Source of the DNA: Emergencia sp.
GTDB lineage: Bacteria; Bacillota; Clostridia; Peptostreptococcales; Anaerovoracaceae
Assembly (NCBI GenBank): GCA_051882975.1
Contig: JBJESV010000094.1
Location: 4,194-68,193, forward strand
Reading direction: 5' to 3'
DNA length: 64,000 nucleotides
This document shows positions 1 through 64,000 of the stretch, piece by piece; position 1 is the stretch's first letter, and each line of letters begins with the position of its first letter. The notes below the pieces were generated by a model that saw only the letters and a program-made list of their open reading frames with translations, had not been told where the DNA came from and made no database searches. Both the position numbers and the translations under genes were made by a program.

Positions 1-404
1 CTCCATGCACGCAGCGCCTCTTCAGGATCAAAGGCCTGGTGCGTCAGTTCCGAGAAGGCTGCCTGCAGCCTGCGCAGCTCTCTTTCCAGCAGAGCGATGG
101 AAGAGGAATCATTTTTGTGCGGCAGAGAAAGGAGAAACAGAAAGTCCATATCCCCCTGCTCCTCCAGCACATCGTAGATACGCCGGCAGACATCACAGCA
201 GTCCACCAGAAGCAGCCGGCGGATGCCCTTTCCCAGAACCTCTTCGATCACGGCTTTCCCGTATCCGCAGAGATTGGGATGGGTACAGCTTTCCGCACAC
301 GAAAAATCCGCGGGAGCCGGGTCAAGGCGGCCGACCGGAAGGCCGAATCCTGCAGCTGTTTCCAGAGGTGTATATTTGCAGACATAGTATATCGTATTAT
401 CCAT
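1..404 (-). CDS. 2-hydroxyacyl-CoA dehydratase-family subunit, N-terminus only (runs off window; possibly fused to a CoA-activase)
   Basis: Not in the ORF track; hand-translated from ATG at 404: MDNTIYYVCKYTPLETAAGFG...HPNLCGYGKAV...VDCCDVCRRIYDVL, open to the window edge. Overlaps the stop of the upstream dehydratase gene (ATGGATAA). Confidence 0.75.
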   Translation of the reverse strand, partial: MDNTIYYVCKYTPLETAAGFGLPVGRLDPAPADFSCAESCTHPNLCGYGKAVIEEVLGKGIRRLLLVDCCDVCRRIYDVLEEQGDMDFLFLLSLPHKNDSSSIALLERELRRLQAAFSELTHQAFDPEEALRAW

Positions 405-1665
405 TTCGTTTCTCCAGCATTTCTATAAAGGCGTTCAGACGCGTTGCTGTCTGTCCGTCTGAGGCATTGCGGCGGTCGCACCCGTCGCCGTTGAGAATCA
501 GTGTGGGGAATCCGGCGGTGTCCAGTTCCCGTTTGAACACGGCGGAAAGCCCCATGGTCTGTTTGCAGCCCCAGTGACAGAAGCAGACCACTCCGTCAAC
601 CTGCAGCATGCGGGCTGCCTCCACCGCAGCATCCACTCTCTGCCTGCCGCCGTTCCACTGGCTGTATACCAGTCTTCGCGCCATGCTTTCATAAGGCTGC
701 TCCGGGTCCATATCCACCAGGCCCTCCAGATTGATATCACAGGCGACGATCTGACACCGGTCATTGAAATTGAAAAGCTGCCGTACCGGTTCCGGCCAGT
801 TGGGGATGGTGTGGAGCCACAGAAGTCTGATTCCATGGGCGGCAGGCGCTGCTTTCAGATCCTTCAGCAGCATGTCCGCATAGCGGTATGCCTCCTCCGT
901 GCCCAGTCCGTTGTGGCACAGATAGATTTCGTTCAGTTCCGACGCCACATCTGTCGCCAGCGTGTGGCTGCGTTTTTCTGTCCGGCATTCTTTCAGCAGA
1001 CCGATGGTTTTCCGGGACCGTTCCACCGATGCCCTCAACCTGTCTTCATCCAGCTGCTTTCCTGTATGCTTCTCCAGAAATCCTTTCATATTCCTCAGCT
1101 GATCCGCAACAAATCTGATACTTTCCTCGCTCTGTTCTGACGGCACGTCCACATAGTACTGTGGAATCCCGTAATGTTCTGCAAGTTCCCGGAAGGTCAG
1201 GTTGTTGGCATCGCATGCCAGCGACGTGTTCACGATGAGCTTCGGTGAAGGCAGAACGCCGGAATAGGCGCTTCCCAGCAGCACTTTATGATAGGAGCAG
1301 TAGGTCTCTGCGATTCCCTCGGCCTCCGCCGTTTCGGCAAATACCTGCTCTGCATAGGTCCCATTGATAAAACAGGAATACAGTTCTGCGCACATGGGAA
1401 TGACAGACATGGCCTCCAGCATCTCGCAGGGCATGAACACGCTGACCAGAGCGGCCTGCTCCGGCTTCGAAAGCATCCTGACCACGGTCCGGTTCATGTA
1501 CTGTGCCGAAAACTGTCTGCTCGGAGGCAGTTTCCTGTCGGGAGCCACACGGAGGCCCAGCCCGTAAGCCCGGTAGCCTGCCAGCAGCAGTTCCCTGCTC
1601 AGCCGCGGATGCACGGGTGTGATTCTGTTGATATATTTTCCAAAGCTTTCGATCAGATCAGCCAT
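397..1665 (-). CDS. 2-hydroxyacyl-CoA dehydratase subunit (HgdA/FldB-like, HGD-D family)
   Basis: 422 aa with ETYCSYHK, TSLACDAN and FCHWGCKQ...DGCD motifs typical of HGD-D [4Fe-4S] dehydratase subunits. Confidence 0.85.
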   Translation of the reverse strand: MADLIESFGKYINRITPVHPRLSRELLLAGYRAYGLGLRVAPDRKLPPSRQFSAQYMNRTVVRMLSKPEQAALVSVFMPCEMLEAMSVIPMCAELYSCFINGTYAEQVFAETAEAEGIAETYCSYHKVLLGSAYSGVLPSPKLIVNTSLACDANNLTFRELAEHYGIPQYYVDVPSEQSEESIRFVADQLRNMKGFLEKHTGKQLDEDRLRASVERSRKTIGLLKECRTEKRSHTLATDVASELNEIYLCHNGLGTEEAYRYADMLLKDLKAAPAAHGIRLLWLHTIPNWPEPVRQLFNFNDRCQIVACDINLEGLVDMDPEQPYESMARRLVYSQWNGGRQRVDAAVEAARMLQVDGVVCFCHWGCKQTMGLSAVFKRELDTAGFPTLILNGDGCDRRNASDGQTATRLNAFIEMLEKRNG

Positions 1666-1708
1666 AGGGTAATACGCTCCTTTATCCTCATCTCTTCATC
1701 TTCTGTCC

Positions 1709-1737
1709 ATTGTATCGGTTATGGCTGTTTTTGTCAA
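1709..1737 (-). promoter_or_regulatory. sigma-A promoter of the dehydratase operon
   Basis: Minus strand TTGACA-17 nt-TACAAT, about 45 nt upstream of the ATG at 1665. Confidence 0.7.
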
Positions 1738-1895
1738 CGGACTGAATCCGGCAGGGCAGACAGAGCAGATCACTGCTGTGATAATGCTCGTATGGAAAGT
1801 TTCTTACGCTCATGATAATAGCCTCACTTTTGTACTTAGAAAAAAACTTTTTGAAGATAGGAATTTACGCCGCATTTTAACTCTTACAAAACGAA

Positions 1896-1960
1896 TAGGG
1901 GTAATGTAGGGGTAGTTTTAGGGGTAATTTCTGCGCGTAACCCCGCTTTTCTGCGCGTAA
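1896..1960. repeat. Short direct-repeat cluster (TAGGGGTA x3; TTTCTGCGCGTAA x2), integrase arm-site-like
   Basis: TAGGGGTA at 1896, 1907, 1919; TTTCTGCGCGTAA at 1928, 1948; about 90-150 nt past the tRNA-Cys 3' end. Confidence 0.6.
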
Positions 1961-2000
1961 TATTCACTATTGGGAAAAACTGTAAAAATAAGATTTAAAA

Positions 2001-2045
2001 AACAATAAAAAGAATCGTTGAAATTCCAGCATTTTCAACGATTCT
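2001..2045 (-). terminator. Rho-independent terminator of the tRNA operon
   Basis: 13-bp stem AGAATCGTTGAAA / TTTCAACGATTCT followed by a U-rich run on the minus strand, directly after tRNA-Cys. Confidence 0.8.
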
Positions 2046-2048
2046 CTA

Positions 2049-2123
<75 letters not shown>

Positions 2124-2158
2124 ATATGACGGGATGCTGTGCAGCATCCCTTTTGAAT

Positions 2159-2233
2159 TGGCTAGGGTAGCAGGATTCGAACCTGCGCATGACGGAATCA
2201 GAATCCGTTGCCTTACCGCTTGGCGATACCCCA
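2159..2233 (-). tRNA. tRNA-Gln(CTG)
   Basis: Cloverleaf with anticodon arm ACGGA-TTCTGAT-TCCGT, GGTTCGAATCC T-arm, CCA end. Confidence 0.97.
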
Positions 2234-2239
2234 ACGATA

Positions 2240-2316
2240 TGGGGTGGGTAGTGGGATTCGAACCCACGTATACAGGAGCCACAACCCTGGGTCTTAACCA
2301 CTTGACGATACCCACC
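2240..2316 (-). tRNA. tRNA-His(GTG)
   Basis: Anticodon arm CAGGG-TTGTGGC-TCCTG, extra G-1, T-arm GGTTCGAATCC, CCA end. Confidence 0.97.
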
Positions 2317-2439
2317 ATGTTTATATTATTCTCATTTCGGCTAAAATGATGCAATCCGCTGTCATCTCCGATGCTCAGCATTTGCAATAAGTATTTTAGC
2401 ACATTTTCCTGTATTATGCAATGCAGGATTTAAAAAAAT

Positions 2440-2516
2440 TGGCGACCTGGAACGGGCTCGAACCGTCGACCTCCAGCGTGACAGGCTGGCATTCTAACCA
2501 ACTGAACTACCAGGCC
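2440..2516 (-). tRNA. tRNA-Asp(GTC)
   Basis: Anticodon arm CCAGC-CTGTCAC-GCTGG, CCA end. Confidence 0.97.
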
Positions 2517-2550
2517 GCATTAAGCTCGTAAATGGTCACTGCTAAGAAGT

Positions 2551-2626
2551 TGGTGGGCGTTATAGGGCTCGAACCTATGACCCTCTGCTTGTAAGGCAGA
2601 TGCTCTCCCAGCTGAGCTAAACGCCC
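2551..2626 (-). tRNA. tRNA-Val(TAC)
   Basis: Anticodon arm TCTGC-CTTACAA-GCAGA, CCA end. Confidence 0.97.
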
Positions 2627-2634
2627 ATAAAAAA

Positions 2635-2711
2635 TGGTAGCGGCGAGTGGAGTCGAACCACCGACCTTCCGGGTATGAACCGGACGCTCTAGCCAACTAA
2701 GCTACACCGCC
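2635..2711 (-). tRNA. tRNA-Met(CAT), elongator type
   Basis: GGCGGTGTAGCT...TCCGG-TTCATAC-CCGGA...CGCCGCTACCA; paired G1, resembles the Firmicute elongator Met tRNA. Confidence 0.93.
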
Positions 2712-2750
2712 ACGCGATTTGCCTGATTGTTTCAAATCACTGCAAGAAAT

Positions 2751-2779
2751 ATATTACCAAATTGTCCTTTCATTGTCAA
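2751..2779 (-). promoter_or_regulatory. tRNA operon promoter P2
   Basis: TTGACA-17 nt-TAATAT with extended -10 TG, 40 nt upstream of tRNA-Met. Confidence 0.8.
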
Positions 2780-2877
2780 CAACTTTTTATGATTTCATCA
2801 ATTTTTTTTGAAGGCATTTTCCGGACATTTCTCCGCAGATCAGCGTACGCACCGGCGTTTTCGCTGTCTGCCTGACT

Positions 2878-2906
2878 ATTCTAACCGATAGCTCTCTCTC
2901 CGTCAA
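2878..2906 (-). promoter_or_regulatory. tRNA operon promoter P1 (putative)
   Basis: TTGACG-17 nt-TAGAAT, 127 nt upstream of P2. Confidence 0.6.
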
Positions 2907-2942
2907 GTACTTTGTTTCGTACATGCAGGCCTTCCGGCTGAT

Positions 2943-3644
2943 TCAGAGCCTCACCGGAACAGAACTGTCGATCTGCAGCGTGTCTTCTGTGACGAGACAG
3001 TCGCAGGCCAGAACTGTCACACCTGCCCTTTGTGCCTGACGCAGCGCATCTCCGAAGGCTCTGTGGGTCCTGTCATTGGGCTCAAAATGCCGGATGCCCT
3101 TCATCTGTATCACAAAGAGAACGTATCCACGGAAGCCTTCTTCCGAAGCCTTTATCAGTTCCTGGACATGCTTTACGCCCCGCTCCGTCGGTGCATCGGG
3201 AAACCGTGCGACGCCATCTTCTTCCAGGGTCACTCCTTTGACTTCCAGCCAGCCTTCCTGTCCGGCTTTGTCCCTGATGTAAAAGTCGAAACGGGAATTG
3301 CCGTATGTCTTCTCCCGCCGCACTTCCTCCAGTATGCCCATTCCGGGAAGCTGCAGCGTGCCTGATGTCAGCGCCTCCTCACAGACTTTGTTCGGCGCCT
3401 GGGAATCCAGATTCACCATGATATCCCCTTTTTTCACTCCAATCAGAGAATACCTCAGCTTCCGGCTTCCCATCCGGTCGGCAAAATCCTCCAGGTATAC
3501 CTCCGCACCGGGGATCAGAAGTTCCCTGCACCGGCCCGTATTCTTCACATGGGCCCGGGTCTTCTGTCCTCCCGTCTCCACTTCGGCGATAAAGCGGTTG
3601 GGCCGCGCTATAAATGTTCCTTCACAGATATTTTCGTATTTCAT
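2943..3644 (-). CDS. sfsA: DNA/RNA nuclease SfsA
   Basis: RPNRF, HVKNTGR, SRFDFY, EVKGVT, FPDAPTERG motifs. Confidence 0.95.
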   Translation of the reverse strand: MKYENICEGTFIARPNRFIAEVETGGQKTRAHVKNTGRCRELLIPGAEVYLEDFADRMGSRKLRYSLIGVKKGDIMVNLDSQAPNKVCEEALTSGTLQLPGMGILEEVRREKTYGNSRFDFYIRDKAGQEGWLEVKGVTLEEDGVARFPDAPTERGVKHVQELIKASEEGFRGYVLFVIQMKGIRHFEPNDRTHRAFGDALRQAQRAGVTVLACDCLVTEDTLQIDSSVPVRL

Positions 3645-3724
3645 GGATTGTATTTTAGCAGATTTTCCAGTATAATGGAAGGGTCAATTTTACCGGCGCT
3701 GCCGGAGCAGAGGGGGAGTTTTTT

Positions 3725-4477
3725 ATGAGAGCACCTGATCCCGTTGCATTTACTTTATTCGGATTAGATATAAGGTGGTACGGGCTTCTGATCGGACTCG
3801 GGTTCGTACTCGCAATCATATTATGTTATGTCAGAGCGCCGAAGCACGGCATCCAGAGCGAGCACATTCTGGATTTTGCCATCTTCCTGATTCCCGCATC
3901 CATCATCGGCGCCCGCGCCTACTACGTTATCTTCAGCTGGGATAACTATGCGGGAGATATCGCCAAGATCCTCAACATCAGAGGCGGCGGTCTTGCCATA
4001 CACGGAGGCATCATTGCAGGCCTCATCGTAGGGCTGCTGGTCTGCAGACACTACAGGATCCGCTTCCTTGAACTGGCGGATCTGGTCTTTCCGGCTGTTG
4101 CCCTGGCTCAGTCCATCGGCAGGTGGGGAAACTTTTTCAATTCGGAGGCCCACGGCGGACCCACGGATCTTCCATGGGCGATCTATGTGGACGGACAGTA
4201 CGTTCATCCCACATTTCTCTATGAGTCCCTGTGGTGCCTGGCCCTGTTCATCTTTCTCATCTGGCTGGACCGGCGCAGATCCTTCACGGGGCAGATCGCA
4301 CTGCTTTACGGCATGCTCTATTCCCTGGAAAGAGGTTTTGTCGAACAGCTCCGGACAGACAGCCTCATGATCGGACCGTTTAAACAGGCGCAGGTACTCA
4401 GCCTGTGCGTTTTCCTGCTGTGTCTTGCAGCATATATTTATCTTATGAAAAAAGAAAAGAGGAGTCAGAAAATATGA
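3725..4477 (+). CDS. lgt: Prolipoprotein diacylglyceryl transferase
   Basis: IRWYG, GARAYYV, GGLAIHGG, QSIGRWGNFFN, HPTFLYES motifs. Confidence 0.97.
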   Translation: MRAPDPVAFTLFGLDIRWYGLLIGLGFVLAIILCYVRAPKHGIQSEHILDFAIFLIPASIIGARAYYVIFSWDNYAGDIAKILNIRGGGLAIHGGIIAGLIVGLLVCRHYRIRFLELADLVFPAVALAQSIGRWGNFFNSEAHGGPTDLPWAIYVDGQYVHPTFLYESLWCLALFIFLIWLDRRRSFTGQIALLYGMLYSLERGFVEQLRTDSLMIGPFKQAQVLSLCVFLLCLAAYIYLMKKEKRSQKI

Positions 4478-5568
4478 AATTAGGTATTGTCGGCCTGCCG
4501 AACGTAGGCAAGAGCACATTATTCAATGCGATTACCAAAGCCGGTGCAGAGGCGGCCAACTATCCGTTCTGCACCATCGAGCCCAATGTGGGAGTCGTGA
4601 CTGTTCCCGATGAGCGTATCCGCAGGCTTCACGAGATATACAATTCCAGAAAGACCATTTACACCACCATCGAATTCTGCGATATCGCAGGTCTGGTAAA
4701 AGGCGCCTCCAAAGGCGAAGGTCTGGGAAACAAGTTCCTCGGCCATATTCGCGAAGTCGCCGCCATCGTTCATGTGGTCAGATGCTTTGAAAACGACAAC
4801 ATCGTCCATGTAGACGGCAAGATCGACCCGCTCTCCGATATCGAGACCATCAACACAGAACTGATTCTGTCCGATATGGAAGTGCTGGAGCGCCGTATAG
4901 CAAAAACAGCAAAGAACCTCAAAGGAGACAAATCTCTGCAGAAAGAGCTGGATATCCTGAACAGAGTCAGCGACTTCCTTTCTGAAGGAAAATCCGCCAG
5001 AGCCATGGATCTGGATGAGGAGGAGGCCGCTTTTGTAAGCAGTCTGGATCTTCTGTCCTACAAGCCGATCATCTATGTTGCCAATGTTTCTGAAGACGAT
5101 GCCGCCGACGGTGCAGACAACGAATACGTAAAGGCCGTGCGTCAGTTCGCAGCCACAGAAGACGCGGAAGTCGTCGTGATCTGCGCTGAGATCGAACAGG
5201 AGATCAGCGAACTGGAGGACGATGAAAAGGCCATGTTCCTGGAAGAACTGGGAATCAGCGAATCCGGCCTGGACAAGCTGATCAGGGCTTCCTATCACCT
5301 GCTGAATCTGATTTCCTTCCTGACTGCCGGAGAAGACGAATGCCGTGCCTGGACCATTCGCAGAGGGACAAAGGCGCCGCAGGCGGCAGGCAAGATCCAT
5401 ACGGATTTCGAGAGAGGCTTTATCCGCGCGGAAACCATCGCCTATGACAGGTTTATCGAGTGCGGAGGCAGCATGAGCGCTGCCAAGGAAAAAGGCCTGC
5501 TGCGTTCCGAAGGCAAAGATTACGTGGTTCAGGACGGAGATATCATCACGTTCCTGTTCAACGTGTAA
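4474..5568 (+). CDS. ychF: Redox-regulated ribosome-binding ATPase YchF
   Basis: [34 protein letters not shown]-type C-terminus; start trimmed to the ATG at 4474 behind a GGAG RBS. Confidence 0.97.
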
Positions 5569-5652
5569 ACATCCGGGGCTTGCAAATCTGAAAATTTGTA
5601 TTACAATATATAATATAAATATTTTACTGCAGATAAAAAAGGAGGCAGACCT

Positions 5653-6039
5653 ATGGATAAGATCGTAAAATTTTTAGAAGACGCAAAACCTTGTTTCGTT
5701 GCAACCGTAGACGGAGACCAGCCATGTGTACGTCCGCAGGGTTTCTCTATGGTATATGACGGCAAGCTTTGCTTCTGCACAGCTGACGAGAAGGCAACTT
5801 CCAGAGAGCTGAAGAAGAACCCGAAGGTTGAAATCGCAGCCGTTAACGCAGGCAAGTTCATCCGTATCCGCGGCAAAGCCGTATTCCTGGATGAAAGCGC
5901 AGCAAAGCACGCGCTGGAGATGAGACCTCAGCTGGAAAAGATGATCCATCCGGGAAAATTCGAGATTTTTGCTGTAACAGACGGAACAGCTGTCATTGCT
6001 GATCTGGCAAGCGGCGAATCAGAAAAAATCGAATTCTAA
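5653..6039 (+). CDS. Pyridoxamine 5'-phosphate oxidase-family (FMN-binding split barrel) protein
   Basis: FVATVDGDQPCVRP and ELKKNPKVEI motifs; GGAGG RBS. Confidence 0.8.
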   Translation: MDKIVKFLEDAKPCFVATVDGDQPCVRPQGFSMVYDGKLCFCTADEKATSRELKKNPKVEIAAVNAGKFIRIRGKAVFLDESAAKHALEMRPQLEKMIHPGKFEIFAVTDGTAVIADLASGESEKIEF

Positions 6040-6066
6040 ATACGAAGACACATTGTATCAGATGAC

Positions 6067-6099
6067 AAAACCCCTGCAGCATATTCTGCAGGGGCTTCT
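6067..6099. terminator. Bidirectional terminator
   Basis: CCCCTGCAG-loop-CTGCAGGGG between convergent genes. Confidence 0.7.
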
Positions 6100-6138
6100 C
6101 TTACTTTACAGGTTTTCTGAACTTCTCAGGACCGCCGT

Positions 6139-6531
6139 TTATTTTCCGGTCAGCTTTCCGTTGGCTTTCGCCTGGAATTTTTCGTTCCTGATGATGAAGC
6201 GCTCGTGGGTTCCTTCTCCGATCAGGCCGGCCTCATCGTAGGCCGCCACTTTGAAGACGAGCCTGCGTCCGTCAGCTTCTGTAAGCTCACTCTCGCAGCG
6301 TACAGTCATACCCAGAGGCGTTGCCGCCACATGGGACACATCCAGCTTTGTCCCTACCGTGCCTTCCCCTTCTTCCAGATGTTCAGCCACGCTTCTCCAT
6401 GCGGTCTCTTCCATCAGCGCGATCATGGCCGGTGTTGCGAACACATCCAGCGTACCGCTTCCCATTGTCTTCGCACTGTTGGCTTCCGATACTCTGACTT
6501 CCTGATTTCCCCTGATTCCGGCTTCTAACAT
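6139..6531 (-). CDS. Hot-dog fold thioesterase (fluoroacetyl-CoA thioesterase FlK-like)
   Basis: VFATPAMIALMEE, GTVGT, HVAATPLG motifs; start trimmed to MLEAG behind a GGAGG RBS. Confidence 0.85.
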   Translation of the reverse strand: MLEAGIRGNQEVRVSEANSAKTMGSGTLDVFATPAMIALMEETAWRSVAEHLEEGEGTVGTKLDVSHVAATPLGMTVRCESELTEADGRRLVFKVAAYDEAGLIGEGTHERFIIRNEKFQAKANGKLTGK

Positions 6532-6739
6532 ATATGTATACCTCCGTTTCTCATGTGTTATATTCTGAGTATAACCCAGGAAAGCTTTTAATTCAAGACC
6601 CATTCCGCTCCGATGACCCCATGACGGACTGCTGCGTCACGGTTTTTGAAGCCGCCGCTGCAAACATATAAAAAAATATTGCTTTTTTGTCAAAAAAACT
6701 CTATTATATGGTTATTACACCATTGAGGAGGAACAGACA

Positions 6740-7132
6740 ATGAAAAAATTTTTATCTGAGTTCAGGGAATTTATCGCCCGCGGCGACGTCATGAGTATGG
6801 CCATAGGTATCATCATAGGCGGCGCATTCACCGCCATCGTCAACTCCCTTGTCGGAGACATCATCACCCCGATCCTGGGTATTATAATCGGAGGTCTGGA
6901 TTTTACAGGAATCGCAGTCACCGTCGGCGGCTCCAGCATCATGATCGGCAATTTCATTCAGGCCGTGATCGTGTTCCTGCTGACCGCGCTGGTCATCTTT
7001 TCCATAATGAAGGTCTTCAACAGCTTCCAGAGAAAGAAGGAAGAGGAGCCTGAGCCTGAACCGGAACCTGAAATTCCTGACGATATCGCCCTTCTGACAG
7101 AGATCAGAGACCTGCTGAAAGCAGAAAAATAG
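6740..7132 (+). CDS. mscL: Large-conductance mechanosensitive channel
   Basis: EFREFIARGDVMSMAIGIIIGGAFTAIVNSLVGDII...LLTEIRDLL. Confidence 0.96.
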   Translation: MKKFLSEFREFIARGDVMSMAIGIIIGGAFTAIVNSLVGDIITPILGIIIGGLDFTGIAVTVGGSSIMIGNFIQAVIVFLLTALVIFSIMKVFNSFQRKKEEEPEPEPEPEIPDDIALLTEIRDLLKAEK

Positions 7133-7244
7133 AAAATCACAGAGATGGCATATATTTCTACAGAGTCCTTCTTGCGAAGCGGTTCTTTTTGCGATATAAT
7201 GTCTATCTGTCATAACGAATCAAATTTCAGGAGGCATCACATAT

Positions 7245-8276
7245 ATGGATTTTTTTAAGAAAAACGGCAGAGGACTTCTGCTCTGCCTTGTCATCGCTGT
7301 TCCGTCCTGGTTTCTGGGAAAGGCCTTCCCGATCATAGGCGGAGCTGTCATCGCGATTCTTGCCGGCATGGTCGTCACCCTGTTCTTTAAGGACAAGACC
7401 GGATACGAAGCCGGCATCAAGTTCACATCAAAGAAGATTCTGCAGTGGGCGGTTATCCTGCTGGGCTTCGGTCTGAATCTGAACGTCATACTGGAGACAG
7501 GCAGACAGTCGCTGCCTATCATAGTGTGCACCATTTCCACATCTCTGATCATAGCATTTATTCTGCACAAGGCGATGAAGATTCCAGCAAACATCTCCAC
7601 TCTGGTAGGTGTCGGCTCCTCTATCTGCGGAGGTTCTGCCATTGCCGCCACAGCGCCGGTCATCGATGCGGATGACGAAGAGGTGGCTCAGGCTATCTCT
7701 ATCATCTTTTTCTTCAATGTGCTGGCCGCTATCGTGTTTCCTGCCTTCGGCAGCGCTATCGGCTTTGATACCACATCAGGAGACGCTTTCGGAATATTTG
7801 CAGGCACGGCAGTCAACGACACCTCTTCCGTAACAGCATGCGCATCCACCTGGGACAGCATGTGGAATCTGGGCAGCGCTACTCTGGACAAGGCCGTCAC
7901 GGTCAAGCTGACCAGAACACTGGCCATCATTCCGATTACGCTGGTTCTGGCTTTCTGGCGCACCCGCAGACAGAACAGCGGTGAGGGGAAAAAGGTCAGC
8001 ATGAAGTCCATATTCCCTTTCTTCATTCTGTACTTTATCGCGGCATCCATCATCACCACCGTGGCTGTTTCCATGGGAGTATCCGCTGAAGTGTTCGCTC
8101 CGATCAAAGAGCTTTCCAAGTTCTTCATCGTCCTGGCCATGGCTGCCATCGGGCTCAATACCGACATCGTCAAACTGATCAGAACAGGCGGCAAGCCGCT
8201 GATCATGGGTTTCTGCTGCTGGGCGGGCATTACCGGCGTCAGCCTGCTGCTCCAGCATATACAGGGGCTCTGGTAA
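7245..8276 (+). CDS. YeiH/UPF0324 putative sulfate exporter family membrane protein
   Basis: GSSICGGSAIAA, AVNDTSSV, VKLTRTL motifs; multiple transmembrane segments. Confidence 0.9.
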   Translation: MDFFKKNGRGLLLCLVIAVPSWFLGKAFPIIGGAVIAILAGMVVTLFFKDKTGYEAGIKFTSKKILQWAVILLGFGLNLNVILETGRQSLPIIVCTISTSLIIAFILHKAMKIPANISTLVGVGSSICGGSAIAATAPVIDADDEEVAQAISIIFFFNVLAAIVFPAFGSAIGFDTTSGDAFGIFAGTAVNDTSSVTACASTWDSMWNLGSATLDKAVTVKLTRTLAIIPITLVLAFWRTRRQNSGEGKKVSMKSIFPFFILYFIAASIITTVAVSMGVSAEVFAPIKELSKFFIVLAMAAIGLNTDIVKLIRTGGKPLIMGFCCWAGITGVSLLLQHIQGLW

Positions 8277-8301
8277 AAGCGCCCCGCCTTCATACAGATT
8301 T

Positions 8302-8354
8302 AAAAAGCTGTGCTTTCCTGCAGTGTCATACAGACCGCAGGGGCACAGCTTTTT
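8302..8354. terminator. Bidirectional terminator
   Basis: AAAAAGCTGTGC...GCACAGCTTTTT inverted repeat between convergent genes. Confidence 0.75.
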
Positions 8355-8362
8355 TCTTCTTG

Positions 8363-9484
8363 TCACAGTTCTCTAAGAAACTCGGCAAACAGGTCCAGCC
8401 CTTCCCTGAGAGTTTTAGAGTCGTAGGCGTATCCGATGCGGACAGCGCCTTCCATCTCAAAGCATTCTCCCGGCGTGAACAGTACGCCTTTCTCTCTGAG
8501 CAGTTTCACGCACAGCTCATGAGACGGCATGTCGCTGTCGTAATACACCAGCGCTGTGGTGCCCGCAGCCGGACGGAGATATCTCACCTCCGGCGTCTCC
8601 TGCACCCACTGGTCCAGAATCGCCCGGTTCCTGTTCAGTATCTCCCTGTTTCTGGCAAAGATCGCTTCTTTATTGGCCAGTGCCAGGGAAGCCAGCTTGT
8701 CATCGATGACGCCGCAGCTTATGGTGTCGTAGTCTCTCCTCTCTTTGCACAGGTGCAGCACCTCCGGCGCTTTTGTGGCGATCCATCCCATACGCAGACC
8801 GGCCAGAGAAAAGACCTTTGACATGCTTCCGACAGAAATCCCCTTGTCGTAAAGATCCACCACGGAGTGCATGTAGCTGCCGTCTTCAGAAATTCCCCTG
8901 TACACCTCATCGCAGAGGACATAGGCGTCCACGCTCTCTGCGATCCCGATGATTTCCTTCATCACATCGGTTCCGATCCAGGATCCGGTAGGATTGTTGG
9001 GATTGTTGACAGTAATCATCTTTGTATTTTCATCCACCAGACTCTTCAGGACCTCCAGATTCGGCAGATAGTCATCCTCCAGTCTCAGCTGCAGGATCCT
9101 CACATCTGCACCGATGGACTCCGGAATGGAATAATGCTGCTGATAGGTCGGCATGACAGATACCATGTTGTCTTCCGGTCCGATCAGCGTGGTGATGACC
9201 TGATTATTGGCTCCGATGGCGCCGTGTGTCGGAATGATCTGATCCGGCTCCAGATCTTCATAGAGGCCGGCAACGCCCTGCAGAAACTCCGGTGATCCGA
9301 AGATATGGCTGTAGGACAGGCGGGTGTCGGCAAGTCCCGCCAGATACTCCGCAGGATCCTTCCCGCACAGAGTCAGCAGTTCTCCCGCAGTCAGTGAATC
9401 GATGCAGGTCTCCGCAAGATTGTAGACCGCGTCGTTTTCGTATTCGTTCATCCACCGTTCCACTTTAAATGTTCTGATCTTCAT
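8363..9484 (-). CDS. PLP-dependent aminotransferase, class I/II
   Basis: NNPNNPTG, DEVY, SMSKVFSLAGLRMGW motifs. Confidence 0.92.
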   Translation of the reverse strand: MKIRTFKVERWMNEYENDAVYNLAETCIDSLTAGELLTLCGKDPAEYLAGLADTRLSYSHIFGSPEFLQGVAGLYEDLEPDQIIPTHGAIGANNQVITTLIGPEDNMVSVMPTYQQHYSIPESIGADVRILQLRLEDDYLPNLEVLKSLVDENTKMITVNNPNNPTGSWIGTDVMKEIIGIAESVDAYVLCDEVYRGISEDGSYMHSVVDLYDKGISVGSMSKVFSLAGLRMGWIATKAPEVLHLCKERRDYDTISCGVIDDKLASLALANKEAIFARNREILNRNRAILDQWVQETPEVRYLRPAAGTTALVYYDSDMPSHELCVKLLREKGVLFTPGECFEMEGAVRIGYAYDSKTLREGLDLFAEFLREL

Positions 9485-9685
9485 GTTTTTTCTCCTTGTT
9501 CATCTGCTGTGCCTGTATTTTGTGTTACCTACAGTATAACAGGTGAAGGCTCTGAAGTCTCTTTTTATTTGCCCGTTCTGCAGAAAAAATTTTCTGATTT
9601 TTATTTTAGTTATTGACATATGTTCGAAACGGCGTTACACTATTACTGACATATGTTAATAATAGTCATTGAGGAGGAGGACACC

Positions 9686-10429
9686 ATGGCAAGACCGAGA
9701 AAGCAGAGAATCGTCAGCTCCATTCCGGGCAGCGAAGGTTTCGTTCCGCTGGGCTGTATCCGCAGCCAGTGCGGTCAGGTCATCATGACTGTAGATGAAT
9801 ACGAGACACTCCGTCTCATCGACTATACGGGGCTGACACAGGAGGAATGCGCAGCAAAGATGCAGGTTTCCCGGCCCACAGTCACCGGAATCTATGAATC
9901 GGCAAGATTCAAGATTGCCGACGCACTGGTCAATGAGAAGCTGCTTCTTATCGAAGGCGGCGATTACGACTTTTATCACGAAAATATCAGAACAGCGAAA
10001 ATCGAGGAGGATCACAGCATGAAAATTGCAGTTACTTACGAGAACGGCCAGATCTATCAGCACTTCGGCCATTGTGAAAATTTTAAAATCTATGATCTGG
10101 AAGACGGAAAGATCGTGTCTTCCCGCGTTGAGAATGCGGCAGGCAGCGGTCACGGCGCCCTGGCAGGTTTCCTGAAAAACCTGGGTGTCGATGTGCTCAT
10201 CTGCGGCGGAATCGGCGGAGGCGCCCAGACGGCGCTGGCAGAAGCCGGAATCCGTCTCTACGGCGGCGTATCCGGAGATGCCGATGCGGCAGCAGAGGCG
10301 CTGGCAGAAGGCACCCTGCAGTATAACGCCAATGTACAGTGCACCAGCCACGGACACGGCGCAGGCCATTCCTGCGGCAGCGGCCACGGACACGGCGGCT
10401 CCTGCGGCAGCGGCGGATGCCATAAATAA
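9686..10429 (+). CDS. DUF134 (HTH)-NifB/NifX FeMo-cofactor-binding-family fusion with a His/Cys/Gly-rich tail
   Basis: MARPRK...EYETLRLIDYTGLTQEECA...SRPT (DUF134); MKIAV...HFGHC...GGIGGGA (NifB/NifX); start at 9686 behind GAGGAGG. Confidence 0.85.
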   Translation: MARPRKQRIVSSIPGSEGFVPLGCIRSQCGQVIMTVDEYETLRLIDYTGLTQEECAAKMQVSRPTVTGIYESARFKIADALVNEKLLLIEGGDYDFYHENIRTAKIEEDHSMKIAVTYENGQIYQHFGHCENFKIYDLEDGKIVSSRVENAAGSGHGALAGFLKNLGVDVLICGGIGGGAQTALAEAGIRLYGGVSGDADAAAEALAEGTLQYNANVQCTSHGHGAGHSCGSGHGHGGSCGSGGCHK

Positions 10430-10444
10430 CAGTCTGTACCCAGC

Positions 10445-10485
10445 AGGGGCGCTGTGCTGACGAAAATCGTCAGTACAGCGCCCCT
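10445..10485. terminator. Long bidirectional hairpin terminator
   Basis: AGGGGCGCTGTGCTGACG-AAAAT-CGTCAGTACAGCGCCCCT. Confidence 0.75.
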
Positions 10486-10522
10486 CTTTCATCTGATATC
10501 TCCTTTCCGGCCTCTGGGCACG

Positions 10523-11398
10523 CTATGAGACGAAGCGCTTTTCTTCCTCTGCGATCAGGATCTGATCTTTTTCCCGGTCATAATAATACACGCTGTCAGA
10601 AAGCACCTCCTGCTCATCCACCACTTCCCTGTTTGCAGTCCGGACCGTGTTTTTCAGAGCACCGATATCATGGTCCTCTGCAGGCAGAATGAAGACCTCA
10701 TGGATAGAAGAAGGAAGAATGTACAGATCATCTTTCACCTCAGCGGCAATCCTGTGAAGGACGCCGCTGTAAAGCATTGCTGCGGCGCCCAGGGTATGAA
10801 GCCGGTTGCTCAGAGAAATCATCACGCCGCATGCGGCATCAACTGCAGCAGGCAGCATTTTCGGCGTGTTCTCCACAGCAATTCTGAACAGTTCCTCTTC
10901 GGACAGCTTCAGTTCAGCTGCCAGTTCATCGGTGATGATCGCGGACTGCATGCCGCCCCGGGGATCCGCAGTCATGAGACGGTAGATCAGAGTCATATCC
11001 AGGAAGGGCCGGCTGGGCACCTGTGACCTGAGCTGACAGTTGCGCTCCGTGCTGATCAGACAGAAGATCACCTTTGACTCGGGATTCTCCAGATCCTTCA
11101 GCGGATTATACCCGTCCAGCTGATCCATACATTCGGTGAAGACCTTTCCTGCCTCCATCAGAACCTGGTGCATGTCTCCCAGCTGAGTATAACGCACATA
11201 CAGTTCCTGCAGGTACAGTGTCGGTACTGCACCGCTTTTGTCTGGTGAAATCAGATGCATTCCTTCCTGAAAGCCGTTGACTTTAGGAATCTGCGTGATC
11301 ATGATCTCCCAGTCTCTGTACTTCTCCGGCAGACAGTTCAAAAACTCCTTCTTTACTGTTTCTTTGAATTCCTCATAGGATTTAATCTTCTCTTTCAT
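10523..11398 (-). CDS. DUF5688-family protein
   Basis: N-terminal YEEFKETVK...KVNG and C-terminal GAAAMLY...LYILPSSIHEVFILP...VLSDSVYYYD pattern. Confidence 0.7.
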   Translation of the reverse strand: MKEKIKSYEEFKETVKKEFLNCLPEKYRDWEIMITQIPKVNGFQEGMHLISPDKSGAVPTLYLQELYVRYTQLGDMHQVLMEAGKVFTECMDQLDGYNPLKDLENPESKVIFCLISTERNCQLRSQVPSRPFLDMTLIYRLMTADPRGGMQSAIITDELAAELKLSEEELFRIAVENTPKMLPAAVDAACGVMISLSNRLHTLGAAAMLYSGVLHRIAAEVKDDLYILPSSIHEVFILPAEDHDIGALKNTVRTANREVVDEQEVLSDSVYYYDREKDQILIAEEEKRFVS

Positions 11399-11520
11399 TT
11401 TTCATTTCCTTTCCGGCCGCGCCGCGAATGGCGCGGTCTGTCTAAATAAAAAGACTGCTTCCGTATTTCTGTGGAAACAGTCTCTGCTCTTTCGTATGCA
11501 GCTGTAAATTCTGATGCCTC

Positions 11521-12024
11521 TTATCTGTAGTCGCTGATGCTGCCGTAGAAGAAGGATTTTTCATCTATGGCGCGCATGGTCGCCAGAATTCCGTCCAGAT
11601 GATCGTATTCGTGCTGGATCAGTTCAGACAGATCTCCCGTCAGATGCATAGTCTGACGGTGCCAGTCGGAATCCAGATACTCAACGGTGCACTCCCTGTA
11701 ACGCTGTACACGCACCAGAAGTCCCGGGAAAGACATGCAGTCGTCCATGACCGTCATTTTCTCCTCACCTGGAAAATGCAGCACCGGATTGATCAATACG
11801 GTCGGACTGTCCGTATACATATACAGCAGCCTCTTCTGCACACCGATCTGCGGCGCAGCGATAGCCCGTCCTGCACCGTGGACTCTCCTGTACTCCATCA
11901 GCGTATCGTGAAGATCGCAGACCACCTTTTCGATCTCTCCGATGTTCTCTTTTCTGTATTCCGTGCAGACCACGTACAGTCTCGGATCTCCCAGCTGTAT
12001 AATATCCCTGATCATTGTGCTCAC
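11521..12024 (-). CDS. def: Peptide deformylase (variant motifs)
   Basis: GRAIAAPQIG, DDCMS (in place of EGCLS), QHEYDHLDG. Confidence 0.85.
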   Translation of the reverse strand: MSTMIRDIIQLGDPRLYVVCTEYRKENIGEIEKVVCDLHDTLMEYRRVHGAGRAIAAPQIGVQKRLLYMYTDSPTVLINPVLHFPGEEKMTVMDDCMSFPGLLVRVQRYRECTVEYLDSDWHRQTMHLTGDLSELIQHEYDHLDGILATMRAIDEKSFFYGSISDYR

Positions 12025-12078
12025 CTCGCTTTATACACATTTTACCATATGCTCCGCACGATTTCAACGGTCATGTCT

Positions 12079-12450
12079 TTAATACGGTACATGCTCATAT
12101 CGGGAAAGGACTTTCAGCTTTCCCCGCTGCAGAGTCACGGTGACCGCCGGCCTGCCTTCGTTTTCTCCCTCAAAGGTTATCTCCATCCGGGTCTCTTCGG
12201 CATTCCCCTTCTCAGGCAGATTCAGTCGCAGGATCTCCTCCGATTTTTCTCTGGCCCGTTCCCTGTCAAAGCGAAGCAGGCCGTCCCCGTACAGACTTTC
12301 ATCGAAACAGATGCCGGCAGTGGCAGCGGCCTCATCAGCTGCGTTTTTCAGTTCTGCTTTCTCCCGCAGCAGACTGTTTATCTGAAACTGCCAGCTCATG
12401 ATGTTCAGCATCAGAAGTACAGCTCCCGCCGTGATGATAAAGTTTTTCAT
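12079..12450 (-). CDS. Tad-locus minor pilin-like protein (TadE/TadG-like)
   Basis: N-terminal hydrophobic helix, LKNAADEAAATAG helix typical of TadE/G-type proteins; last gene of the Tad-like operon. Confidence 0.5.
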   Translation of the reverse strand: MKNFIITAGAVLLMLNIMSWQFQINSLLREKAELKNAADEAAATAGICFDESLYGDGLLRFDRERAREKSEEILRLNLPEKGNAEETRMEITFEGENEGRPAVTVTLQRGKLKVLSRYEHVPY

Positions 12451-12452
12451 AC

Positions 12453-12848
12453 TTACCTTCCTATATATTCACTGGTAGTGAACCGGTGAATCGTATAGCT
12501 GAACTGATTTTCTGATTCGTCTATATTCCAGAACTGCGGCATGGTGATGATATCCCGCACGGGCACCTCCACCCGGTACTCCACCAGCTGTCCGCGCCGC
12601 ACAGCCGCCTGATCTCCCTGAATCCTGATATCAGAAGAGGTACATTTCAGGATGCCCGCCAGTTCTTCCTGAAGATGCGTCCGGTTGGTCTGTGAGACGC
12701 AGCCTTCCTGTTTGACAATCTCCCGAAAATTGTTCACAGCCTGATCCACCGCAGTGATCCGGTTGTGCAGGATCTGATTCTGCGTAAACTGCAGGACGAA
12801 AACCAGCAGGATCATGATGCAGGCCATGCTGGTGATCAGATTCTTCAT
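12453..12848 (-). CDS. Tad-locus minor pilin-like protein (TadE-like)
   Basis: N-terminal hydrophobic helix then a small soluble domain; ATGA overlap with the upstream gene. Confidence 0.5.
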   Translation of the reverse strand: MKNLITSMACIMILLVFVLQFTQNQILHNRITAVDQAVNNFREIVKQEGCVSQTNRTHLQEELAGILKCTSSDIRIQGDQAAVRRGQLVEYRVEVPVRDIITMPQFWNIDESENQFSYTIHRFTTSEYIGR

Positions 12849-12991
12849 CTTCCTTCCTCCTGATACATCTCTATGGTCTTTTCAAACCACTGTCCCCCTG
12901 CGCTTTTCAGACTGTCCTCATCTCCTGCGATCATGCCGAAGATGAGACAGGCGAGTATGACAGTTCCCATTATAATGACGATTTCCTTCAT
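12845..12991 (-). CDS. Small Flp-like pilin (48 aa)
   Basis: Not in the ORF track; hand-translated MKEIVIIMGTVILACLIFGMIAGDEDSLKSAGGQWFEKTIEMYQEEGR; paralogous to the upstream small gene; its stop overlaps the next ATG. Confidence 0.65.
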   Translation of the reverse strand: MKEIVIIMGTVILACLIFGMIAGDEDSLKSAGGQWFEKTIEMYQEEGR

Positions 12992-12995
12992 CGCT

Positions 12996-13154
12996 TCACT
13001 CTCCTATTTCCAGAGAATCTATGCTCTCTATCCCCTGTTCCACCAGTTTCTGTGCCGCCCCCTGCAGGGAGGTGTCGCTGTCGCCCAGCACCATGGTGTT
13101 GACAATCACCACGCCCAGCAGGATGGTTCCGATGATGATGATCAGATTTTTCAT
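12996..13154 (-). CDS. Small Flp-like pilin (52 aa)
   Basis: MKNLIIIIGTILLGVVIVNTMVLGDSDTSLQGAAQKLVEQGIESIDSLEIGE; GGAG RBS; follows the TadB/TadC-like genes. Confidence 0.65.
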   Translation of the reverse strand: MKNLIIIIGTILLGVVIVNTMVLGDSDTSLQGAAQKLVEQGIESIDSLEIGE

Positions 13155-13173
13155 TTTTCTCCTCCAATTCTCC

Positions 13174-13764
13174 TCAGAATACCTGTCCCAGCATCTGAAG
13201 TGTGTCCATGAAAACAACTACAACGGTAAAATTCAGCAGGATCGCGAAGATCGTCGCTGCCGCGGCCATTGTGGTGACCAGGCTCCGCCGTTCCGCACGC
13301 TGCATCCCCTTTGTCATCCTCTCAGAGGCGAAAGTCTCCTCAAATGCGTCCATATGGCCGATCAGTTCTGCAGGATTCACCTGGTCGATTCTGGAAAGGA
13401 CAAAGGAGAAGTGCCTGGCCGCCTTGACCGGGATTCTCTGATAGAGAATGTCAAAGGATTCCCGTCCCCGCCCGCTTCTCCATGCGGACAGAATATCCGC
13501 ATAGACCGTCTGCAGCGGCCGGCTGCATTCCATCAGCTGCTCAAGCATAAAGTCGCAGGACATGGGCTGGTTTCTGTGAACGATAGCCAGATTTTTCAGC
13601 ACGATGCAGCTGTTGAAGATCTCCCTCTCCAGCCGGTCTGTCTGCAGCCTGTTCCACAGTGTACCCATCCGCATATTTCCCTGCTTTTTCAGTTCCGGCG
13701 CCAGTTTCCTGCTGTATCCTGACAGTCTCCTGATCTTAAATAAAGCAGTAGTTCGGATCAGCAT
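13174..13764 (-). CDS. TadC-like pilus platform protein
   Basis: Helical T2SSF-like region ending in a C-terminal transmembrane segment; follows the TadB-like gene; GGAGG RBS. Confidence 0.55.
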   Translation of the reverse strand: MLIRTTALFKIRRLSGYSRKLAPELKKQGNMRMGTLWNRLQTDRLEREIFNSCIVLKNLAIVHRNQPMSCDFMLEQLMECSRPLQTVYADILSAWRSGRGRESFDILYQRIPVKAARHFSFVLSRIDQVNPAELIGHMDAFEETFASERMTKGMQRAERRSLVTTMAAAATIFAILLNFTVVVVFMDTLQMLGQVF

Positions 13765-13802
13765 CCGTCTCACCTCCTTCCGTTTTTCTTCAATTCAGCC
13801 TC

Positions 13803-14759
13803 CTATATATCCATCTTTTCTCTTGAAAAGAACACGTTGATCAGGATGCCGGCGCCATAGAGCATCACTATGATCAGAAACCACTTCAGTCCCAGCGGTG
13901 TACCCAGCTGATATCTGATGAACTTCCCCGGTGTAAAGCCGAAGTACCTGCATGCGCCTGCCGCAGAGAGGAAGAAAGTGACTGGAGCCAGATATTTCAG
14001 CATAAGCCGGGCTTCGTTGTTCTCTCTCTTTCCGTGTTCAACCACCTGTCTGCTCTTTGCAATGCATGCCTGCAGATCCTCCAGAGCCGTATCCACCCTG
14101 ACGCCATACATGTATGAAAAGAAGATGTTCGACGCGAGAACACTGCCCCAGGTCGTATCGATGGAAAACCGGAACACAGACAGAAGATCCTCCACTTCCT
14201 CTCTGGTTACAGCGGTATGAAACCCTTTGGCAAGGTTCAGAAGCAGTCTTCTGCCGCCAGGCGCATCTTCAATGGTCGCCGCGGTCACTTCGATGGCCTC
14301 CTTCATATTGCATCCGTAGATCTTATAGTTGTTGAGAATTTCCTGCACCAGGATGTCTCCTTCCCTTGACCTCTCCACGCGCCTGTTATACAGCCGGGCA
14401 TTGAGGATGCAGTAGGGCATCGCAGCCGCAAAGATCCCGCAGGGCATCGCCATGGATGACGCCCCTGCAAGAGAGAGGATACCTGCTGCCCCGCAGCCGC
14501 ATACCATGCTGAACACGAGAAAATGGCCGGGAGAAGCGAAGAGACTCTGCGCCTCTGCGCCTTCCACGAGCAGCTGTATGTGCCGCTCTGCCGGACTCTG
14601 TCTTTTCAGCCGGCGGTCATCTGTCAGGCGAGACAGGTTCCGGTGCACTGCAAAACGGCTGCGCACGCTTATCGCCAGATATTCCATCAGAGGCCAGACA
14701 GCCAGCGCCACACCTGCAAAGTACAGGATATACAGAAGTTTTATCACATTCATCTGCAT
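13803..14759 (-). CDS. TadB-like pilus platform protein
   Basis: N-terminal TM, TM pair, cytoplasmic helical domain, C-terminal TM pair; directly after the CpaF-like ATPase. Confidence 0.6.
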   Translation of the reverse strand: MQMNVIKLLYILYFAGVALAVWPLMEYLAISVRSRFAVHRNLSRLTDDRRLKRQSPAERHIQLLVEGAEAQSLFASPGHFLVFSMVCGCGAAGILSLAGASSMAMPCGIFAAAMPYCILNARLYNRRVERSREGDILVQEILNNYKIYGCNMKEAIEVTAATIEDAPGGRRLLLNLAKGFHTAVTREEVEDLLSVFRFSIDTTWGSVLASNIFFSYMYGVRVDTALEDLQACIAKSRQVVEHGKRENNEARLMLKYLAPVTFFLSAAGACRYFGFTPGKFIRYQLGTPLGLKWFLIIVMLYGAGILINVFFSREKMDI

Positions 14760-16192
14760 CCCTCCCTGTAGTATGCCGGAAAGACGACCTGATCGCCCTC
14801 CATCGGATCTGCCTCAGACAGTTCTGACAGCAGTTCCGTCATCGCACAGATTTTCTCTCTTTCCTGGGGATATTTGGTCAGCTTGCTCTTTCCTCCCTCC
14901 CTGTTCCACAGCCACTTTCCCCGCTGAAAATCATAGCTGCAGACACGTCTTGCCGCAACCTGATCCTTTTCCGCATCATAGGAGTATTCTATGATGCCTC
15001 TCATGATCTTCCTGCTTTTATCTCCGGGAAACTGGCTCAGTTCAATGACATAGTCGAAATTCTTGTAGACCTGTGCGATCAGCTCCCTGATATCTCCTCC
15101 GTAGACCTCCCGGATCCTGGCGGCCATCTTGTACGGCACATTGATGCCGTCGTGATCGTGGATCGTGGCCTTGCTTCTGGCTGTGCCTGTGGATGTGATC
15201 TCCAGCGCCAGATGAAAAGCTGCAGCATCCCGCATCTCTTCCAGCAGAATATAGTCATTGTCGCCGCGCAGCAGAGATTTGGTGATGGAGTCCAGTTTCT
15301 CTCCGTCGGCAATCAGCTGCATGACAGGCGCATCCGGCATGATCCGGTGCCAGGGGGTTTCCGGGTCTGTCGCAACAGCCACCCCTTCAAGAGAAGGATC
15401 CTCATACCTCTGCCATACCTGCAGAAAGGTGGTCTTGCCCGAACGCACCTGCCCGGTAAACAGCACATTGAATCCGATTCCGATCATCTGGAGAAACAGC
15501 GGGATCGCCTGGAAGGGGATCGTTCCCTTTTCGGCCAGATTCTCAAAGGTCAGATCCTGCAGTACATACTTTCTGAAAACCATGACATCCTGTCCCTCTT
15601 TCGTCCTGTCGCCGGAATAGATGGTGATCCGTATGCCGTTATGCAGGTAGACCTCGTGGAATCCGTATTCCAGCCGTTCATAAGGTGTCGCCAGAAGCAG
15701 CGTCCGCTTCAGCTGCTGCCTTCGCCGGGCGCTGATACGCTGCGGCTGAAGGCAGGCTTTGCCGTCGATAAGACAGTACAGCCTGTCTCCGATGAGCTTG
15801 GCCGAAGAAGAATTTCTGTATTTCTCGTCCATGTCGTAGGCCCATGGAGCCAGTCCAGCCAGCCCGTAGAGTTCGGCAAATACCCCTTCGTACAGGCTGG
15901 GATACCAGTCCGGAAACCAGCTGTCGGACAGCTTTTTGTCCCGGAGAATCTCTTTAATCTTCTCTTTATAAAAAGAAGTCTCCGCCTCTGCACCCATGAT
16001 TGCCAGCTTTTCCTTTTCCAGCTTCCGGTTTTTGGCCGCATCATCTGTTTCGTTCCACTCCTTGTCGAACTCCGTCTCCACAATACGGCACACCTGAAAA
16101 AAGCGCTCAAGGTCGTCCGGCCGTCTGTCGTTTTCAGTCTGCAGCACGCGGCTCATGTATTCTTCCAGACAGAATTCTTTTTCAGTTTCCAT
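14750..16192 (-). CDS. CpaF/TadA-family pilus assembly ATPase
   Basis: Walker A GQVRSGKTT, Walker B-like YILLEEMRD, TGTARSKATIH His-box region. Confidence 0.85.
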   Translation of the reverse strand: METEKEFCLEEYMSRVLQTENDRRPDDLERFFQVCRIVETEFDKEWNETDDAAKNRKLEKEKLAIMGAEAETSFYKEKIKEILRDKKLSDSWFPDWYPSLYEGVFAELYGLAGLAPWAYDMDEKYRNSSSAKLIGDRLYCLIDGKACLQPQRISARRRQQLKRTLLLATPYERLEYGFHEVYLHNGIRITIYSGDRTKEGQDVMVFRKYVLQDLTFENLAEKGTIPFQAIPLFLQMIGIGFNVLFTGQVRSGKTTFLQVWQRYEDPSLEGVAVATDPETPWHRIMPDAPVMQLIADGEKLDSITKSLLRGDNDYILLEEMRDAAAFHLALEITSTGTARSKATIHDHDGINVPYKMAARIREVYGGDIRELIAQVYKNFDYVIELSQFPGDKSRKIMRGIIEYSYDAEKDQVAARRVCSYDFQRGKWLWNREGGKSKLTKYPQEREKICAMTELLSELSEADPMEGDQVVFPAYYREGCR

Positions 16193-16926
16193 AAGCTTCC
16201 TCTCTTTTCTTCCTTTTCACCAGGCTCGAAACAGTCCGTGATCCTGTCCACGGCCTTTCCAAAGCGCCGGAAACGACGCAGCGTTTTCCCCTCCAGTTCC
16301 GCCTGCCATCCGTATTCGATATACGGCACGGTAAAAGCCTCCTCCTGCCCGCAGAGCTGCAGGATATCATGCTTCAGAAGCAGAGAAGGATCTCTGATAT
16401 ATTTGTTGATGATCAGCTTTCCTTCTATGCCGAGGGGCTCCGTGATGTTCTTTCTGAGCAGTTCCAGTCTGCGGATCGATTTGGACTGCTGCGTGGTCAC
16501 AAAGAACCGGTGCTCTGACGTGTTCAGGCCCGAAATCATCAGCCCCAGATTGGCATCATCTCCACCGTCCAGAATCACATAGTCAAACTGTTCCTCCACG
16601 GCGGACAGCATGACCTCATATGTGTTTTCCGGGAAATATTTCGCCGTCAGGGGGTTTCTTACTCCCGGCAGCACATAGATCCCCCGGACTTCCTCAACCG
16701 ACTGCTGGATATCCTCATAGGTGACTCTGCCGCTGATGATGCCGGCTTTCAGGTCATCGATGGAATGTCTCTGCCCGATTCCCGAAAACTCCTCTCCGTA
16801 TTTGCCGCTGCCCATGATCAGCAGCACTCTCTTCTTTCTCTCCTGAAGGCTCTCTGCCACAGACCTGGCCAGCATGGTGGTTCCGGCCTGACTGTCACCT
16901 CCGAAAAAACCGAGTATCCTTTTCAT
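16153..16926 (-). CDS. CpaE/TadZ-like MinD/ParA-family protein
   Basis: Degenerate P-loop GGDSQAGTT, FDYVILDGG, LIINKY; directly upstream of the CpaF-like gene. Confidence 0.75.
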   Translation of the reverse strand: MKRILGFFGGDSQAGTTMLARSVAESLQERKKRVLLIMGSGKYGEEFSGIGQRHSIDDLKAGIISGRVTYEDIQQSVEEVRGIYVLPGVRNPLTAKYFPENTYEVMLSAVEEQFDYVILDGGDDANLGLMISGLNTSEHRFFVTTQQSKSIRRLELLRKNITEPLGIEGKLIINKYIRDPSLLLKHDILQLCGQEEAFTVPYIEYGWQAELEGKTLRRFRRFGKAVDRITDCFEPGEKEEKRGSLWKLKKNSVWKNT

Positions 16927-16936
16927 ATTCCCTCCT

Positions 16937-17485
16937 TCAGTTATAGATTATTACCATCTTTTCTCCCTGTCCGCCCAGTTCGGAGAGCCGCTCCGCCTGA
17001 CGGTCATTCACCACGACCTCCAGCGATTTTTCCTCCCGGCTCACATAAGATACAAAAGCAGAGGTCACGAAACTTCCTCCGCAGAAAAAGTATGCCCGGT
17101 CCCCTCTTGCGAGACTGGAGGGCAGAACCGCCAGCCATTCAGACGGTACGGAGAGTATGTACTTCCCCTGCTGCGCATTGGCGCCAAGGCCTTCTTCCCG
17201 GAAATATTCCCCGAAGAGAGGAACATTTCTGTGTATAAAAAAAGCTGCCTCACGGCCGATGACAAGTTCTCTGTCTCCTGCCCGCATGCAGTCTTCCTCT
17301 GTTACATCCATATTCCTCACCGCAACCATCTCTCCGGTTATGACGGTTCCTTTTTCCACATTGCAGGTCAGCACCAGCACCTCCTCATAGAGGAAGCGGT
17401 TCTTTCCCCATTTTTCCCAGGTTACCAGGGCGGCAATGCTGACTGCTATGAGCAGCACGCCTATCACTCTCTTGCCCCGTTCCAA
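16937..17485 (-). CDS. CpaB/RcpC-like SAF-domain protein
   Basis: N-terminal TM, VLVLTCNVEKGTVITGEMV SAF-like motif; TTG start behind an AAGGAG RBS. Confidence 0.6.
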   Translation of the reverse strand: MERGKRVIGVLLIAVSIAALVTWEKWGKNRFLYEEVLVLTCNVEKGTVITGEMVAVRNMDVTEEDCMRAGDRELVIGREAAFFIHRNVPLFGEYFREEGLGANAQQGKYILSVPSEWLAVLPSSLARGDRAYFFCGGSFVTSAFVSYVSREEKSLEVVVNDRQAERLSELGGQGEKMVIIYN

Positions 17486-17489
17486 TTTC

Positions 17490-18458
17490 TCACTCCTTTC
17501 TATGCATGTCCCAATAGCCGTGTCTGTCATCGATGATGATCTGCCGGATGCAGCTGCAGTGCTTTCCGTCGATGACAGCAGAAAATATAAAGGTGAGCCG
17601 CACAGGCCCGTCCGCACCCCACCTTCCGATCATGGTGCCGTCAAACAGACTGCCCGCATACTGTCCTGCCGCTGCCCGCAGCGTCGTTCCATAGGGTTCG
17701 CCTTCTATCCTCACACTGACGGAGGCCGGCAGCTGCTCCCCCTGACATGCTGCTTCCAGAACAAAACGTTCTCCTGACCAGAAGCAGTCCTCACTGCGAA
17801 GCAGATCCGTCCTTCCTCTGTCACGGCACCACCGGTTGAATGCGATCCTGTTCTTCTCCCAGTCTGCTGTATGCTTCACGGCTGCAGCAATGGCAGGCTC
17901 AGTCTTTTCAGACTCTCCGCTCTCCGCAGGACGCTCCGGAGGCACCGTATCCGGCGACTGCAGATCTCTCACTCTGATGGTCAGCGTGAACCATATGGTC
18001 CTGTAATAATATCGGGCAAATCCCGCCGCGACTTTACCCGCGCTTGTCTTCCAGCGGTAAGTCAGATAGCCTTTCACCTGATAGTCTCCCGGCGAATCAA
18101 ACTGCAGCACCGCCCGGCTGCTTTCATACTCTTTTCCTTCTGCCGTAATGAGATAGCGGTAAACTCCCTCATAGGTGTAGAGCGCATACCGGTTATGCTC
18201 CTTTGCATATCCGGTAAAATCTCCCGGATTTCCGGTGTTTTTCAGTGTGACCGCAGCAGTATCGCCTGTATTGATCAGATAGTCTGACGCAGTCATGGTT
18301 CCTGTGCATTTAAGATCCGCTGTGGATCCGGGAATCAGAGCCAGGCCTTCTCCCAGAGTTCCTGACAGGATATATCCTGCACAGGCAGTGCCTGTAACAA
18401 GGACAAAAGCTGCTGCCGGCAGAAGAAGAAACAGACAGTTCTTTCTTTTTTTCCTCAT
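17490..18458 (-). CDS. Secreted hypothetical protein of the Tad-like locus
   Basis: Signal peptide MRKKRKNCLFLLLPAAAFVLVTGTACA; C-terminal KHTADWEKNR...FWSGERFVLEA...YWDMHR; start trimmed to the ATG behind AAGGAGG. Confidence 0.65.
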   Translation of the reverse strand: MRKKRKNCLFLLLPAAAFVLVTGTACAGYILSGTLGEGLALIPGSTADLKCTGTMTASDYLINTGDTAAVTLKNTGNPGDFTGYAKEHNRYALYTYEGVYRYLITAEGKEYESSRAVLQFDSPGDYQVKGYLTYRWKTSAGKVAAGFARYYYRTIWFTLTIRVRDLQSPDTVPPERPAESGESEKTEPAIAAAVKHTADWEKNRIAFNRWCRDRGRTDLLRSEDCFWSGERFVLEAACQGEQLPASVSVRIEGEPYGTTLRAAAGQYAGSLFDGTMIGRWGADGPVRLTFIFSAVIDGKHCSCIRQIIIDDRHGYWDMHRKE

Positions 18459-18577
18459 AATCCTCCTTTCACATATAGTGCAAAACGCCCGTAAAGGGCG
18501 TCTTGTACAACTCCGGAAAACGGAAAAGAGACCGCATTGCGATCTCTTTACATTTACTTCCATTTTCACCTGGTATC

Positions 18578-18606
18578 ATAATACCACATTATCGATTCCC
18601 CTTCAA
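18578..18606 (-). promoter_or_regulatory. Putative promoter of the Tad-like structural operon
   Basis: TTGAAG-17 nt-TATTAT with extended -10 TG. Confidence 0.5.
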
Positions 18607-18615
18607 GTCCCTTTT

Positions 18616-19020
18616 TTAAATCATTTTCAGATTTTTGGCCACTGTGTAGAGAAATCTCTGTTTCCAGTATTTCCAGAGTTTGTTGGGGTAGGCCCTGCCG
18701 GATGTACGCAGTATCAGATTGCTCAGAATAAAGGACCTGTATTCCTCCGGTACGGCCGAAAGGGCCGACCTTATAGCCGAGATCCGCATATTCAGCACAG
18801 CCATTTCTGCCATGCGGGCATCTGCCGAATATCTCCCCGCCGGACCGTCTGTACTGTCTCTGACGACGGAGCTGCCGCAAGGCTGTACCTCCTCCTGCTG
18901 AAGCTGCTCGAGTCTTGCCTCCATCCTGTTCAGATCCCGGACTGCCCAGATGCTCTGATAATACACTGTGTCCGGCAGGAGGTACTCTCTCAGCAGAGTC
19001 TGCTGCCATTCCCGTCCCAT
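18616..19020 (-). CDS. Phage-type (ArpU/RinA-like) putative transcriptional activator
   Basis: YLLPDTVYYQSIWAVRD...SALSAVPEEYRSFIL...WKQRFLYTVAKNL resembles small sigma-region-4-like regulators of Firmicute phages and mobile elements. Confidence 0.5.
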   Translation of the reverse strand: MGREWQQTLLREYLLPDTVYYQSIWAVRDLNRMEARLEQLQQEEVQPCGSSVVRDSTDGPAGRYSADARMAEMAVLNMRISAIRSALSAVPEEYRSFILSNLILRTSGRAYPNKLWKYWKQRFLYTVAKNLKMI

Positions 19021-19093
19021 ATATTACTTCCTTTCCGAAACCTCAATTATTTTTTACCATAGTTTACAGAAATTGTCAATATATTTTCCGGTA

Positions 19094-20038
19094 TTATTCA
19101 TTCGAAGCCGTTTCTATCTGTTTCTCGCTGTCCTCGCTTTCTGTGGAAGACAGGCACACCCCTGCAATAGTCAGGGCTACACCCACCACGGTATACCATC
19201 CGAAAGGATCACCTGCAAAAACGCATCCGGATATAACGCCTACTGCTGTTACCGAGTTGCTCACGATATTGGTTCCGATCGCTGTCGGCAGTTTTCCCAG
19301 AACAAAGTTGAAAATCAGGTAACATACACAGGAACAGCAGATTCCCAGGAAAAGAACGCCTGCCAGCAGTTTCCCGTCTCTGAAGCATTGCACATAACAG
19401 CTGAATCCGTTTCCCATGGCAAGGCTGATACAGTTGAAAAAGATGCTTCCCATGACGGAGATGCAGAAGGTGATCTCCACCGCATCAAACTGCTCTGCCG
19501 CCCTTGCGCTGGAATAGGTATACAGCGCACCCGTCAGAACCGCTCCCAGAAGAAACAGATATCCGAGACCCTTTCCACCCAGGGAAAACTCAGGCGAAAA
19601 AGCGACGCAGATCACCACCCCTGCAAAGGCCATGATGATTGCGGCAATGGTCCGCGGGCTGCTTTTTTTGTGGAGAAAAAGGATTCCGATGAGAAGAACC
19701 AGCAGCGGAATCGTCGCAATAAAGATTGAAGATTCCGAAGTCGTCGTCAGCTTGACTCCCAGAGTCTCCAGCAGCGCGTAGATGCAGGGCTGCAGGATTC
19801 CCACAAGCAGAACCAGTTTTATGTCTTTGCCTCTGAACTGCACCCGGATTACGCGCAGTGCGGCCAGAATGATAAACAGCAGAGCCGATACCGTCCACCG
19901 CATAGCCAGAAGCTCCATAACGCTCAGTTTTTTCAGCGTGACGCTGGTACCCAGGTAGGACAGCCCCCAGCAAAGCGCACACAAAGGCACCAGCATATAG
20001 ATAAACCATTTCTGATCAGTCAGTTTTTTTCCGTTCAT
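19094..20038 (-). CDS. DMT/EamA-family transporter
   Basis: 10-TM duplicated EamA pattern, LCWGLSY, LETLGVKLTTTSES. Confidence 0.9.
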   Translation of the reverse strand: MNGKKLTDQKWFIYMLVPLCALCWGLSYLGTSVTLKKLSVMELLAMRWTVSALLFIILAALRVIRVQFRGKDIKLVLLVGILQPCIYALLETLGVKLTTTSESSIFIATIPLLVLLIGILFLHKKSSPRTIAAIIMAFAGVVICVAFSPEFSLGGKGLGYLFLLGAVLTGALYTYSSARAAEQFDAVEITFCISVMGSIFFNCISLAMGNGFSCYVQCFRDGKLLAGVLFLGICCSCVCYLIFNFVLGKLPTAIGTNIVSNSVTAVGVISGCVFAGDPFGWYTVVGVALTIAGVCLSSTESEDSEKQIETASNE

Positions 20039-21078
20039 TTGTTTTTTTCAGCCTCCAGGATCCTGATAGTGTCACCGAAAATGCCGTAAGCGGTCTGTTC
20101 GATTCCCGGCGCGTGTTCGATGACCGACAGTCTTCCCATCAGATCCGTCGTGACAGAGACCACAGAGGTGGTACTGTCAATGGAAGCCAGCATGTCGCCC
20201 TTCTCCACCTCCACAGGCTTTACGGAAGCTTCCACACTTCCGTCTTCCTTCAGGCTGCCTCTGCACAGCAGCTTGATGACCTTTCCTCTCTCCGCAGCGC
20301 TGCGGATGTCATCCGCCGTGATGTTTTCTATACCGGTCCGATCCACCATGTCCGGTGTCAGATGGGCATGCATCAGCACATTGAGCAGGGCTGTGACCTT
20401 TGCCGCCGCATCATAGCCCTCTATATCCATAGCTGCATCTTCTTCGATAAATCCCAGCTTTCTGCCGGAAGCTATGATATCATCATATTCTCTTCCTGCA
20501 GCCAGTTCCTCCAGAATATAATTGGTGGTACTGTTGAGAATGCCGGAGATTTCTGTAATCCGGCAGAACTTCAGCGTGTGCTCTGTCAGATTGAAAACCG
20601 GCGTTCCGTCCATGACAGTGGTCTCATAAAAGAACAGACATCCCTGTTTCCGTGCAGTTTCAGAAAGCTCGTCAAAGGCCCAGGCGATGGGTCCTTTATT
20701 GGCTGTAATCACATGCCTGCCCCTGGCAAAAGCCGCCCTGATATGATCGATGGCAGGCTGTCCGGTGGCGATATTCAGCGGTGTCAGCTCGCAGAGAACG
20801 TCGAATTCCCCTTTCTCTATAACCTGAAACCCGTCCATATTGCACAGACCCGGCGTATTCTCTGCAAAATGCCCCAGATGCTCTGCATCAGAGCAGGCTT
20901 TCAGCAGGTCGATGCCTTCCGGATCCACTATGGTTCCCTTTGACCGGGTCACAATGGCGGTGACGCGCACCCCGCGTCCGTAGGTTTCTCTGATTTCCGG
21001 CAGTTTTTCTGTCAGCATCTGTGCAAAGGCACGGCCGGCATTGCCGAATCCCAGCAGTGCAAGTCTCAAATCCTCCAT
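20035..21078 (-). CDS. hom: Homoserine dehydrogenase
   Basis: GFGNAG, HVITANKGPIA, FYETTVMDGTP, GILNSTTNYIL, DIEGYDAAAK. Confidence 0.92.
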   Translation of the reverse strand: MEDLRLALLGFGNAGRAFAQMLTEKLPEIRETYGRGVRVTAIVTRSKGTIVDPEGIDLLKACSDAEHLGHFAENTPGLCNMDGFQVIEKGEFDVLCELTPLNIATGQPAIDHIRAAFARGRHVITANKGPIAWAFDELSETARKQGCLFFYETTVMDGTPVFNLTEHTLKFCRITEISGILNSTTNYILEELAAGREYDDIIASGRKLGFIEEDAAMDIEGYDAAAKVTALLNVLMHAHLTPDMVDRTGIENITADDIRSAAERGKVIKLLCRGSLKEDGSVEASVKPVEVEKGDMLASIDSTTSVVSVTTDLMGRLSVIEHAPGIEQTAYGIFGDTIRILEAEKNK

Positions 21079-21080
21079 GA

Positions 21081-21719
21081 TCAGTATCCTCCAAATCCGT
21101 CATCTTCGTGGAGCAGCGCATGAATACGCTGATTCAGCATATCGAGGGCCACAACGTTGAAGCCGCCCTCCGGAACGATGATATCCGCATTTTTCTTGCT
21201 CGGTTCCACGAACTGCTCGTGCATCAGCTTGACCGTCGTCAGATACTGTGTCACCACAGACTCCAGGGTTCTGCCCCGTTCCTGCACGTCCCGCAGAATA
21301 CGGCGGATGATCCGCACATCCGCGTCCGTATCCACGAACACCTTGATGTCGAACAGATCCAGCAGTTCTTTATTCTCAAAGATCAGGATGCCTTCCACAA
21401 CGATGACCTTGGCAGGACGCACGGTTACCGTCTCCTCCACCCTGTTGTGTATGGTAAAGTCATATACGGGACGCTGAATACTCTTCCACTTTTTCAGCTG
21501 ACGGATATGATCGATCATCAGATCCGTGTCAAATGCGTCGGGATGATCGTAATTGAGGCCGCATCGCTCCTCATAGGTCATCTCGTCATGGGCCTTGTAA
21601 TAGAAATCGTGGCTCAGTATGGTGATCTCGTCATTGAACTGTTTCTTGATATTTGTTATCATGGTACTCTTGCCTGAGCCGGTACCGCCTGCTATTCCGA
21701 TTACGATTACGTTCTTCAT
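21081..21719 (-). CDS. udk: Uridine kinase
   Basis: IGIAGGTGSGKST, NYDHPDAFD, VEGILIF, RRILRDVQERGR. Confidence 0.96.
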   Translation of the reverse strand: MKNVIVIGIAGGTGSGKSTMITNIKKQFNDEITILSHDFYYKAHDEMTYEERCGLNYDHPDAFDTDLMIDHIRQLKKWKSIQRPVYDFTIHNRVEETVTVRPAKVIVVEGILIFENKELLDLFDIKVFVDTDADVRIIRRILRDVQERGRTLESVVTQYLTTVKLMHEQFVEPSKKNADIIVPEGGFNVVALDMLNQRIHALLHEDDGFGGY

Positions 21720-21728
21720 CTCACTGTA

Positions 21729-23393
21729 TTACTCCATATTCCGGTCTTCTTCCGTAACTGCGGATCCGAGAACCAGCGTCGCCTTTGCCAGTTCCTGAAC
21801 GATATTGTTTATGCTGACCAGCTTTTCTTCAGAGATGTTGTTCCCCATGGCCAGATCTGTATTGTACAGAATGCTCTCGATATCGCGGTGGATGTCGGAA
21901 ATTCTGCGGCGCACCTCCTGGATCTCCTCGTCCCTGACGCCTTCTGCTTCTGCCTCTTCGTAGTTGAGCAGAGCTGCAGTTTCCATATCCAGCTCGTATT
22001 CTGAATTGCCCAGGATCACAACCGGCTCGTAGCCCAGCTTGTCGTGGATCAGTTTTCCGAAGTCCTTCTTGGAATCTTCTTCTCCGTGAACCAGGAATAC
22101 CTGTTTCGGCTTCTGTCTGAATCCCGCCAGCCATGCAAAGAGGCCGTTCTGATCAGCATGTCCGGAAAAGCCTTCCAGGTTGTATATCTCGGCATTGACG
22201 TGGACTTCCTCTCCGAAGAGGGTCACATCCTTTGCGCCTTCCACCAGGAGTTTACCCAGGGTTCCTTCTGCCTGATATCCGACAAAGATCACACTGGATT
22301 TCGGATCCCACAGGTTGTGCTTCAGATGATGGCGTATTCTTCCCGCTTCACACATGCCGCTGGCCGAAATGATGACCTTCGGACTGCGGTCCATGTTCAG
22401 TGCCTGGGATTCGGCTGTAGTTCTTGTGAACTTCAGATTTTTGAAATCCAGCGGGTTGTCGCCGCGGAGTATATAGTCCCTGGTCTCATCGTCAAAGACC
22501 TGCGCGTTTTTCCTGAACACTTCTGTGGCGGTGGTTGCCATCGGGCTGTCCACATATACCATCAGCTTGTCCAGTTCTTCCTTGTATTCGCTGTGTTCTT
22601 CATAGAACTTGTTGAATTCGAAAATCAGCTCCTGTGTTCTTCCGACCGCAAAGGAAGGAATGACTACGGTCCCGCCTCTTCTTGCGGTTTTCAGCACGAT
22701 GTCCAGCAGCTGCCTGATACTGGTGGAGTTCTCCGGATGATTTCTGTTTCCGTAAGTGGTCTCCATGATAACATAGTCCGCCTTTTTGATGATGGTCGGG
22801 TCCCGCAGAATCGGACGGTTCATCATGCCCAGATCTCCCGAAAAGACGATTTTGGACTCCTTGTCCCCTTCTCTGACCCACAGCTCTGTAATCGCCGATC
22901 CAAGGATATGTCCCGCATCATTGAACACGATCTTCATGTCCTCGTTGATCTGGATCTGCTGGTCGTAAAGGATAGGCTCCACATACTTCAGTGTCTCCAC
23001 AGCATCCTTATATGTATAGAGAGGTTCTACCGGCGGTTTTCCGGCGCGCTCGGCCTTGCGGCTCTTCCATTCAGCATCCTTCTCATGGATGAATCCGCTG
23101 TCTTTCAGCATGACATCCAGGAGATCCGCCGTGGCATCGGTGCAGTAGATCTTTCCCGTGAAGCCCCTCTTCACAAGAAGAGGAAGCCTGCCGCAGTGAT
23201 CTATATGCGCATGGCTCAGAATCACACATTCCACCTCGGAAGGCTCAAACGGAAACGGCTCATAGTTAAGCGCATCCTGTGCCTTCCCCCCCTGGAACTG
23301 TCCGCAGTCCAGCAATACCTTGTGGTTCTCTGTCATCAGAAGATGGCAGGATCCGGTTACGCCTGAAGACGCACCGCAAAATTTAATCTTCAT
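21729..23393 (-). CDS. MBL-fold beta-CASP ribonuclease-family protein
   Basis: VTGSCH, LSHAHIDHCG, DAGHILGS, FSGDLG, SASGMCEAGRI, FSGHAD. Confidence 0.92.
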   Translation of the reverse strand: MKIKFCGASSGVTGSCHLLMTENHKVLLDCGQFQGGKAQDALNYEPFPFEPSEVECVILSHAHIDHCGRLPLLVKRGFTGKIYCTDATADLLDVMLKDSGFIHEKDAEWKSRKAERAGKPPVEPLYTYKDAVETLKYVEPILYDQQIQINEDMKIVFNDAGHILGSAITELWVREGDKESKIVFSGDLGMMNRPILRDPTIIKKADYVIMETTYGNRNHPENSTSIRQLLDIVLKTARRGGTVVIPSFAVGRTQELIFEFNKFYEEHSEYKEELDKLMVYVDSPMATTATEVFRKNAQVFDDETRDYILRGDNPLDFKNLKFTRTTAESQALNMDRSPKVIISASGMCEAGRIRHHLKHNLWDPKSSVIFVGYQAEGTLGKLLVEGAKDVTLFGEEVHVNAEIYNLEGFSGHADQNGLFAWLAGFRQKPKQVFLVHGEEDSKKDFGKLIHDKLGYEPVVILGNSEYELDMETAALLNYEEAEAEGVRDEEIQEVRRRISDIHRDIESILYNTDLAMGNNISEEKLVSINNIVQELAKATLVLGSAVTEEDRNME

Positions 23394-23406
23394 ATTCCCT
23401 CCACTG

Positions 23407-23964
23407 TTAAATTTTCATACTCCAAAGATCTGCTTCTCCTGTGGATACCACCGTTGCTCCGGCATCCAGAGCCGCACGGACTTCGTCCATGGTCTCAACG
23501 ATACCGCCTGCTATGATCGGCATATCCACCTTTTCCGAAAACTCCCTGATCTTCTTGGTGATGATACCAGGCATGATCTCGATGATGTCCGGTTTGGAAA
23601 TCTTGATTGATTCTACAGACGTTCCCACAGAATGGGAATCCACCATGAAGAACCGCTGCACCGTGATCAGGTCGAATTCCTTGGCGGCTCTGACAATGTT
23701 GGTGCGGGTTGTCAGAACGCCGTCCACGCCCTGTTTGGCCAGAAATTCCAGGCCGGCGCGGTCTTTGCCGATGCCCTCTGCAAAATCGACATGAATAAAG
23801 GCCTTCTTTCCGGCACTGTGTATTTCCTTGACACACTGATTCACCGTCATGATGCTGGAATGAAGCAGAAACACCATATCCACATCTGACCGCAGCGCCG
23901 TACTGAAGTCCTTTTCCGTTCTGATTGCAGCAGCAATCGGTTTTTTCATGAAATCTACAACCAT
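23407..23964 (-). CDS. glpP: Glycerol-3-phosphate-responsive antiterminator, GlpP family
   Basis: FIHVDFAEGIG, GVLTTR, TVQRFFMVDS, IEIMPG, PIIAGGIV. Confidence 0.85.
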   Translation of the reverse strand: MVVDFMKKPIAAAIRTEKDFSTALRSDVDMVFLLHSSIMTVNQCVKEIHSAGKKAFIHVDFAEGIGKDRAGLEFLAKQGVDGVLTTRTNIVRAAKEFDLITVQRFFMVDSHSVGTSVESIKISKPDIIEIMPGIITKKIREFSEKVDMPIIAGGIVETMDEVRAALDAGATVVSTGEADLWSMKI

Positions 23965-24085
23965 ATTTTCTCTCCTCTTCTCTCACATGGGGTATATTCA
24001 TATATTATTATAATACTTTCAAGGCCTGTTTACAATAAAATACGCTGAGATTTGTGAAAGTTCACTTGTCTCAGCGTGCTCTTCT

Positions 24086-24868
24086 CTATTGGTTTTCATC
24101 TTCTCCGTGGAAGTCCGATCCCTTTGTGATGTGCAGATGATATCTGGCTGCAAGGTTCACCAGCTTCATCGCCGCCTCCTCGTCAGCAGACGGATGATAG
24201 CACTCCAGCCCCTTCAGCCCCTGTTTCTTCAGACTGCGCACAAGCCTGTCAAGGGAGTTCCAGAATTCATCGCTTCCCGGCGTGCCCAGCTTTCTGATCT
24301 TCATAGGATGAGCCAGCACCGCGATACCGCCCGCGCCTTTTATCAGGTCCATGGCAGAGACAGTATCGATCTTATCCTTCTTCACAGTGTCCAGCACCTC
24401 CCAGAGATCCGGTATCTCATAACCTCTGCGCTTCAGTGCCCGCGCGAAATCAGGCTTGCCGATATAGGTCTGGTTCGGCCGCTTGGCCATCTCCTCCCAG
24501 GTCAGTTCGTAACCCAGACTGTTGAGATGATCCAGCAGCTTTTCGTTGCGGAGGCGACGGTCTTCTCTGATCTTCACCAGAGCTTCTGTCAGCTCCGGGT
24601 TTTCCGTATCGATGTGATATCCCAGCATATGCAGTTCAATCTCTTTTTCCTCGAAAGAATACACCGTTGAAAGCTCGATGCCGGGAACGACCTGTATCTT
24701 CAGCGCTTCACCCGCAATGACCGCTTCACTTACACCTTCGACACCGTCATGATCTGTCAGGGCGATGATATCGTATTCCTGCTCGTGGTACATGCGCACC
24801 AGATCCGTCGGTTTCATGGTGCCGTCAGAATACCAGGAATGAATGTGATAGTCCACTTTATAGTCCAT
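24086..24868 (-). CDS. PHP-domain protein
   Basis: DYHIHSWYSDG, IALTDHD, HMLGY, VLAHP, GSDFHG; start trimmed to MDYKVD. Confidence 0.9.
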   Translation of the reverse strand: MDYKVDYHIHSWYSDGTMKPTDLVRMYHEQEYDIIALTDHDGVEGVSEAVIAGEALKIQVVPGIELSTVYSFEEKEIELHMLGYHIDTENPELTEALVKIREDRRLRNEKLLDHLNSLGYELTWEEMAKRPNQTYIGKPDFARALKRRGYEIPDLWEVLDTVKKDKIDTVSAMDLIKGAGGIAVLAHPMKIRKLGTPGSDEFWNSLDRLVRSLKKQGLKGLECYHPSADEEAAMKLVNLAARYHLHITKGSDFHGEDENQ

Positions 24869-25415
24869 AATTACCTCCGTAGAGCAGACCTGCCGCAACC
24901 TCGGCGGCAGCCGGTTCGCCTTTCAGGACCCTGATCAGGCTGAGGGCGAATTCCATGGCCGTTCCCGGTCCCTTGGATGTGATCACATTGCCCGATATGA
25001 CCACATTTCCCTCTCCGTGCTCTGCGCCTGCCAGCTCGTCTTCCATACCGGTGTATATGGTGGCCTGATGTCCTTTCAGAATTCCCGCTCTCGCAAGCAC
25101 CATCGGTGCGGCGCAGATGGCGGCAACAGGTCTGCCGCTTCTGTAGAAGTCTGTAAGTTCCTCATTCAGTTCACGGTGATTGCACAGATTGACCGTTCCC
25201 GGCATCCCTCCCGGCAGAACCAGCATGGCGGCTTTCGCATAATCTCCCTGATGGAACAGAATGTCCGCCTCTACTCCCACACCGTGGGCGCCGTATACCA
25301 TGCGCTCCTCCATGATGGAAACGGTCTTTACCTGGATATCCGCTCTTCTCAGCAGATCCACAGCGGTCAGCGCTTCAATCTCCTCAAAGCCGGTGGCCAG
25401 AAAAACATATACCAT
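24858..25415 (-). CDS. DJ-1/ThiJ/PfpI family protein
   Basis: GFEEIEA, LVLPGGMPG, AAICAAP, TSKGPGTA. Confidence 0.93.
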   Translation of the reverse strand: MVYVFLATGFEEIEALTAVDLLRRADIQVKTVSIMEERMVYGAHGVGVEADILFHQGDYAKAAMLVLPGGMPGTVNLCNHRELNEELTDFYRSGRPVAAICAAPMVLARAGILKGHQATIYTGMEDELAGAEHGEGNVVISGNVITSKGPGTAMEFALSLIRVLKGEPAAAEVAAGLLYGGNYGL

Positions 25416-25456
25416 TTTCGTTCTCCCCCTTGTCTTGAATTCAGTTTAAAATATCA

Positions 25457-26119
25457 TCAGTAGAAAATCCTGTTCGGTCTGGTCAGATGATAGTTGATGT
25501 AGCAAACGATTCCCAGAAGCGCCGCTCCCAGAATCGATGCGAAGATCACATACGTTTTAAAGAAAGGATCCCCCAGCAGGATCACCAGCGTGCTGTCCTC
25601 AGCCAGCGGCATGCCGATCAGCGTATCGTAGAGCCACCTCCTGTAGGAACCGGTGCACCAGCATACGGCGTGAATGACCAGAAGTGCCGCCGCAATGCCC
25701 ATACCGGTATAACTCCGCTTTCGCAGCGCATCCCGGAAACCGTTCCTGTGCAGATAGATGTAGATGGCCAGCGTGATGATCAGGCACAGAAATCCTGCAG
25801 CCAGTTCAATATTAAGGACGCTTTTTATCTTTCCCATAACCTGCTGCTCATCTTCTTCGAAGACAGGATCCCGGTAATTTCCGTTCTTTTCGTACACCTG
25901 GAAAGGCTCGCTGCTGAAAGAGGACCAGTAGGATGCAATCTCTCCTGCAGTTTCGCTGCCTGTGATATTGTACGGTACTTCTCCGATGACCTGGCTGTCA
26001 TTGAAATGGAAAGTATAGGTTGCTGACACCCTTAATACTAAATTGGACGATAATATGGAAATCATCAGCGGCAGAGTCACCGCCAGCACGATGGAACAAA
26101 AATAATTAAACTTATGCAT
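25457..26119 (-). CDS. Integral membrane protein (DUF1461-like)
   Basis: Four TM segments around a soluble loop; ATG at 26119 behind AGGAG. Confidence 0.55.
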   Translation of the reverse strand: MHKFNYFCSIVLAVTLPLMISILSSNLVLRVSATYTFHFNDSQVIGEVPYNITGSETAGEIASYWSSFSSEPFQVYEKNGNYRDPVFEEDEQQVMGKIKSVLNIELAAGFLCLIITLAIYIYLHRNGFRDALRKRSYTGMGIAAALLVIHAVCWCTGSYRRWLYDTLIGMPLAEDSTLVILLGDPFFKTYVIFASILGAALLGIVCYINYHLTRPNRIFY

Positions 26120-26203
26120 AGTTACACTCCTACTCCACATTGAATAAAGGGGATAGGCGGGTCTCCCTGCCTATCCCTGTCTTATGCAGCTATGTAACGG
26201 ATG

Positions 26204-26776
26204 TTACTTTATGATTTCACATACTGCATCAGGTCCGCAGCCTGCTGCATTTCCTTCGTCAGTGTCCAGATGCACTTCTCTTTCGTGCTTTGCACCTGCT
26301 CTGACAAGTACGTTCTCAAATACCAGGCCTCTTTCACCGCCGATTCTGATGCTGACCCAGTCTCCATCCTTCACGCCGGCTTCTGCAGCCTGTTCATCGT
26401 TCAGGTGAACGTGTCTCAGCGCAGCGATAACGCCGTGATCCAGTTCAACCTCTCCGCAAGGGCCGACCAGTCTGCAGCCCGGAGTTCCTTCAAGTTTGCC
26501 GGATTCTCTTACCGGAGCCTTGATGCCGATGGTTCTTGCATCAGTCAGCGCCAGTTCCACCTGTGTCTCCTTGCGGACAGGGCCCAGCACTCTGATACCT
26601 GCCAGCGTTTTCTTAGGGCCGACGATATCAACTTTCTCCTCTGCAGCGAACTGTCCCGGCTGCACCAGCGGCTTGGTCGGAGTCAGCTCATGGCCTTTTC
26701 CGAACAGGATGTCCAGATGTTCCTGGCTCAGATGTACATGCTTATTGGATAAACCGATTTTTACTTCATAACCCAT
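26204..26776 (-). CDS. pduL: Phosphate propanoyl/acetyltransferase, PduL family
   Basis: SNKHVHL, QPGQFA, RVLGPVR, RESGKL, RHVH, HLDTDEGNA. Confidence 0.92.
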   Translation of the reverse strand: MGYEVKIGLSNKHVHLSQEHLDILFGKGHELTPTKPLVQPGQFAAEEKVDIVGPKKTLAGIRVLGPVRKETQVELALTDARTIGIKAPVRESGKLEGTPGCRLVGPCGEVELDHGVIAALRHVHLNDEQAAEAGVKDGDWVSIRIGGERGLVFENVLVRAGAKHEREVHLDTDEGNAAGCGPDAVCEIIK

Positions 26777-26824
26777 AATAAATATATCTCCTTTGCATAA
26801 AAATTAGTAACGATTGTAATGTCT

Positions 26825-27355
26825 TCAGCCTTCCAGATAACTGATATACGGGAGGTTTCTGTATTTCTGGTCATAATCCAGGCCGTATCCGATGACGAAG
26901 AGATCTTCGACAGCAAATCCGATGTAGTCGCCGCTGACATCTGCAGTTCTTCTGGACGGCTTGTCCAGCATCGTGCAGATCCTGACACTGGCAGGATCTC
27001 TGGCCAGGAAGTTGTCCTTCAGATATTTCAGCGTATTGCCTGTATCTATGATATCCTCTATGATCAGCACATGTCTGCCTCTGATATCGATGTCGATATC
27101 CTTCTTGATGACCACATTGCCCGAGCTTACCGTGCCGCTCCCGTAGCTGCTGGCAGAGATAAAGTCGATCTGCGTGTCCAGAGTGATGTGTTTCATCAGT
27201 TCTCCCATGAACATGACGGCCCCTTTCAGTGTGCCGACAAGAACCAGCTCCTCTCCCGCATAATCTCTGGATATCTCTTCACCCAGCTCCTTCGCCCGGT
27301 CCGCAATCTGCTGACCGGTCAGCAGTATTTTTCCTATTACAGCCTGATTTGCCAT
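26825..27355 (-). CDS. hpt: Hypoxanthine phosphoribosyltransferase
   Basis: VLIIEDIIDTGNT, FVIGYGLDY, YRNLPYI. Confidence 0.96.
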   Translation of the reverse strand: MANQAVIGKILLTGQQIADRAKELGEEISRDYAGEELVLVGTLKGAVMFMGELMKHITLDTQIDFISASSYGSGTVSSGNVVIKKDIDIDIRGRHVLIIEDIIDTGNTLKYLKDNFLARDPASVRICTMLDKPSRRTADVSGDYIGFAVEDLFVIGYGLDYDQKYRNLPYISYLEG

Positions 27356-27357
27356 GT

Positions 27358-27708
27358 CTACTCCTTATTCTTCTGTGTGTCTTCCTTTGTGTCATCTTCT
27401 ACATCAAATTCTACACCCTCCACAAAGGTTTTGTCACGAAATTTTTTAGATAAATCTTCAGCTTTTTCACCCAGCCAGTAGGAATCCAGCTCATCCTTCA
27501 GATGCCACAGGATATAGACCCATATGATCAGATCATCCAGGAAGCCGAAGGGAAACAGAATCGGCGGAATCAGATCAACCGGGAGGAACAGGTACACGAT
27601 TCCGAAAACCACCAGCGCCTTTTTGCGCAGAGGAACCGTCCTGTCCCGAAGCAGACTGGTTATGGCTGCGATTCTCTTTAAAATTACTCTGAAACTTATG
27701 AACTGCAT
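27358..27708 (-). CDS. YkvA/DUF1232-family membrane protein
   Basis: YLFLPVDLIP...GFLDD motif. Confidence 0.85.
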   Translation of the reverse strand: MQFISFRVILKRIAAITSLLRDRTVPLRKKALVVFGIVYLFLPVDLIPPILFPFGFLDDLIIWVYILWHLKDELDSYWLGEKAEDLSKKFRDKTFVEGVEFDVEDDTKEDTQKNKE

Positions 27709-28296
27709 TTAATCCTCCAGCATAGCTTCAAGCTCTGCGGCCAGCTGCTCCCAGCCGGTCTTCTTCAGTGCGGAAACGGGTATGACCTTATCCTCAGGGG
27801 ACAGCTCCAGTGTCTTTCTGATTACAGAGATGTTCTTTGCCGCCTCGTTTTTCGAAACTTTATCCGCTTTGGTCGCCACTACGATTCCGTCCAGGCCGTA
27901 ATGACGCAGGTACTCATACATCTGGACGTCCTGCGCTGTCGGCTTGTGACGGATATCCACCAGCTGAACCACTTTCTTCAGCCCTTCGCGCTTCTGGAAA
28001 TAAGTCTCCATCATCGCGCCCCAGTTTTCGGTCACGGACCGGGATACTTTTGCATAGCCGTAGCCCGGCAGGTCAACAATGCGGAAGGCATCGTTGATCA
28101 GGTAGAAGTTGATCGTCCGGGTCTTTCCGGGATTCCCGCTGACCCTGGCAAGTTTCCGCCTGCCGGTCAGAAGATTCAGCAGGGAGGACTTCCCCACGTT
28201 GGATCTTCCGGCAAAAGCGATTTCCGGAAGGGTGTCCGGCGGATACTGGGCCGGTTTCACCGCTACCGCTTCCAGTTCAGATTTTGTGATTTTCAT
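27709..28296 (-). CDS. yihA: Ribosome biogenesis GTPase YihA/YsxC (EngB)
   Basis: GRSNVGKSS, PGKTR, DLPGYG, TKADK. Confidence 0.97.
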   Translation of the reverse strand: MKITKSELEAVAVKPAQYPPDTLPEIAFAGRSNVGKSSLLNLLTGRRKLARVSGNPGKTRTINFYLINDAFRIVDLPGYGYAKVSRSVTENWGAMMETYFQKREGLKKVVQLVDIRHKPTAQDVQMYEYLRHYGLDGIVVATKADKVSKNEAAKNISVIRKTLELSPEDKVIPVSALKKTGWEQLAAELEAMLED

Positions 28297-28309
28297 GAAG
28301 TCACCTGCT

Positions 28310-30628
28310 TTATTTCACCAGCGCCTCTTTCAGAGCACTGTCCACATTGTCGATCAGAACGAATTCCAGCTGTTTTCTGACTGCAGACGGAATTTCATCG
28401 ATGTCCGGTTCGTTGTCCTTCGGCAGCAGGATTTTCCGGATACCTGCCCGGTGAGCAGCCAGAACCTTTTCTCTGATTCCACCTACAGGCAGCACTTTGC
28501 CGCGAAGGGTAATCTCCCCTGTCATGGCCACATCCCTTCTCACAGGGATTCCTGTCAGAGTGGAGATGACTGCCGTGCACATGGTCACGCCTGCTGAAGG
28601 ACCGTCCTTAGGCACCGCACCCTCCGGAACGTGAACATGGATATCGTATTTCTTGTAGAAATCCTCCTCGATACCCAGTTTGTCCGCAACCGAACGGATA
28701 TAGCTGATGCCTGCCTTGGCGGATTCCTGCATCACATCTCCCAGCTGACCGGTCAGAACAAGCTTGCCGCTGCCCGCCACCGCCGTGGTCTCGATCTGCA
28801 GGGTATCGCCTCCGACAGCAGTCCATGCCAGTCCGGTTGTGACACCGATCTGGTTTTCCCCTTCGACCATGTCATAGTGATACCTGTGCTTGCCCAGATA
28901 TTTCTCCAGATTGGAAGGAGAAATGCTGTAGCTCTTCGCCTTGCCGGTAACGATCTTGCGCGCAACCTTTCTGCAGAGATTTGCGATCTCTCTTTCCAGG
29001 TTTCTTACGCCGGATTCTCTCGTGTAATAGTTGATCAGATCCCGTACGGCTTTTTCGGAGATCTTTATATTTTCTTTCTTCAGACCGTGTTCTCTGATCT
29101 TTTTCGGGATCAGATACTTCTGAGCGATCTTCACCTTTTCCTCTTCCGTATATCCCGGCACCTCTACCACTTCCATTCTGTCCAGAAGAGGACGCGGAAT
29201 GGTATCCGTGGAGTTTGCCGTGGTGATGAACATGACTTTCGACAGATCGAAAGGCACCTCCAGGAAATGATCTGTAAAGGTGTTGTTCTGTTCCGGATCC
29301 AGAACCTCCAGCAGCGCCGAGGCAGGATCTCCCTTGAAGTCAGCGCCGATCTTGTCTACTTCGTCGAAGAGGAAGACCGGATTATTGGTGCCTGCATCCT
29401 TCAGGCAGGAGATGACTCTGCCCGGGATAGCGCCGATATAGGTTCTTCTGTGTCCACGGATCTCTGCCTCATCGCGTACACCGCCGAGAGACATTCTGAC
29501 AAACTCCCTGCCGGAAGCTCTCGCGATGGATTTTGCTATGGAAGTCTTTCCTACTCCCGGCGGACCTACAAGGCACAGAATCGGCCCCTTGATCGCCTTG
29601 GACAGATGGATGACCGCCAGATATTCCAGGACTCTTTCTTTTACCTTGTCGAGGCCGTAGTGATCCTCATCGAGGATCTTCTCCGCTTTCTTCAGGTTGA
29701 CGTTCACCCTGGATGAAGTGTTCCACGGCAGCGCCAGTATGGTCTCCACATAGTTTCTGATGACCGTGGCCTCTGCAGAGGACGGCATCATCTTTGAAAA
29801 CTTGCTGATTTCCTTTTTGACCTTATCCTGGGTCTTCTCAGGAAGCTTCAGCTCCTCCAGCTGCTTCAGCCAGTCTGCGGCCTCGATGCCGGCATCCTCG
29901 TTGACGCCCAGTTCTTCCTGAATTGCCTTCATTTTCTCCCTGAGGAAATATTCCTTCTGATTGTTGTCGATGCTTTCCTTCACCTTCTGGGAAAGTTCTC
30001 TCTCGATAGCGGCGATTTCGTTTTCTTCCGCTATGATGGAAGTCAGAACCCTGATTCTGGCGGCAAAATCCAGTTCCTCCAGCACGGTCTGCTTCTTTTC
30101 CACAGTGATGATCATCTGGTCGGCAATCTTGTCGGCGATGGCATTCTCCAGGGTTCCGGAGAGGACTTTGTCCACCGTGTCATCGTTGATCTGTCCTGTC
30201 AGAGCCGCGTACTCGACAAATCCGTCCGTAAGTACGCGCATGGCTGCCTTCTCCTCCAGAGAAAGCTGATCCGGCAGGATGTTCTCGTAGATTTCTCTGA
30301 CACTGCAGGACATATATTCATCTTCAGAAAGCTCCCCGGTAATTTCCGCTCTGCAGATACCTTCTGCCAGCACCCGGATCGCATCTCCCTGTATCTTCAG
30401 CATCTGTCTTACCCTGATCACAGTACCGACAGTATAGATATCATCAAAAGTCGGGATCAGAACACTGTCGTTTTTCTGGCTGGAGACAAACAGAAGCTTA
30501 TCAGAGGCCATCGCCTTTTCCAGAGCCCTGATGGACTTTTCTCTTCCTATATCGAAATGCACGACTGTATTCGGAAAAATCGACAGCCCTCTGAGCGGGA
30601 TACAAGGATATATTCTCTCTTCACTCAT
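28310..30628 (-). CDS. lon: ATP-dependent protease La
   Basis: LON N-domain, [16 protein letters not shown] catalytic Ser motif, PVGGIREK. Confidence 0.98.
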
Positions 30629-30681
30629 ATGCTTTTTCTCCTCCCTTTAACAATAACAAGGCGACATAAGCCGCCTGTATA

Positions 30682-31956
30682 TTATGAGGCGTCTGCCTCG
30701 TTATTCTCCGTTGTGTTGTCGCAGAGAACCAGAGACGGCTCCTGCTCTTCTTCTATGACGGCACGGGTGATGACGCACTTTTTCACGTCATCCCTGGACG
30801 GAATATCAAACATGATGTCCGTCATGGCTTTTTCAAAAATGCTTCGCAGTCCTCTTGCTCCTGTCTTCCGTTCAATGGCCTTTCTGGCGATGGCGCTGAC
30901 CGCATCTTCTTCGATCTCCAGCTCCACATTGTCCAGGGCGAACAGCTTCCTGTACTGCTTGATCAGAGCATTTTTCGGTTCTTTCATGATTCTCACAAGA
31001 GCATCCTCCGTCAGTTCCTCCAAAGTGACGATGACAGGAAGTCTGCCGATGAATTCAGGAATCAGACCGAATTTCAGAAGATCCTCAGGCTGAATATGGG
31101 ACAGCAGGTTCTCTTCTTCTTTTTTTGTTCTGACGAACTCGGAGTTGAAACCGATCACCCTTTCGCCCATCCTTCTCTGTATGATATTCTCCAGTCCGTC
31201 AAATGCTCCGCCGCAGATGAACAGGACATTGCTCGTGTCAAACTGGATGAATTCCTGATGAGGATGCTTTCTTCCGCCCTGAGGAGGCACATTTGCGACC
31301 GTCCCTTCCAGGATTTTCAGAAGAGCCTGCTGCACGCCTTCTCCGCTGACATCCCGCGTGATGGACGGATTATCGGATTTTCTGGCGATCTTATCGATCT
31401 CATCCACATAGATGATGCCCTTCTGGGCCTTTTCTATATCGTAATCTGCCGCCTGAAGCAGACGAAGCAGAATGTTTTCCACGTCTTCACCTACATAACC
31501 TGCTTCTGTCAGGGCTGTGGCATCAGCGATGGCAAAAGGCACGTTGAGGATTCTGGCCAGAGTCTGGGCCAGAAGCGTCTTGCCGGAACCGGTAGGTCCG
31601 ATCATGACGATGTTGCTCTTGGAAAGTTCCACATCCTTATCTTTGTCGGCAAGACCGTTGATTCTTTTGTAATGGTTGTAGACTGCTACGGCAAGGGCTT
31701 TCTTGGCCGCGTCCTGCCCGATGACATAATCTGACAGGGTATCGAAGATCTCTTTCGGCTTCGGCAGCTCGTAGCTGATGTTCTCCGTCGTCGCTTCAGA
31801 TTCCCTGATGGCGTCGGTAACGATGTCCATGCACATTTCCACACACTCGTCGCAGATGTACACACCCGGCCCTGCGACCAGACGTCTCACCTGGCTCTGC
31901 GGTTTTCCGCAGAAAGAGCATCTCAGCTGTTTGTTATCATCGTATTTGTCTGACAT
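30682..31956 (-). CDS. clpX: Clp protease ATP-binding subunit ClpX
   Basis: CSFCG...ICDEC zinc finger, [18 protein letters not shown]. Confidence 0.98.
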
Positions 31957-31968
31957 ACCTATCCCCCT

Positions 31969-32550
31969 TTATTTCGATGTGATGACTTTATCGATGAGGC
32001 CGTAGGCTTCCGCCTCCTGAGCGCTCATGAAGTTGTCTCTGTCTGTATCTTTTTCGATGGCCGCAAGCTCCTGACCGGTATTCTCGCTGAGAATACGGTT
32101 CAGCTTCTCCTTTGTCTTCAGAATCCATTCCGCATGGATCTTGATGTCGGAGGCCTGCCCCTTCGCTCCGCCGAGAGGCTGATGAATCATGATCTCAGCA
32201 TTCGGCAGCGCATATCTCTTACCCTTTGTTCCCGAGGACAGCAGGAATGCTCCCATGCTGGCGGCGAGTCCGACACAGATGGTTGACACATCGCACCTGA
32301 TATACTGCATGGTGTCATAAATAGCCATGCCGGCGGTCACACTGCCGCCGGGGCTATTGATGTATATACAGATATCTTTGTCGGGGTCCTCTGCTTCCAG
32401 AAAGAGCAGCTGCGCTACGACCAGACTGGCGATATGATCGTCGATCTCATCGCTGAGAAAGATGATTCTGTCCTTCAGAAGTCTGGAATAGATATCGTAG
32501 GAACGCTCTCCTCTGCTGGTCTGTTCGACCACATATGGTACTAAAGCCAT
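31969..32550 (-). CDS. clpP: Clp protease proteolytic subunit
   Basis: [35 protein letters not shown]. Confidence 0.98.
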
Positions 32551-32590
32551 GTTTTCTCCCCCTTTATTTCACTCTGTTTTTCTGTAGTTT

Positions 32591-33934
32591 TTATTTTTCT
32601 TCAGCTTCCTCAGCTGCCTCTGCTTCAGGTTCTTCTTCCTTCGGCTCAACCATGGTCACCTTGGCATTGTCATATAACAGGTCGATGACCTTCTTCAGCT
32701 GGATGTCTTTCTTGAAGAACGGCATATTGGCCTCGCCGATCATCTTTCTCATCTGCTCGGCATCCGTATTGTATACAAGGGCCATATCCTTCAGTTCTGC
32801 TTCCAGTTCCTCCTCGGATACTTCCAGTTTTTCAGCCTCAACGATGGACATCAGAACAACTCTGGTCACAACCTTTCTGGTTGCATCCTCTCTCAGCTCT
32901 TCTCTGAATTCGTGGACTTCCTTCTGCATGAACTGCAGATACTGCTCCAGGGACAGTCCCTGATATCTCAGCTGCTGATCCAGTTCCTGAGCCATGCGGT
33001 CGATCTCGTCCTCAACCATGACTCTCGGAACGTCAACCTTGTTTGCCTCATAAACCTTGTCGATGACCGCATCCTTTGCCGCGTTCAGGGCCTGTGTGTC
33101 AGCATTCTTCTGTAGTCTTTCCTCAGTTGCTTTCTTTAATTCATCCAGTGTGTCATATTCGCTGACATCTTTTGCGAACTCGTCATCCAGTTCAGGACGC
33201 TGCTCCTCTTTTACCTCGTGGACCAGGCAGTGGAAAACCGCATCTTTTCCGGCCAGATCTTCTGCATGATATTCTTCCGGGAAGGTTACTTCAACATCCT
33301 TCTTCTCTCCTGCGCTGACACCTACCAGCTGTTCCTCGAAGCCCGGGATGAACATGCCGGAGCCGATCTTCAGCTCCTGATTCTCAGCTGTGCCGCCTTC
33401 GAACTGCTCTTCGCCGACAAAACCGGAATAGTCAAGAATAACAGTATCGCCTTCCTGTACCGGTCTTTCCACGGATACCATTCTGGCGTTTCTCTTCTGC
33501 AGCATCTCGATCTCTCTGTCGACATCCTCTGCCTTCACTTTCATTTCAGTCTGCTCAACTTCCACGCCCATGTAGTCCTTGACTTCAATGACAGGGTATA
33601 CGGGAACCGTAATAGTGATGGTCATCGGCTTGCCTTTTCCGATTTCGGAAAACTCTGCAGCAGGACTGTCGATAACTTCCAGTTCCAGTTCATTGATTGC
33701 AGCCGGATAGCTCTCCTGGAACAGGCTGTTGATAGCATCTTCAAAGAACACGCCTTCACCGTAATGTTTCTCGATGATGCTTCTCGGAGCCTTGCCCTTT
33801 CTGAAGCCGTCGATCAGGAACTGATCCTTGGAAGCCTGATATGCCTTTACGACAGCGGCTTCGAATTCTTCAGCGGTAAAGTCCATGGTAAATTTTACAT
33901 CATTATTTTCTTTGGAAAGAAATGTTGTCTTCAT
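32591..33934 (-). CDS. tig: Trigger factor
   Basis: GFRKGKAP signature, FKBP domain with FIPGFEEQL. Confidence 0.97.
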   Translation of the reverse strand: MKTTFLSKENNDVKFTMDFTAEEFEAAVVKAYQASKDQFLIDGFRKGKAPRSIIEKHYGEGVFFEDAINSLFQESYPAAINELELEVIDSPAAEFSEIGKGKPMTITITVPVYPVIEVKDYMGVEVEQTEMKVKAEDVDREIEMLQKRNARMVSVERPVQEGDTVILDYSGFVGEEQFEGGTAENQELKIGSGMFIPGFEEQLVGVSAGEKKDVEVTFPEEYHAEDLAGKDAVFHCLVHEVKEEQRPELDDEFAKDVSEYDTLDELKKATEERLQKNADTQALNAAKDAVIDKVYEANKVDVPRVMVEDEIDRMAQELDQQLRYQGLSLEQYLQFMQKEVHEFREELREDATRKVVTRVVLMSIVEAEKLEVSEEELEAELKDMALVYNTDAEQMRKMIGEANMPFFKKDIQLKKVIDLLYDNAKVTMVEPKEEEPEAEAAEEAEEK

Positions 33935-34098
33935 TGATATATATCCTCCTAAAATTATAGCAAATCATGTGGCTCAAAAGCCGTATTTTAACATAGAATG
34001 CATATTATTATACACTTTTTGAGCGCTAAAGTAAAGGAAATACAGCAAAAATGACTGCGAAAAACAGCCATTTCTGCTTATTTTTTATAAAATTACGC

Positions 34099-34719
34099 TT
34101 ATTTCATTAAATCAAGGCCTCTTTTATATTTGCTGGTATCTTCCGCTTTCAGATGATACTTTTCGCAGACCTTGTCGCCCAGGGCTTTCATATCCTCCTC
34201 TTCTCCGGAGTAAAGTTCGATCTCCAGTTCAGAAATCGGCGCAGTCTTTCCGCAGCAGACGATCTTGCCTCTGTCAACAGAAAGCTCGCAGATAGACCGG
34301 CCTGTGTCGACACGGACCTGCCTGCGTCTGAAATAGATATCCATCAGCGGCATCAGCTGGCGCTGTCCCACGACTCTGGTCAGAACCTCACACATTTCGC
34401 TCTGATCGAAAATCCGGATATCCGGCGTATGCAGTTTCTCCTCATCGCTGACAGGAACGTTGATTTCTTCTCTCTTATGCATGCCGTCCTCACTGGATCC
34501 GTTCCATTTCAGTGTTGCAACGACCTTGCTTCCCTCCTTCCGGACGCGGAAGGCTATCCCCTCTCTGTACAGTCTGCGGTCCTCTGTGTCAAAGTAGACC
34601 GCGTGCATTTCTATCTCTTCTTCGGTTTTCCGATCTTTTATCTTTTCAAGATATGGGTCTTCAAATATCCTGTCGATGACTGATTCATTATCAATCAGAT
34701 ATTTAAGTTCAATTTCCAT
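34099..34719 (-). CDS. CYTH-domain protein
   Basis: EIELKY, YFDTED, RVRKE, ELEIEL, SKYKRG. Confidence 0.9.
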   Translation of the reverse strand: MEIELKYLIDNESVIDRIFEDPYLEKIKDRKTEEEIEMHAVYFDTEDRRLYREGIAFRVRKEGSKVVATLKWNGSSEDGMHKREEINVPVSDEEKLHTPDIRIFDQSEMCEVLTRVVGQRQLMPLMDIYFRRRQVRVDTGRSICELSVDRGKIVCCGKTAPISELEIELYSGEEEDMKALGDKVCEKYHLKAEDTSKYKRGLDLMK

Positions 34720-34799
34720 AATTCCCTCTTCTTTTCTGTAAGTGTTTCCTCATTTTCGTCATATCGCTCCATATGTTCTACCACAAAAAAGCGATTAAG

Positions 34800-35513
34800 T
34801 CAATAGAATACATCTTCTATAGGATAAAAACCAGGCTTTTTCCCGTTCAGCCAGAGAGCAGCCTCTATGGCGCCTTTTGCAAAGATCTTTTTGGAATAGG
34901 CCGTGTGCCGGATCTCAATCACTTCGTCCTTCAGAGCAAAAATCACCGAGTGCTCCCCAAAGATGGTTCCGGCCCGAACGCTGTGGATGCCGATCTCGTT
35001 TTTACGCTTCTCCTCGCCTTTTCTGCCGCACTTTCTTTCCCGGATCCTGGCAGGATCGCAGGCATCGGCCAGCATGACGGCTGTTCCGCTGGGTGCATCC
35101 ACCTTCTGATTGTGATGCTTTTCTATGATCTCAATGTCGCCCCGGTCTGCAAACAGCGGAGCAGCATAGCTGATGATCTGCCGCAGAGAGTTGATCCCGT
35201 AGGAAAAATTGGAGCTTCTGATCACCGGAGCCCTTTCGCCGAGCTTCAGGATCTTCTCCTCATCCTCCCTGCTGTAACCTGTAGTCGCAAAGACCACCCC
35301 TGTCTTTCCGTTTCTGGCTGAAACGAAACTGACGATGCCCTCCAGGGCGTCAGGATGACTGAAATCGATGATCACGTCCGGACAGGGGATATCGCAGAGG
35401 GTCTCCCCCAGGGCCGGCTCTATGTTGCACACTTTGTCGATGCCCGGATTCTGCAGCGCCATGTCCCGCACGATCCGGCCCATGGTTCCGGTACCGACGA
35501 TGGCAAGATTCAT
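34800..35513 (-). CDS. dapB: 4-hydroxy-tetrahydrodipicolinate reductase
   Basis: GTGTMG, IDFSHP, ATTG, EKHHNQKVDAPSGTA, FAKGA; start trimmed to MNLAIVG. Confidence 0.95.
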   Translation of the reverse strand: MNLAIVGTGTMGRIVRDMALQNPGIDKVCNIEPALGETLCDIPCPDVIIDFSHPDALEGIVSFVSARNGKTGVVFATTGYSREDEEKILKLGERAPVIRSSNFSYGINSLRQIISYAAPLFADRGDIEIIEKHHNQKVDAPSGTAVMLADACDPARIRERKCGRKGEEKRKNEIGIHSVRAGTIFGEHSVIFALKDEVIEIRHTAYSKKIFAKGAIEAALWLNGKKPGFYPIEDVFY

Positions 35514-35558
35514 ATTTCTTCCCCCTTTACGAATAAAATGCACGTTTCCTCATACAGT

Positions 35559-36875
35559 TTATTCGCCGCGGAATGGATTTGCCACTTTTTTCTGAATGGC
35601 GTAGCATACAGGAATCAGGTACAGCATAAAGGCCAGCGGCACCGCCCTGTAATCGATCTGCAGGAAAGCCAGAGGCACTCTGCAGGCCAGCGTCCACGGA
35701 ACCACCGCACAGAGAACGATAACGGAATTCTCTATGTCCATGGCCAGTTCCTCTTTTGATGCGCCCGCCTCTTCATACGGTTTTCTCAGGATATCGCAGC
35801 ACATCATGGAAGCGATGGTCTGGTTGCAGAATACGCATAAGGTCACTATGGAAATCACCACCATAGAACCGAACCGGCCGATCCTGCCGGTCATTTTTTT
35901 GACATAGCCCTGAAGGCCGGCCAGCATGTCAGTGCCGGAGAAGATTCCCGAATAGGTGCTGGAAAGTCCCACAATAAAAACGACTTCTATCATAGAGACC
36001 ATTCCGCCGCCGTTGATGATACCGCCCAGAGGCCCGTCCGTCTCGTAGCCTGTCACCATGGCCTGCAGCAGTTTCAGCAGATCCATATGCTGTACAAAGA
36101 GACTGACGCCCATTCCCGTCACGATGCTCGCAAGCATGGAACGGATCACAGATACGTGAAGAAGTGGAAGCAGCAGCATGCATACCGCCGGAAGAAGACA
36201 CCAGGGTGAAATGGTGAATTCACCCTGCAGTGTGTCCAGGAAACTCTGATCCACGCTGTGGATAGGGTTTAGAAACGACAGGATTCCGTAGGCAGCCGTG
36301 CACAGGAGCAGAGGCACCAGGCCTGTCCGCATCATCATCTTCACATTGCCCATCAGGTCAGTCCGGGTCACATTGGCCACCAGAACCGCACTGGAAGACA
36401 CCGGAGATCCCCTGTCTCCGAAATAGATTCCGCTGAAAATCACTGCAGCTGTCATCACTTCGCTGACGCCTCCGCTTCTCGCCAGGGCCATGAAGATGAC
36501 CCCTACAGTGCCTGCAACACCGAAGGACGTGCCCAGAGCATAAGAAAGCAGGCAGCAGAGCAGAAATGTGATCAGCAGAAACAGCGGCGGTGTAATCATG
36601 CGGATTCCGTAATATACGAAAAAGGCGATGGTTCCTGATGCCCGCCACACAGCCGTGATAAATCCGATGATGAACATGACTTCCACGACCACGATGGCGT
36701 CTTTCAGTCCGGATGCGCCCATTCTGCCGATCTCCCGCACGGAAAATCCTCTATGTACGGCGGTCAGCGCAAAAGCCGCCAGGCCCGCAAAAAGGGCAAT
36801 TACCATGGTGTGTCCTGTCGCGATACACCCCAGCATTGCCCCTGCAAATATCAGAAAACTCCAAACCAGATCCAT
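35559..36875 (-). CDS. NhaC-family Na+/H+ antiporter / amino-acid transporter
   Basis: ALGTSFGVAGTVG, YFGDRGSPVS, CNQT motifs; about 11 TM segments. Confidence 0.85.
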   Translation of the reverse strand: MDLVWSFLIFAGAMLGCIATGHTMVIALFAGLAAFALTAVHRGFSVREIGRMGASGLKDAIVVVEVMFIIGFITAVWRASGTIAFFVYYGIRMITPPLFLLITFLLCCLLSYALGTSFGVAGTVGVIFMALARSGGVSEVMTAAVIFSGIYFGDRGSPVSSSAVLVANVTRTDLMGNVKMMMRTGLVPLLLCTAAYGILSFLNPIHSVDQSFLDTLQGEFTISPWCLLPAVCMLLLPLLHVSVIRSMLASIVTGMGVSLFVQHMDLLKLLQAMVTGYETDGPLGGIINGGGMVSMIEVVFIVGLSSTYSGIFSGTDMLAGLQGYVKKMTGRIGRFGSMVVISIVTLCVFCNQTIASMMCCDILRKPYEEAGASKEELAMDIENSVIVLCAVVPWTLACRVPLAFLQIDYRAVPLAFMLYLIPVCYAIQKKVANPFRGE

Positions 36876-36878
36876 CTT

Positions 36879-37358
36879 TCACTCATCCTCTCTGCGTCTG
36901 CGGAGAAGCTCCTCCACCAGCTGGTCATTGAGCATACGCTGGGTTTCCCGCAGCGCCTCTCTGCCAGGCATATCCGTAAGCTGCATGACCCACAGATACT
37001 TCTTGAAGGTGCAGTTCTCCATCCTTCTCGCCACCGCATTCTGAACATCTGATGCCTTTTCTCTGGCATTGATCAGATAGACTCTCGCGATGATGCCGCT
37101 CTTCAGCCTTTTGATCTCGATCAGACTCTCCACATTGGCAGCAGACAGAATCGCCTCCTTGATCTCACTGGCGATGGTCTGGCCGATGAGCCGCGAACGC
37201 TCGCTGCGCATCAGGATCCAGAATGCTGCGCCGGCCGCTGCCCCCAGAAAACAGCCTGCAGCAGTTCCGAAGCTCCTGTACGTCCCCAGATACATGATTC
37301 CCCCCAGAGGCAGACAGAGCCATTTCAGATATTCAATTATTCTAACTGTTTTTTCCAT
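36879..37358 (-). CDS. Hypothetical membrane protein
   Basis: 159 aa, two N-terminal TM segments; ends 3 nt before the nhaC-like gene. Confidence 0.6.
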   Translation of the reverse strand: MEKTVRIIEYLKWLCLPLGGIMYLGTYRSFGTAAGCFLGAAAGAAFWILMRSERSRLIGQTIASEIKEAILSAANVESLIEIKRLKSGIIARVYLINAREKASDVQNAVARRMENCTFKKYLWVMQLTDMPGREALRETQRMLNDQLVEELLRRRREDE

Positions 37359-37525
37359 TATGCTTCAATACCTCTATTCCTTGATAAGCCTTTTTACGAT
37401 TTGTTAACTATTATATGCGTAAACAGACATAATGTCAAAGGAAAAGTCAAAGTTTATATTGCCCGCATTTTGTGGTAAAATTACTTCAGAATATCTTTGA
37501 AATATTTCCAGGAGGACATTTGTTT

Positions 37526-38188
37526 ATGAAAATCAACCGGTATATAGATCACACGCTCCTGAAGCCGGAAGCATCTCCGGATCAGATCCTGCAGCTGTGC
37601 AGAGAGGCCGTCCAGTGGGATTTTTACGCAGTATGCGTCAATTCCTGCTATGCTTCTTTTGCAAAAGAGGCGCTTCAGGGGAAGGATGTGGCCGTTGCAT
37701 GCGTGGTCGGGTTTCCCCTGGGTGCATGCACCTCTGCCTCAAAAGCCTTTGAAACCCGGGAGGCCTGCATGGCCGGCGCTTCGGAAATCGACATGGTTCT
37801 CAATATCGGTCTTCTGAAAGCCGGAAGGGACCAGGCCGTCTGCGATGATATCCGGGCCGTGGTCTGCGCTGCCGGAGAATACGGAGCAAAGGTCAAGGTC
37901 ATTCTGGAGACCTGTCTGCTGACCGATGACGAGATAGTCAGAGCCTGCGCGCTGGCAGAAAAGGCCGGCGCCCATTTCGTCAAGACCTCCACCGGCTTTT
38001 CCACAGGAGGCGCGACGGTCCGCCACGTGGCGCTGATGCGCAGCTGTGTAGGAGACAGACTGGGCGTCAAAGCCTCCGGCGGCATTCGTGATCTGGAAAC
38101 GGCTCTTGCCATGATAAGAGCAGGCGCCGACAGAATCGGCGCCAGTGCCGGAGTATCCATTATGAATCAGCTGAAGCGGCAGGAATAA
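37526..38188 (+). CDS. deoC: Deoxyribose-phosphate aldolase
   Basis: [40 protein letters not shown]; start trimmed to MKINRY behind GGAGG. Confidence 0.96.
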
Positions 38189-38228
38189 CCTGCCGCTTCT
38201 GATTTTCCCGAGTGTATCTGCGCTGCAC

Positions 38229-39317
38229 TCAGGATATGTAGTCATCGTTGAGACCGTTTTTCTGGAAATAGGTGTTGAGGAATTCCAGGTACTCTGCCAT
38301 ATTGGTCATCGGTTCGTCTGTATACGGATTGATATATCCCTCAGCTGTGTCAGGATACAGGAAACCATAGAAACCGAGAATCTGCGAGATCTTCTCACTG
38401 GCACTGTATGAGGTATCTGCCCAGAAGTCGCTGTACTCCTCGTGGAGGAAGGACACTGCCGCGTCCAGATCTTTCTCCCCCATGTAATTCTGCACAAAGC
38501 GGTCAGCCTCTTCTGTGACCTCTTCTTCCGAAGATTCCACGTATTCTTCACCCCATGAGTCGTCCAGCCCTGTATCAAAGAGGAGGTCTGCTGTATCCAT
38601 GGCAGTGTCGAAGATCTGCTGGTCCAGATCCCTGGTGAACGCGTAATTGTAGCCTTCGTAGCCGTCATAGTCATCATAGTCGGTGTAATCGTAATCATAG
38701 TCATAGAACGGATCGCTGCCGTCGCACATGGTCATGAACACGCCGCTCAATACGATGATGATCCCCACCGCGAGGCTGATTCCCTTTGCCTTTGCCGTTT
38801 CCCCGCTCTTCGCCCTTTTCTTCCGGGCGGGCCTGGCCGGCGCATAGCTGACGGTACGAGGTTTCTCTTCAGATCTGTCTTCCGGCGAGTCGGAGCGGCT
38901 GAAAAGACTTCCCTTTTCTTCGTCTTCGATACGGTCTTTTCGTTTCTCGTTCGCTTCAATTCTCTTTTTCAGCTGATTTCTCCGCTGCCTGTCTTCCTCC
39001 CGGTGCATGGCGGCATGCTTTTTCTGCATGCTGTCTTCCGCACCGCTTCCGGAGGATCTGCGGTCACTGCCGCTGTTCCCGCTGCTGTAATCCGTATTTC
39101 TGTCAAAATCATCCCGAGCGTAGATGCTCTGCGTTCCGGCCCTGCTGTACGCATCCGCATAGGCTTCTTTCAGTTCTGCGATCTTTCGCCTCACATAGTC
39201 CGGATCATCTTCATAGTCAGAAGATTTATATTTTTGAAGGCGGCGCTCGTAAGCCGCCTTGACCTCATCTTTGCTTGCGTCTTCTCTCAGTCCCAGTAAT
39301 GCAAAACTTCTGTTCAT
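38229..39317 (-). CDS. Membrane protein with an N-terminal J-like domain lacking HPD
   Basis: FALLGLREDASKDEVKAAY...KYKSSD...ELKEAY aligns by eye with J-domains; one TM; Asp/Tyr-rich C-terminal region; start at MNRSF behind GAAGGAG. Confidence 0.65.
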   Translation of the reverse strand: MNRSFALLGLREDASKDEVKAAYERRLQKYKSSDYEDDPDYVRRKIAELKEAYADAYSRAGTQSIYARDDFDRNTDYSSGNSGSDRRSSGSGAEDSMQKKHAAMHREEDRQRRNQLKKRIEANEKRKDRIEDEEKGSLFSRSDSPEDRSEEKPRTVSYAPARPARKKRAKSGETAKAKGISLAVGIIIVLSGVFMTMCDGSDPFYDYDYDYTDYDDYDGYEGYNYAFTRDLDQQIFDTAMDTADLLFDTGLDDSWGEEYVESSEEEVTEEADRFVQNYMGEKDLDAAVSFLHEEYSDFWADTSYSASEKISQILGFYGFLYPDTAEGYINPYTDEPMTNMAEYLEFLNTYFQKNGLNDDYIS

Positions 39318-39523
39318 TTTCTTCTCCTTCATGGCTGCCGGTTACAGGCATGGGTACTGCAACGATTAAACGGTTAACTATATTATATAGTACTTCCGGC
39401 AATGCGTCCACTGCAAATTTCACGATCCGCGCACGCCGCTCCAGTATCCGGACAGTTCCTGAATCCGGACATGAAAAAAGAGTGTCCGCTGCGGGAACAT
39501 CTCCCGTAAAGAACACTCTCTGC

Positions 39524-39599
39524 TGGTCGGAGTAGTCAGGCTCGAACTGACGGCCTCTGCGTCCCGAACACAGCGCGCTACCAACTGCGCCATACCCCG
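39524..39599 (-). tRNA. tRNA-Pro(CGG)
   Basis: CGGGGTATGGCGCAGTTGGTAGCGCG-CTGTG-TTCGGGA-CGCAG...CTCCGACCA. Confidence 0.95.
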
Positions 39600-39645
39600 G
39601 CAACAGAATATATCATATCATACCTTTTGGAAAAAGAAAAGCCCC

Positions 39646-39659
39646 TTTTTTTTTTTTTT
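39646..39659. repeat. T14 homopolymer upstream of tRNA-Pro
   Basis: 14 consecutive T (A14 on the transcribed strand). Confidence 0.9.
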
Positions 39660-39780
39660 GTCTGATTCCGGTCTGCAGCAGGGTTTTCCCCGCAGCTTCT
39701 GCACAGTAAGAAGACCATGAGGATCGTCTTTCTCATGGTCCTTTAATCTCACCCCAATACCCCCTGAGGATTGGAATTCA

Positions 39781-41592
39781 TCACTGGTTCAGTATCTCCA
39801 TGAACTCACTGCCGGTAATGGTCTCTTTTTCATAGAGAAACTCCGACAGCCGGTCCAGCTTGTCTCGGTTTTTCTCCAGCATGTTCTTTGCCTTCTCGTG
39901 CTGTGTTCTGATTACTTCCACGACCTCTCTGTCGATACGCGTCTGCGTCTCCGGAGAGCAGGTCAGTGTGCTGTCGCCGCCCAGATACTGATTCTGCATA
40001 CTCTCCATGGCGGCCATGTCAAAGTCTCTGCTCATGCCGTAGCGTGTGATCATGACGCGGGCAAGTTTAGTAGCCTGCTCGATATCGTTGGATGCTCCGG
40101 TGGTCACAGATCCGAAAACGACCTCCTCGGCTGCACGGCCTGCGGTAAAGGTTGCAATCTTGTTTTCTATCTCTTCTTTTGTCATCAGATAATGGTTTCC
40201 CTCTTCCACCTGCATGGTGTAACCCAGTGCACCGGAAGTGCGCGGAATGATGGTGATCTTCTGTACCGGCGCGGAATGGGTCTGCAGTGCAGCAACCAGA
40301 GCATGTCCGATCTCGTGGTATGCAACGACTTTCTTCTCTGCATCGGAAAGGATCGCATTCTTCTTCTGATACCCGGCAATAACCACTTCTATGCTCTCTT
40401 CCAGATCCTCCTGGCTCACCCGGTCTCTTCCGCAGCGGACCGCACGAAGCGCCGCCTCGTTGATGATGTTTGCCAGTTCAGCACCGGAGGCACCGGATGC
40501 CATGCGGGCGATTTTGTTGAAGTCGATTTCCTGTTCCATGCGGACTTTGCGTGCGTGGACACGGAGAATATCCTCTCTGCCCTTCAGGTCAGGAAGTTCC
40601 ACCGGAACGCGGCGGTCAAATCTGCCCGGCCGCAGCAGAGCTGGATCCAGAGATTCCGGCCTGTTGGTGGCAGCAAGAATGATGACGCCCGTATTTCCCT
40701 CAAAGCCGTCCATCTCCGTCAGCAGCTGGTTCAGCGTCTGTTCTCTTTCATCATTTCCGCCCAGCTGGCCGTCTCTTTTCTTTCCTATGGTATCGATTTC
40801 ATCGATAAATACGATACACGGCGCCTTCTCTTTGGCCTGTTTGAACAGGTCGCGGACTTTTGAAGCGCCCATGCCGACGAACATCTCCACAAACTCCGAA
40901 CCGGAAATGGAGAAGAACGGCACGCTGGCCTCACCTGCGACAGCTTTCGCCAGCATGGTCTTTCCTGTTCCCGGAGGGCCCACCAGCAGGATTCCTTTCG
41001 GCATGGAGGCACCGATAGAGGAATATTTCTGCGGGTCATGGAGATATTCCACAATCTCTGCCAGGTTCTCCTTGGCTTCGTCTTCTCCCGCCACATCATC
41101 GAATTTTATGCCCGAAGAAGACTTTACATAAATCTTGGCATTGCTCTTTCCTATTCCAAACATCATGGAATTGCTGCCTCCTGCCTTGTTCATAAGCTTC
41201 TTGCTCATGTACTGTCCCAGGCCGATAAAGACTGCGATAGGCAATATCCAGAAGATAAGAAAGCTGAGCATAGGAGAGGTTTCCCTGACAATGGTGCCGG
41301 AAAACTTCGCTCCGGATTCGTGAAGCCTGTCCACAAGCCGGGGATCTTCTATGATCCCTGTCTTGTAGATTTTCGAACCGTCCTTACTGGTGAACAGAAT
41401 CTGATTGTCCTGGATCTCCACCTGGCCGATCTTGTGCTGTTCTGTCATATTCATGAAAGTCCCGTAGTCCACTTCCTTCACCTGGGACTCCTGGATATAC
41501 GGCATGGCCAGCAGGTTGAACAGCAGCAGTATCGCAATCGCGATAAGATAATAATATATCAGAGGTTTTTTCGGTGTTTTAACTTCGTTCAA
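39781..41592 (-). CDS. ftsH: ATP-dependent zinc metalloprotease FtsH (possibly a secondary copy)
   Basis: Two N-terminal TMs, [20 protein letters not shown]; TTG start at 41592 behind GGAG. Confidence 0.93.
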
Positions 41593-41696
41593 TGTTTTTC
41601 TCCTTTTTGGGCTATATATAAACATTATTGCAGAAAAAAAGAAGGAATACCACTATCAGTATACCTTCTCGTGACTTTACATAAATGGTGACAGTG

Positions 41697-42224
41697 TTAA
41701 AATATTTTTTTCTTCAGAATACCTGTAAGCTGTCTGGCAAACAGCTCCGGATTCAGGTCTTTCTGATTGTAAGCCTCAAATGCCATACCGCCCAAGGCGT
41801 ATGCGTAAAAGCTGACCGCTGTCTCAAACTCGCCGGCTGTCAGTTCCTCCTTCAGGCCTCTTTCCTCGAACACCACTGTCAGAAGACTTCTCATGGCGTC
41901 TATGATGATCTTCTCGATCTGCTGCCGCCTTGATGAACGCATCAGCGTTTCGATGACCTGCCTGCGCTGCTTTGCCTCCTCCATAAACATCTGTATGCAT
42001 ACTTCCAGCCCGTTCATCTCCCTGCACAGATCAAGCGCCCGCTGCACATCCTGGTCCGCAGCCCATTCCATCAGATCCAGCATATCCTGGAAATGATAGT
42101 AGAAGGTCTGCCTGGTCACGCCGCTCTCTTCAACAATATCCTTTACCGTGATTTTATCCAGTTCTTTTTTCTCCAGCATAATCCACAAGGCATCTGCCAG
42201 TTTTTTCTTAGTCTGCATCTCCAA
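41697..42224 (-). CDS. TetR/AcrR-family transcriptional regulator
   Basis: KITVKDIVEESGVTRQTFYYHF HTH. Confidence 0.92.
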   Translation of the reverse strand: MEMQTKKKLADALWIMLEKKELDKITVKDIVEESGVTRQTFYYHFQDMLDLMEWAADQDVQRALDLCREMNGLEVCIQMFMEEAKQRRQVIETLMRSSRRQQIEKIIIDAMRSLLTVVFEERGLKEELTAGEFETAVSFYAYALGGMAFEAYNQKDLNPELFARQLTGILKKKIF

Positions 42225-42309
42225 CTCTACCTCTTTCTCTTTTCCGGTTTCCGAATACTTTTTCTTTTCAATTTTACTACACTGAAGTATTCCGTGTCAA
42301 ACACTAACG

Positions 42310-42593
42310 TTGGGTTCGAATCCCTCTTCCGTATTCCTCACACAATGAAAAAAACAGGTCTGTGACCTGTTCTTTTCATTGGTGCGGTCTAAGGGATTTT
42401 GTCGCAGCTTCGCTGTGACCGGTCTCGCCTCCCTTTTCGGTCGGCATCGACCCGCTCGCTGTTCTCAGACCCGCCGGGTCTGCTCACCTCACGCTCGCGC
42501 CCTTTTGGGTTCGAATCCCTCTTCCGTATTCCTCACACAATGAAAAAAACAGGTCTGTGACCTGTTCTTTTCATTGGTGCGGTCTAAGGGATT
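42310..42593. repeat. 89-bp perfect direct repeat (42310-42398 and 42505-42593) carrying the tRNA-Leu 3' end plus terminator, separated by a 106-bp hairpin-rich spacer
   Basis: Both copies read TTGGGTTCGAATCCCTCTTCC...AACAGGTCTGTGACCTGTT...TGGTGCGGTCTAAGGGATT. Confidence 0.92.
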
Positions 42594-42659
42594 CGAACCC
42601 CCATGAGTCTCCTCACACGGACCTGAACCGTGCGCGTCTGCCAATTCCGCCAAGACCGC
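42575..42659 (-). tRNA. tRNA-Leu(CAG)
   Basis: GCGGTCTTGGCGGAATTGGCAGACGCG-CACGG-TTCAGGT-CCGTG, long variable arm, CCA end. Confidence 0.96.
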
Positions 42660-42830
42660 ATATTCTGTTGTTGTCAGCTCTCGTTCCTGCCGACTATTCT
42701 ATTATACACAATTGAGAAAATAATGCAAGTGTAAAATAGGATTTTTTTGAGTATTTTTATCAGTACATGCCGCAGGCAGACGAAGGCCGGACCGTCGCGT
42801 CCGGCCTTCCCGGAATCGTTCATATTCTCT

Positions 42831-44222
42831 TTACCTGTACTCATCTGCCAGAAGACGTGCCACATACACGCCGCTGGCTGAAGCCTGGGACAGGGAGTGG
42901 GTGACACCGGATCCGTCGCCCAGTGCATACAGTCCCGGAATGCAGGTCTGCAGATGTTCATCCACAGAAACCTTGGAGTTATAGAATTTGACCTCCACGC
43001 CATAGAGCAGCGTATCCTCATTGGCAGTACCCGGCGCAATTTTATCCAGGGCATAAATCATCTCTATGATGCTGTCCAGCTGTCGTTTCGGAATGACCAG
43101 ACTCAGATCCCCGGGCGTAGCCGCCAGTGTCGGACGGGTGAAGCATTTCTCCATTCTCCGGGCGCTGCTCCGCCGTCCTTTTACCAGATCGCCGAAACGC
43201 TGCAGAAGCACGCCGCCGCCCAGCATGTTGGATAGTCTGGCGATGGACTCGCCGTATTCATTGCTGTCCTCAAAAGGCTCCGTAAAGGTATTGGATACCA
43301 GAAGAGCAAAATTGGTGTTCTCTGTACGCAGTGCCGGATCCGCATAGCTGTGCCCGTTCACCGTCACGATCCCGTTGGTGTTTTCCGAGACCACTTCGCC
43401 GTACGGGTTCATACAGAAAGTCCGCACCATGTCGTTGTAGCGCTCCGTCTTGTAGACGATCTTTCCCTCATAGACCGCATCGGTGATGTGGCTGAAAACC
43501 TCTGCAGGCAGTTCCACACGCACTCCGATATCCACCCGGTTCTTCTTCTGCTCGATGCCGAAGCTGTCGCAGACGGCGGAGATCCATCTGGATCCCGAGC
43601 GGCCCGTTGCAAGGACCAGTTTATCGCAGGCGAAGTCTCCCTTGTCAGTTCGGACTATGAATCCGCCCTCGCCGGAACCGTCCTCCACCCGTTCCACAGT
43701 CTCGATGGTGGTATAGAACTGTGTATCGATCCTGTCTCGGATATAATCGAAGATCCTGCCCAGGATCTGAACGTTTCTGTCGGTTCCCAGGTGGCGGACC
43801 TTCGCCTCCAGCAGATGCAGATTGTTCTGAAGACACCTGGTCTTCAGGTCGGAACTGGCTGTGGAATAAAGACGCGCATCGCTGCCGCCCATGCTGCAGA
43901 GCACGCTGTCCACATACTCCATCAGCTCCATAGCCCGATCCACGCCCACATATCTGTGCAGATCGCCGCCGAACTGGGTGGTGATGTTGTATTTGCCGTC
44001 CGACAGCGTCCCTGCTCCGCCGTATCCGTTCATGATGTGGCAGGGACTGCATTTGACACAGGTCTTCGTTCTGCCGGTTTTAATCGGGCACACACGCTTC
44101 TCCAGGGGAGCTCCTTTATCCAGCATCAGCACGCTGGCACGGTTTTTCTCTTTTGTAAGCTCATAGGACATGAAAACGCCGCTGGCTCCTGCACCGGCGA
44201 TGATGATATCATATTTCTTCAC
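42831..44222 (-). CDS. Uncharacterised FAD/NAD(P)-dependent dehydrogenase (COG2509-like)
   Basis: IIAGAGASG Rossmann motif, Cys-rich CP...CVKCSPC insert, GGAGTLSDGK, FCMNPYG, GDGSGVT. Confidence 0.85.
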   Translation of the reverse strand: MKKYDIIIAGAGASGVFMSYELTKEKNRASVLMLDKGAPLEKRVCPIKTGRTKTCVKCSPCHIMNGYGGAGTLSDGKYNITTQFGGDLHRYVGVDRAMELMEYVDSVLCSMGGSDARLYSTASSDLKTRCLQNNLHLLEAKVRHLGTDRNVQILGRIFDYIRDRIDTQFYTTIETVERVEDGSGEGGFIVRTDKGDFACDKLVLATGRSGSRWISAVCDSFGIEQKKNRVDIGVRVELPAEVFSHITDAVYEGKIVYKTERYNDMVRTFCMNPYGEVVSENTNGIVTVNGHSYADPALRTENTNFALLVSNTFTEPFEDSNEYGESIARLSNMLGGGVLLQRFGDLVKGRRSSARRMEKCFTRPTLAATPGDLSLVIPKRQLDSIIEMIYALDKIAPGTANEDTLLYGVEVKFYNSKVSVDEHLQTCIPGLYALGDGSGVTHSLSQASASGVYVARLLADEYR

Positions 44223-44358
44223 GATTCTTCTCCAATCTCAAATCAGATTATTACACTTTAACTCTAACTTATCCCCGCACAAAAAACAATTCTGTTTTCC
44301 GCATCTTTTCTATGATATAATAGATATAATAAAATCATTTCCAAAGGAGAAACAGTTT

Positions 44359-44520
44359 ATGTGGGATAAGAAAAACATCGTTCTGGGCGCCATGTTCGCC
44401 TTCTTCGCGCTGTTCTGCCTCGTATCTCTGATCAGGGGCGGACGCGACTCGTATTACATAACCGGCGTCTGCGTCTTCACTGTCGTGGCAGTCGGTTTCC
44501 TGAAAAGGGCCAGGAAATAG
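44359..44520 (+). CDS. Small two-TM membrane protein (53 aa)
   Basis: MWDKKNIVLGAMFAFFALFCLVSL...; AAGGAG RBS; downstream hairpin/terminator. Confidence 0.55.
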   Translation: MWDKKNIVLGAMFAFFALFCLVSLIRGGRDSYYITGVCVFTVVAVGFLKRARK

Positions 44521-44631
44521 CCGGGAATCACAGACCTCCGTCTCTGCGGGGGTCTTTTTTCGCGAAAAAGAAAAAGAGCCCTGCGGCAGCGGTACAACCG
44601 TCCCTGCAGAGCTCTGTATCGGTCTGAAAAA

Positions 44632-44919
44632 TTAATTTGCAGTTCCGTCGTCTTCGGACATGATTGCTTCGAATTCACCTACGACATTGGCGAACAGCTC
44701 GTCATCTTCGATATCGACCAGCTCGAACTCATCTTCGCCGACTTCGTTATAGCCATAGATGTAGACATCGTCTGAATCATCAAGCGGGATCAATGCGATA
44801 TAATCCTTGCCGTTGTAGTCAAACACGCCCATGATTTCGCATTCGAGTTCAGTGTTATCATCGAATTCCAGAGTGATGATATCTGCCTCGTCCTGCACGT
44901 TGTTCTTCTTGTCTGCCAT
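44632..44919 (-). CDS. DUF1292-domain protein
   Basis: IITLEFDD...FDYNGKDYIALIP...ELVDIEDDE acidic pattern; GGAGGAG RBS. Confidence 0.85.
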   Translation of the reverse strand: MADKKNNVQDEADIITLEFDDNTELECEIMGVFDYNGKDYIALIPLDDSDDVYIYGYNEVGEDEFELVDIEDDELFANVVGEFEAIMSEDDGTAN

Positions 44920-44993
44920 AATACTCCTCCATTTTAAATTCACATTCAAGTGTTTTCGCTATTTTACTAATATACCACCGATTGGCGGAATTA

Positions 44994-46829
44994 TCAACTA
45001 AAATATTCTATAATATTCTTCGCGATGGATTCTGTGATGCCGGGCACCTCCATCAGCTGTTCCGCGGAGGCTTTTCTGATGGATTCTACAGTGCCGAAAT
45101 GATTCAGAAGCGCATTACGCCGGGTCGGACCCACTCCTGTAATATCATCGAGGACGGAATGAATCGCATTGCGGTTTCTCAGATTCCGGTGGTATTCGAT
45201 GGCAAACCGGTGCACCTCCTCCTGTATGGTTCCGGCATAGCGGAACAGCACCGGATTATCAGCCAGGGGTATCTCCTGACCGTCCTCAAAGACCATGGCA
45301 CGGGTCCTGTGGCTGTCATCCTTCGCCATTCCCACCACAGGAATGTCCAGTTTCATTGCAGTCAGCACCTTTTTCGCCGCAGTCACCTGTCCCTGGCCTC
45401 CGTCCATGAAGATGGCGTCGGGCAGCTTTGAAAATCCGGGATCTCCTTCCTGTGCACGTCTGAAACGGCGGTAGATCATCTCCTGCAGGCTGCCGTAATC
45501 GTCAGGCCCTTCTACAGTTCTGATTCTGAAACGGCGGTAGTCTCTACGGATTTTCTTCAGTCCTTCAAACACCACCATGGCCCCTACGGAATCCACACCG
45601 TTGGTATTGGAGATGTCATAGGATTCGATGCGGTAGTCCTTCTTCGGTTCCGGACTGTAACCGGCCCTGCGGATCACCATTTCCACCTGGCTGCGCACGG
45701 CATCCTGCTTTTCCTGATTCAGTCTGGCCTTATCCGAAAGGGTCTTCACCATCTCTATACAGTCGTTCTGAGCCATCTTCAGCAGTGCTCTCTTCTCGCC
45801 TTTTTTCGGTACAAAAATCCGGACCTTCCTGCCGTCACGGCTGAGATATTCCTCCAGAAGTTCGCATTCGGGCACTTCCGCCTCCACAAGTATCTCCGGC
45901 GGCACATGGGCCCACTGACTGTAATACTGCTTGATAAACTCGCCCACCATCTCCTCCCGGCTGTCGGTTTCACCGGTCTGGATCTGAAAGGTGTCCCTTC
46001 CGCTCAGCTTGCCGTCTCTTACCGTAAACAGGGCGATAAAGGAAAGCTCCCCGTCTTTGACCGGCAGCACCACATCCAGATCTCTGTCGTGGACCATGGT
46101 CACCCGCTGTGTCTCGGAAATGGACTTTATGGATGCGATATAGTCTCTGTATTTTGCAGCCTCCTCGAACTCCAGATTATCTGATGCAGCCTGCATCTTC
46201 TCTTCCAGACTGCGGAGCAGAGGCTTTTCTTTTCCGCTGAGAAATTCCAGCACCTTGTCTATGGATTTTCTGTACTCCTCACGGCTCACCCTGCCGCAGC
46301 ATATTCCGCGGCACTGACTGATATGGTAATTCAGACACGGACGGTGGCCTGCCGGAAACTCTCTGGTGCTGCAGCGCTTCAGGCTGTATATATTGGAAAG
46401 AAGTTCCACAATCTGATTTACGGCTCCTGCATCGCTGAAAGGACCGAAGTAGCGGTCTCCGTCTCTGGCGATGATGCGCGTCTTGACCACCCGCGGAAAA
46501 TCCTCCGAAGTGGTCACCTTGATGTATGGATAAGTCTTGTCATCCCGAAGAAGGACGTTATAGCGGGGCATGTATTTCTTGATCAGGTTGCACTCCAGAA
46601 TCAGCGCCTCCATCTCAGAGCTGCAGGTGATATACTCGAATTCAGCGATATGGCTCACCATGGCGGCAACCTTGGGATTGGATTTTGCAGAGCTCTGAAA
46701 ATACTGGCGCACCCGGTTCTTCAGGGAAACCGCCTTTCCCACATAGATGACCTGGCCCAGCCTGTCCTTGTGCATATAGACTCCCGGACAGTCCGGAAGC
46801 TTTTTCAGATTTTCTTTAATATCAAACAT
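44994..46829 (-). CDS. uvrC: Excinuclease ABC subunit C
   Basis: PGVY...IYVGKAVSLKNRVRQYF GIY-YIG, YDISN, DGGQGQ, EVHRFA, HhH C-terminus. Confidence 0.98.
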   Translation of the reverse strand: MFDIKENLKKLPDCPGVYMHKDRLGQVIYVGKAVSLKNRVRQYFQSSAKSNPKVAAMVSHIAEFEYITCSSEMEALILECNLIKKYMPRYNVLLRDDKTYPYIKVTTSEDFPRVVKTRIIARDGDRYFGPFSDAGAVNQIVELLSNIYSLKRCSTREFPAGHRPCLNYHISQCRGICCGRVSREEYRKSIDKVLEFLSGKEKPLLRSLEEKMQAASDNLEFEEAAKYRDYIASIKSISETQRVTMVHDRDLDVVLPVKDGELSFIALFTVRDGKLSGRDTFQIQTGETDSREEMVGEFIKQYYSQWAHVPPEILVEAEVPECELLEEYLSRDGRKVRIFVPKKGEKRALLKMAQNDCIEMVKTLSDKARLNQEKQDAVRSQVEMVIRRAGYSPEPKKDYRIESYDISNTNGVDSVGAMVVFEGLKKIRRDYRRFRIRTVEGPDDYGSLQEMIYRRFRRAQEGDPGFSKLPDAIFMDGGQGQVTAAKKVLTAMKLDIPVVGMAKDDSHRTRAMVFEDGQEIPLADNPVLFRYAGTIQEEVHRFAIEYHRNLRNRNAIHSVLDDITGVGPTRRNALLNHFGTVESIRKASAEQLMEVPGITESIAKNIIEYFS

Positions 46830-46830
46830 G

Positions 46831-48144
46831 TTAAAAATGCCAGTCTCTTTCTCTGTAATCCTGTTCTCTTCTCAGTTCCTCCATGGCGATGGCCATGATT
46901 TTCTTTTTGCGCTGTTCCCTTCTGCGTCTCCTGACGCGGGCTCTGGCTGCCGCGATCCAGATACAGATCAAAAGGAACAGAAGCAGCACAGCACAGATGA
47001 TGACGGTCGCAAAGTCAGAAATACCCACGTAGGATGGAAACCAGCCCTCATCCACATCCTCTTTTATAATCAGATCCACCTCGTTGACCAGATCGTCCGC
47101 TGCGTAGATCTCCATGCGCCCGACGACAGTGCCGGCTTTCACCGGTGCCTCGATGTCGCTTCGCATGACCACTTTTTCTTTTATCAGCGATACGGATGCC
47201 TCTTTGGGCAGATAGGCATATCCCGCCTCAGCGGTGTAAGCCTTGAGTGTCGTCTTTTCACCGTGCCTGATGCGGACTTTGCCTTTCTCCTTGTCTTTTC
47301 CGATGACTTTGACGCCCTCCACATTCTCCTGTGCATAGGCGATCAGTTTTTCTATGTCGCCGGTCCGGTCGTCTTTGGTATCACCGAGGACGACGATAAG
47401 CAGGCTCAGACCGTTCTCCTTATATCCCAGTGCCATGCTGCAGTTCTGATCGTCCCAGTAGCCGCTTTTGGCTGCATATACCCCTGAATCCTCGTCCTCA
47501 ATAAAACTGATATGGGTCTTCAGTGTCCGCGCCTTGTGCTTGTTGGTGGCTTCCACCTTATAGGTCTTCGCTCCCGCAGCCTGACAGATGACATCATTGC
47601 TGAAGGCAACCTTGACAATCAGCATCATGTCATAGGCGGTGGTATAGTGCTGCTTCGCACGCATACCGCTTGGGTTGGTAAAATGGGTGCCGGTGCACCC
47701 GATATTTTCCGCGGTCTTGTTCATCAGGTCGACAAAGTCATCCATGCTGCCGCTGACAGCCTCGCCCAGAGCCCAGGCCGCATCGTTGCCGCTGGGCAGC
47801 AGCGCGCCGTAAATCAGATCTCTGACTGTCAGGACCTCTCCCTCTTTCAGATCCATGGAGGCTTCCGGCTGAGAGGCCGCCTCGGCAGATACGGTCACTT
47901 CTTTATCAAGGGGCAGGTTCTGCACTGCAAGAAGGACCGTCATCAGTTTGGTGACACTGAACGGCTCCAGTTTTTTTCTGCTGTTTTTGGAATATACTGT
48001 CTCTCCTGTGTTCTGACAGTAGACGATGGCGCCGGATGCAGTGATATCCGGCTTATCACCGGCCGCAAAGCCCGGTGCCGTCTGAGTCAGGATCAGAGTC
48101 GATGCCAGAACGCAGAGTATCAGCTTCTTCAGATTCTTTCCCAT
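46831..48144 (-). CDS. D-alanyl-D-alanine carboxypeptidase (S11), with C-terminal domain and TM anchor
   Basis: SVTK, SGN, KSG motifs; signal peptide; C-terminal TM and Arg-rich tail. Confidence 0.9.
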   Translation of the reverse strand: MGKNLKKLILCVLASTLILTQTAPGFAAGDKPDITASGAIVYCQNTGETVYSKNSRKKLEPFSVTKLMTVLLAVQNLPLDKEVTVSAEAASQPEASMDLKEGEVLTVRDLIYGALLPSGNDAAWALGEAVSGSMDDFVDLMNKTAENIGCTGTHFTNPSGMRAKQHYTTAYDMMLIVKVAFSNDVICQAAGAKTYKVEATNKHKARTLKTHISFIEDEDSGVYAAKSGYWDDQNCSMALGYKENGLSLLIVVLGDTKDDRTGDIEKLIAYAQENVEGVKVIGKDKEKGKVRIRHGEKTTLKAYTAEAGYAYLPKEASVSLIKEKVVMRSDIEAPVKAGTVVGRMEIYAADDLVNEVDLIIKEDVDEGWFPSYVGISDFATVIICAVLLLFLLICIWIAAARARVRRRRREQRKKKIMAIAMEELRREQDYRERDWHF

Positions 48145-48162
48145 TGCATCTCCCTGTATTCA

Positions 48163-49122
48163 TCACACTGCCTGCTGAAACTTCAGCTTTTTATAGCTGT
48201 AGTTCAGAATCTGGCTGGTGCTCTTGTATCGGTTCTTCATCGTGTCTTTCAGGACCACCGCATAGACCTTTCTGCCGTTTCTCTCACATACTGAAACCAG
48301 AGCGGCGTTGCTGTAGTCCCAGGTGCCTGTCTTTCCGGCATAGACACCGGATTTCGGGTAAACTTTCTTTGCTACAAAGCTGTTGGTGGTAGAGATCCAC
48401 CGGGCTTTATGCTTATTGGTCTTCGGCATCTTGTACATTTCTGTACTGCAGGCCTTTTCTATGAGCAGATTCGCCATGGCGGCCTGTGCGATGATGGCCA
48501 TATCGTAAGCGCTGGAATAGTGGTCCGCCGCCTTCCAGCCATGGGGATTGGAAAAATGGCTGTCTACACAGCCCAGTTCCTTTGCCTTTGCATTCATGAG
48601 TACGGCAAATTTCGCCTTGGTTCCCGAAACGGCATGGGCAAGGGCCACTGCCGCATCGTTGCCGCTGGGCAGCAGCGCCGCATAGATCAGATCTTTTACT
48701 CTGACCTCTTCTCCGGCTTTCAGGCCGGCTGTGGATCCTCCTGTGGCTGCAGCCCATTTGGTCACTGTGACTTTCTGGTCAGGGTTCAGATGTTCAAGAG
48801 CCACCAGGCATGTCAGCAGTTTGGTGGTGCTCAGCGGGTCCCGCTTGTAGTGGGAATTTTTAGAATACAGGATTTTGCCCGTATCTCCGTCCACAACGAC
48901 TGCACTGCGGGCTGAAATCACCGGTTTTGTCAGCGTCGTCTGTGTGGAATTCTGCGAGGCTTCCGTCTGCGAGACTGGCTGGCCCGTCTCCATCGTCTCT
49001 TCCGGAGTATCTGCTGCAAAAGCCCCTGCACCGGCTGAGAAAATCAGCAGGCATGACAGCAGCGCAGCCGCAGCTTTTCTCAGCAGATTCTTCTTATGTA
49101 AATCAGCATCGAATTCTTTCAT
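48163..49122 (-). CDS. D-alanyl-D-alanine carboxypeptidase (S11), short secreted form
   Basis: STTK, SGN, KTG motifs; signal peptide. Confidence 0.9.
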   Translation of the reverse strand: MKEFDADLHKKNLLRKAAAALLSCLLIFSAGAGAFAADTPEETMETGQPVSQTEASQNSTQTTLTKPVISARSAVVVDGDTGKILYSKNSHYKRDPLSTTKLLTCLVALEHLNPDQKVTVTKWAAATGGSTAGLKAGEEVRVKDLIYAALLPSGNDAAVALAHAVSGTKAKFAVLMNAKAKELGCVDSHFSNPHGWKAADHYSSAYDMAIIAQAAMANLLIEKACSTEMYKMPKTNKHKARWISTTNSFVAKKVYPKSGVYAGKTGTWDYSNAALVSVCERNGRKVYAVVLKDTMKNRYKSTSQILNYSYKKLKFQQAV

Positions 49123-49456
49123 TATGATAAGTCCCTCCCCTGTAAGTTTTCGTACATAATTATTTTAACATGAATCGGCGGGATTTCATAGGGGCAATAT
49201 GCGCCGCTCCTCCAGGATCGCAGATGAATTCGCACTCAAGTACAGGCCTGACTCGCTGCCGGTTCGTTTTGCGTATGGATTAATCTTTTTTTCTATGTTT
49301 TCGGCGGCTTTCTCCTTTCTGTCAGGAAATACGTATGTATTAAAGAATTATTTTTAAAAATCGGCACCTGATCCGCTTATCTATGCCTCTGCACTTTGAA
49401 AACGGCCATCCCCTCCTGTTGCGATTATCATTATATGGTAATTACTGTATGTATCT

Positions 49457-49508
49457 CGCTTTCAATTCGCTTTCAATTCCGTTTCAATTCCGTTTCAATT
49501 CCGTTTCA
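49457..49508. repeat. 11-bp tandem repeat (C[GC][CG]TTTCAATT), about 4.7 copies
   Basis: CGCTTTCAATT-CGCTTTCAATT-CCGTTTCAATT-CCGTTTCAATT-CCGTTTCA. Confidence 0.9.
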
Positions 49509-49804
49509 GGGCGTTCGTTCCTCTCAGGACGTGCCGATTATTTTAAAAAATGGTTATATCCATACGTTTTTTTAAAATGATTCACCTCCTGCCGCCGGAT
49601 TCGGCAAAAAAATGGGGAATCCATACGCGGCAAGAAATACGCCGCAACTTGCAGCGCAAAACAGACGGAAATGCGCAGCAGCACCGCTTTATCTCCGTCG
49701 CAGCCGGACGCCGCAGGATCTCATCAGCGCAGTATTCTGCCAACATGCGTAAACGGGGCGCCGCATCAGCTGATTTCTGACGCGGTACGCCCCGTTTCAT
49801 AAGT

Positions 49805-51016
49805 TTACTTTGTAAAGAAATAGTCCGCCAGCTCATATCCGCTGTCGAAGTATCCCCCGGTCTCGCCGGATCTCTCATTGAAGCCCTTTGACGGATCTTC
49901 CGGCATTTCGTTCCTGCTGTCATAGATGACAAACGGAACCGGTGTTGCCGAATGGGTTCTGATAGCCAGCGGCGTCCTGTGGTCAGGAACCTCCAGCACC
50001 TTGAAGTCTTCGCCGTCCTCGCGGAGCGCCTCCACGATCGGCTTCAGCACCTTCTGGTCGATATCCTGAAGGCACTGGATCTTGCCTTCTCTGTCCCCCT
50101 GATGGGAACATTCGTCCGGTCCTTCCAGATGGACATAGACGAAATCCTTGCCGTCCCGGAACTCTCTGATGGCAGCCTGTGCTTTGCCGTCGAAGTTGGT
50201 ATGCAGTGTTCCTGTTGCGCCTTCCACATTGACTGAAGAAAGGCCTGCACAGATGGCGATGCCTTTGATCAGATCCACGGCGCTGATTGCAGTGCCTGTA
50301 ATACCGTACTTATCGTAGAAAGAAGAAAGCTGCGGTTTCTTTCCCTGTCCCCAGATCCAGAGTGTGTTGGCCGGATTCAGACCTCTTGCGATACGGTCTC
50401 TGTTTACAGGATGATCCTTCAGGATCTCGTAGCTCTTCTTCATCATCTCAGTAATGAACTCGCTGCCCTCGCCCTTCGGCAGATGGTCGCCGACTCTCTG
50501 TTCCAGCACATCGTGAGGCGGTGTCAGTTCATAATTCGTGTCACCGTTGTGGACGATCATGCAGTGCCGGTAGCTGGTGCCGGTATAGAAGCGGATCCTG
50601 TCGTCTGCAAAAGCCTCGTTGACCGCCTGGATCAGCTGGTCAGCTTCAGCAGTGGTGATATCGCCGGAGCTGTGGTCTTTGATGATCAGATCCTCGTACG
50701 CTCCATCTCCTGCCACGGTAATGATATTGGTGCGGAAAGCCACATCGGTGTCGGACATTTCGATACCGATGCTGGCAGCCTCCAGCGGTGAACGTCCTGT
50801 CAGGTAGACTGACGGGTCGTAGCCCATGACGGACAGGTTGGCAGCATCGCTGCCCGGTGCCACTCCGGGAGGAATGGTCTTGACCATGCCCACTTCGCCT
50901 TTTGCTGCAAGGCTGTCGATGAAAGGCATGTCAGCTTTCTCCAGGGGAGTCTTCCCCTGCAGCGCTTCGATTTTCTCGTCGCCGGCTCCGTCCGGAACCA
51001 GAATCAGATATTTCAT
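49805..51016 (-). CDS. ApgM-family cofactor-independent phosphoglycerate mutase / proposed phosphotransferase
   Basis: PDGAGD, KTPLE, PGSDAANLS, GRSPLEA, HLEGPDECSH, PDHRTP...HS. Confidence 0.88.
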   Translation of the reverse strand: MKYLILVPDGAGDEKIEALQGKTPLEKADMPFIDSLAAKGEVGMVKTIPPGVAPGSDAANLSVMGYDPSVYLTGRSPLEAASIGIEMSDTDVAFRTNIITVAGDGAYEDLIIKDHSSGDITTAEADQLIQAVNEAFADDRIRFYTGTSYRHCMIVHNGDTNYELTPPHDVLEQRVGDHLPKGEGSEFITEMMKKSYEILKDHPVNRDRIARGLNPANTLWIWGQGKKPQLSSFYDKYGITGTAISAVDLIKGIAICAGLSSVNVEGATGTLHTNFDGKAQAAIREFRDGKDFVYVHLEGPDECSHQGDREGKIQCLQDIDQKVLKPIVEALREDGEDFKVLEVPDHRTPLAIRTHSATPVPFVIYDSRNEMPEDPSKGFNERSGETGGYFDSGYELADYFFTK

Positions 51017-51084
51017 ATTCTTCTTACCTCTTTTTCTTCACAAAAAGCTTTCCTGCGGGCTGCGCAGGAAAGCTTTCCGTTCTT

Positions 51085-52176
51085 TTATCTGTTTGCTTCT
51101 TCGAATCTCTTCATAAAGTCGATCAGCTTGTCAACGCCTTCTTCCGGCATCGCATTGTAGATGCTGGCTCTCATGCCGCCGACAGTTCTGTGACCGTTCA
51201 GGTTGATCATGCCTTCTGCTTTGGCTTCCTCAACGAACTTCTTGTCCATATCCTTGTCGCCTGTTACGAATACCACGTTCATCAGAGAACGGTCTTCCTT
51301 TGCAACCGGGCTCTTGAACAGCTGGCTCTGGTCGATAAAGCCGTAAAGCTTGTCAGCCTTGCGTACGTCAGCCGCATGCATGGCCGCAACGCCGCCTGTC
51401 TCTTTGATCAGCTTGAAAACTTCGCCTGCGATGTAGATGGCAAAGCACGGCGGAGTGTTGTACATGGAATCCTTGTCTGCATGGATCTTGTAGTTGAGAT
51501 AGGTCGGAACCTTCTCGTCGGCAAAGCCCAGCAGATCTTCTCTGACGATGACGATGGTCACGCCTGCCGGAGCCACGTTTTTCTGAGCGCCTGCGAAGAT
51601 CAGTCCGAATCTGCTCACATCGATCTCTTCACTGAGAATGCAGCTGGACATGTCTGCCACAAGCGGGATATCCCCTGTGTCAGGAATCTCGTTGTAATGG
51701 GTTCCGTAGATGGTGTTGTTGTAGCACACATAGACATAGTCCGCATCCGGACGGATATCTTCCTTTGTGATTTTCGGAATGTATGTAAAATTATCCTCTT
51801 CTGAACTTGCGATCAGACGGATATCTCCAAACTTACATGCTTCCTGGTATGCCTTCTTGCCCCAGGATCCTGCCACCACATAGTCTGCCTTTTTAGAGGC
51901 TCTGAGCAGGTTTAACGGCACCATTGCAAATTGAAGAGTTCCTCCACCTTGTAAAAACATAACTTTGTAGTTGTCAGGGATGTTCATGATCTCTCTTAAG
52001 TTAGCTTCTGCATCTTCGATGATTTTTCCAAACTCTTTTGAACGGTGACTCATTTCCATTACAGACTGCCCGCAGCCTTTGTAATCAGCCAGATTGGCTG
52101 CTGCATCCTCAATGACGCTCAGCGGAAGCATTGATGGACCAGCGGAAAAGTTAAATACTCGATTAGGTTTAGTCAT
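51085..52176 (-). CDS. serC: Phosphoserine aminotransferase
   Basis: FNFSAGPS, EMSHRS, FLQGGG, ADMSS, AGAQKN, NTPP, GHRTVGGMRASIYNA; start trimmed to MTKPNR. Confidence 0.97.
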   Translation of the reverse strand: MTKPNRVFNFSAGPSMLPLSVIEDAAANLADYKGCGQSVMEMSHRSKEFGKIIEDAEANLREIMNIPDNYKVMFLQGGGTLQFAMVPLNLLRASKKADYVVAGSWGKKAYQEACKFGDIRLIASSEEDNFTYIPKITKEDIRPDADYVYVCYNNTIYGTHYNEIPDTGDIPLVADMSSCILSEEIDVSRFGLIFAGAQKNVAPAGVTIVIVREDLLGFADEKVPTYLNYKIHADKDSMYNTPPCFAIYIAGEVFKLIKETGGVAAMHAADVRKADKLYGFIDQSQLFKSPVAKEDRSLMNVVFVTGDKDMDKKFVEEAKAEGMINLNGHRTVGGMRASIYNAMPEEGVDKLIDFMKRFEEANR

Positions 52177-52340
52177 TTCGTCGCCCTCCATTAGTTTATG
52201 TGTTTGTTATATTTCTGTCATACTCTGCGGTACGATAGCAATTATTATATCACTTTAGTGCTTGAAAGTAAAGCGCCAAAGTGTTATAATTTAAGCTAAA
52301 TTACTTTTATCTTTACTAAATTCAATAGGAGGTACTTATC

Positions 52341-53492
52341 ATGTACAAAATTGCAACACTGAACAAGATTTCACCTGTCGGTCTGGCGCATCTGTCAGAA
52401 AACTATTCCGTCTCTGGTGAGGTTTCCGGTTCCTCTGGTATTTTAGTAAGAAGTCAGGACATGCACGAAATGGAACTGGGCAAAGAGCTTCTTGCCATCG
52501 CAAGAGCCGGCGCCGGTGTTAATAATATTCCGCTGGACAAATGCGCTGATGCGGGCATCGTCGTTTTCAACACTCCAGGTGCCAACGCCAATGCCGTCAA
52601 AGAGCTGGTGCTCGCCGGTCTCTTCCTGGCAGCCAGGAACATTCCTGCAGGCATCGCATGGGCGTCCGGTCTTACTGAAAATGTGGGCAAAGCCGTAGAG
52701 AAAGGCAAAAGCCAGTTTGCAGGAACAGAACTGATGGGCAAGACCCTGGGTGTTGTCGGTCTGGGCGCGATTGGCGTGCTGGTCGCCAACTCCGCCGCTG
52801 CTCTGGGCATGAAGGTCATCGGTTATGACCCGTTCTTCAGCATTAAATCCGCACACAGTCTCTGCAGCTGTGTGGAAGTTAAAGCAGATGTGAAAGATGT
52901 GGTTGCTGACAGCGATTACGTATCTATCCACGTCCCTGCCATGGACAGCACAAAAGGTATGTTCAACGCAGAACTGATCGCCGCCATGAAGGACGGCGCT
53001 GTACTGCTCAACTTCTCCAGAGACAAACTGGTAAACGAAGCTGATCTTCTGGCGGCTCTGGAAAATGGCAAGCTTGCTAAATATGTTACAGACTTCCCGA
53101 CCGACGGCGTACTGAACAAGCCGGGTGTCATTGCACTGCCGCACCTGGGCGCATCCACTGCAGAAGCAGAAGACAACTGCGCGACCATGGCCGTTAACCA
53201 GATGATGGACTTCATCGAAAACGGCAATATTGTCAACTCCGTCAACTTCCCGGCAGTAAACCTTGGCCCGCGCAAAGCAGGCGAAAACAGAATCTGCATC
53301 ATCACCAAGGGTGAACCTTCCCCTGTCAAACTGGCAGCTGCCATGTTTGCCAATGTAAACATCAAAGCCATCGCCGGCGAGACCAGAGGAGAATACGGCT
53401 ATGCTCTGATCTCCACCCCTGACGCAATAGCCTCCGTACCGAAAGTGGACGGCGTCATCAGAGTCAGAGTCATCCAGCCGGACGAAGCGTAA
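52341..53492 (+). CDS. serA: D-3-phosphoglycerate dehydrogenase
   Basis: IARAGAGVNNI, NTPGANANAV, GVVGLGAIG, LNFSR, PHLGAST, ACT-like C-terminus; divergent from serC. Confidence 0.93.
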   Translation: MYKIATLNKISPVGLAHLSENYSVSGEVSGSSGILVRSQDMHEMELGKELLAIARAGAGVNNIPLDKCADAGIVVFNTPGANANAVKELVLAGLFLAARNIPAGIAWASGLTENVGKAVEKGKSQFAGTELMGKTLGVVGLGAIGVLVANSAAALGMKVIGYDPFFSIKSAHSLCSCVEVKADVKDVVADSDYVSIHVPAMDSTKGMFNAELIAAMKDGAVLLNFSRDKLVNEADLLAALENGKLAKYVTDFPTDGVLNKPGVIALPHLGASTAEAEDNCATMAVNQMMDFIENGNIVNSVNFPAVNLGPRKAGENRICIITKGEPSPVKLAAAMFANVNIKAIAGETRGEYGYALISTPDAIASVPKVDGVIRVRVIQPDEA

Positions 53493-53525
53493 GCTTTACA
53501 TAAAAGTTACTCAAAAATACAAATT

Positions 53526-53554
53526 CCCGGGGTTGAACTGACCCCGGGTTTTTT
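53526..53554 (+). terminator. Rho-independent terminator after serA
   Basis: CCCGGGGT-TGAACTG-ACCCCGGG-TTTTTT. Confidence 0.85.
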
Positions 53555-53567
53555 GAGCGTTTCCCTC

Positions 53568-54092
53568 TTAAAAAAAGTACTTCCACTTGGATATTTCTTC
53601 CAGACTACCTGCGTCGAAATCATAGCACCAGCAGGAAATCTCTGTCAGAACCCGGGTTTTAGAAGGGTGGATGAACCGGTCGGCAGGCCCCCTTCCATCG
53701 CGCGATTCCAACTTTCCGGACATAAAGTAAAGCTTATGGTCCTTTTGCTTTATACCACAGGCATACTGATGAAGCTGAAACAGTTCTTTTGTATTGAAGG
53801 TTTCAAAATCAAGTTCTGCCAGCATGGCATTTACACTTACGAATCCATAATATTGGTCTTCATATTTGAGCAGCACCATGTTATCATGATGTTCCCGTAG
53901 AAGGTATTCCTCCAGAGATCCTCTTTTTTCTTCCGGCAGCTGCGCCAGTACTTCCTCTGTATGCTCTCTGTCCTTCATTTCCAGTTTGTCCGCATTAGCT
54001 TCGCCAAACCACACCGGTTCTCTGAAAAACAGCCAGAGAGCAATGACTATCAGCAGGATTAAAACTATGGTTTTGTATTTGTTTCTTCTCAT
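53568..54092 (-). CDS. Hypothetical membrane-anchored protein
   Basis: 174 aa, basic N-terminus plus hydrophobic anchor; no family recognised. Confidence 0.6.
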   Translation of the reverse strand: MRRNKYKTIVLILLIVIALWLFFREPVWFGEANADKLEMKDREHTEEVLAQLPEEKRGSLEEYLLREHHDNMVLLKYEDQYYGFVSVNAMLAELDFETFNTKELFQLHQYACGIKQKDHKLYFMSGKLESRDGRGPADRFIHPSKTRVLTEISCWCYDFDAGSLEEISKWKYFF

Positions 54093-54313
54093 TTTTCACC
54101 ATTCATTTTAGTTTGTCTTCTTTATCATACTAAAATCATATTCTGTCATTTTGATATTGTCAATTTACTTTACACTTTTTTCTCAAAGAGGTTCGACCTT
54201 TGCTGCTTCTTGTAGTGAAGCATAATACTGATATATTTCTTTTATTGATAAAAAAAGTATTCATAATGATTTCAAGCCAAGAAAGTACTCCTTGACATCA
54301 CTATAAATAAATC

Positions 54314-54825
54314 TCAAATTTTCCCTACTTCTTTATAAAACTTATAGATTACGCCCGCAGCATCTCTCTGAGCTCTTTCCATCATTGTAGTCGCCGCTGA
54401 ATTCATATCACTTGTGCTGGTTGAGTTAGCTTTAGTGTAGTTATTTCGAGATATTTCCGCTGTTTGATCTGCAATAGTTTTAGTGGAGCGAGTTGCATAC
54501 GGACTCAAAACAGATGATGATATGCCTGATACTCCATAGTTGGTATATCTTCCTTCAACATAATTCTCAAATTGACTATGTCTCGAAAGTCCAACTACTT
54601 TATTCATTGCATGATGTGGCATTGCAATATCATTTATATAATGCAAAGCCCTCCCCAGTTTTATTCTTGCAGCCGTATACTGTTTGTCTTTATATAAAGT
54701 TACTGCATCATTATAATGTCTATTAAAATAGGTATATGCCGTCAAACCTGAACCATTGAAATTTGTTCCATCCGGTCCATAAAAATGTCCTGCAAACGCA
54801 TTCCCATTAATATTTCCTCTTGCAT
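54314..54825 (-). pseudogene. Zn-dependent phospholipase C / S1-P1-fold protein, N-terminally truncated
   Basis: Frame reads ...AFAGHFYGPDG...LGRALHYINDIAMPHHA...HSQFENYVE..., but has no ATG/GTG/TTG start before the HFY motif and hits TAG upstream; the RBS-ATG at 54825 is out of frame. Confidence 0.7.
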
Positions 54826-54898
54826 ACGCATTCCTCCTTGTATACTTTTCTTGCCAGCATCCCTTTTGTCGTATCTTTTTCTATTCTTTTCTAGCTGT

Positions 54899-54927
54899 AT
54901 AATATCACACCTTTTTATATATGTCAA
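54899..54927 (-). promoter_or_regulatory. Near-consensus sigma-A promoter of the PLC pseudogene
   Basis: TTGACA-17 nt-TATTAT with extended -10 TG. Confidence 0.7.
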
Positions 54928-55036
54928 TAAAATATATACGTCTATTTTTATTACATTTTAAATTTGCACATCTTCTATTGACTTTTTCCCCTTTTATGTT
55001 ATCTTAAAAGTATAAATGCAATATGAAGGTACAGTT

Positions 55037-55402
55037 ATGAGCAAAAAAACAACGGGCAAGAGAAGCATTCTGGATAATTTCGAGGCCCAGTTCAAGAAAT
55101 CGACCCTGCCTCTGATGGTTCTGAAAATTCTGTCAGAGCGGGAGATGTATGCATACGAGATCGTTCAGGAGACGCTGCACAGAAGTGAAGGCAAATATAA
55201 AATGCCTCTCCTGTATACCACGCTGAGCAAGCTGCAGGAGCAGGGCTTTGTGGAAGAATGCGGCAAAGTCATTTCGGAGGATAATCGCGTCCGCGTGTAT
55301 TACAGGGTGACAGAGGACGGCCGTTACCATCTGAAAAAGCTAATGAATCTGTATGCCGAACTGACAGAAACCGTTAAAGCAATCGTATATGATGATAAAT
55401 GA
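55037..55402 (+). CDS. PadR-family transcriptional regulator
   Basis: QFKKSTLPLMVLKILSEREMYAYEI...LYTTLSKL...RVYYRVTEDG. Confidence 0.92.
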   Translation: MSKKTTGKRSILDNFEAQFKKSTLPLMVLKILSEREMYAYEIVQETLHRSEGKYKMPLLYTTLSKLQEQGFVEECGKVISEDNRVRVYYRVTEDGRYHLKKLMNLYAELTETVKAIVYDDK

Positions 55403-55419
55403 CACCACCGGAGGTAACC

Positions 55420-55785
55420 ATGGACAAAAGGAATGAGGCTATTGAACATTATCTCGACAGAATCAGAGAACAGATCTTTGATTTTTCACCTGCAGACGAT
55501 TTCATCCGTTCTCTGCGGCAGGATCTGTACGAATACGAGAAGAATAATCCCAATTGCACAGAAAGGGATCTTGAACTACAGTTCGGAACGCCGGAGGAAA
55601 TCGCAAAAGATTTCCTGGAGGACAATCCCGCTCTGCAGCCAGAGGCAGTGGTAAAAGGCAAGCGGTCCAGAAACATCATTATCATCATTCTGGTCGTCGC
55701 TCTAGTCGGTGCAGGACTGTTTGTTTATGATTTATCCAGGCAGAGACAACTGAAAGCTACAGATGTCATCATTATTGAAAAATAG
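55420..55785 (+). CDS. PadR-associated membrane protein (HAAS/DUF1700-like cytoplasmic domain plus one TM)
   Basis: YLDRIR...QFGTPEEIAKDF followed by a TM; GGAGG RBS. Confidence 0.65.
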   Translation: MDKRNEAIEHYLDRIREQIFDFSPADDFIRSLRQDLYEYEKNNPNCTERDLELQFGTPEEIAKDFLEDNPALQPEAVVKGKRSRNIIIIILVVALVGAGLFVYDLSRQRQLKATDVIIIEK

Positions 55786-55807
55786 AATCATCAGGAGGTA
55801 CAAAAAA

Positions 55808-56278
55808 ATGAAACACAGAATTATTACCCTGCTTTCAGTCATAGCATTAATAGCGGCTGCATCCTCTACAGCCTTTGCCGATATCTGTTTGACAGCACCG
55901 CAGATTGAAAAAGAATATTATCCCGATGGTTCTTATGCTGTTATAGAGACAACAACCCAGCAGGACAGCATTTCCCTTTTTGCATCCAGTTCTAAGTCTG
56001 CCAGAAGAACTAACACATACTACAATTCAAATAATACGAAAGCTTGGGATTTCACTCTGAAAGGAACATTCTCCTACGATGGAAGCACGGCCAAGGCTAC
56101 CGCAGCTTCCACCAGCTATAATATCTATGTCAGCGGATGGAAATGTACCGCCCGTGATGCGTGGACCACAGGATCAACAGCCAAAGGAAGTGCAACCTTT
56201 ACCTACAATTCCGTTATCGCAAAAGATGCTCTCCTCGGTCTGAAATGCTCCCCAACTGGAACCATCTCAGCCGCATAA
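55808..56278 (+). CDS. Secreted Ser/Thr-rich beta-strand protein of unknown function
   Basis: Signal peptide ending AFA; WDFTLKGTFSYDG; two C-terminal Cys; AGGAGG RBS. Confidence 0.7.
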   Translation: MKHRIITLLSVIALIAAASSTAFADICLTAPQIEKEYYPDGSYAVIETTTQQDSISLFASSSKSARRTNTYYNSNNTKAWDFTLKGTFSYDGSTAKATAASTSYNIYVSGWKCTARDAWTTGSTAKGSATFTYNSVIAKDALLGLKCSPTGTISAA

Positions 56279-56355
56279 GCGTGTCCACTCACCTGCCTGC
56301 CATTTGTCTACTGTACTTTTGCAGAAAACATTTTTATTTCACATATTATAATGCC

Positions 56356-56381
56356 AACAGGCCGCCCGCAGGCGGCCTGTT
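56356..56381. terminator. Bidirectional terminator
   Basis: AACAGGCCGCC-CGCA-GGCGGCCTGTT between convergent genes. Confidence 0.8.
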
Positions 56382-56415
56382 AAAATACATCTTACAATTT
56401 ATATGCTTTATTCTC

Positions 56416-57453
56416 CTACTCGGCTCTTTCCATAGCCAGACGGAAATCTCTGGTATCGGTGAAGATTTCGTTCTTGTACGGATTCTTCTTCTGTTCCTTT
56501 GCCCGCTTGATGATCACGGCAAGAACGATGACATTGGCTGCCAGAGCGATAACCGCCATGACACCCTGCATAGTCGGATCCGCAGTTTCCGGATGGATCG
56601 CCGCATCCATAAATCCGTCAGAATACAGGACAGGAATGGTGGTGAACCGGCTGTCGTCCTGGAAGGTCGGGAACACCTGTGCAAACATGCACCACAGCGC
56701 CAGTGTGTTGGCACGGTTCTGGATCCATCCGCCTTTGTTCCACAGTGCATTGGCAAAAGTCGGCGCCAGCAGCAGTGCAACACCGCAGAAAAACGCGTGG
56801 GTCGGCAGGTTATTGTATGTGTATTCGAAGTTCCACAGATCATAGGCCACGATGAACATCCAGGTCATATCCGGCCAGAGCATATCGTCGTGCTTCTTTG
56901 ATGTGTAGATGCCCCACCAGCCGGTCATGCAGAGAATATTCAGAATGCCGGCGATACCGTTGACCCAGTTCCACCAGCCCCCGTAGAGCCAAACGTTCTC
57001 AGAGGACAGCCACCAGCGGCTGCCGGTGTCGGCGAGAGCCATGGCTCCGCGGATACCCGATTCGAAATCGCTGCCTACAGCGATGAGGATATTGATAGCC
57101 ACGATGACGAACGGGAACACTTTGAACCACTCCGTCTTTCCGATGCTCCACTTGTACTTCAGCATCATGAAACCGATACATCCGGCTGTTGCCGCATACA
57201 GCTTGGCATAGTGGAACCAGCTGGTCATATGGACATAAGTCGGGTTGTTCAGCGCCCATTCAGCTCCATTGGCGGCACCGACATAGATCGCGATGAAGTA
57301 TACGGTCAGCGCTGCAGGCAGAATCAGAAAGCAGAAAATTCCTCCGGCCTTGCTCCTTCTTGCCACTTCGTTTCCCAGAATCAGTCCGGCAAATACCAGG
57401 AGCCATCCCAGCAGCTGCCAGCCTGCTCCGTCTCCGTAAAGTTGAAAAAACAT
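56416..57453 (-). CDS. DUF5692-like multi-pass membrane protein
   Basis: WFHYAKLY, WNWVNGIAG, WPDMTW...AYDLWN, WIQNRANTL pattern; about 8-9 TM segments; last gene of the hyp operon. Confidence 0.7.
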   Translation of the reverse strand: MFFQLYGDGAGWQLLGWLLVFAGLILGNEVARRSKAGGIFCFLILPAALTVYFIAIYVGAANGAEWALNNPTYVHMTSWFHYAKLYAATAGCIGFMMLKYKWSIGKTEWFKVFPFVIVAINILIAVGSDFESGIRGAMALADTGSRWWLSSENVWLYGGWWNWVNGIAGILNILCMTGWWGIYTSKKHDDMLWPDMTWMFIVAYDLWNFEYTYNNLPTHAFFCGVALLLAPTFANALWNKGGWIQNRANTLALWCMFAQVFPTFQDDSRFTTIPVLYSDGFMDAAIHPETADPTMQGVMAVIALAANVIVLAVIIKRAKEQKKNPYKNEIFTDTRDFRLAMERAE

Positions 57454-57504
57454 AACAGACCTCCTTAATTAATAATATCTCATTTATCTTCTCCGGATTC
57501 CGCG

Positions 57505-57849
57505 TCAGCAGGCCCGGATTTCCTTTATATTGACCTCATTTCCCTGCACCAGCACAGTCTTTTCGCTTCCGCAGAGGGGACAGATCCGTCCATGGGCCAC
57601 CGTGTCATAGGTCTTCCCGCAGTTCTCGCAAAAGGTCACTGCCGGGATTTCTTCTATGAGCAGCTCTGCACCCCGCAGAAGTTCGGACCTGCCGCAGGCC
57701 CATTTCCAGCATTCCAGCAGGCAGGTGTCCACGATGGTGCTCACCTGACCGATCTCCAGTGTCACAGAGGAAATCTCTGTCAGTCTGTTTTCCTTCCCCA
57801 CTTCTTCCAGACTGTCCATGATGTGAAATACGATTCCAAGCTCATGCAT
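57505..57849 (-). CDS. hypA: Nickel metallochaperone HypA
   Basis: N-terminal MHE Ni motif, CENC and CPLC Zn-finger pair, QGNE. Confidence 0.93.
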   Translation of the reverse strand: MHELGIVFHIMDSLEEVGKENRLTEISSVTLEIGQVSTIVDTCLLECWKWACGRSELLRGAELLIEEIPAVTFCENCGKTYDTVAHGRICPLCGSEKTVLVQGNEVNIKEIRAC

Positions 57850-57852
57850 AGG

Positions 57853-60606
57853 TTACTGATCCTTCTTTCCGAAAATGATCTTCATGCCCCGTTTTGCTGC
57901 ATAAGGCAGGATGGCCTTGAACTTGTCCTCTGCCTTGTACATTCTGCTAGCCTCCGGAAGCACCCTCTTCAGGTGAATGGCGTCGAACTCGCACTTGGTG
58001 GTGCAGACGCCGCAGCCGATGCACCGGTTCTGGTCCACTACAGATGCACCGCAGCCCAGGCACCTTGCCGTCTCCGCTTTCACCTGTTCTTCTGTAAAGG
58101 TCAGATGGGCGTCCCGGAAGGATGTTCTCTGGTCGATGGAAGGATCCGTCGGCGGAATCTGACGGCCTCCCCGGTCATAGCTTTCCAGACTGATATTCTC
58201 TTTATTCAGTTCTATGAACTGACGGCGGTTTCTTCCGATAGTCAGACTGCTCTGCGGCTGAACAAAACGGTGTATGGACACAGCGCCCTCCTTGCCTGCC
58301 GCAATGGCATCGATGGCAAATTTCGGTCCGGTGAGGACATCGCCTCCCGCAAAGATATCCGGTTCTGCAGTCTGGAAGGTGACAGGGTCTGCTGCGATCC
58401 GTCCTGCACCGTCAGTCTCTGCTTTTGATCCCGCCAGGAGTTCTCCCCAGCGGACGGCCTGACCGATGCTCAGATACACATGGTCGCAGGCGACGGTCAC
58501 CGTCTCCGTCTCATCATACACCGGAGCAAACCTGCCCGCTTCATCGAATACGGAAAGGCACTTTTTCAGCACGATGCCGCTGACATGTCCGTTTTCCGTC
58601 AGGATTTCCTTCGGACCCCAGCCGCAGTTTACAGTTACATTCTCCGACAGGGCTTCTGCGATTTCTTCTTCTGACGCAGGCATCTCCCCTCTGCTCTCCA
58701 GACAGAACATGGATACCTCCGCTGCCCCGCAGCGTACGCTGGTCCTCGCTGCATCGACGGCAACATTGCCTCCGCCGATGACTGCGACTCTGCCTGCAGA
58801 CTGGCCGGAAACCTCACCGGACAGATTTTCCGAGGCAACGCTGCGCAGGAAAGCCTGTGCGGTCATAACACCTTCCGCATCCTCTCCCGGGATACCGGCC
58901 TTTCTGCCGTCCTGGCAGCCGATGGCGATATAAAAGGCTTTGTAGCCCTGTGCTCTCAGCTCGTCCAGAGTGATGTCGCTGCCCACCTCGATGCCGCAGC
59001 GGATCTCCACGCCCATCTGACGAATGACATCGATTTCGGCATCCACCACATCTTTCTCCAGCTTATAGGACGGGATTCCATATGTAAGCATGCCGCCCGG
59101 CTTAGGGCTTTTTTCAAAGACCGTCGGTCTGTAGCCCTTTTCCGCCAGATAGAAGGCGCAGGAAAGGCCTGCCGGACCGGCTCCGATGATGGCGATCTTC
59201 TCTGTAAACGGTCCCCTGTTGGACGGCTGAATCACCGGCGGGATATAGCGGGTTTCTGCATCCAGATCCTTCTGGGCGATGAACTTTTTGACCTCGTCGA
59301 TGGCCACGGCCTCATCGACGGTTCCCCGGGTGCAGGCCTCCTCGCAGCGGCGGTTGCAGACTCTGCCGCAGACTGCCGGGAACGGATTCTCTTTTTTGAT
59401 CAGAGCCAGGGCTTCCGTATATCTGCCCTGGGAAGCCATGTTCAGATAACCCTGTACCGCAATATGGGCAGGACATGCTGTCTTGCACGGAGCCGTACCT
59501 GTATCGTAGCAGTTGATTCTGTTTCTGTCTCTGTAGTCCTCGGACCACTTCTCCGGCCCCCATTTCACTCTGTCAGGCAGCTCCTGCTTCGGATATTCCA
59601 CAGGCCCGTCCTTTGTGCACAGCTTCTGTCCCAGCTTTACCGCACCTGCCGGGCAGTGTTCCACGCACCGTCCGCAGGCCACGCAGTTTTCTGTCTTCGT
59701 TTCAGCCACATAGGCGGACCGGGACATGTTCGGCGTGTTGAAGAGCTGCGATGTCCGCAGAGCATAACAGACGTTGACATTGCAGTTGCAGATGCCGAAG
59801 ATTTTGTTCTCCCCGTCGATATTGGTGATCTGATGGACAAATCCGTTGTCCTCTGCCCGCTGCAGGATCTCCAGGACCTCTTCTCTTGTGATGTAGTGTC
59901 CCCGGTCGGTGTCCACCAGGTAGTCAGCCATGTCTCCCACGCCGATGCACCAGTCTTCCACATCATCGGCACATCCTTCTCCCATGACCTTGCGGGACAT
60001 ACGGCAGGAACACGGACTTGCCGCATATTTTCCGTCATATTTATCCAGCCAGTGGGAGATATGCTCCACCGGAACCGACTGGTTCTCCATCTCGATGGCC
60101 TTCTCCACCGGAATCACATGCATGCCGATGCCTGCACCGCCCGGCGGAACCATAGCGGTGACCTTTTCCAGGGGCAGGCGGGACATTCTCTCGAAGAAAT
60201 GGGCCAGCTCCGGGTGCTCCTCCAGCTGCTGCGCATTCATGTTGGTGAATTCCGCACTGCCCGGCACAAACATAGGCAGGACGTACTGCTTCTCCCGTTT
60301 CGGGTTTTCCCAGTTGTATTCCAGCAGACCCACCACGCACATATCGAAGAGCAGCTTCTCCAGCTTTTCCTCCTCCATGCCGGTGGCCTGAACCAGCTGA
60401 GGCAGTGTCATAGGATTTCTCACCTTCATCTTCAGGGCCACATCTGCCATCTCATCGGTGACCACGCAGGCAAGACCCCAGTATTCCGGATCGTCTGCAG
60501 TGACCTTGTGTCCGATTCTGTCTGTGATCATCTGACCCAGCTGCAGAATTTTCTCTCTCACCGGCTCCTGAGGGAGATCCGGCTTATATCCTCTGTACTT
60601 ATCCAT
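57853..60606 (-). CDS. 917-aa Fe-S flavoprotein: Cys-rich N-terminal domain + ferredoxin + GltD/SudA-like FAD/NAD(P)H module + C-terminal ferredoxin
   Basis: CSCR and ICNCNVNVC; CVACGRCVEHCP; APCKTACP...CGRVCNRRCEEAC; IIGAGPAG; IGGGNVA; RCLGC; CIGCGVCTTKC. Start at 60606, 2 nt after the hypB stop, GGAG RBS. Confidence 0.88.
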   Translation of the reverse strand: MDKYRGYKPDLPQEPVREKILQLGQMITDRIGHKVTADDPEYWGLACVVTDEMADVALKMKVRNPMTLPQLVQATGMEEEKLEKLLFDMCVVGLLEYNWENPKREKQYVLPMFVPGSAEFTNMNAQQLEEHPELAHFFERMSRLPLEKVTAMVPPGGAGIGMHVIPVEKAIEMENQSVPVEHISHWLDKYDGKYAASPCSCRMSRKVMGEGCADDVEDWCIGVGDMADYLVDTDRGHYITREEVLEILQRAEDNGFVHQITNIDGENKIFGICNCNVNVCYALRTSQLFNTPNMSRSAYVAETKTENCVACGRCVEHCPAGAVKLGQKLCTKDGPVEYPKQELPDRVKWGPEKWSEDYRDRNRINCYDTGTAPCKTACPAHIAVQGYLNMASQGRYTEALALIKKENPFPAVCGRVCNRRCEEACTRGTVDEAVAIDEVKKFIAQKDLDAETRYIPPVIQPSNRGPFTEKIAIIGAGPAGLSCAFYLAEKGYRPTVFEKSPKPGGMLTYGIPSYKLEKDVVDAEIDVIRQMGVEIRCGIEVGSDITLDELRAQGYKAFYIAIGCQDGRKAGIPGEDAEGVMTAQAFLRSVASENLSGEVSGQSAGRVAVIGGGNVAVDAARTSVRCGAAEVSMFCLESRGEMPASEEEIAEALSENVTVNCGWGPKEILTENGHVSGIVLKKCLSVFDEAGRFAPVYDETETVTVACDHVYLSIGQAVRWGELLAGSKAETDGAGRIAADPVTFQTAEPDIFAGGDVLTGPKFAIDAIAAGKEGAVSIHRFVQPQSSLTIGRNRRQFIELNKENISLESYDRGGRQIPPTDPSIDQRTSFRDAHLTFTEEQVKAETARCLGCGASVVDQNRCIGCGVCTTKCEFDAIHLKRVLPEASRMYKAEDKFKAILPYAAKRGMKIIFGKKDQ

Positions 60607-60608
60607 GG

Positions 60609-61286
60609 TTACTTCTCCTGTTCTTTCCATTTCCTCACCTGCTCTGCAAGCCATGCAGTCCAGGCATCCATGCCTTCTCCGGTCTTCGCGCTGACCGGGA
60701 AGATCTCAGCTTTCGGATTTCTCATGTGGATGTATTCTATGCATTTTTCCACGTCGAAATCGAAATACGGCAATACGTCTGTCTTGTTAATGAGCACCGC
60801 ATCGCATACGGTGAACATCAGCGGGTATTTCAGAGGTTTGTCATGTCCCTCCGGAACCGACAGAATCATGGCGTTTTTTACCGCACCGGTATCAAATTCG
60901 GCAGGGCAGACCAGATTTCCCACGTTCTCCAGGACAACCAGATCCGCATCTCCTGCCGCCAGTCCCTCCATGCCCTGTCGCGTCATATCCGCATCCAGGT
61001 GACACATGCCTCCGGTATGCAGCTGGATGGTCTGCACTCCTGCCTGTGAAACGGTCTGTGCGTCCACATCGGAGTCGATATCCGCCTCCATGACGGCAAT
61101 CTTCAGCTGATCTCTCAGTGCATCAATGGTCCGCATCAGGGTGGTGGTCTTCCCCGATCCCGGTGATGACATGAGGTTCAGGAGAAATACACCTTTTTCT
61201 TTCAGTTCCTTTCTCAGAAGATCCGCCCTGGCATCGTTGTCGGCGAAAACACTCTTTTTGATCTCAAGCACTTTATACTCTTTCAT
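60609..61286 (-). CDS. hypB: Nickel-insertion GTPase HypB
   Basis: NLMSSPGSGKTT, GGMCHLDA (Ni-binding CH), ENVGNLVCPAEFDTG, INKTD, SAKTG. Confidence 0.95.
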   Translation of the reverse strand: MKEYKVLEIKKSVFADNDARADLLRKELKEKGVFLLNLMSSPGSGKTTTLMRTIDALRDQLKIAVMEADIDSDVDAQTVSQAGVQTIQLHTGGMCHLDADMTRQGMEGLAAGDADLVVLENVGNLVCPAEFDTGAVKNAMILSVPEGHDKPLKYPLMFTVCDAVLINKTDVLPYFDFDVEKCIEYIHMRNPKAEIFPVSAKTGEGMDAWTAWLAEQVRKWKEQEK

Positions 61287-61311
61287 AGCCTGTTCCTCTT
61301 TCTCAATTTAT

Positions 61312-61365
61312 CGTGGCTGTACCAGTGTTTGTTAATATGTTATCATTGTCAAAATAGACTGTCAA
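61312..61365 (-). promoter_or_regulatory. hypB operon promoter with a downstream FadR-type operator
   Basis: TTGACA (61360-65)-17 nt-TAACAT (61337-42); operator CTGGTACAGCCAC (61313-25) just past the predicted +1. Confidence 0.7.
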
Positions 61366-61396
61366 TTACCGGAGCCCTGTAATCGAGCGGTTTCAG

Positions 61397-61451
61397 TTGA
61401 ATGTACTGCGGAAATATGATAAAATCATCACGTGGTATCTGGTATAGCCAC
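61397..61451 (+). promoter_or_regulatory. GntR/FadR gene promoter with a second operator copy
   Basis: TTGAAT (61397-402)-17 nt-TAAAAT (61420-25); CTGGTATAGCCAC at 61439-51. Confidence 0.65.
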
Positions 61452-61533
61452 AGTCAGAGCGCAAAAATAAGGCACAGAATACCCGCAAGCAGCGGAGAAG
61501 AAACTGAGAAAAGAGCATGAAAGGAAGGAAATT

Positions 61534-62241
61534 ATGGAATTCAGCAGACTATCGGCGCCCAGCCTGAAGGATCTTTTTATCAAGCAGCTGCAGGGCATGA
61601 TCCTGTCGGGAGAACTGCCCGTCGGTACCAGACTTCCTCCCGAACGGGAGCTGGCGCAGCAGATGCAGGTCAGCCGCGCAGTCATCAACGGAGGGCTCAA
61701 TGAACTTGAGAAACAGGGATTTCTGGAAATAATCCCCCGTCAGGGCACCTTTGTGACGGACTACAGAAGGACGGGGAGTCTTACCACTCTCACCGCCATC
61801 ATGGAATATCAGGGAGGTGTTCTGGGAAATGGAGAGATCCTTTCCATCCTGGAAGTACGCCGTGCTCTGGAACATCTGGTCGTCCAGCGTACCATAGAAT
61901 CGGCCTCTGACGAAGAGATCAGCGGACTTGGAGAAATCGCGGCCCGTCTTCGCAAAGCCAGGACTCCCGAAGAAGCGGCAGAAACCGCCTTTCAGTTCCA
62001 GCATGAGCTGGCTCTGATCAGCGGTAACTGCATCGTTCCGTTATTCTATTATTCTTTCAAAGCGCCTGTCATCACCATGTGGATCCGGTTCTGCAGGCTG
62101 TACGGCATTGAAGCGCTCTGCAGCAATGCTGAAACGCTGTACTATCACATCTGCTCCAGAAATCTGCCTGCAGCCTCAGCATGGATCGACGACTATCTGG
62201 AAAAAGCCATCAGCGGCAGCCAGCAGATCTATGAGCGCTAA
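61534..62241 (+). CDS. GntR-family regulator, FadR subfamily
   Basis: GTRLPPERELAQQMQVSRAVI wHTH; ILEVRRALE...FQHELALISGN FCD-like domain; divergent from hypB. Confidence 0.92.
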   Translation: MEFSRLSAPSLKDLFIKQLQGMILSGELPVGTRLPPERELAQQMQVSRAVINGGLNELEKQGFLEIIPRQGTFVTDYRRTGSLTTLTAIMEYQGGVLGNGEILSILEVRRALEHLVVQRTIESASDEEISGLGEIAARLRKARTPEEAAETAFQFQHELALISGNCIVPLFYYSFKAPVITMWIRFCRLYGIEALCSNAETLYYHICSRNLPAASAWIDDYLEKAISGSQQIYER

Positions 62242-62693
62242 ATTCTGCTGCTCCACACTCTGTAAGCGATAAAGTAGGTGATCAGCTGCAGATAGATGGC
62301 AGCGATGACCAGAAGGGACGGCACCACATAACCCAGTCCCACCAGGACAAAGGCCAGTACGGCGAAGGTGATCACGCCGCTTACAGCGACGATGGACATG
62401 GTCTTCTCCATGAGACGGACATTCCGCTCGTCGTTTTTTTCGATCTCCTTCTCCTTTTTCTTTTCCGGCGACATGAAACGGTCGCGGAGCTCGAAGAACA
62501 CCGCAAGGGCCAGCAGGCCTGTACCTGCACCGGAGAACATGCCTGCCAGCATGGACAGATTGTGCTGGCTTTCCTCCAAGCAGCTGTTGAAGACGATGCC
62601 GAAAATCAGGCTGAAGATGCCTGCGGCAAATACAGCAATCCTCATGATCTTTTCTGCTTTTTTATCTCCTGTTCCACAAATTCTGCATAACAT
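62238..62693 (-). CDS. Four-TM membrane protein paired with an XRE regulator
   Basis: TM pairs around KEKEIEKNDERN motif; ATG at 62693 behind GAGGAGG. Confidence 0.65.
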   Translation of the reverse strand: MLCRICGTGDKKAEKIMRIAVFAAGIFSLIFGIVFNSCLEESQHNLSMLAGMFSGAGTGLLALAVFFELRDRFMSPEKKKEKEIEKNDERNVRLMEKTMSIVAVSGVITFAVLAFVLVGLGYVVPSLLVIAAIYLQLITYFIAYRVWSSRI

Positions 62694-62694
62694 T

Positions 62695-62895
62695 TTACAA
62701 ATCCTCCTCATAGATAAATATCTCTTCGATGGTCATGCCGAAGTATCTTGCGATCTTGAACGCCAGCAGGATGGACGGGTTGTACTTCCCGTTTTCCAGT
62801 GAGCTGATGGTCTGCCTGGACACTTCCAGCGCCTTTGCCAGCTCGTCCTGCCTGATTCCTCTGGCTGACCTGATCTCTTCAAGTCTGTTTTTCAT
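62695..62895 (-). CDS. XRE/Cro-C1 family HTH regulator
   Basis: MKNRLEEIR...QDELAKALEVSRQTISSLENGKYNPSILLAFKIA. Confidence 0.93.
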   Translation of the reverse strand: MKNRLEEIRSARGIRQDELAKALEVSRQTISSLENGKYNPSILLAFKIARYFGMTIEEIFIYEEDL

Positions 62896-62916
62896 ATTGG
62901 AAACCCCTTCATCATG

Positions 62917-62980
62917 ATGTAAAGTTAACTTTACATAAACTATACATCTTTTTCTTCTTCATGTCAAGCTTACTTTACAT
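62917..62980 (-). promoter_or_regulatory. XRE promoter with two palindromic operators
   Basis: Perfect 20-bp palindrome ATGTAAAGTTAACTTTACAT (62917-36); imperfect copy ATGTCAAGCTTACTTTACAT (62961-80) overlapping TTGACA; -10 TATAGT at 17 nt. Confidence 0.75.
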
Positions 62981-63050
62981 TTTTGCTTCAAAAAACACAA
63001 AAAAAGAGACGGCAAGCAAAAATCCGTCTCTTTTCTGTGCGTTCTCTATG

Positions 63051-64000
63051 TTATTCTACTATGCGTCTTACAGTGATGACCGGTCCGGTATAGCTGGCTC
63101 CGGTTACTGCAATTCCCATACCCTCATTGACAGCATGAACAATCATTCCGCCGCCGATATAAATACCTACGTGTCCGTAGTGGCATACCAGATCTCCAGG
63201 CCGCGCCTCAGCCAGGGAGACTTCTCTGCCGTAGTTTCTCATAGCATCGGCATCGTGCGCCATTATGATGCCGAAGTGCTTATAGACAGCCATAACGAAA
63301 CCGGAACAGTCTGCACCCTTTGTCAGGCTGCTTCCGCCGTATACATACGGATTGCCGACAAATTTCAGTGCGTAGCTGGCGATGGCCTGGCCGTCTCCGT
63401 CATAGGTCCTGCCGCCTGTCGGTGCAGACAGTGTGCCTGTCCCTTTGACGACAATCTCCTTCTTCGGAGATTTCAGGATCTCTGAAGCCTGAACCTCACT
63501 CTCGATCACCTTTCCGTTCTCGGTGGTGACCAGTTCCGTCACCTGCTTCTTTCCGTAGACACCTTCCTGCTTGACAACAGTGGTGTTCAGCAGAACACTG
63601 GACGATTTCTCAGTAACTGTCTCGTATTTTATCTTCTTCTCAGAAGTGATCAGCTGAGTTACCGTCACATTGACCATCGGTCTGGTCTGATAGAGTTTCA
63701 GTTCATCTCCCGGGAACATGACCGCGATGCTTTCCACATCCGTGTCGTTCATCTCCGCCAGTTCCTCCACCGTGAAGCCATGGCTTTCAGCAATACTCCA
63801 TGCGCTGTCTCCGCTCTTCACCGTGTAGGTGACTTTCTCCCGTGTACCTGACAGGATATAGTCCACTGTTTCATCCACAGCTGCGGTTTCGGGGCGGTCG
63901 TAGATCCTGTAGGTCTGCTGCTCCACCGTCATTTCCGGTGTGCAGGAGATCGCCCTGACCTCGGCGCCCTCAGTGATATAATGGTTTTTCACATCTCTGA
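63051..64000 (-). CDS. LysM-G5-NlpC/P60 peptidoglycan endopeptidase, 5' end outside the window
   Basis: YTVKSGDSAWSIA (LysM); VKQEGVYG...EIVVKGT (G5); PYVYGG...DCSGFV...GHVGIY...VHA (NlpC/P60); frame open to the window edge. Confidence 0.9.
   Translation of the reverse strand, partial: RDVKNHYITEGAEVRAISCTPEMTVEQQTYRIYDRPETAAVDETVDYILSGTREKVTYTVKSGDSAWSIAESHGFTVEELAEMNDTDVESIAVMFPGDELKLYQTRPMVNVTVTQLITSEKKIKYETVTEKSSSVLLNTTVVKQEGVYGKKQVTELVTTENGKVIESEVQASEILKSPKKEIVVKGTGTLSAPTGGRTYDGDGQAIASYALKFVGNPYVYGGSSLTKGADCSGFVMAVYKHFGIIMAHDADAMRNYGREVSLAEARPGDLVCHYGHVGIYIGGGMIVHAVNEGMGIAVTGASYTGPVITVRRIVE

Follow-up and report, generated by a model that had tools for sequence, protein, structure and literature searches.

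The DNA analysed here (the window: 64,000 nucleotides of contig JBJESV010000094.1 from Emergencia sp.) contains a further copy of the IsrA gene cluster, and as such the locus adds no new principle. On our overall reading, which we hold to be fairly probable, the cluster forms a self-contained operon under the control of a repressor and encodes an IsrA-family reductase which would carry nickel at a site of six cysteine residues (Cys6) and catalyze C=C hydrogenation. IsrA (VUZ27132.1), its "clade 9" homologs and a "putative isoprene reductase" gene cluster have been described by Kronen et al. (2023, mSystems; PMC10134865). In that study, the neighborhood of 988 IsrA homologs was shown to contain HypA (0.73), HypB (0.56) and DUF5692 (0.40), hydrogenase genes being absent (PMC10134865). 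A preliminary description of the present locus had regarded it as a candidate undescribed system, no characterized enzyme being known with this arrangement; this claim falls, since the same architecture and the same HypA/HypB/DUF5692 neighborhood were already published (PMC10134865). New here are the conserved TGGT..ACCA operator-like sites, the self-contained nature of the cassette and a model of the DUF5692 protein without structural relative in the PDB.

Organization of the operon

Four co-directional genes are encoded on the minus strand in the order hypB, the gene for a 917-residue flavoprotein, hypA and a DUF5692 gene. The gaps of 2, 3 and 51 nt given in the preliminary description were confirmed. 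The features of the locus are as follows.

56359..56378, minus strand: GC-rich hairpin after the DUF5692 gene, AGGCCGCC-TGCG-GGCGGCCT, likely operon terminator, common to the convergent gene
56416..57453, minus strand: DUF5692 membrane protein (345 aa; PF18948, 472.5 bits)
57505..57849, minus strand: hypA, nickel metallochaperone (114 aa; PF01155, 101.3 bits)
57853..60606, minus strand: Fe-S flavoprotein of the IsrA family ("clade 9"), presumably the catalytic subunit and the nickel client (917 aa; Pfam Fer4, Fer4_20, Pyr_redox_2)
59737..60606, minus strand: N-terminal domain of the flavoprotein, residues 1-290 (winged-helix-like part, then Cys-rich alpha/beta part)
59767..60012, minus strand: Cys6 (+His) motif region, proposed Ni/Fe-S site (C199-x-C201, C220, H258, C273-x-C275 and C280, with the clade-specific C212)
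60609..61286, minus strand: hypB, GTPase and nickel-binding chaperone (H. pylori type; 225 aa; TIGR00073, PF02492)
61314..61324, minus strand: operator-like site B, TGGTACAGCCA, shortly after the operon promoter -10
61337..61365, minus strand: promoter-like site of the hypB operon (TTGACA, 17 nt, TAACAT, TG extension; 10 of 12 positions in a consensus scan; pattern match only)
61433..61450, minus strand: operator-like site A, TGGCTATACCAGATACCA, with GntR-type TGGT..ACCA half-sites, adjoining the regulator gene
61534..62241, plus strand: divergent GntR-family regulator with an FCD ligand domain (PF00392, PF07729)

Both hypB and hypA are translationally coupled to the flavoprotein gene, the hypB stop codon lying 2 nt ahead of the flavoprotein start and the hypA start 3 nt past the flavoprotein stop. 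A GGAG sequence is located 7 nt 5' of the flavoprotein ATG at 60606, from which the protein begins MDKYRGY, and the DUF5692 gene is preceded by a strong AAGGAGG ribosome-binding site. An upstream start of the flavoprotein (ATG at 60654, 933 aa) was rejected, as it overlaps hypB by 46 nt and alignments with homologs start at about residue 1-17 of the 917-residue form. A small membrane gene at 62238-62711 was placed outside the cassette because it has no homolog in any of the related loci. The hairpin after the DUF5692 gene was missed by the consensus scan because its T-tract is weak.

The IsrA-family flavoprotein

Pfam places Fer4 at residues 300-325 of the flavoprotein, Fer4_20 at 366-448, Pyr_redox_2 at 470-771 and a second Fer4 at 856-877, in agreement with the earlier statement that the protein joins an unassigned Cys-rich domain to ferredoxin and FAD/NAD(P)H modules. 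In sequence and in fold, residues 310-860 match NfnABC (9bov_A), StnABC (8oh5_C), NfnI and dihydropyrimidine dehydrogenase (DPD), with a sequence E-value of 6.6e-101 to 9bov_A and a Foldseek E-value of 1.6e-38. The electron-input module is thereby of the NfnB/GltD/DPD type; it provides sites for NAD(P)H and FAD, and its Cys motifs would accommodate about four [4Fe-4S] clusters. Rossmann domains for NAD(P)H and FAD, together with the two-cluster Fer4_20, are common to NfnB/NfnABC, the large subunits of StnABC, GltD and the N-terminal half of DPD, and, as in DPD, the module would pass electrons via Fe-S clusters to a separate C=C-reducing site. Unlike these relatives, none of which is known to use HypA or HypB, the flavoprotein is devoid of an NfnA partner, a molybdopterin-like domain and an FMN/DHOD domain and carries the N-terminal Cys6 domain instead. 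It reaches none of the NCBIfam equivalog cut-offs (best NF009410, 434.7 for a cut-off of 516) and is therefore none of the named enzymes.

For residues 1-290, no Pfam match was found, nor any PDB sequence match even at E<=10. Relatives of this domain were retrieved among 1.84 billion representatives, 1433 of them at E<=0.001 and 564 at E<=1e-10. The structure of the flavoprotein was predicted with a pLDDT of 78.7 and a pTM of 0.83 (pLDDT 81-91 across residues 181-260), and Foldseek with the whole model returned matches only in the Nfn/DPD/GltD part. The 352-residue ferredoxin 9sfi_T was discarded as a relative of the N-terminal domain, its match being confined to the Fer4 motif. Among 44 close homologs, C199, C201, C212, C220, C273, C275, C280 and H258 are invariant; with the exception of C212, which is variable, all of them are likewise invariant among 14 distant representatives (34-58% identity).

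Comparison with the published description of IsrA and alignment of the N-domain family indicate that the flavoprotein is almost certainly a member of the IsrA clade. The features of clade 9 are present, namely the domain order over about 900 residues, two CxC motifs and six cysteine residues in the N-terminal domain, hypA, hypB and DUF5692 as neighbors, and no hydrogenase genes. The flavoprotein and IsrA have in common an unassigned N-terminal domain of about 270-290 residues with the two CxC motifs and Cys6, followed by Fer4, a DPD-type Fer4_20, the FAD/NAD(P)H domain and, at the C-terminus, another Fer4; hypA and hypB are also in the operon in both cases, and both genomes lack [NiFe]-hydrogenase. 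In contrast to IsrA, the Cys motif reads CNCNVNVC here, with the extra invariant C212. The operon possesses one hypA, whereas the isr operon has two, and it lacks the 350-residue ferredoxin paralog of isr, while DUF5692 and the divergent GntR/FCD regulator are added.

Kronen et al. have proposed that nickel resides at the Cys6 "cluster V", where a predicted substrate tunnel ends (PMC10134865). In an analogy drawn by the same authors, this site resembles the C-cluster of carbon monoxide dehydrogenase (CODH) and the A-cluster of acetyl-CoA synthase (ACS) in having a proposed nickel beside or in a Cys-ligated Fe-S cluster which ends an electron chain (PMC10134865). However, there is no sequence or fold relation to CODH/ACS, the genome lacks PF03063, and those enzymes are matured by CooC or AcsF, not by HypAB.

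A different reading, which we consider unlikely, is that the N-terminal domain holds only an unusual Fe-S cluster in a nickel-free enzyme, HypA and HypB serving as a Zn/Ni buffer, as a folding or assembly scaffold, or as a metal-dependent regulator. It would accord with the CxC motifs, which according to Kronen et al. are known Fe-S ligands (PMC10134865). In addition, the same genome encodes a stand-alone paralog of the N-terminal domain (G000 C8:44919-46223; CYCR...CNCCGCCCE and two Fer4 motifs) which has no hyp gene nearby, and the Cys-rich domain may therefore merely hold an Fe-S cluster.

HypA, HypB and their candidate nickel clients

HypA and HypB supply nickel to [NiFe]-hydrogenase and, in Helicobacter, to urease, and such chaperones are commonly encoded beside their client. 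The two proteins which flank the flavoprotein had been described as intact, and all the motifs concerned were located. HypB (248.8 bits against TIGR00073 of NCBIfam, cut-off 121.2) exhibits GSGKTT (G1) at residue 43, CH at 95, ENVGNLVCP at 120 and NKTD at 167, and has no N-terminal His-rich or CxxCGC region; it thus resembles H. pylori HypB, in which the CH...C nickel site of the G-domain is likewise present and the high-affinity site at the N-terminus is missing. HypA exhibits MHE at residue 1, CENC at 74 and CPLC at 90, and so possesses the MHE nickel site and the two-CxxC zinc site of classical HypA. Its score against PF01155 (101.3 bits) exceeds the cut-off of 28.9, and that against the NCBIfam equivalog TIGR00100 (64.8) is below the cut-off of 88.1; the protein therefore belongs to a divergent HypA subfamily, within the HypA fold family. 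Although this low equivalog score would suit a nickel-free enzyme, the nickel-specific features are intact, namely the N-terminal MHE of HypA and the G-domain CH and second Cys of HypB.

As in the classical systems, the chaperones are encoded next to their presumed client. In contrast to these systems, the genome lacks a hydrogenase large subunit, HypD, a maturation protease and urease, and the client would be the flavoprotein. The assembly is a draft of 97 contigs, 97.67% complete, in which a genome-wide profile search returned no match to PF00374 ([NiFe]-hydrogenase large subunit), PF00346 (Complex1_49kDa), PF03063 (CODH/Hcp), PF00449 (urease) or PF01924 (HypD). The absence of hydrogenase, ure and coo genes, which had been noted for the window, thus extends to the whole genome. 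A single HypA is encoded, and apart from the cassette the only candidate nickel enzyme is a distant homolog of LarA on another contig (C59:75301-76566).

It is conceivable that HypA and HypB serve another nickel enzyme, whether encoded in the unassembled 2.3%, corresponding to the LarA homolog or unrecognized, their adjacency to the flavoprotein being due to chance or co-regulation. The draft state of the genome and the presence of the LarA homolog would be compatible with this explanation, which we nevertheless hold to be highly improbable. LarB, LarC and LarE, rather than HypAB, provide LarA with the nickel-pincer cofactor; the five profiles are unmatched genome-wide; and the adjacency is kept across three phyla. 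Furthermore, Acetobacterium wieringae ISORED-2, the host of the isoprene-induced IsrA, is also devoid of hydrogenase and hypCDEF (PMC10134865).

Conservation of the cassette

Gene order was assessed in the 80 closest loci, which originate from Bacillota, Spirochaetota and Actinomycetota and 50 of which have 3 kb of flank on both sides. A hypA gene is located directly downstream of the flavoprotein gene in 65 of the 68 assessable loci, and hypB upstream in 59 of 79. Among the 50 well-flanked loci, HypA is encoded in 47, HypB in 43, DUF5692 in 37 and the GntR regulator in 26. The conservation of gene order which the preliminary description had asked to be checked is thus borne out, the order being kept in most of the 80 loci, and because of this recurrence the arrangement is far beyond chance. 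The adjacency of hyp genes and flavoprotein is retained across the three phyla amid otherwise unrelated flanks, and the cassette is self-contained and appears to have spread horizontally. No other neighbor family is conserved among the 80 closest loci, and no fatty-acid gene is conserved beside the subclade. In a branch with a CNCCxCxC motif, whose N-terminal domain is only 32% identical, hypA lies 13 nt downstream, and neither hypB nor DUF5692 is present.

Three of the 50 well-flanked loci, including that of Eubacterium coprostanoligenes, encode the flavoprotein with all six cysteine residues together with DUF5692 and have no hypA or hypB within 3 kb. Such loci would favor a nickel-free enzyme, but the translational coupling and the adjacency in 65 of 68 loci are not readily accounted for unless the flavoprotein is a direct client. 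The co-induction of the chaperones with IsrA also argues against this alternative: in the presence of isoprene, IsrA, HypB, one HypA and a ferredoxin were increased by log2 6-11 (PMC10134865). Similarly, hypA and hypB of Pelotomaculum were increased 373-fold and 585-fold with isoprene (preprint 10.64898/2026.02.25.708027). The proposal of the preliminary description that the flavoprotein is itself the nickel client of HypA and HypB stands as the best-supported reading, and we regard it as likely rather than established. It derives from the coupling, from the pairing over the 80 loci and in the 32% branch, and from a genome without hydrogenase, CODH, urease and HypD.

SpiE of E. coprostanoligenes was considered and found to be an SDR, unrelated to the present proteins. 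A plasmid search gave one match, a 267-kb Subdoligranulum variabile record which is unannotated at that place.

The DUF5692 membrane protein

The DUF5692 protein is polytopic, with about nine long helices and 20 Trp in 345 residues. Its AF2 model (pLDDT 82.4, pTM 0.81) has no significant match in the PDB by Foldseek (best E 0.16, TM <=0.25), and a search of NCBIfam at E<=10 returned zero matches. Within the helices, E29, C92, D129, D190, D195, D205, H219 and C223, all of them polar or of metal-ligand type, are invariant. The protein may be involved in substrate handling or in metal uptake.

Operons for nickel enzymes often have their own permease. It could thus be envisaged that DUF5692 is the importer of nickel, or of another metal, rather than a substrate handler, the enzyme part being as in our main reading. 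The invariant residues within helices would be suitable for this purpose, and a genome motif scan of low sensitivity gave only noise for the NiCoT, CbiM/NikM and HupE signatures. However, DUF5692 is kept beside the flavoprotein at loci without hypA and hypB (L071, L078 and L015) and is absent from 13 of the 50 loci, most of which retain hypAB. It has neither sequence nor fold likeness to known transporters (Pfam, NCBIfam and Foldseek against the PDB), and its Trp-richness is more in keeping with the binding of lipids or aromatic compounds than with the transport of ions. We consider the importer quite improbable.

Proposed function

On the preferred reading of a nickel-dependent IsrA-family reductase, the GTPase HypB together with HypA would load the Cys6 site with Ni(II), placed within an Fe-S cluster or next to it. 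From NAD(P)H, electrons would pass to FAD and through the [4Fe-4S] chain to the Ni/Fe-S site. There, a hydrophobic unsaturated compound would be hydrogenated at a non-activated C=C bond, by analogy with the isoprene-induced IsrA of A. wieringae, which involves a conjugated diene. DUF5692 would most likely bring or present the membrane-soluble substrate, or alternatively import nickel. The chances that the flavoprotein is a C=C reductase appear about even.

The isoprene link of IsrA is correlative. The host of the present locus is a gut-type Clostridia bacterium, and isoprene is therefore an unlikely substrate. The subclade occurs widely among bacteria of the human gut and the rumen (Roseburia, Agathobacter, Lachnospira, Gemmiger, Ruthenibacterium, Collinsella and rumen Treponema), which makes an abundant compound from the diet or the host the likely substrate. 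Carriers in culture include Pygmaiobacter massiliensis Marseille-P3336, Ruthenibacterium lactatiformans, Gemmiger formicilis and Allofournierella massiliensis. An unsaturated or conjugated fatty-acid-like lipid is a tentative and rather doubtful candidate. This guess draws solely on the membrane partner, the regulator type and the oleate hydratase which has been reported as a neighbor in some Acetobacterium species. A literature search retrieved no link between the IsrA family and fatty-acid biohydrogenation; it also retrieved no nickel measurement for any family member and no purified or characterized member.

In its most far-reaching form, which we think unlikely to be correct as a whole, the proposal would be a new nickel enzyme class in gut and rumen anaerobes. 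Its Ni-Fe-S Cys6 centre, loaded by HypAB only, would hydrogenate C=C bonds, non-activated or conjugated, of dietary or host lipids such as conjugated linoleic acids and other polyenes, with DUF5692, as a novel type of membrane protein, handing over the lipid. Few enzymes are known to hydrogenate unactivated alkenes. Should nickel be confirmed, IsrA and its family would constitute a new nickel enzyme class and a third type of HypA/HypB client after hydrogenase and urease; if the lipid reading is true, a genetically undefined reductase of fatty-acid biohydrogenation would receive a name.

Regulation

The regulator had been described as a dedicated, divergent FadR. Its divergent orientation was recovered, but it is not FadR proper, as it scores 47.2 against NF003444 (cut-off 189) and 42.8 against TIGR02812 (cut-off 249) in NCBIfam; it is a GntR-family protein carrying an FCD domain and can be assigned to the FadR subfamily in a broad sense. 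A homolog adjoins the cassette in the 26 well-flanked loci mentioned above, and the protein is a probable repressor of the operon and of its own gene. Acting at the TGGT..ACCA sites, it would keep the operon repressed until it is bound by the substrate or by a related carboxylate.

These sites were found by k-mer and half-site counts over intergenic regions. A search for perfect palindromes in the gntR-hypB intergenic regions was unsuccessful, and Rfam detected no riboswitch in positions 56000-62800 at E<=1. A counterpart of site A, TGG-N-[TC]-[AG]-TACCA, in most cases with another ACCA-type half-site behind it, is present at about idx 35-125 in all of the 20 other divergent gntR-hypB intergenic regions. 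Site B has a counterpart, TGGTA(T/C)(A/N)(A/G)CCA, at the equivalent position in 13 of these 20 loci, for example CTGGTATAACCAG in L011 and L004. With its five genes, its presumed control by a repressor and its clear operator candidates, this compact cassette offers a direct experimental means of identifying the inducer and, through it, the substrate. The conserved operator-like sites overlap the promoter region.

Organization of the cassette

The hypB, flavoprotein, hypA and DUF5692 genes are arranged head-to-tail on the minus strand. The preliminary description of this locus as a four-gene operon is confirmed as a whole, and the intergenic gaps which it reported (2, 3 and 51 nt) are exact, as read from the junction sequences.

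Cassette genes and junctions
60609-61286, minus strand: hypB (225 aa)
hypB/flavoprotein junction, minus strand: ...GAGAAGTAA-CC-ATG, 2-nt gap
57853-60606, minus strand: Fe-S flavoprotein (917 aa)
flavoprotein/hypA junction, minus strand: ...CAGTAA-CCT-ATG, 3-nt gap
57505-57849, minus strand: hypA (114 aa)
hypA/DUF5692 junction, minus strand: 51-nt spacer with 3' end AAGGAGG-N6-ATG
56416-57453, minus strand: DUF5692 membrane protein (345 aa)
56359-56378: GC-rich hairpin, 3' of the DUF5692 gene

A 933-aa form of the flavoprotein, starting from the ATG at 60654 and overlapping hypB by 46 nt, was rejected and the 917-aa start retained, as alignments to homologs begin at residues 1-17 of the shorter protein and no earlier. 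An Rfam scan of the cassette region returned no element.

HypB is a true member of its family (TIGR00073, 249 bits vs a cut-off of 121) and contains the CH, ENVGNLVCP and NKTD motifs as well as the P-loop. HypA, present as a single copy in the genome, possesses the N-terminal MHE and two CxxC motifs; it passes the Pfam threshold (101 bits) but falls below the NCBIfam hydrogenase-HypA cut-off (64.8 vs 88.1) and is thus a divergent HypA. The DUF5692 protein has 20 tryptophans and is built of about nine long helices, and comparison of its structure model (pLDDT 82, pTM 0.81) with the PDB revealed no structural relative (best E 0.16).

A conserved cysteine site in the flavoprotein

Residues 310-860 of the flavoprotein (structure model: pLDDT 78.7, pTM 0.83) resemble, in both sequence and fold, the large subunits of NfnABC (9bov_A, E 6.6e-101 by sequence) and StnABC, together with NfnI, DPD and GltD. 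All NCBIfam equivalog cut-offs were missed, and the protein is therefore none of the named enzymes. For residues 1-290 (N-domain), Pfam gave no family, and PDB sequence searches relaxed to E<=10 gave no match. Within this domain, C199, C201, C212, C220, C273, C275, C280 and H258 are unchanged in 44 homologs (64-80% identity). In 14 distant representatives (34-58% identity), taken from 1433 N-domain relatives that a search of 1.84 billion library representatives gave at E<=0.001, C212 varies while C199-x-C201, C220, H258, C273-x-C275 and C280 are still invariant. The motif CNCNVNVC of the subclade reads CNCCxCxC in distant members, in agreement with a companion preliminary note on this window. 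The other cysteine motifs (C308/311/314/318 with C862/865/868/872; C374/378 with C413/417/421/425) would accommodate about four [4Fe-4S] clusters.

The same genome encodes a stand-alone N-domain paralog (434 aa, contig C8:44919-46223; 25% identity over residues 51-327), with the motifs CYCR...CNCCGCCCE followed by two ferredoxin (Fer4) motifs and no hyp gene nearby. The gene for a 650-aa OYE-type Fe-S flavoenzyme lies on this strand too, at a distance of 1.4 kb.

Relationship to the IsrA family

The only paper found to mention DUF5692 describes IsrA, a putative isoprene reductase of 901 aa with two CxC motifs and a six-cysteine site (Cys6, "cluster V") (Kronen et al., 2023, mSystems, PMC10134865). 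Its domain order is identical to that of the 917-aa flavoprotein. The IsrA operon is induced by isoprene and also encodes HypB, a ferredoxin and two HypA proteins, in an organism devoid of [NiFe]-hydrogenase and hypCDEF; among 988 "clade 9" homologs, neighborhood frequencies are 0.73 for HypA, 0.56 for HypB, 0.40 for DUF5692 and 0.21 for TetR, and IsrA has been proposed as the nickel client (PMC10134865). In Pelotomaculum, isoprene induced hypA 373-fold and hypB 585-fold (2026 preprint, 10.64898/2026.02.25.708027). The system can hence no longer be called undescribed: its interpretation as a nickel-dependent redox system was right in substance, while its architecture and HypA/HypB/DUF5692 neighborhood were already published (PMC10134865). 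The locus is an additional member of a published, biochemically uncharacterized family, for which no paper reporting a purified member or a nickel measurement was found.

Conservation and distribution of the cassette

A scan of the genome collection retrieved 582 flavoprotein relatives. The best 80 of these, which were examined, belong to gut and rumen organisms (Lachnospiraceae, Oscillospiraceae, Erysipelotrichaceae, Anaerovoracaceae, rumen Treponema and Collinsella). Gene-order conservation, proposed earlier as a check, was found among these loci, with hypA on the same strand within 400 bp downstream of the flavoprotein in 65/68 assessable cases and hypB upstream on the same strand in 59/79. 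Among 50 loci with 3 kb of flank on both sides, HypA is present in 47, HypB in 43, DUF5692 in 37 and the GntR/FCD regulator in 26; HypA, HypB and DUF5692 occur jointly in 31, and three contain neither hyp gene. Clustering of all flanking ORFs gave no sixth conserved family, so that the cassette is self-contained, with flanks unrelated between loci.

In the protein tree, families are interleaved and a Treponema clade is nested within Bacillota. One cassette flavoprotein (78% identical N-domain) is located on a 267-kb circular, nearly unannotated Subdoligranulum variabile record (OY725877.1:185179-204009), labelled "plasmid 43" and typed mobilizable (MOBV). Both observations fit horizontal spread of the cassette.

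A deep CNCCxCxC branch (32% N-domain identity), very abundant in gut (cluster of 1353 members), consists of a two-gene unit, flavoprotein and hypA, with a 13-nt gap (L084:8001-11012, L085:8001-11015) and has no hypB, DUF5692 or nearby regulator, making HypA the most persistent partner. The layout varies in Collinsella (Actinomycetota; L076, L077, L080-L082), where the flavoprotein-hypA pair is transcribed divergently from DUF5692 and a TetR-like gene, and hypB is absent. Three loci, two of them from Eubacterium coprostanoligenes ATCC 51222 and a relative (L071:7995-11919, L078:5730-9653; the third, L015), encode DUF5692 and the flavoprotein with all six cysteines, but hypA and hypB are both absent within 8 kb. 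The chaperone genes may lie in another part of these genomes; otherwise the flavoproteins function without them.

Candidate nickel client and proposed mechanism

The absence of hydrogenase, urease and CODH, reported for the window, holds for the whole genome (2.25 Mb, 97 contigs, 97.67% complete, 0.75% contaminated): none of the families PF00374, PF00346, PF03063 (CODH/Hcp), PF00449 (urease) and PF01924 (HypD) gave a match. The single LarA homolog (421 aa, Lar_N 217 bits) is encoded at the end of a series of aconitase-family and isopropylmalate-dehydrogenase-like genes on another contig (C59:71134-76566). It could be a racemase or epimerase of the nickel-pincer type whose substrate is a hydroxy-tricarboxylate instead of lactate. 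LarA is supplied by LarBCE, not HypAB. With this inventory, and with synteny kept across phyla, it is unlikely that HypAB serve a hidden client elsewhere. On contig C14 (near 45588, minus strand), a 784-aa ORF contains a segment extremely rich in His, Cys and Asp, ...HCGCGCDHDHHAEHHHEEHHHDEHHDHDCHDDHCGCGCGHEDHEEH..., with which a heavy-metal P-type ATPase probably binds metal.

Domain architecture, gene coupling, the invariant Cys6 and His residues, synteny and the lack of classical HypAB clients are observed, and the following mechanism is inferred. HypB and HypA would load nickel at the Cys6 site. By analogy with DPD, electrons would flow from NAD(P)H through FAD and four [4Fe-4S] clusters to this site, where, by analogy with IsrA, a non-activated C=C bond would be reduced. 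The C8 paralog without nearby hyp genes and the three loci lacking them support an alternative, an Fe-S-only enzyme with HypAB in another role, which we regard as improbable.

In the nickel-dependent mechanism, DUF5692 would supply a membrane-soluble substrate. It could possibly instead be a nickel importer, since a motif scan of low sensitivity found no classical nickel-permease motif in the genome; its persistence with the flavoprotein where hyp genes are missing argues against this role. A fatty acid is a tentative, rather doubtful substrate, weakly suggested by the association with a membrane protein, by the kinds of regulator (GntR/FCD in this cassette and TetR in others) and by the oleate hydratase adjoining some Acetobacterium homologs (PMC10134865). 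Flanking-ORF clustering found no conserved fatty-acid-type neighbor gene in the subclade.

Regulator and candidate operators

The divergent regulator, previously labelled FadR, is not FadR proper and belongs to the GntR family with an FCD domain. The 247-bp gntR-hypB spacer contains two GntR-type candidate sites.

Regulatory features
61534-62241: GntR-family regulator gene with FCD domain, divergent from hypB
61450-61433: operator-like site A, TGGCTATACCAGATACCA
61365-61337, minus strand: promoter-like TTGACA-17-TAACAT with TG extension (pattern match)
61324-61314: operator-like site B, TGGTACAGCCA, just downstream of the -10 element

A site similar to A occurs at the same place in 20/20 other divergent spacers examined, and counterparts of B, e.g. 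CTGGTATAACCAG, in 13/20. This recurrence supports a dedicated, probably autoregulated repressor acting at candidate sites A and B. The IsrA-type family is an attractive problem, and experiments on the cassette regulator and its candidate operators offer a short way to the substrate. Carboxylates are the usual ligands of FCD-domain regulators, a weak hint that the inducer might be one. A 157-aa membrane protein gene (62238-62711, minus strand), convergent with the regulator gene and overlapping its last 4 nt, is missing from all 80 related loci and is therefore not a cassette member.
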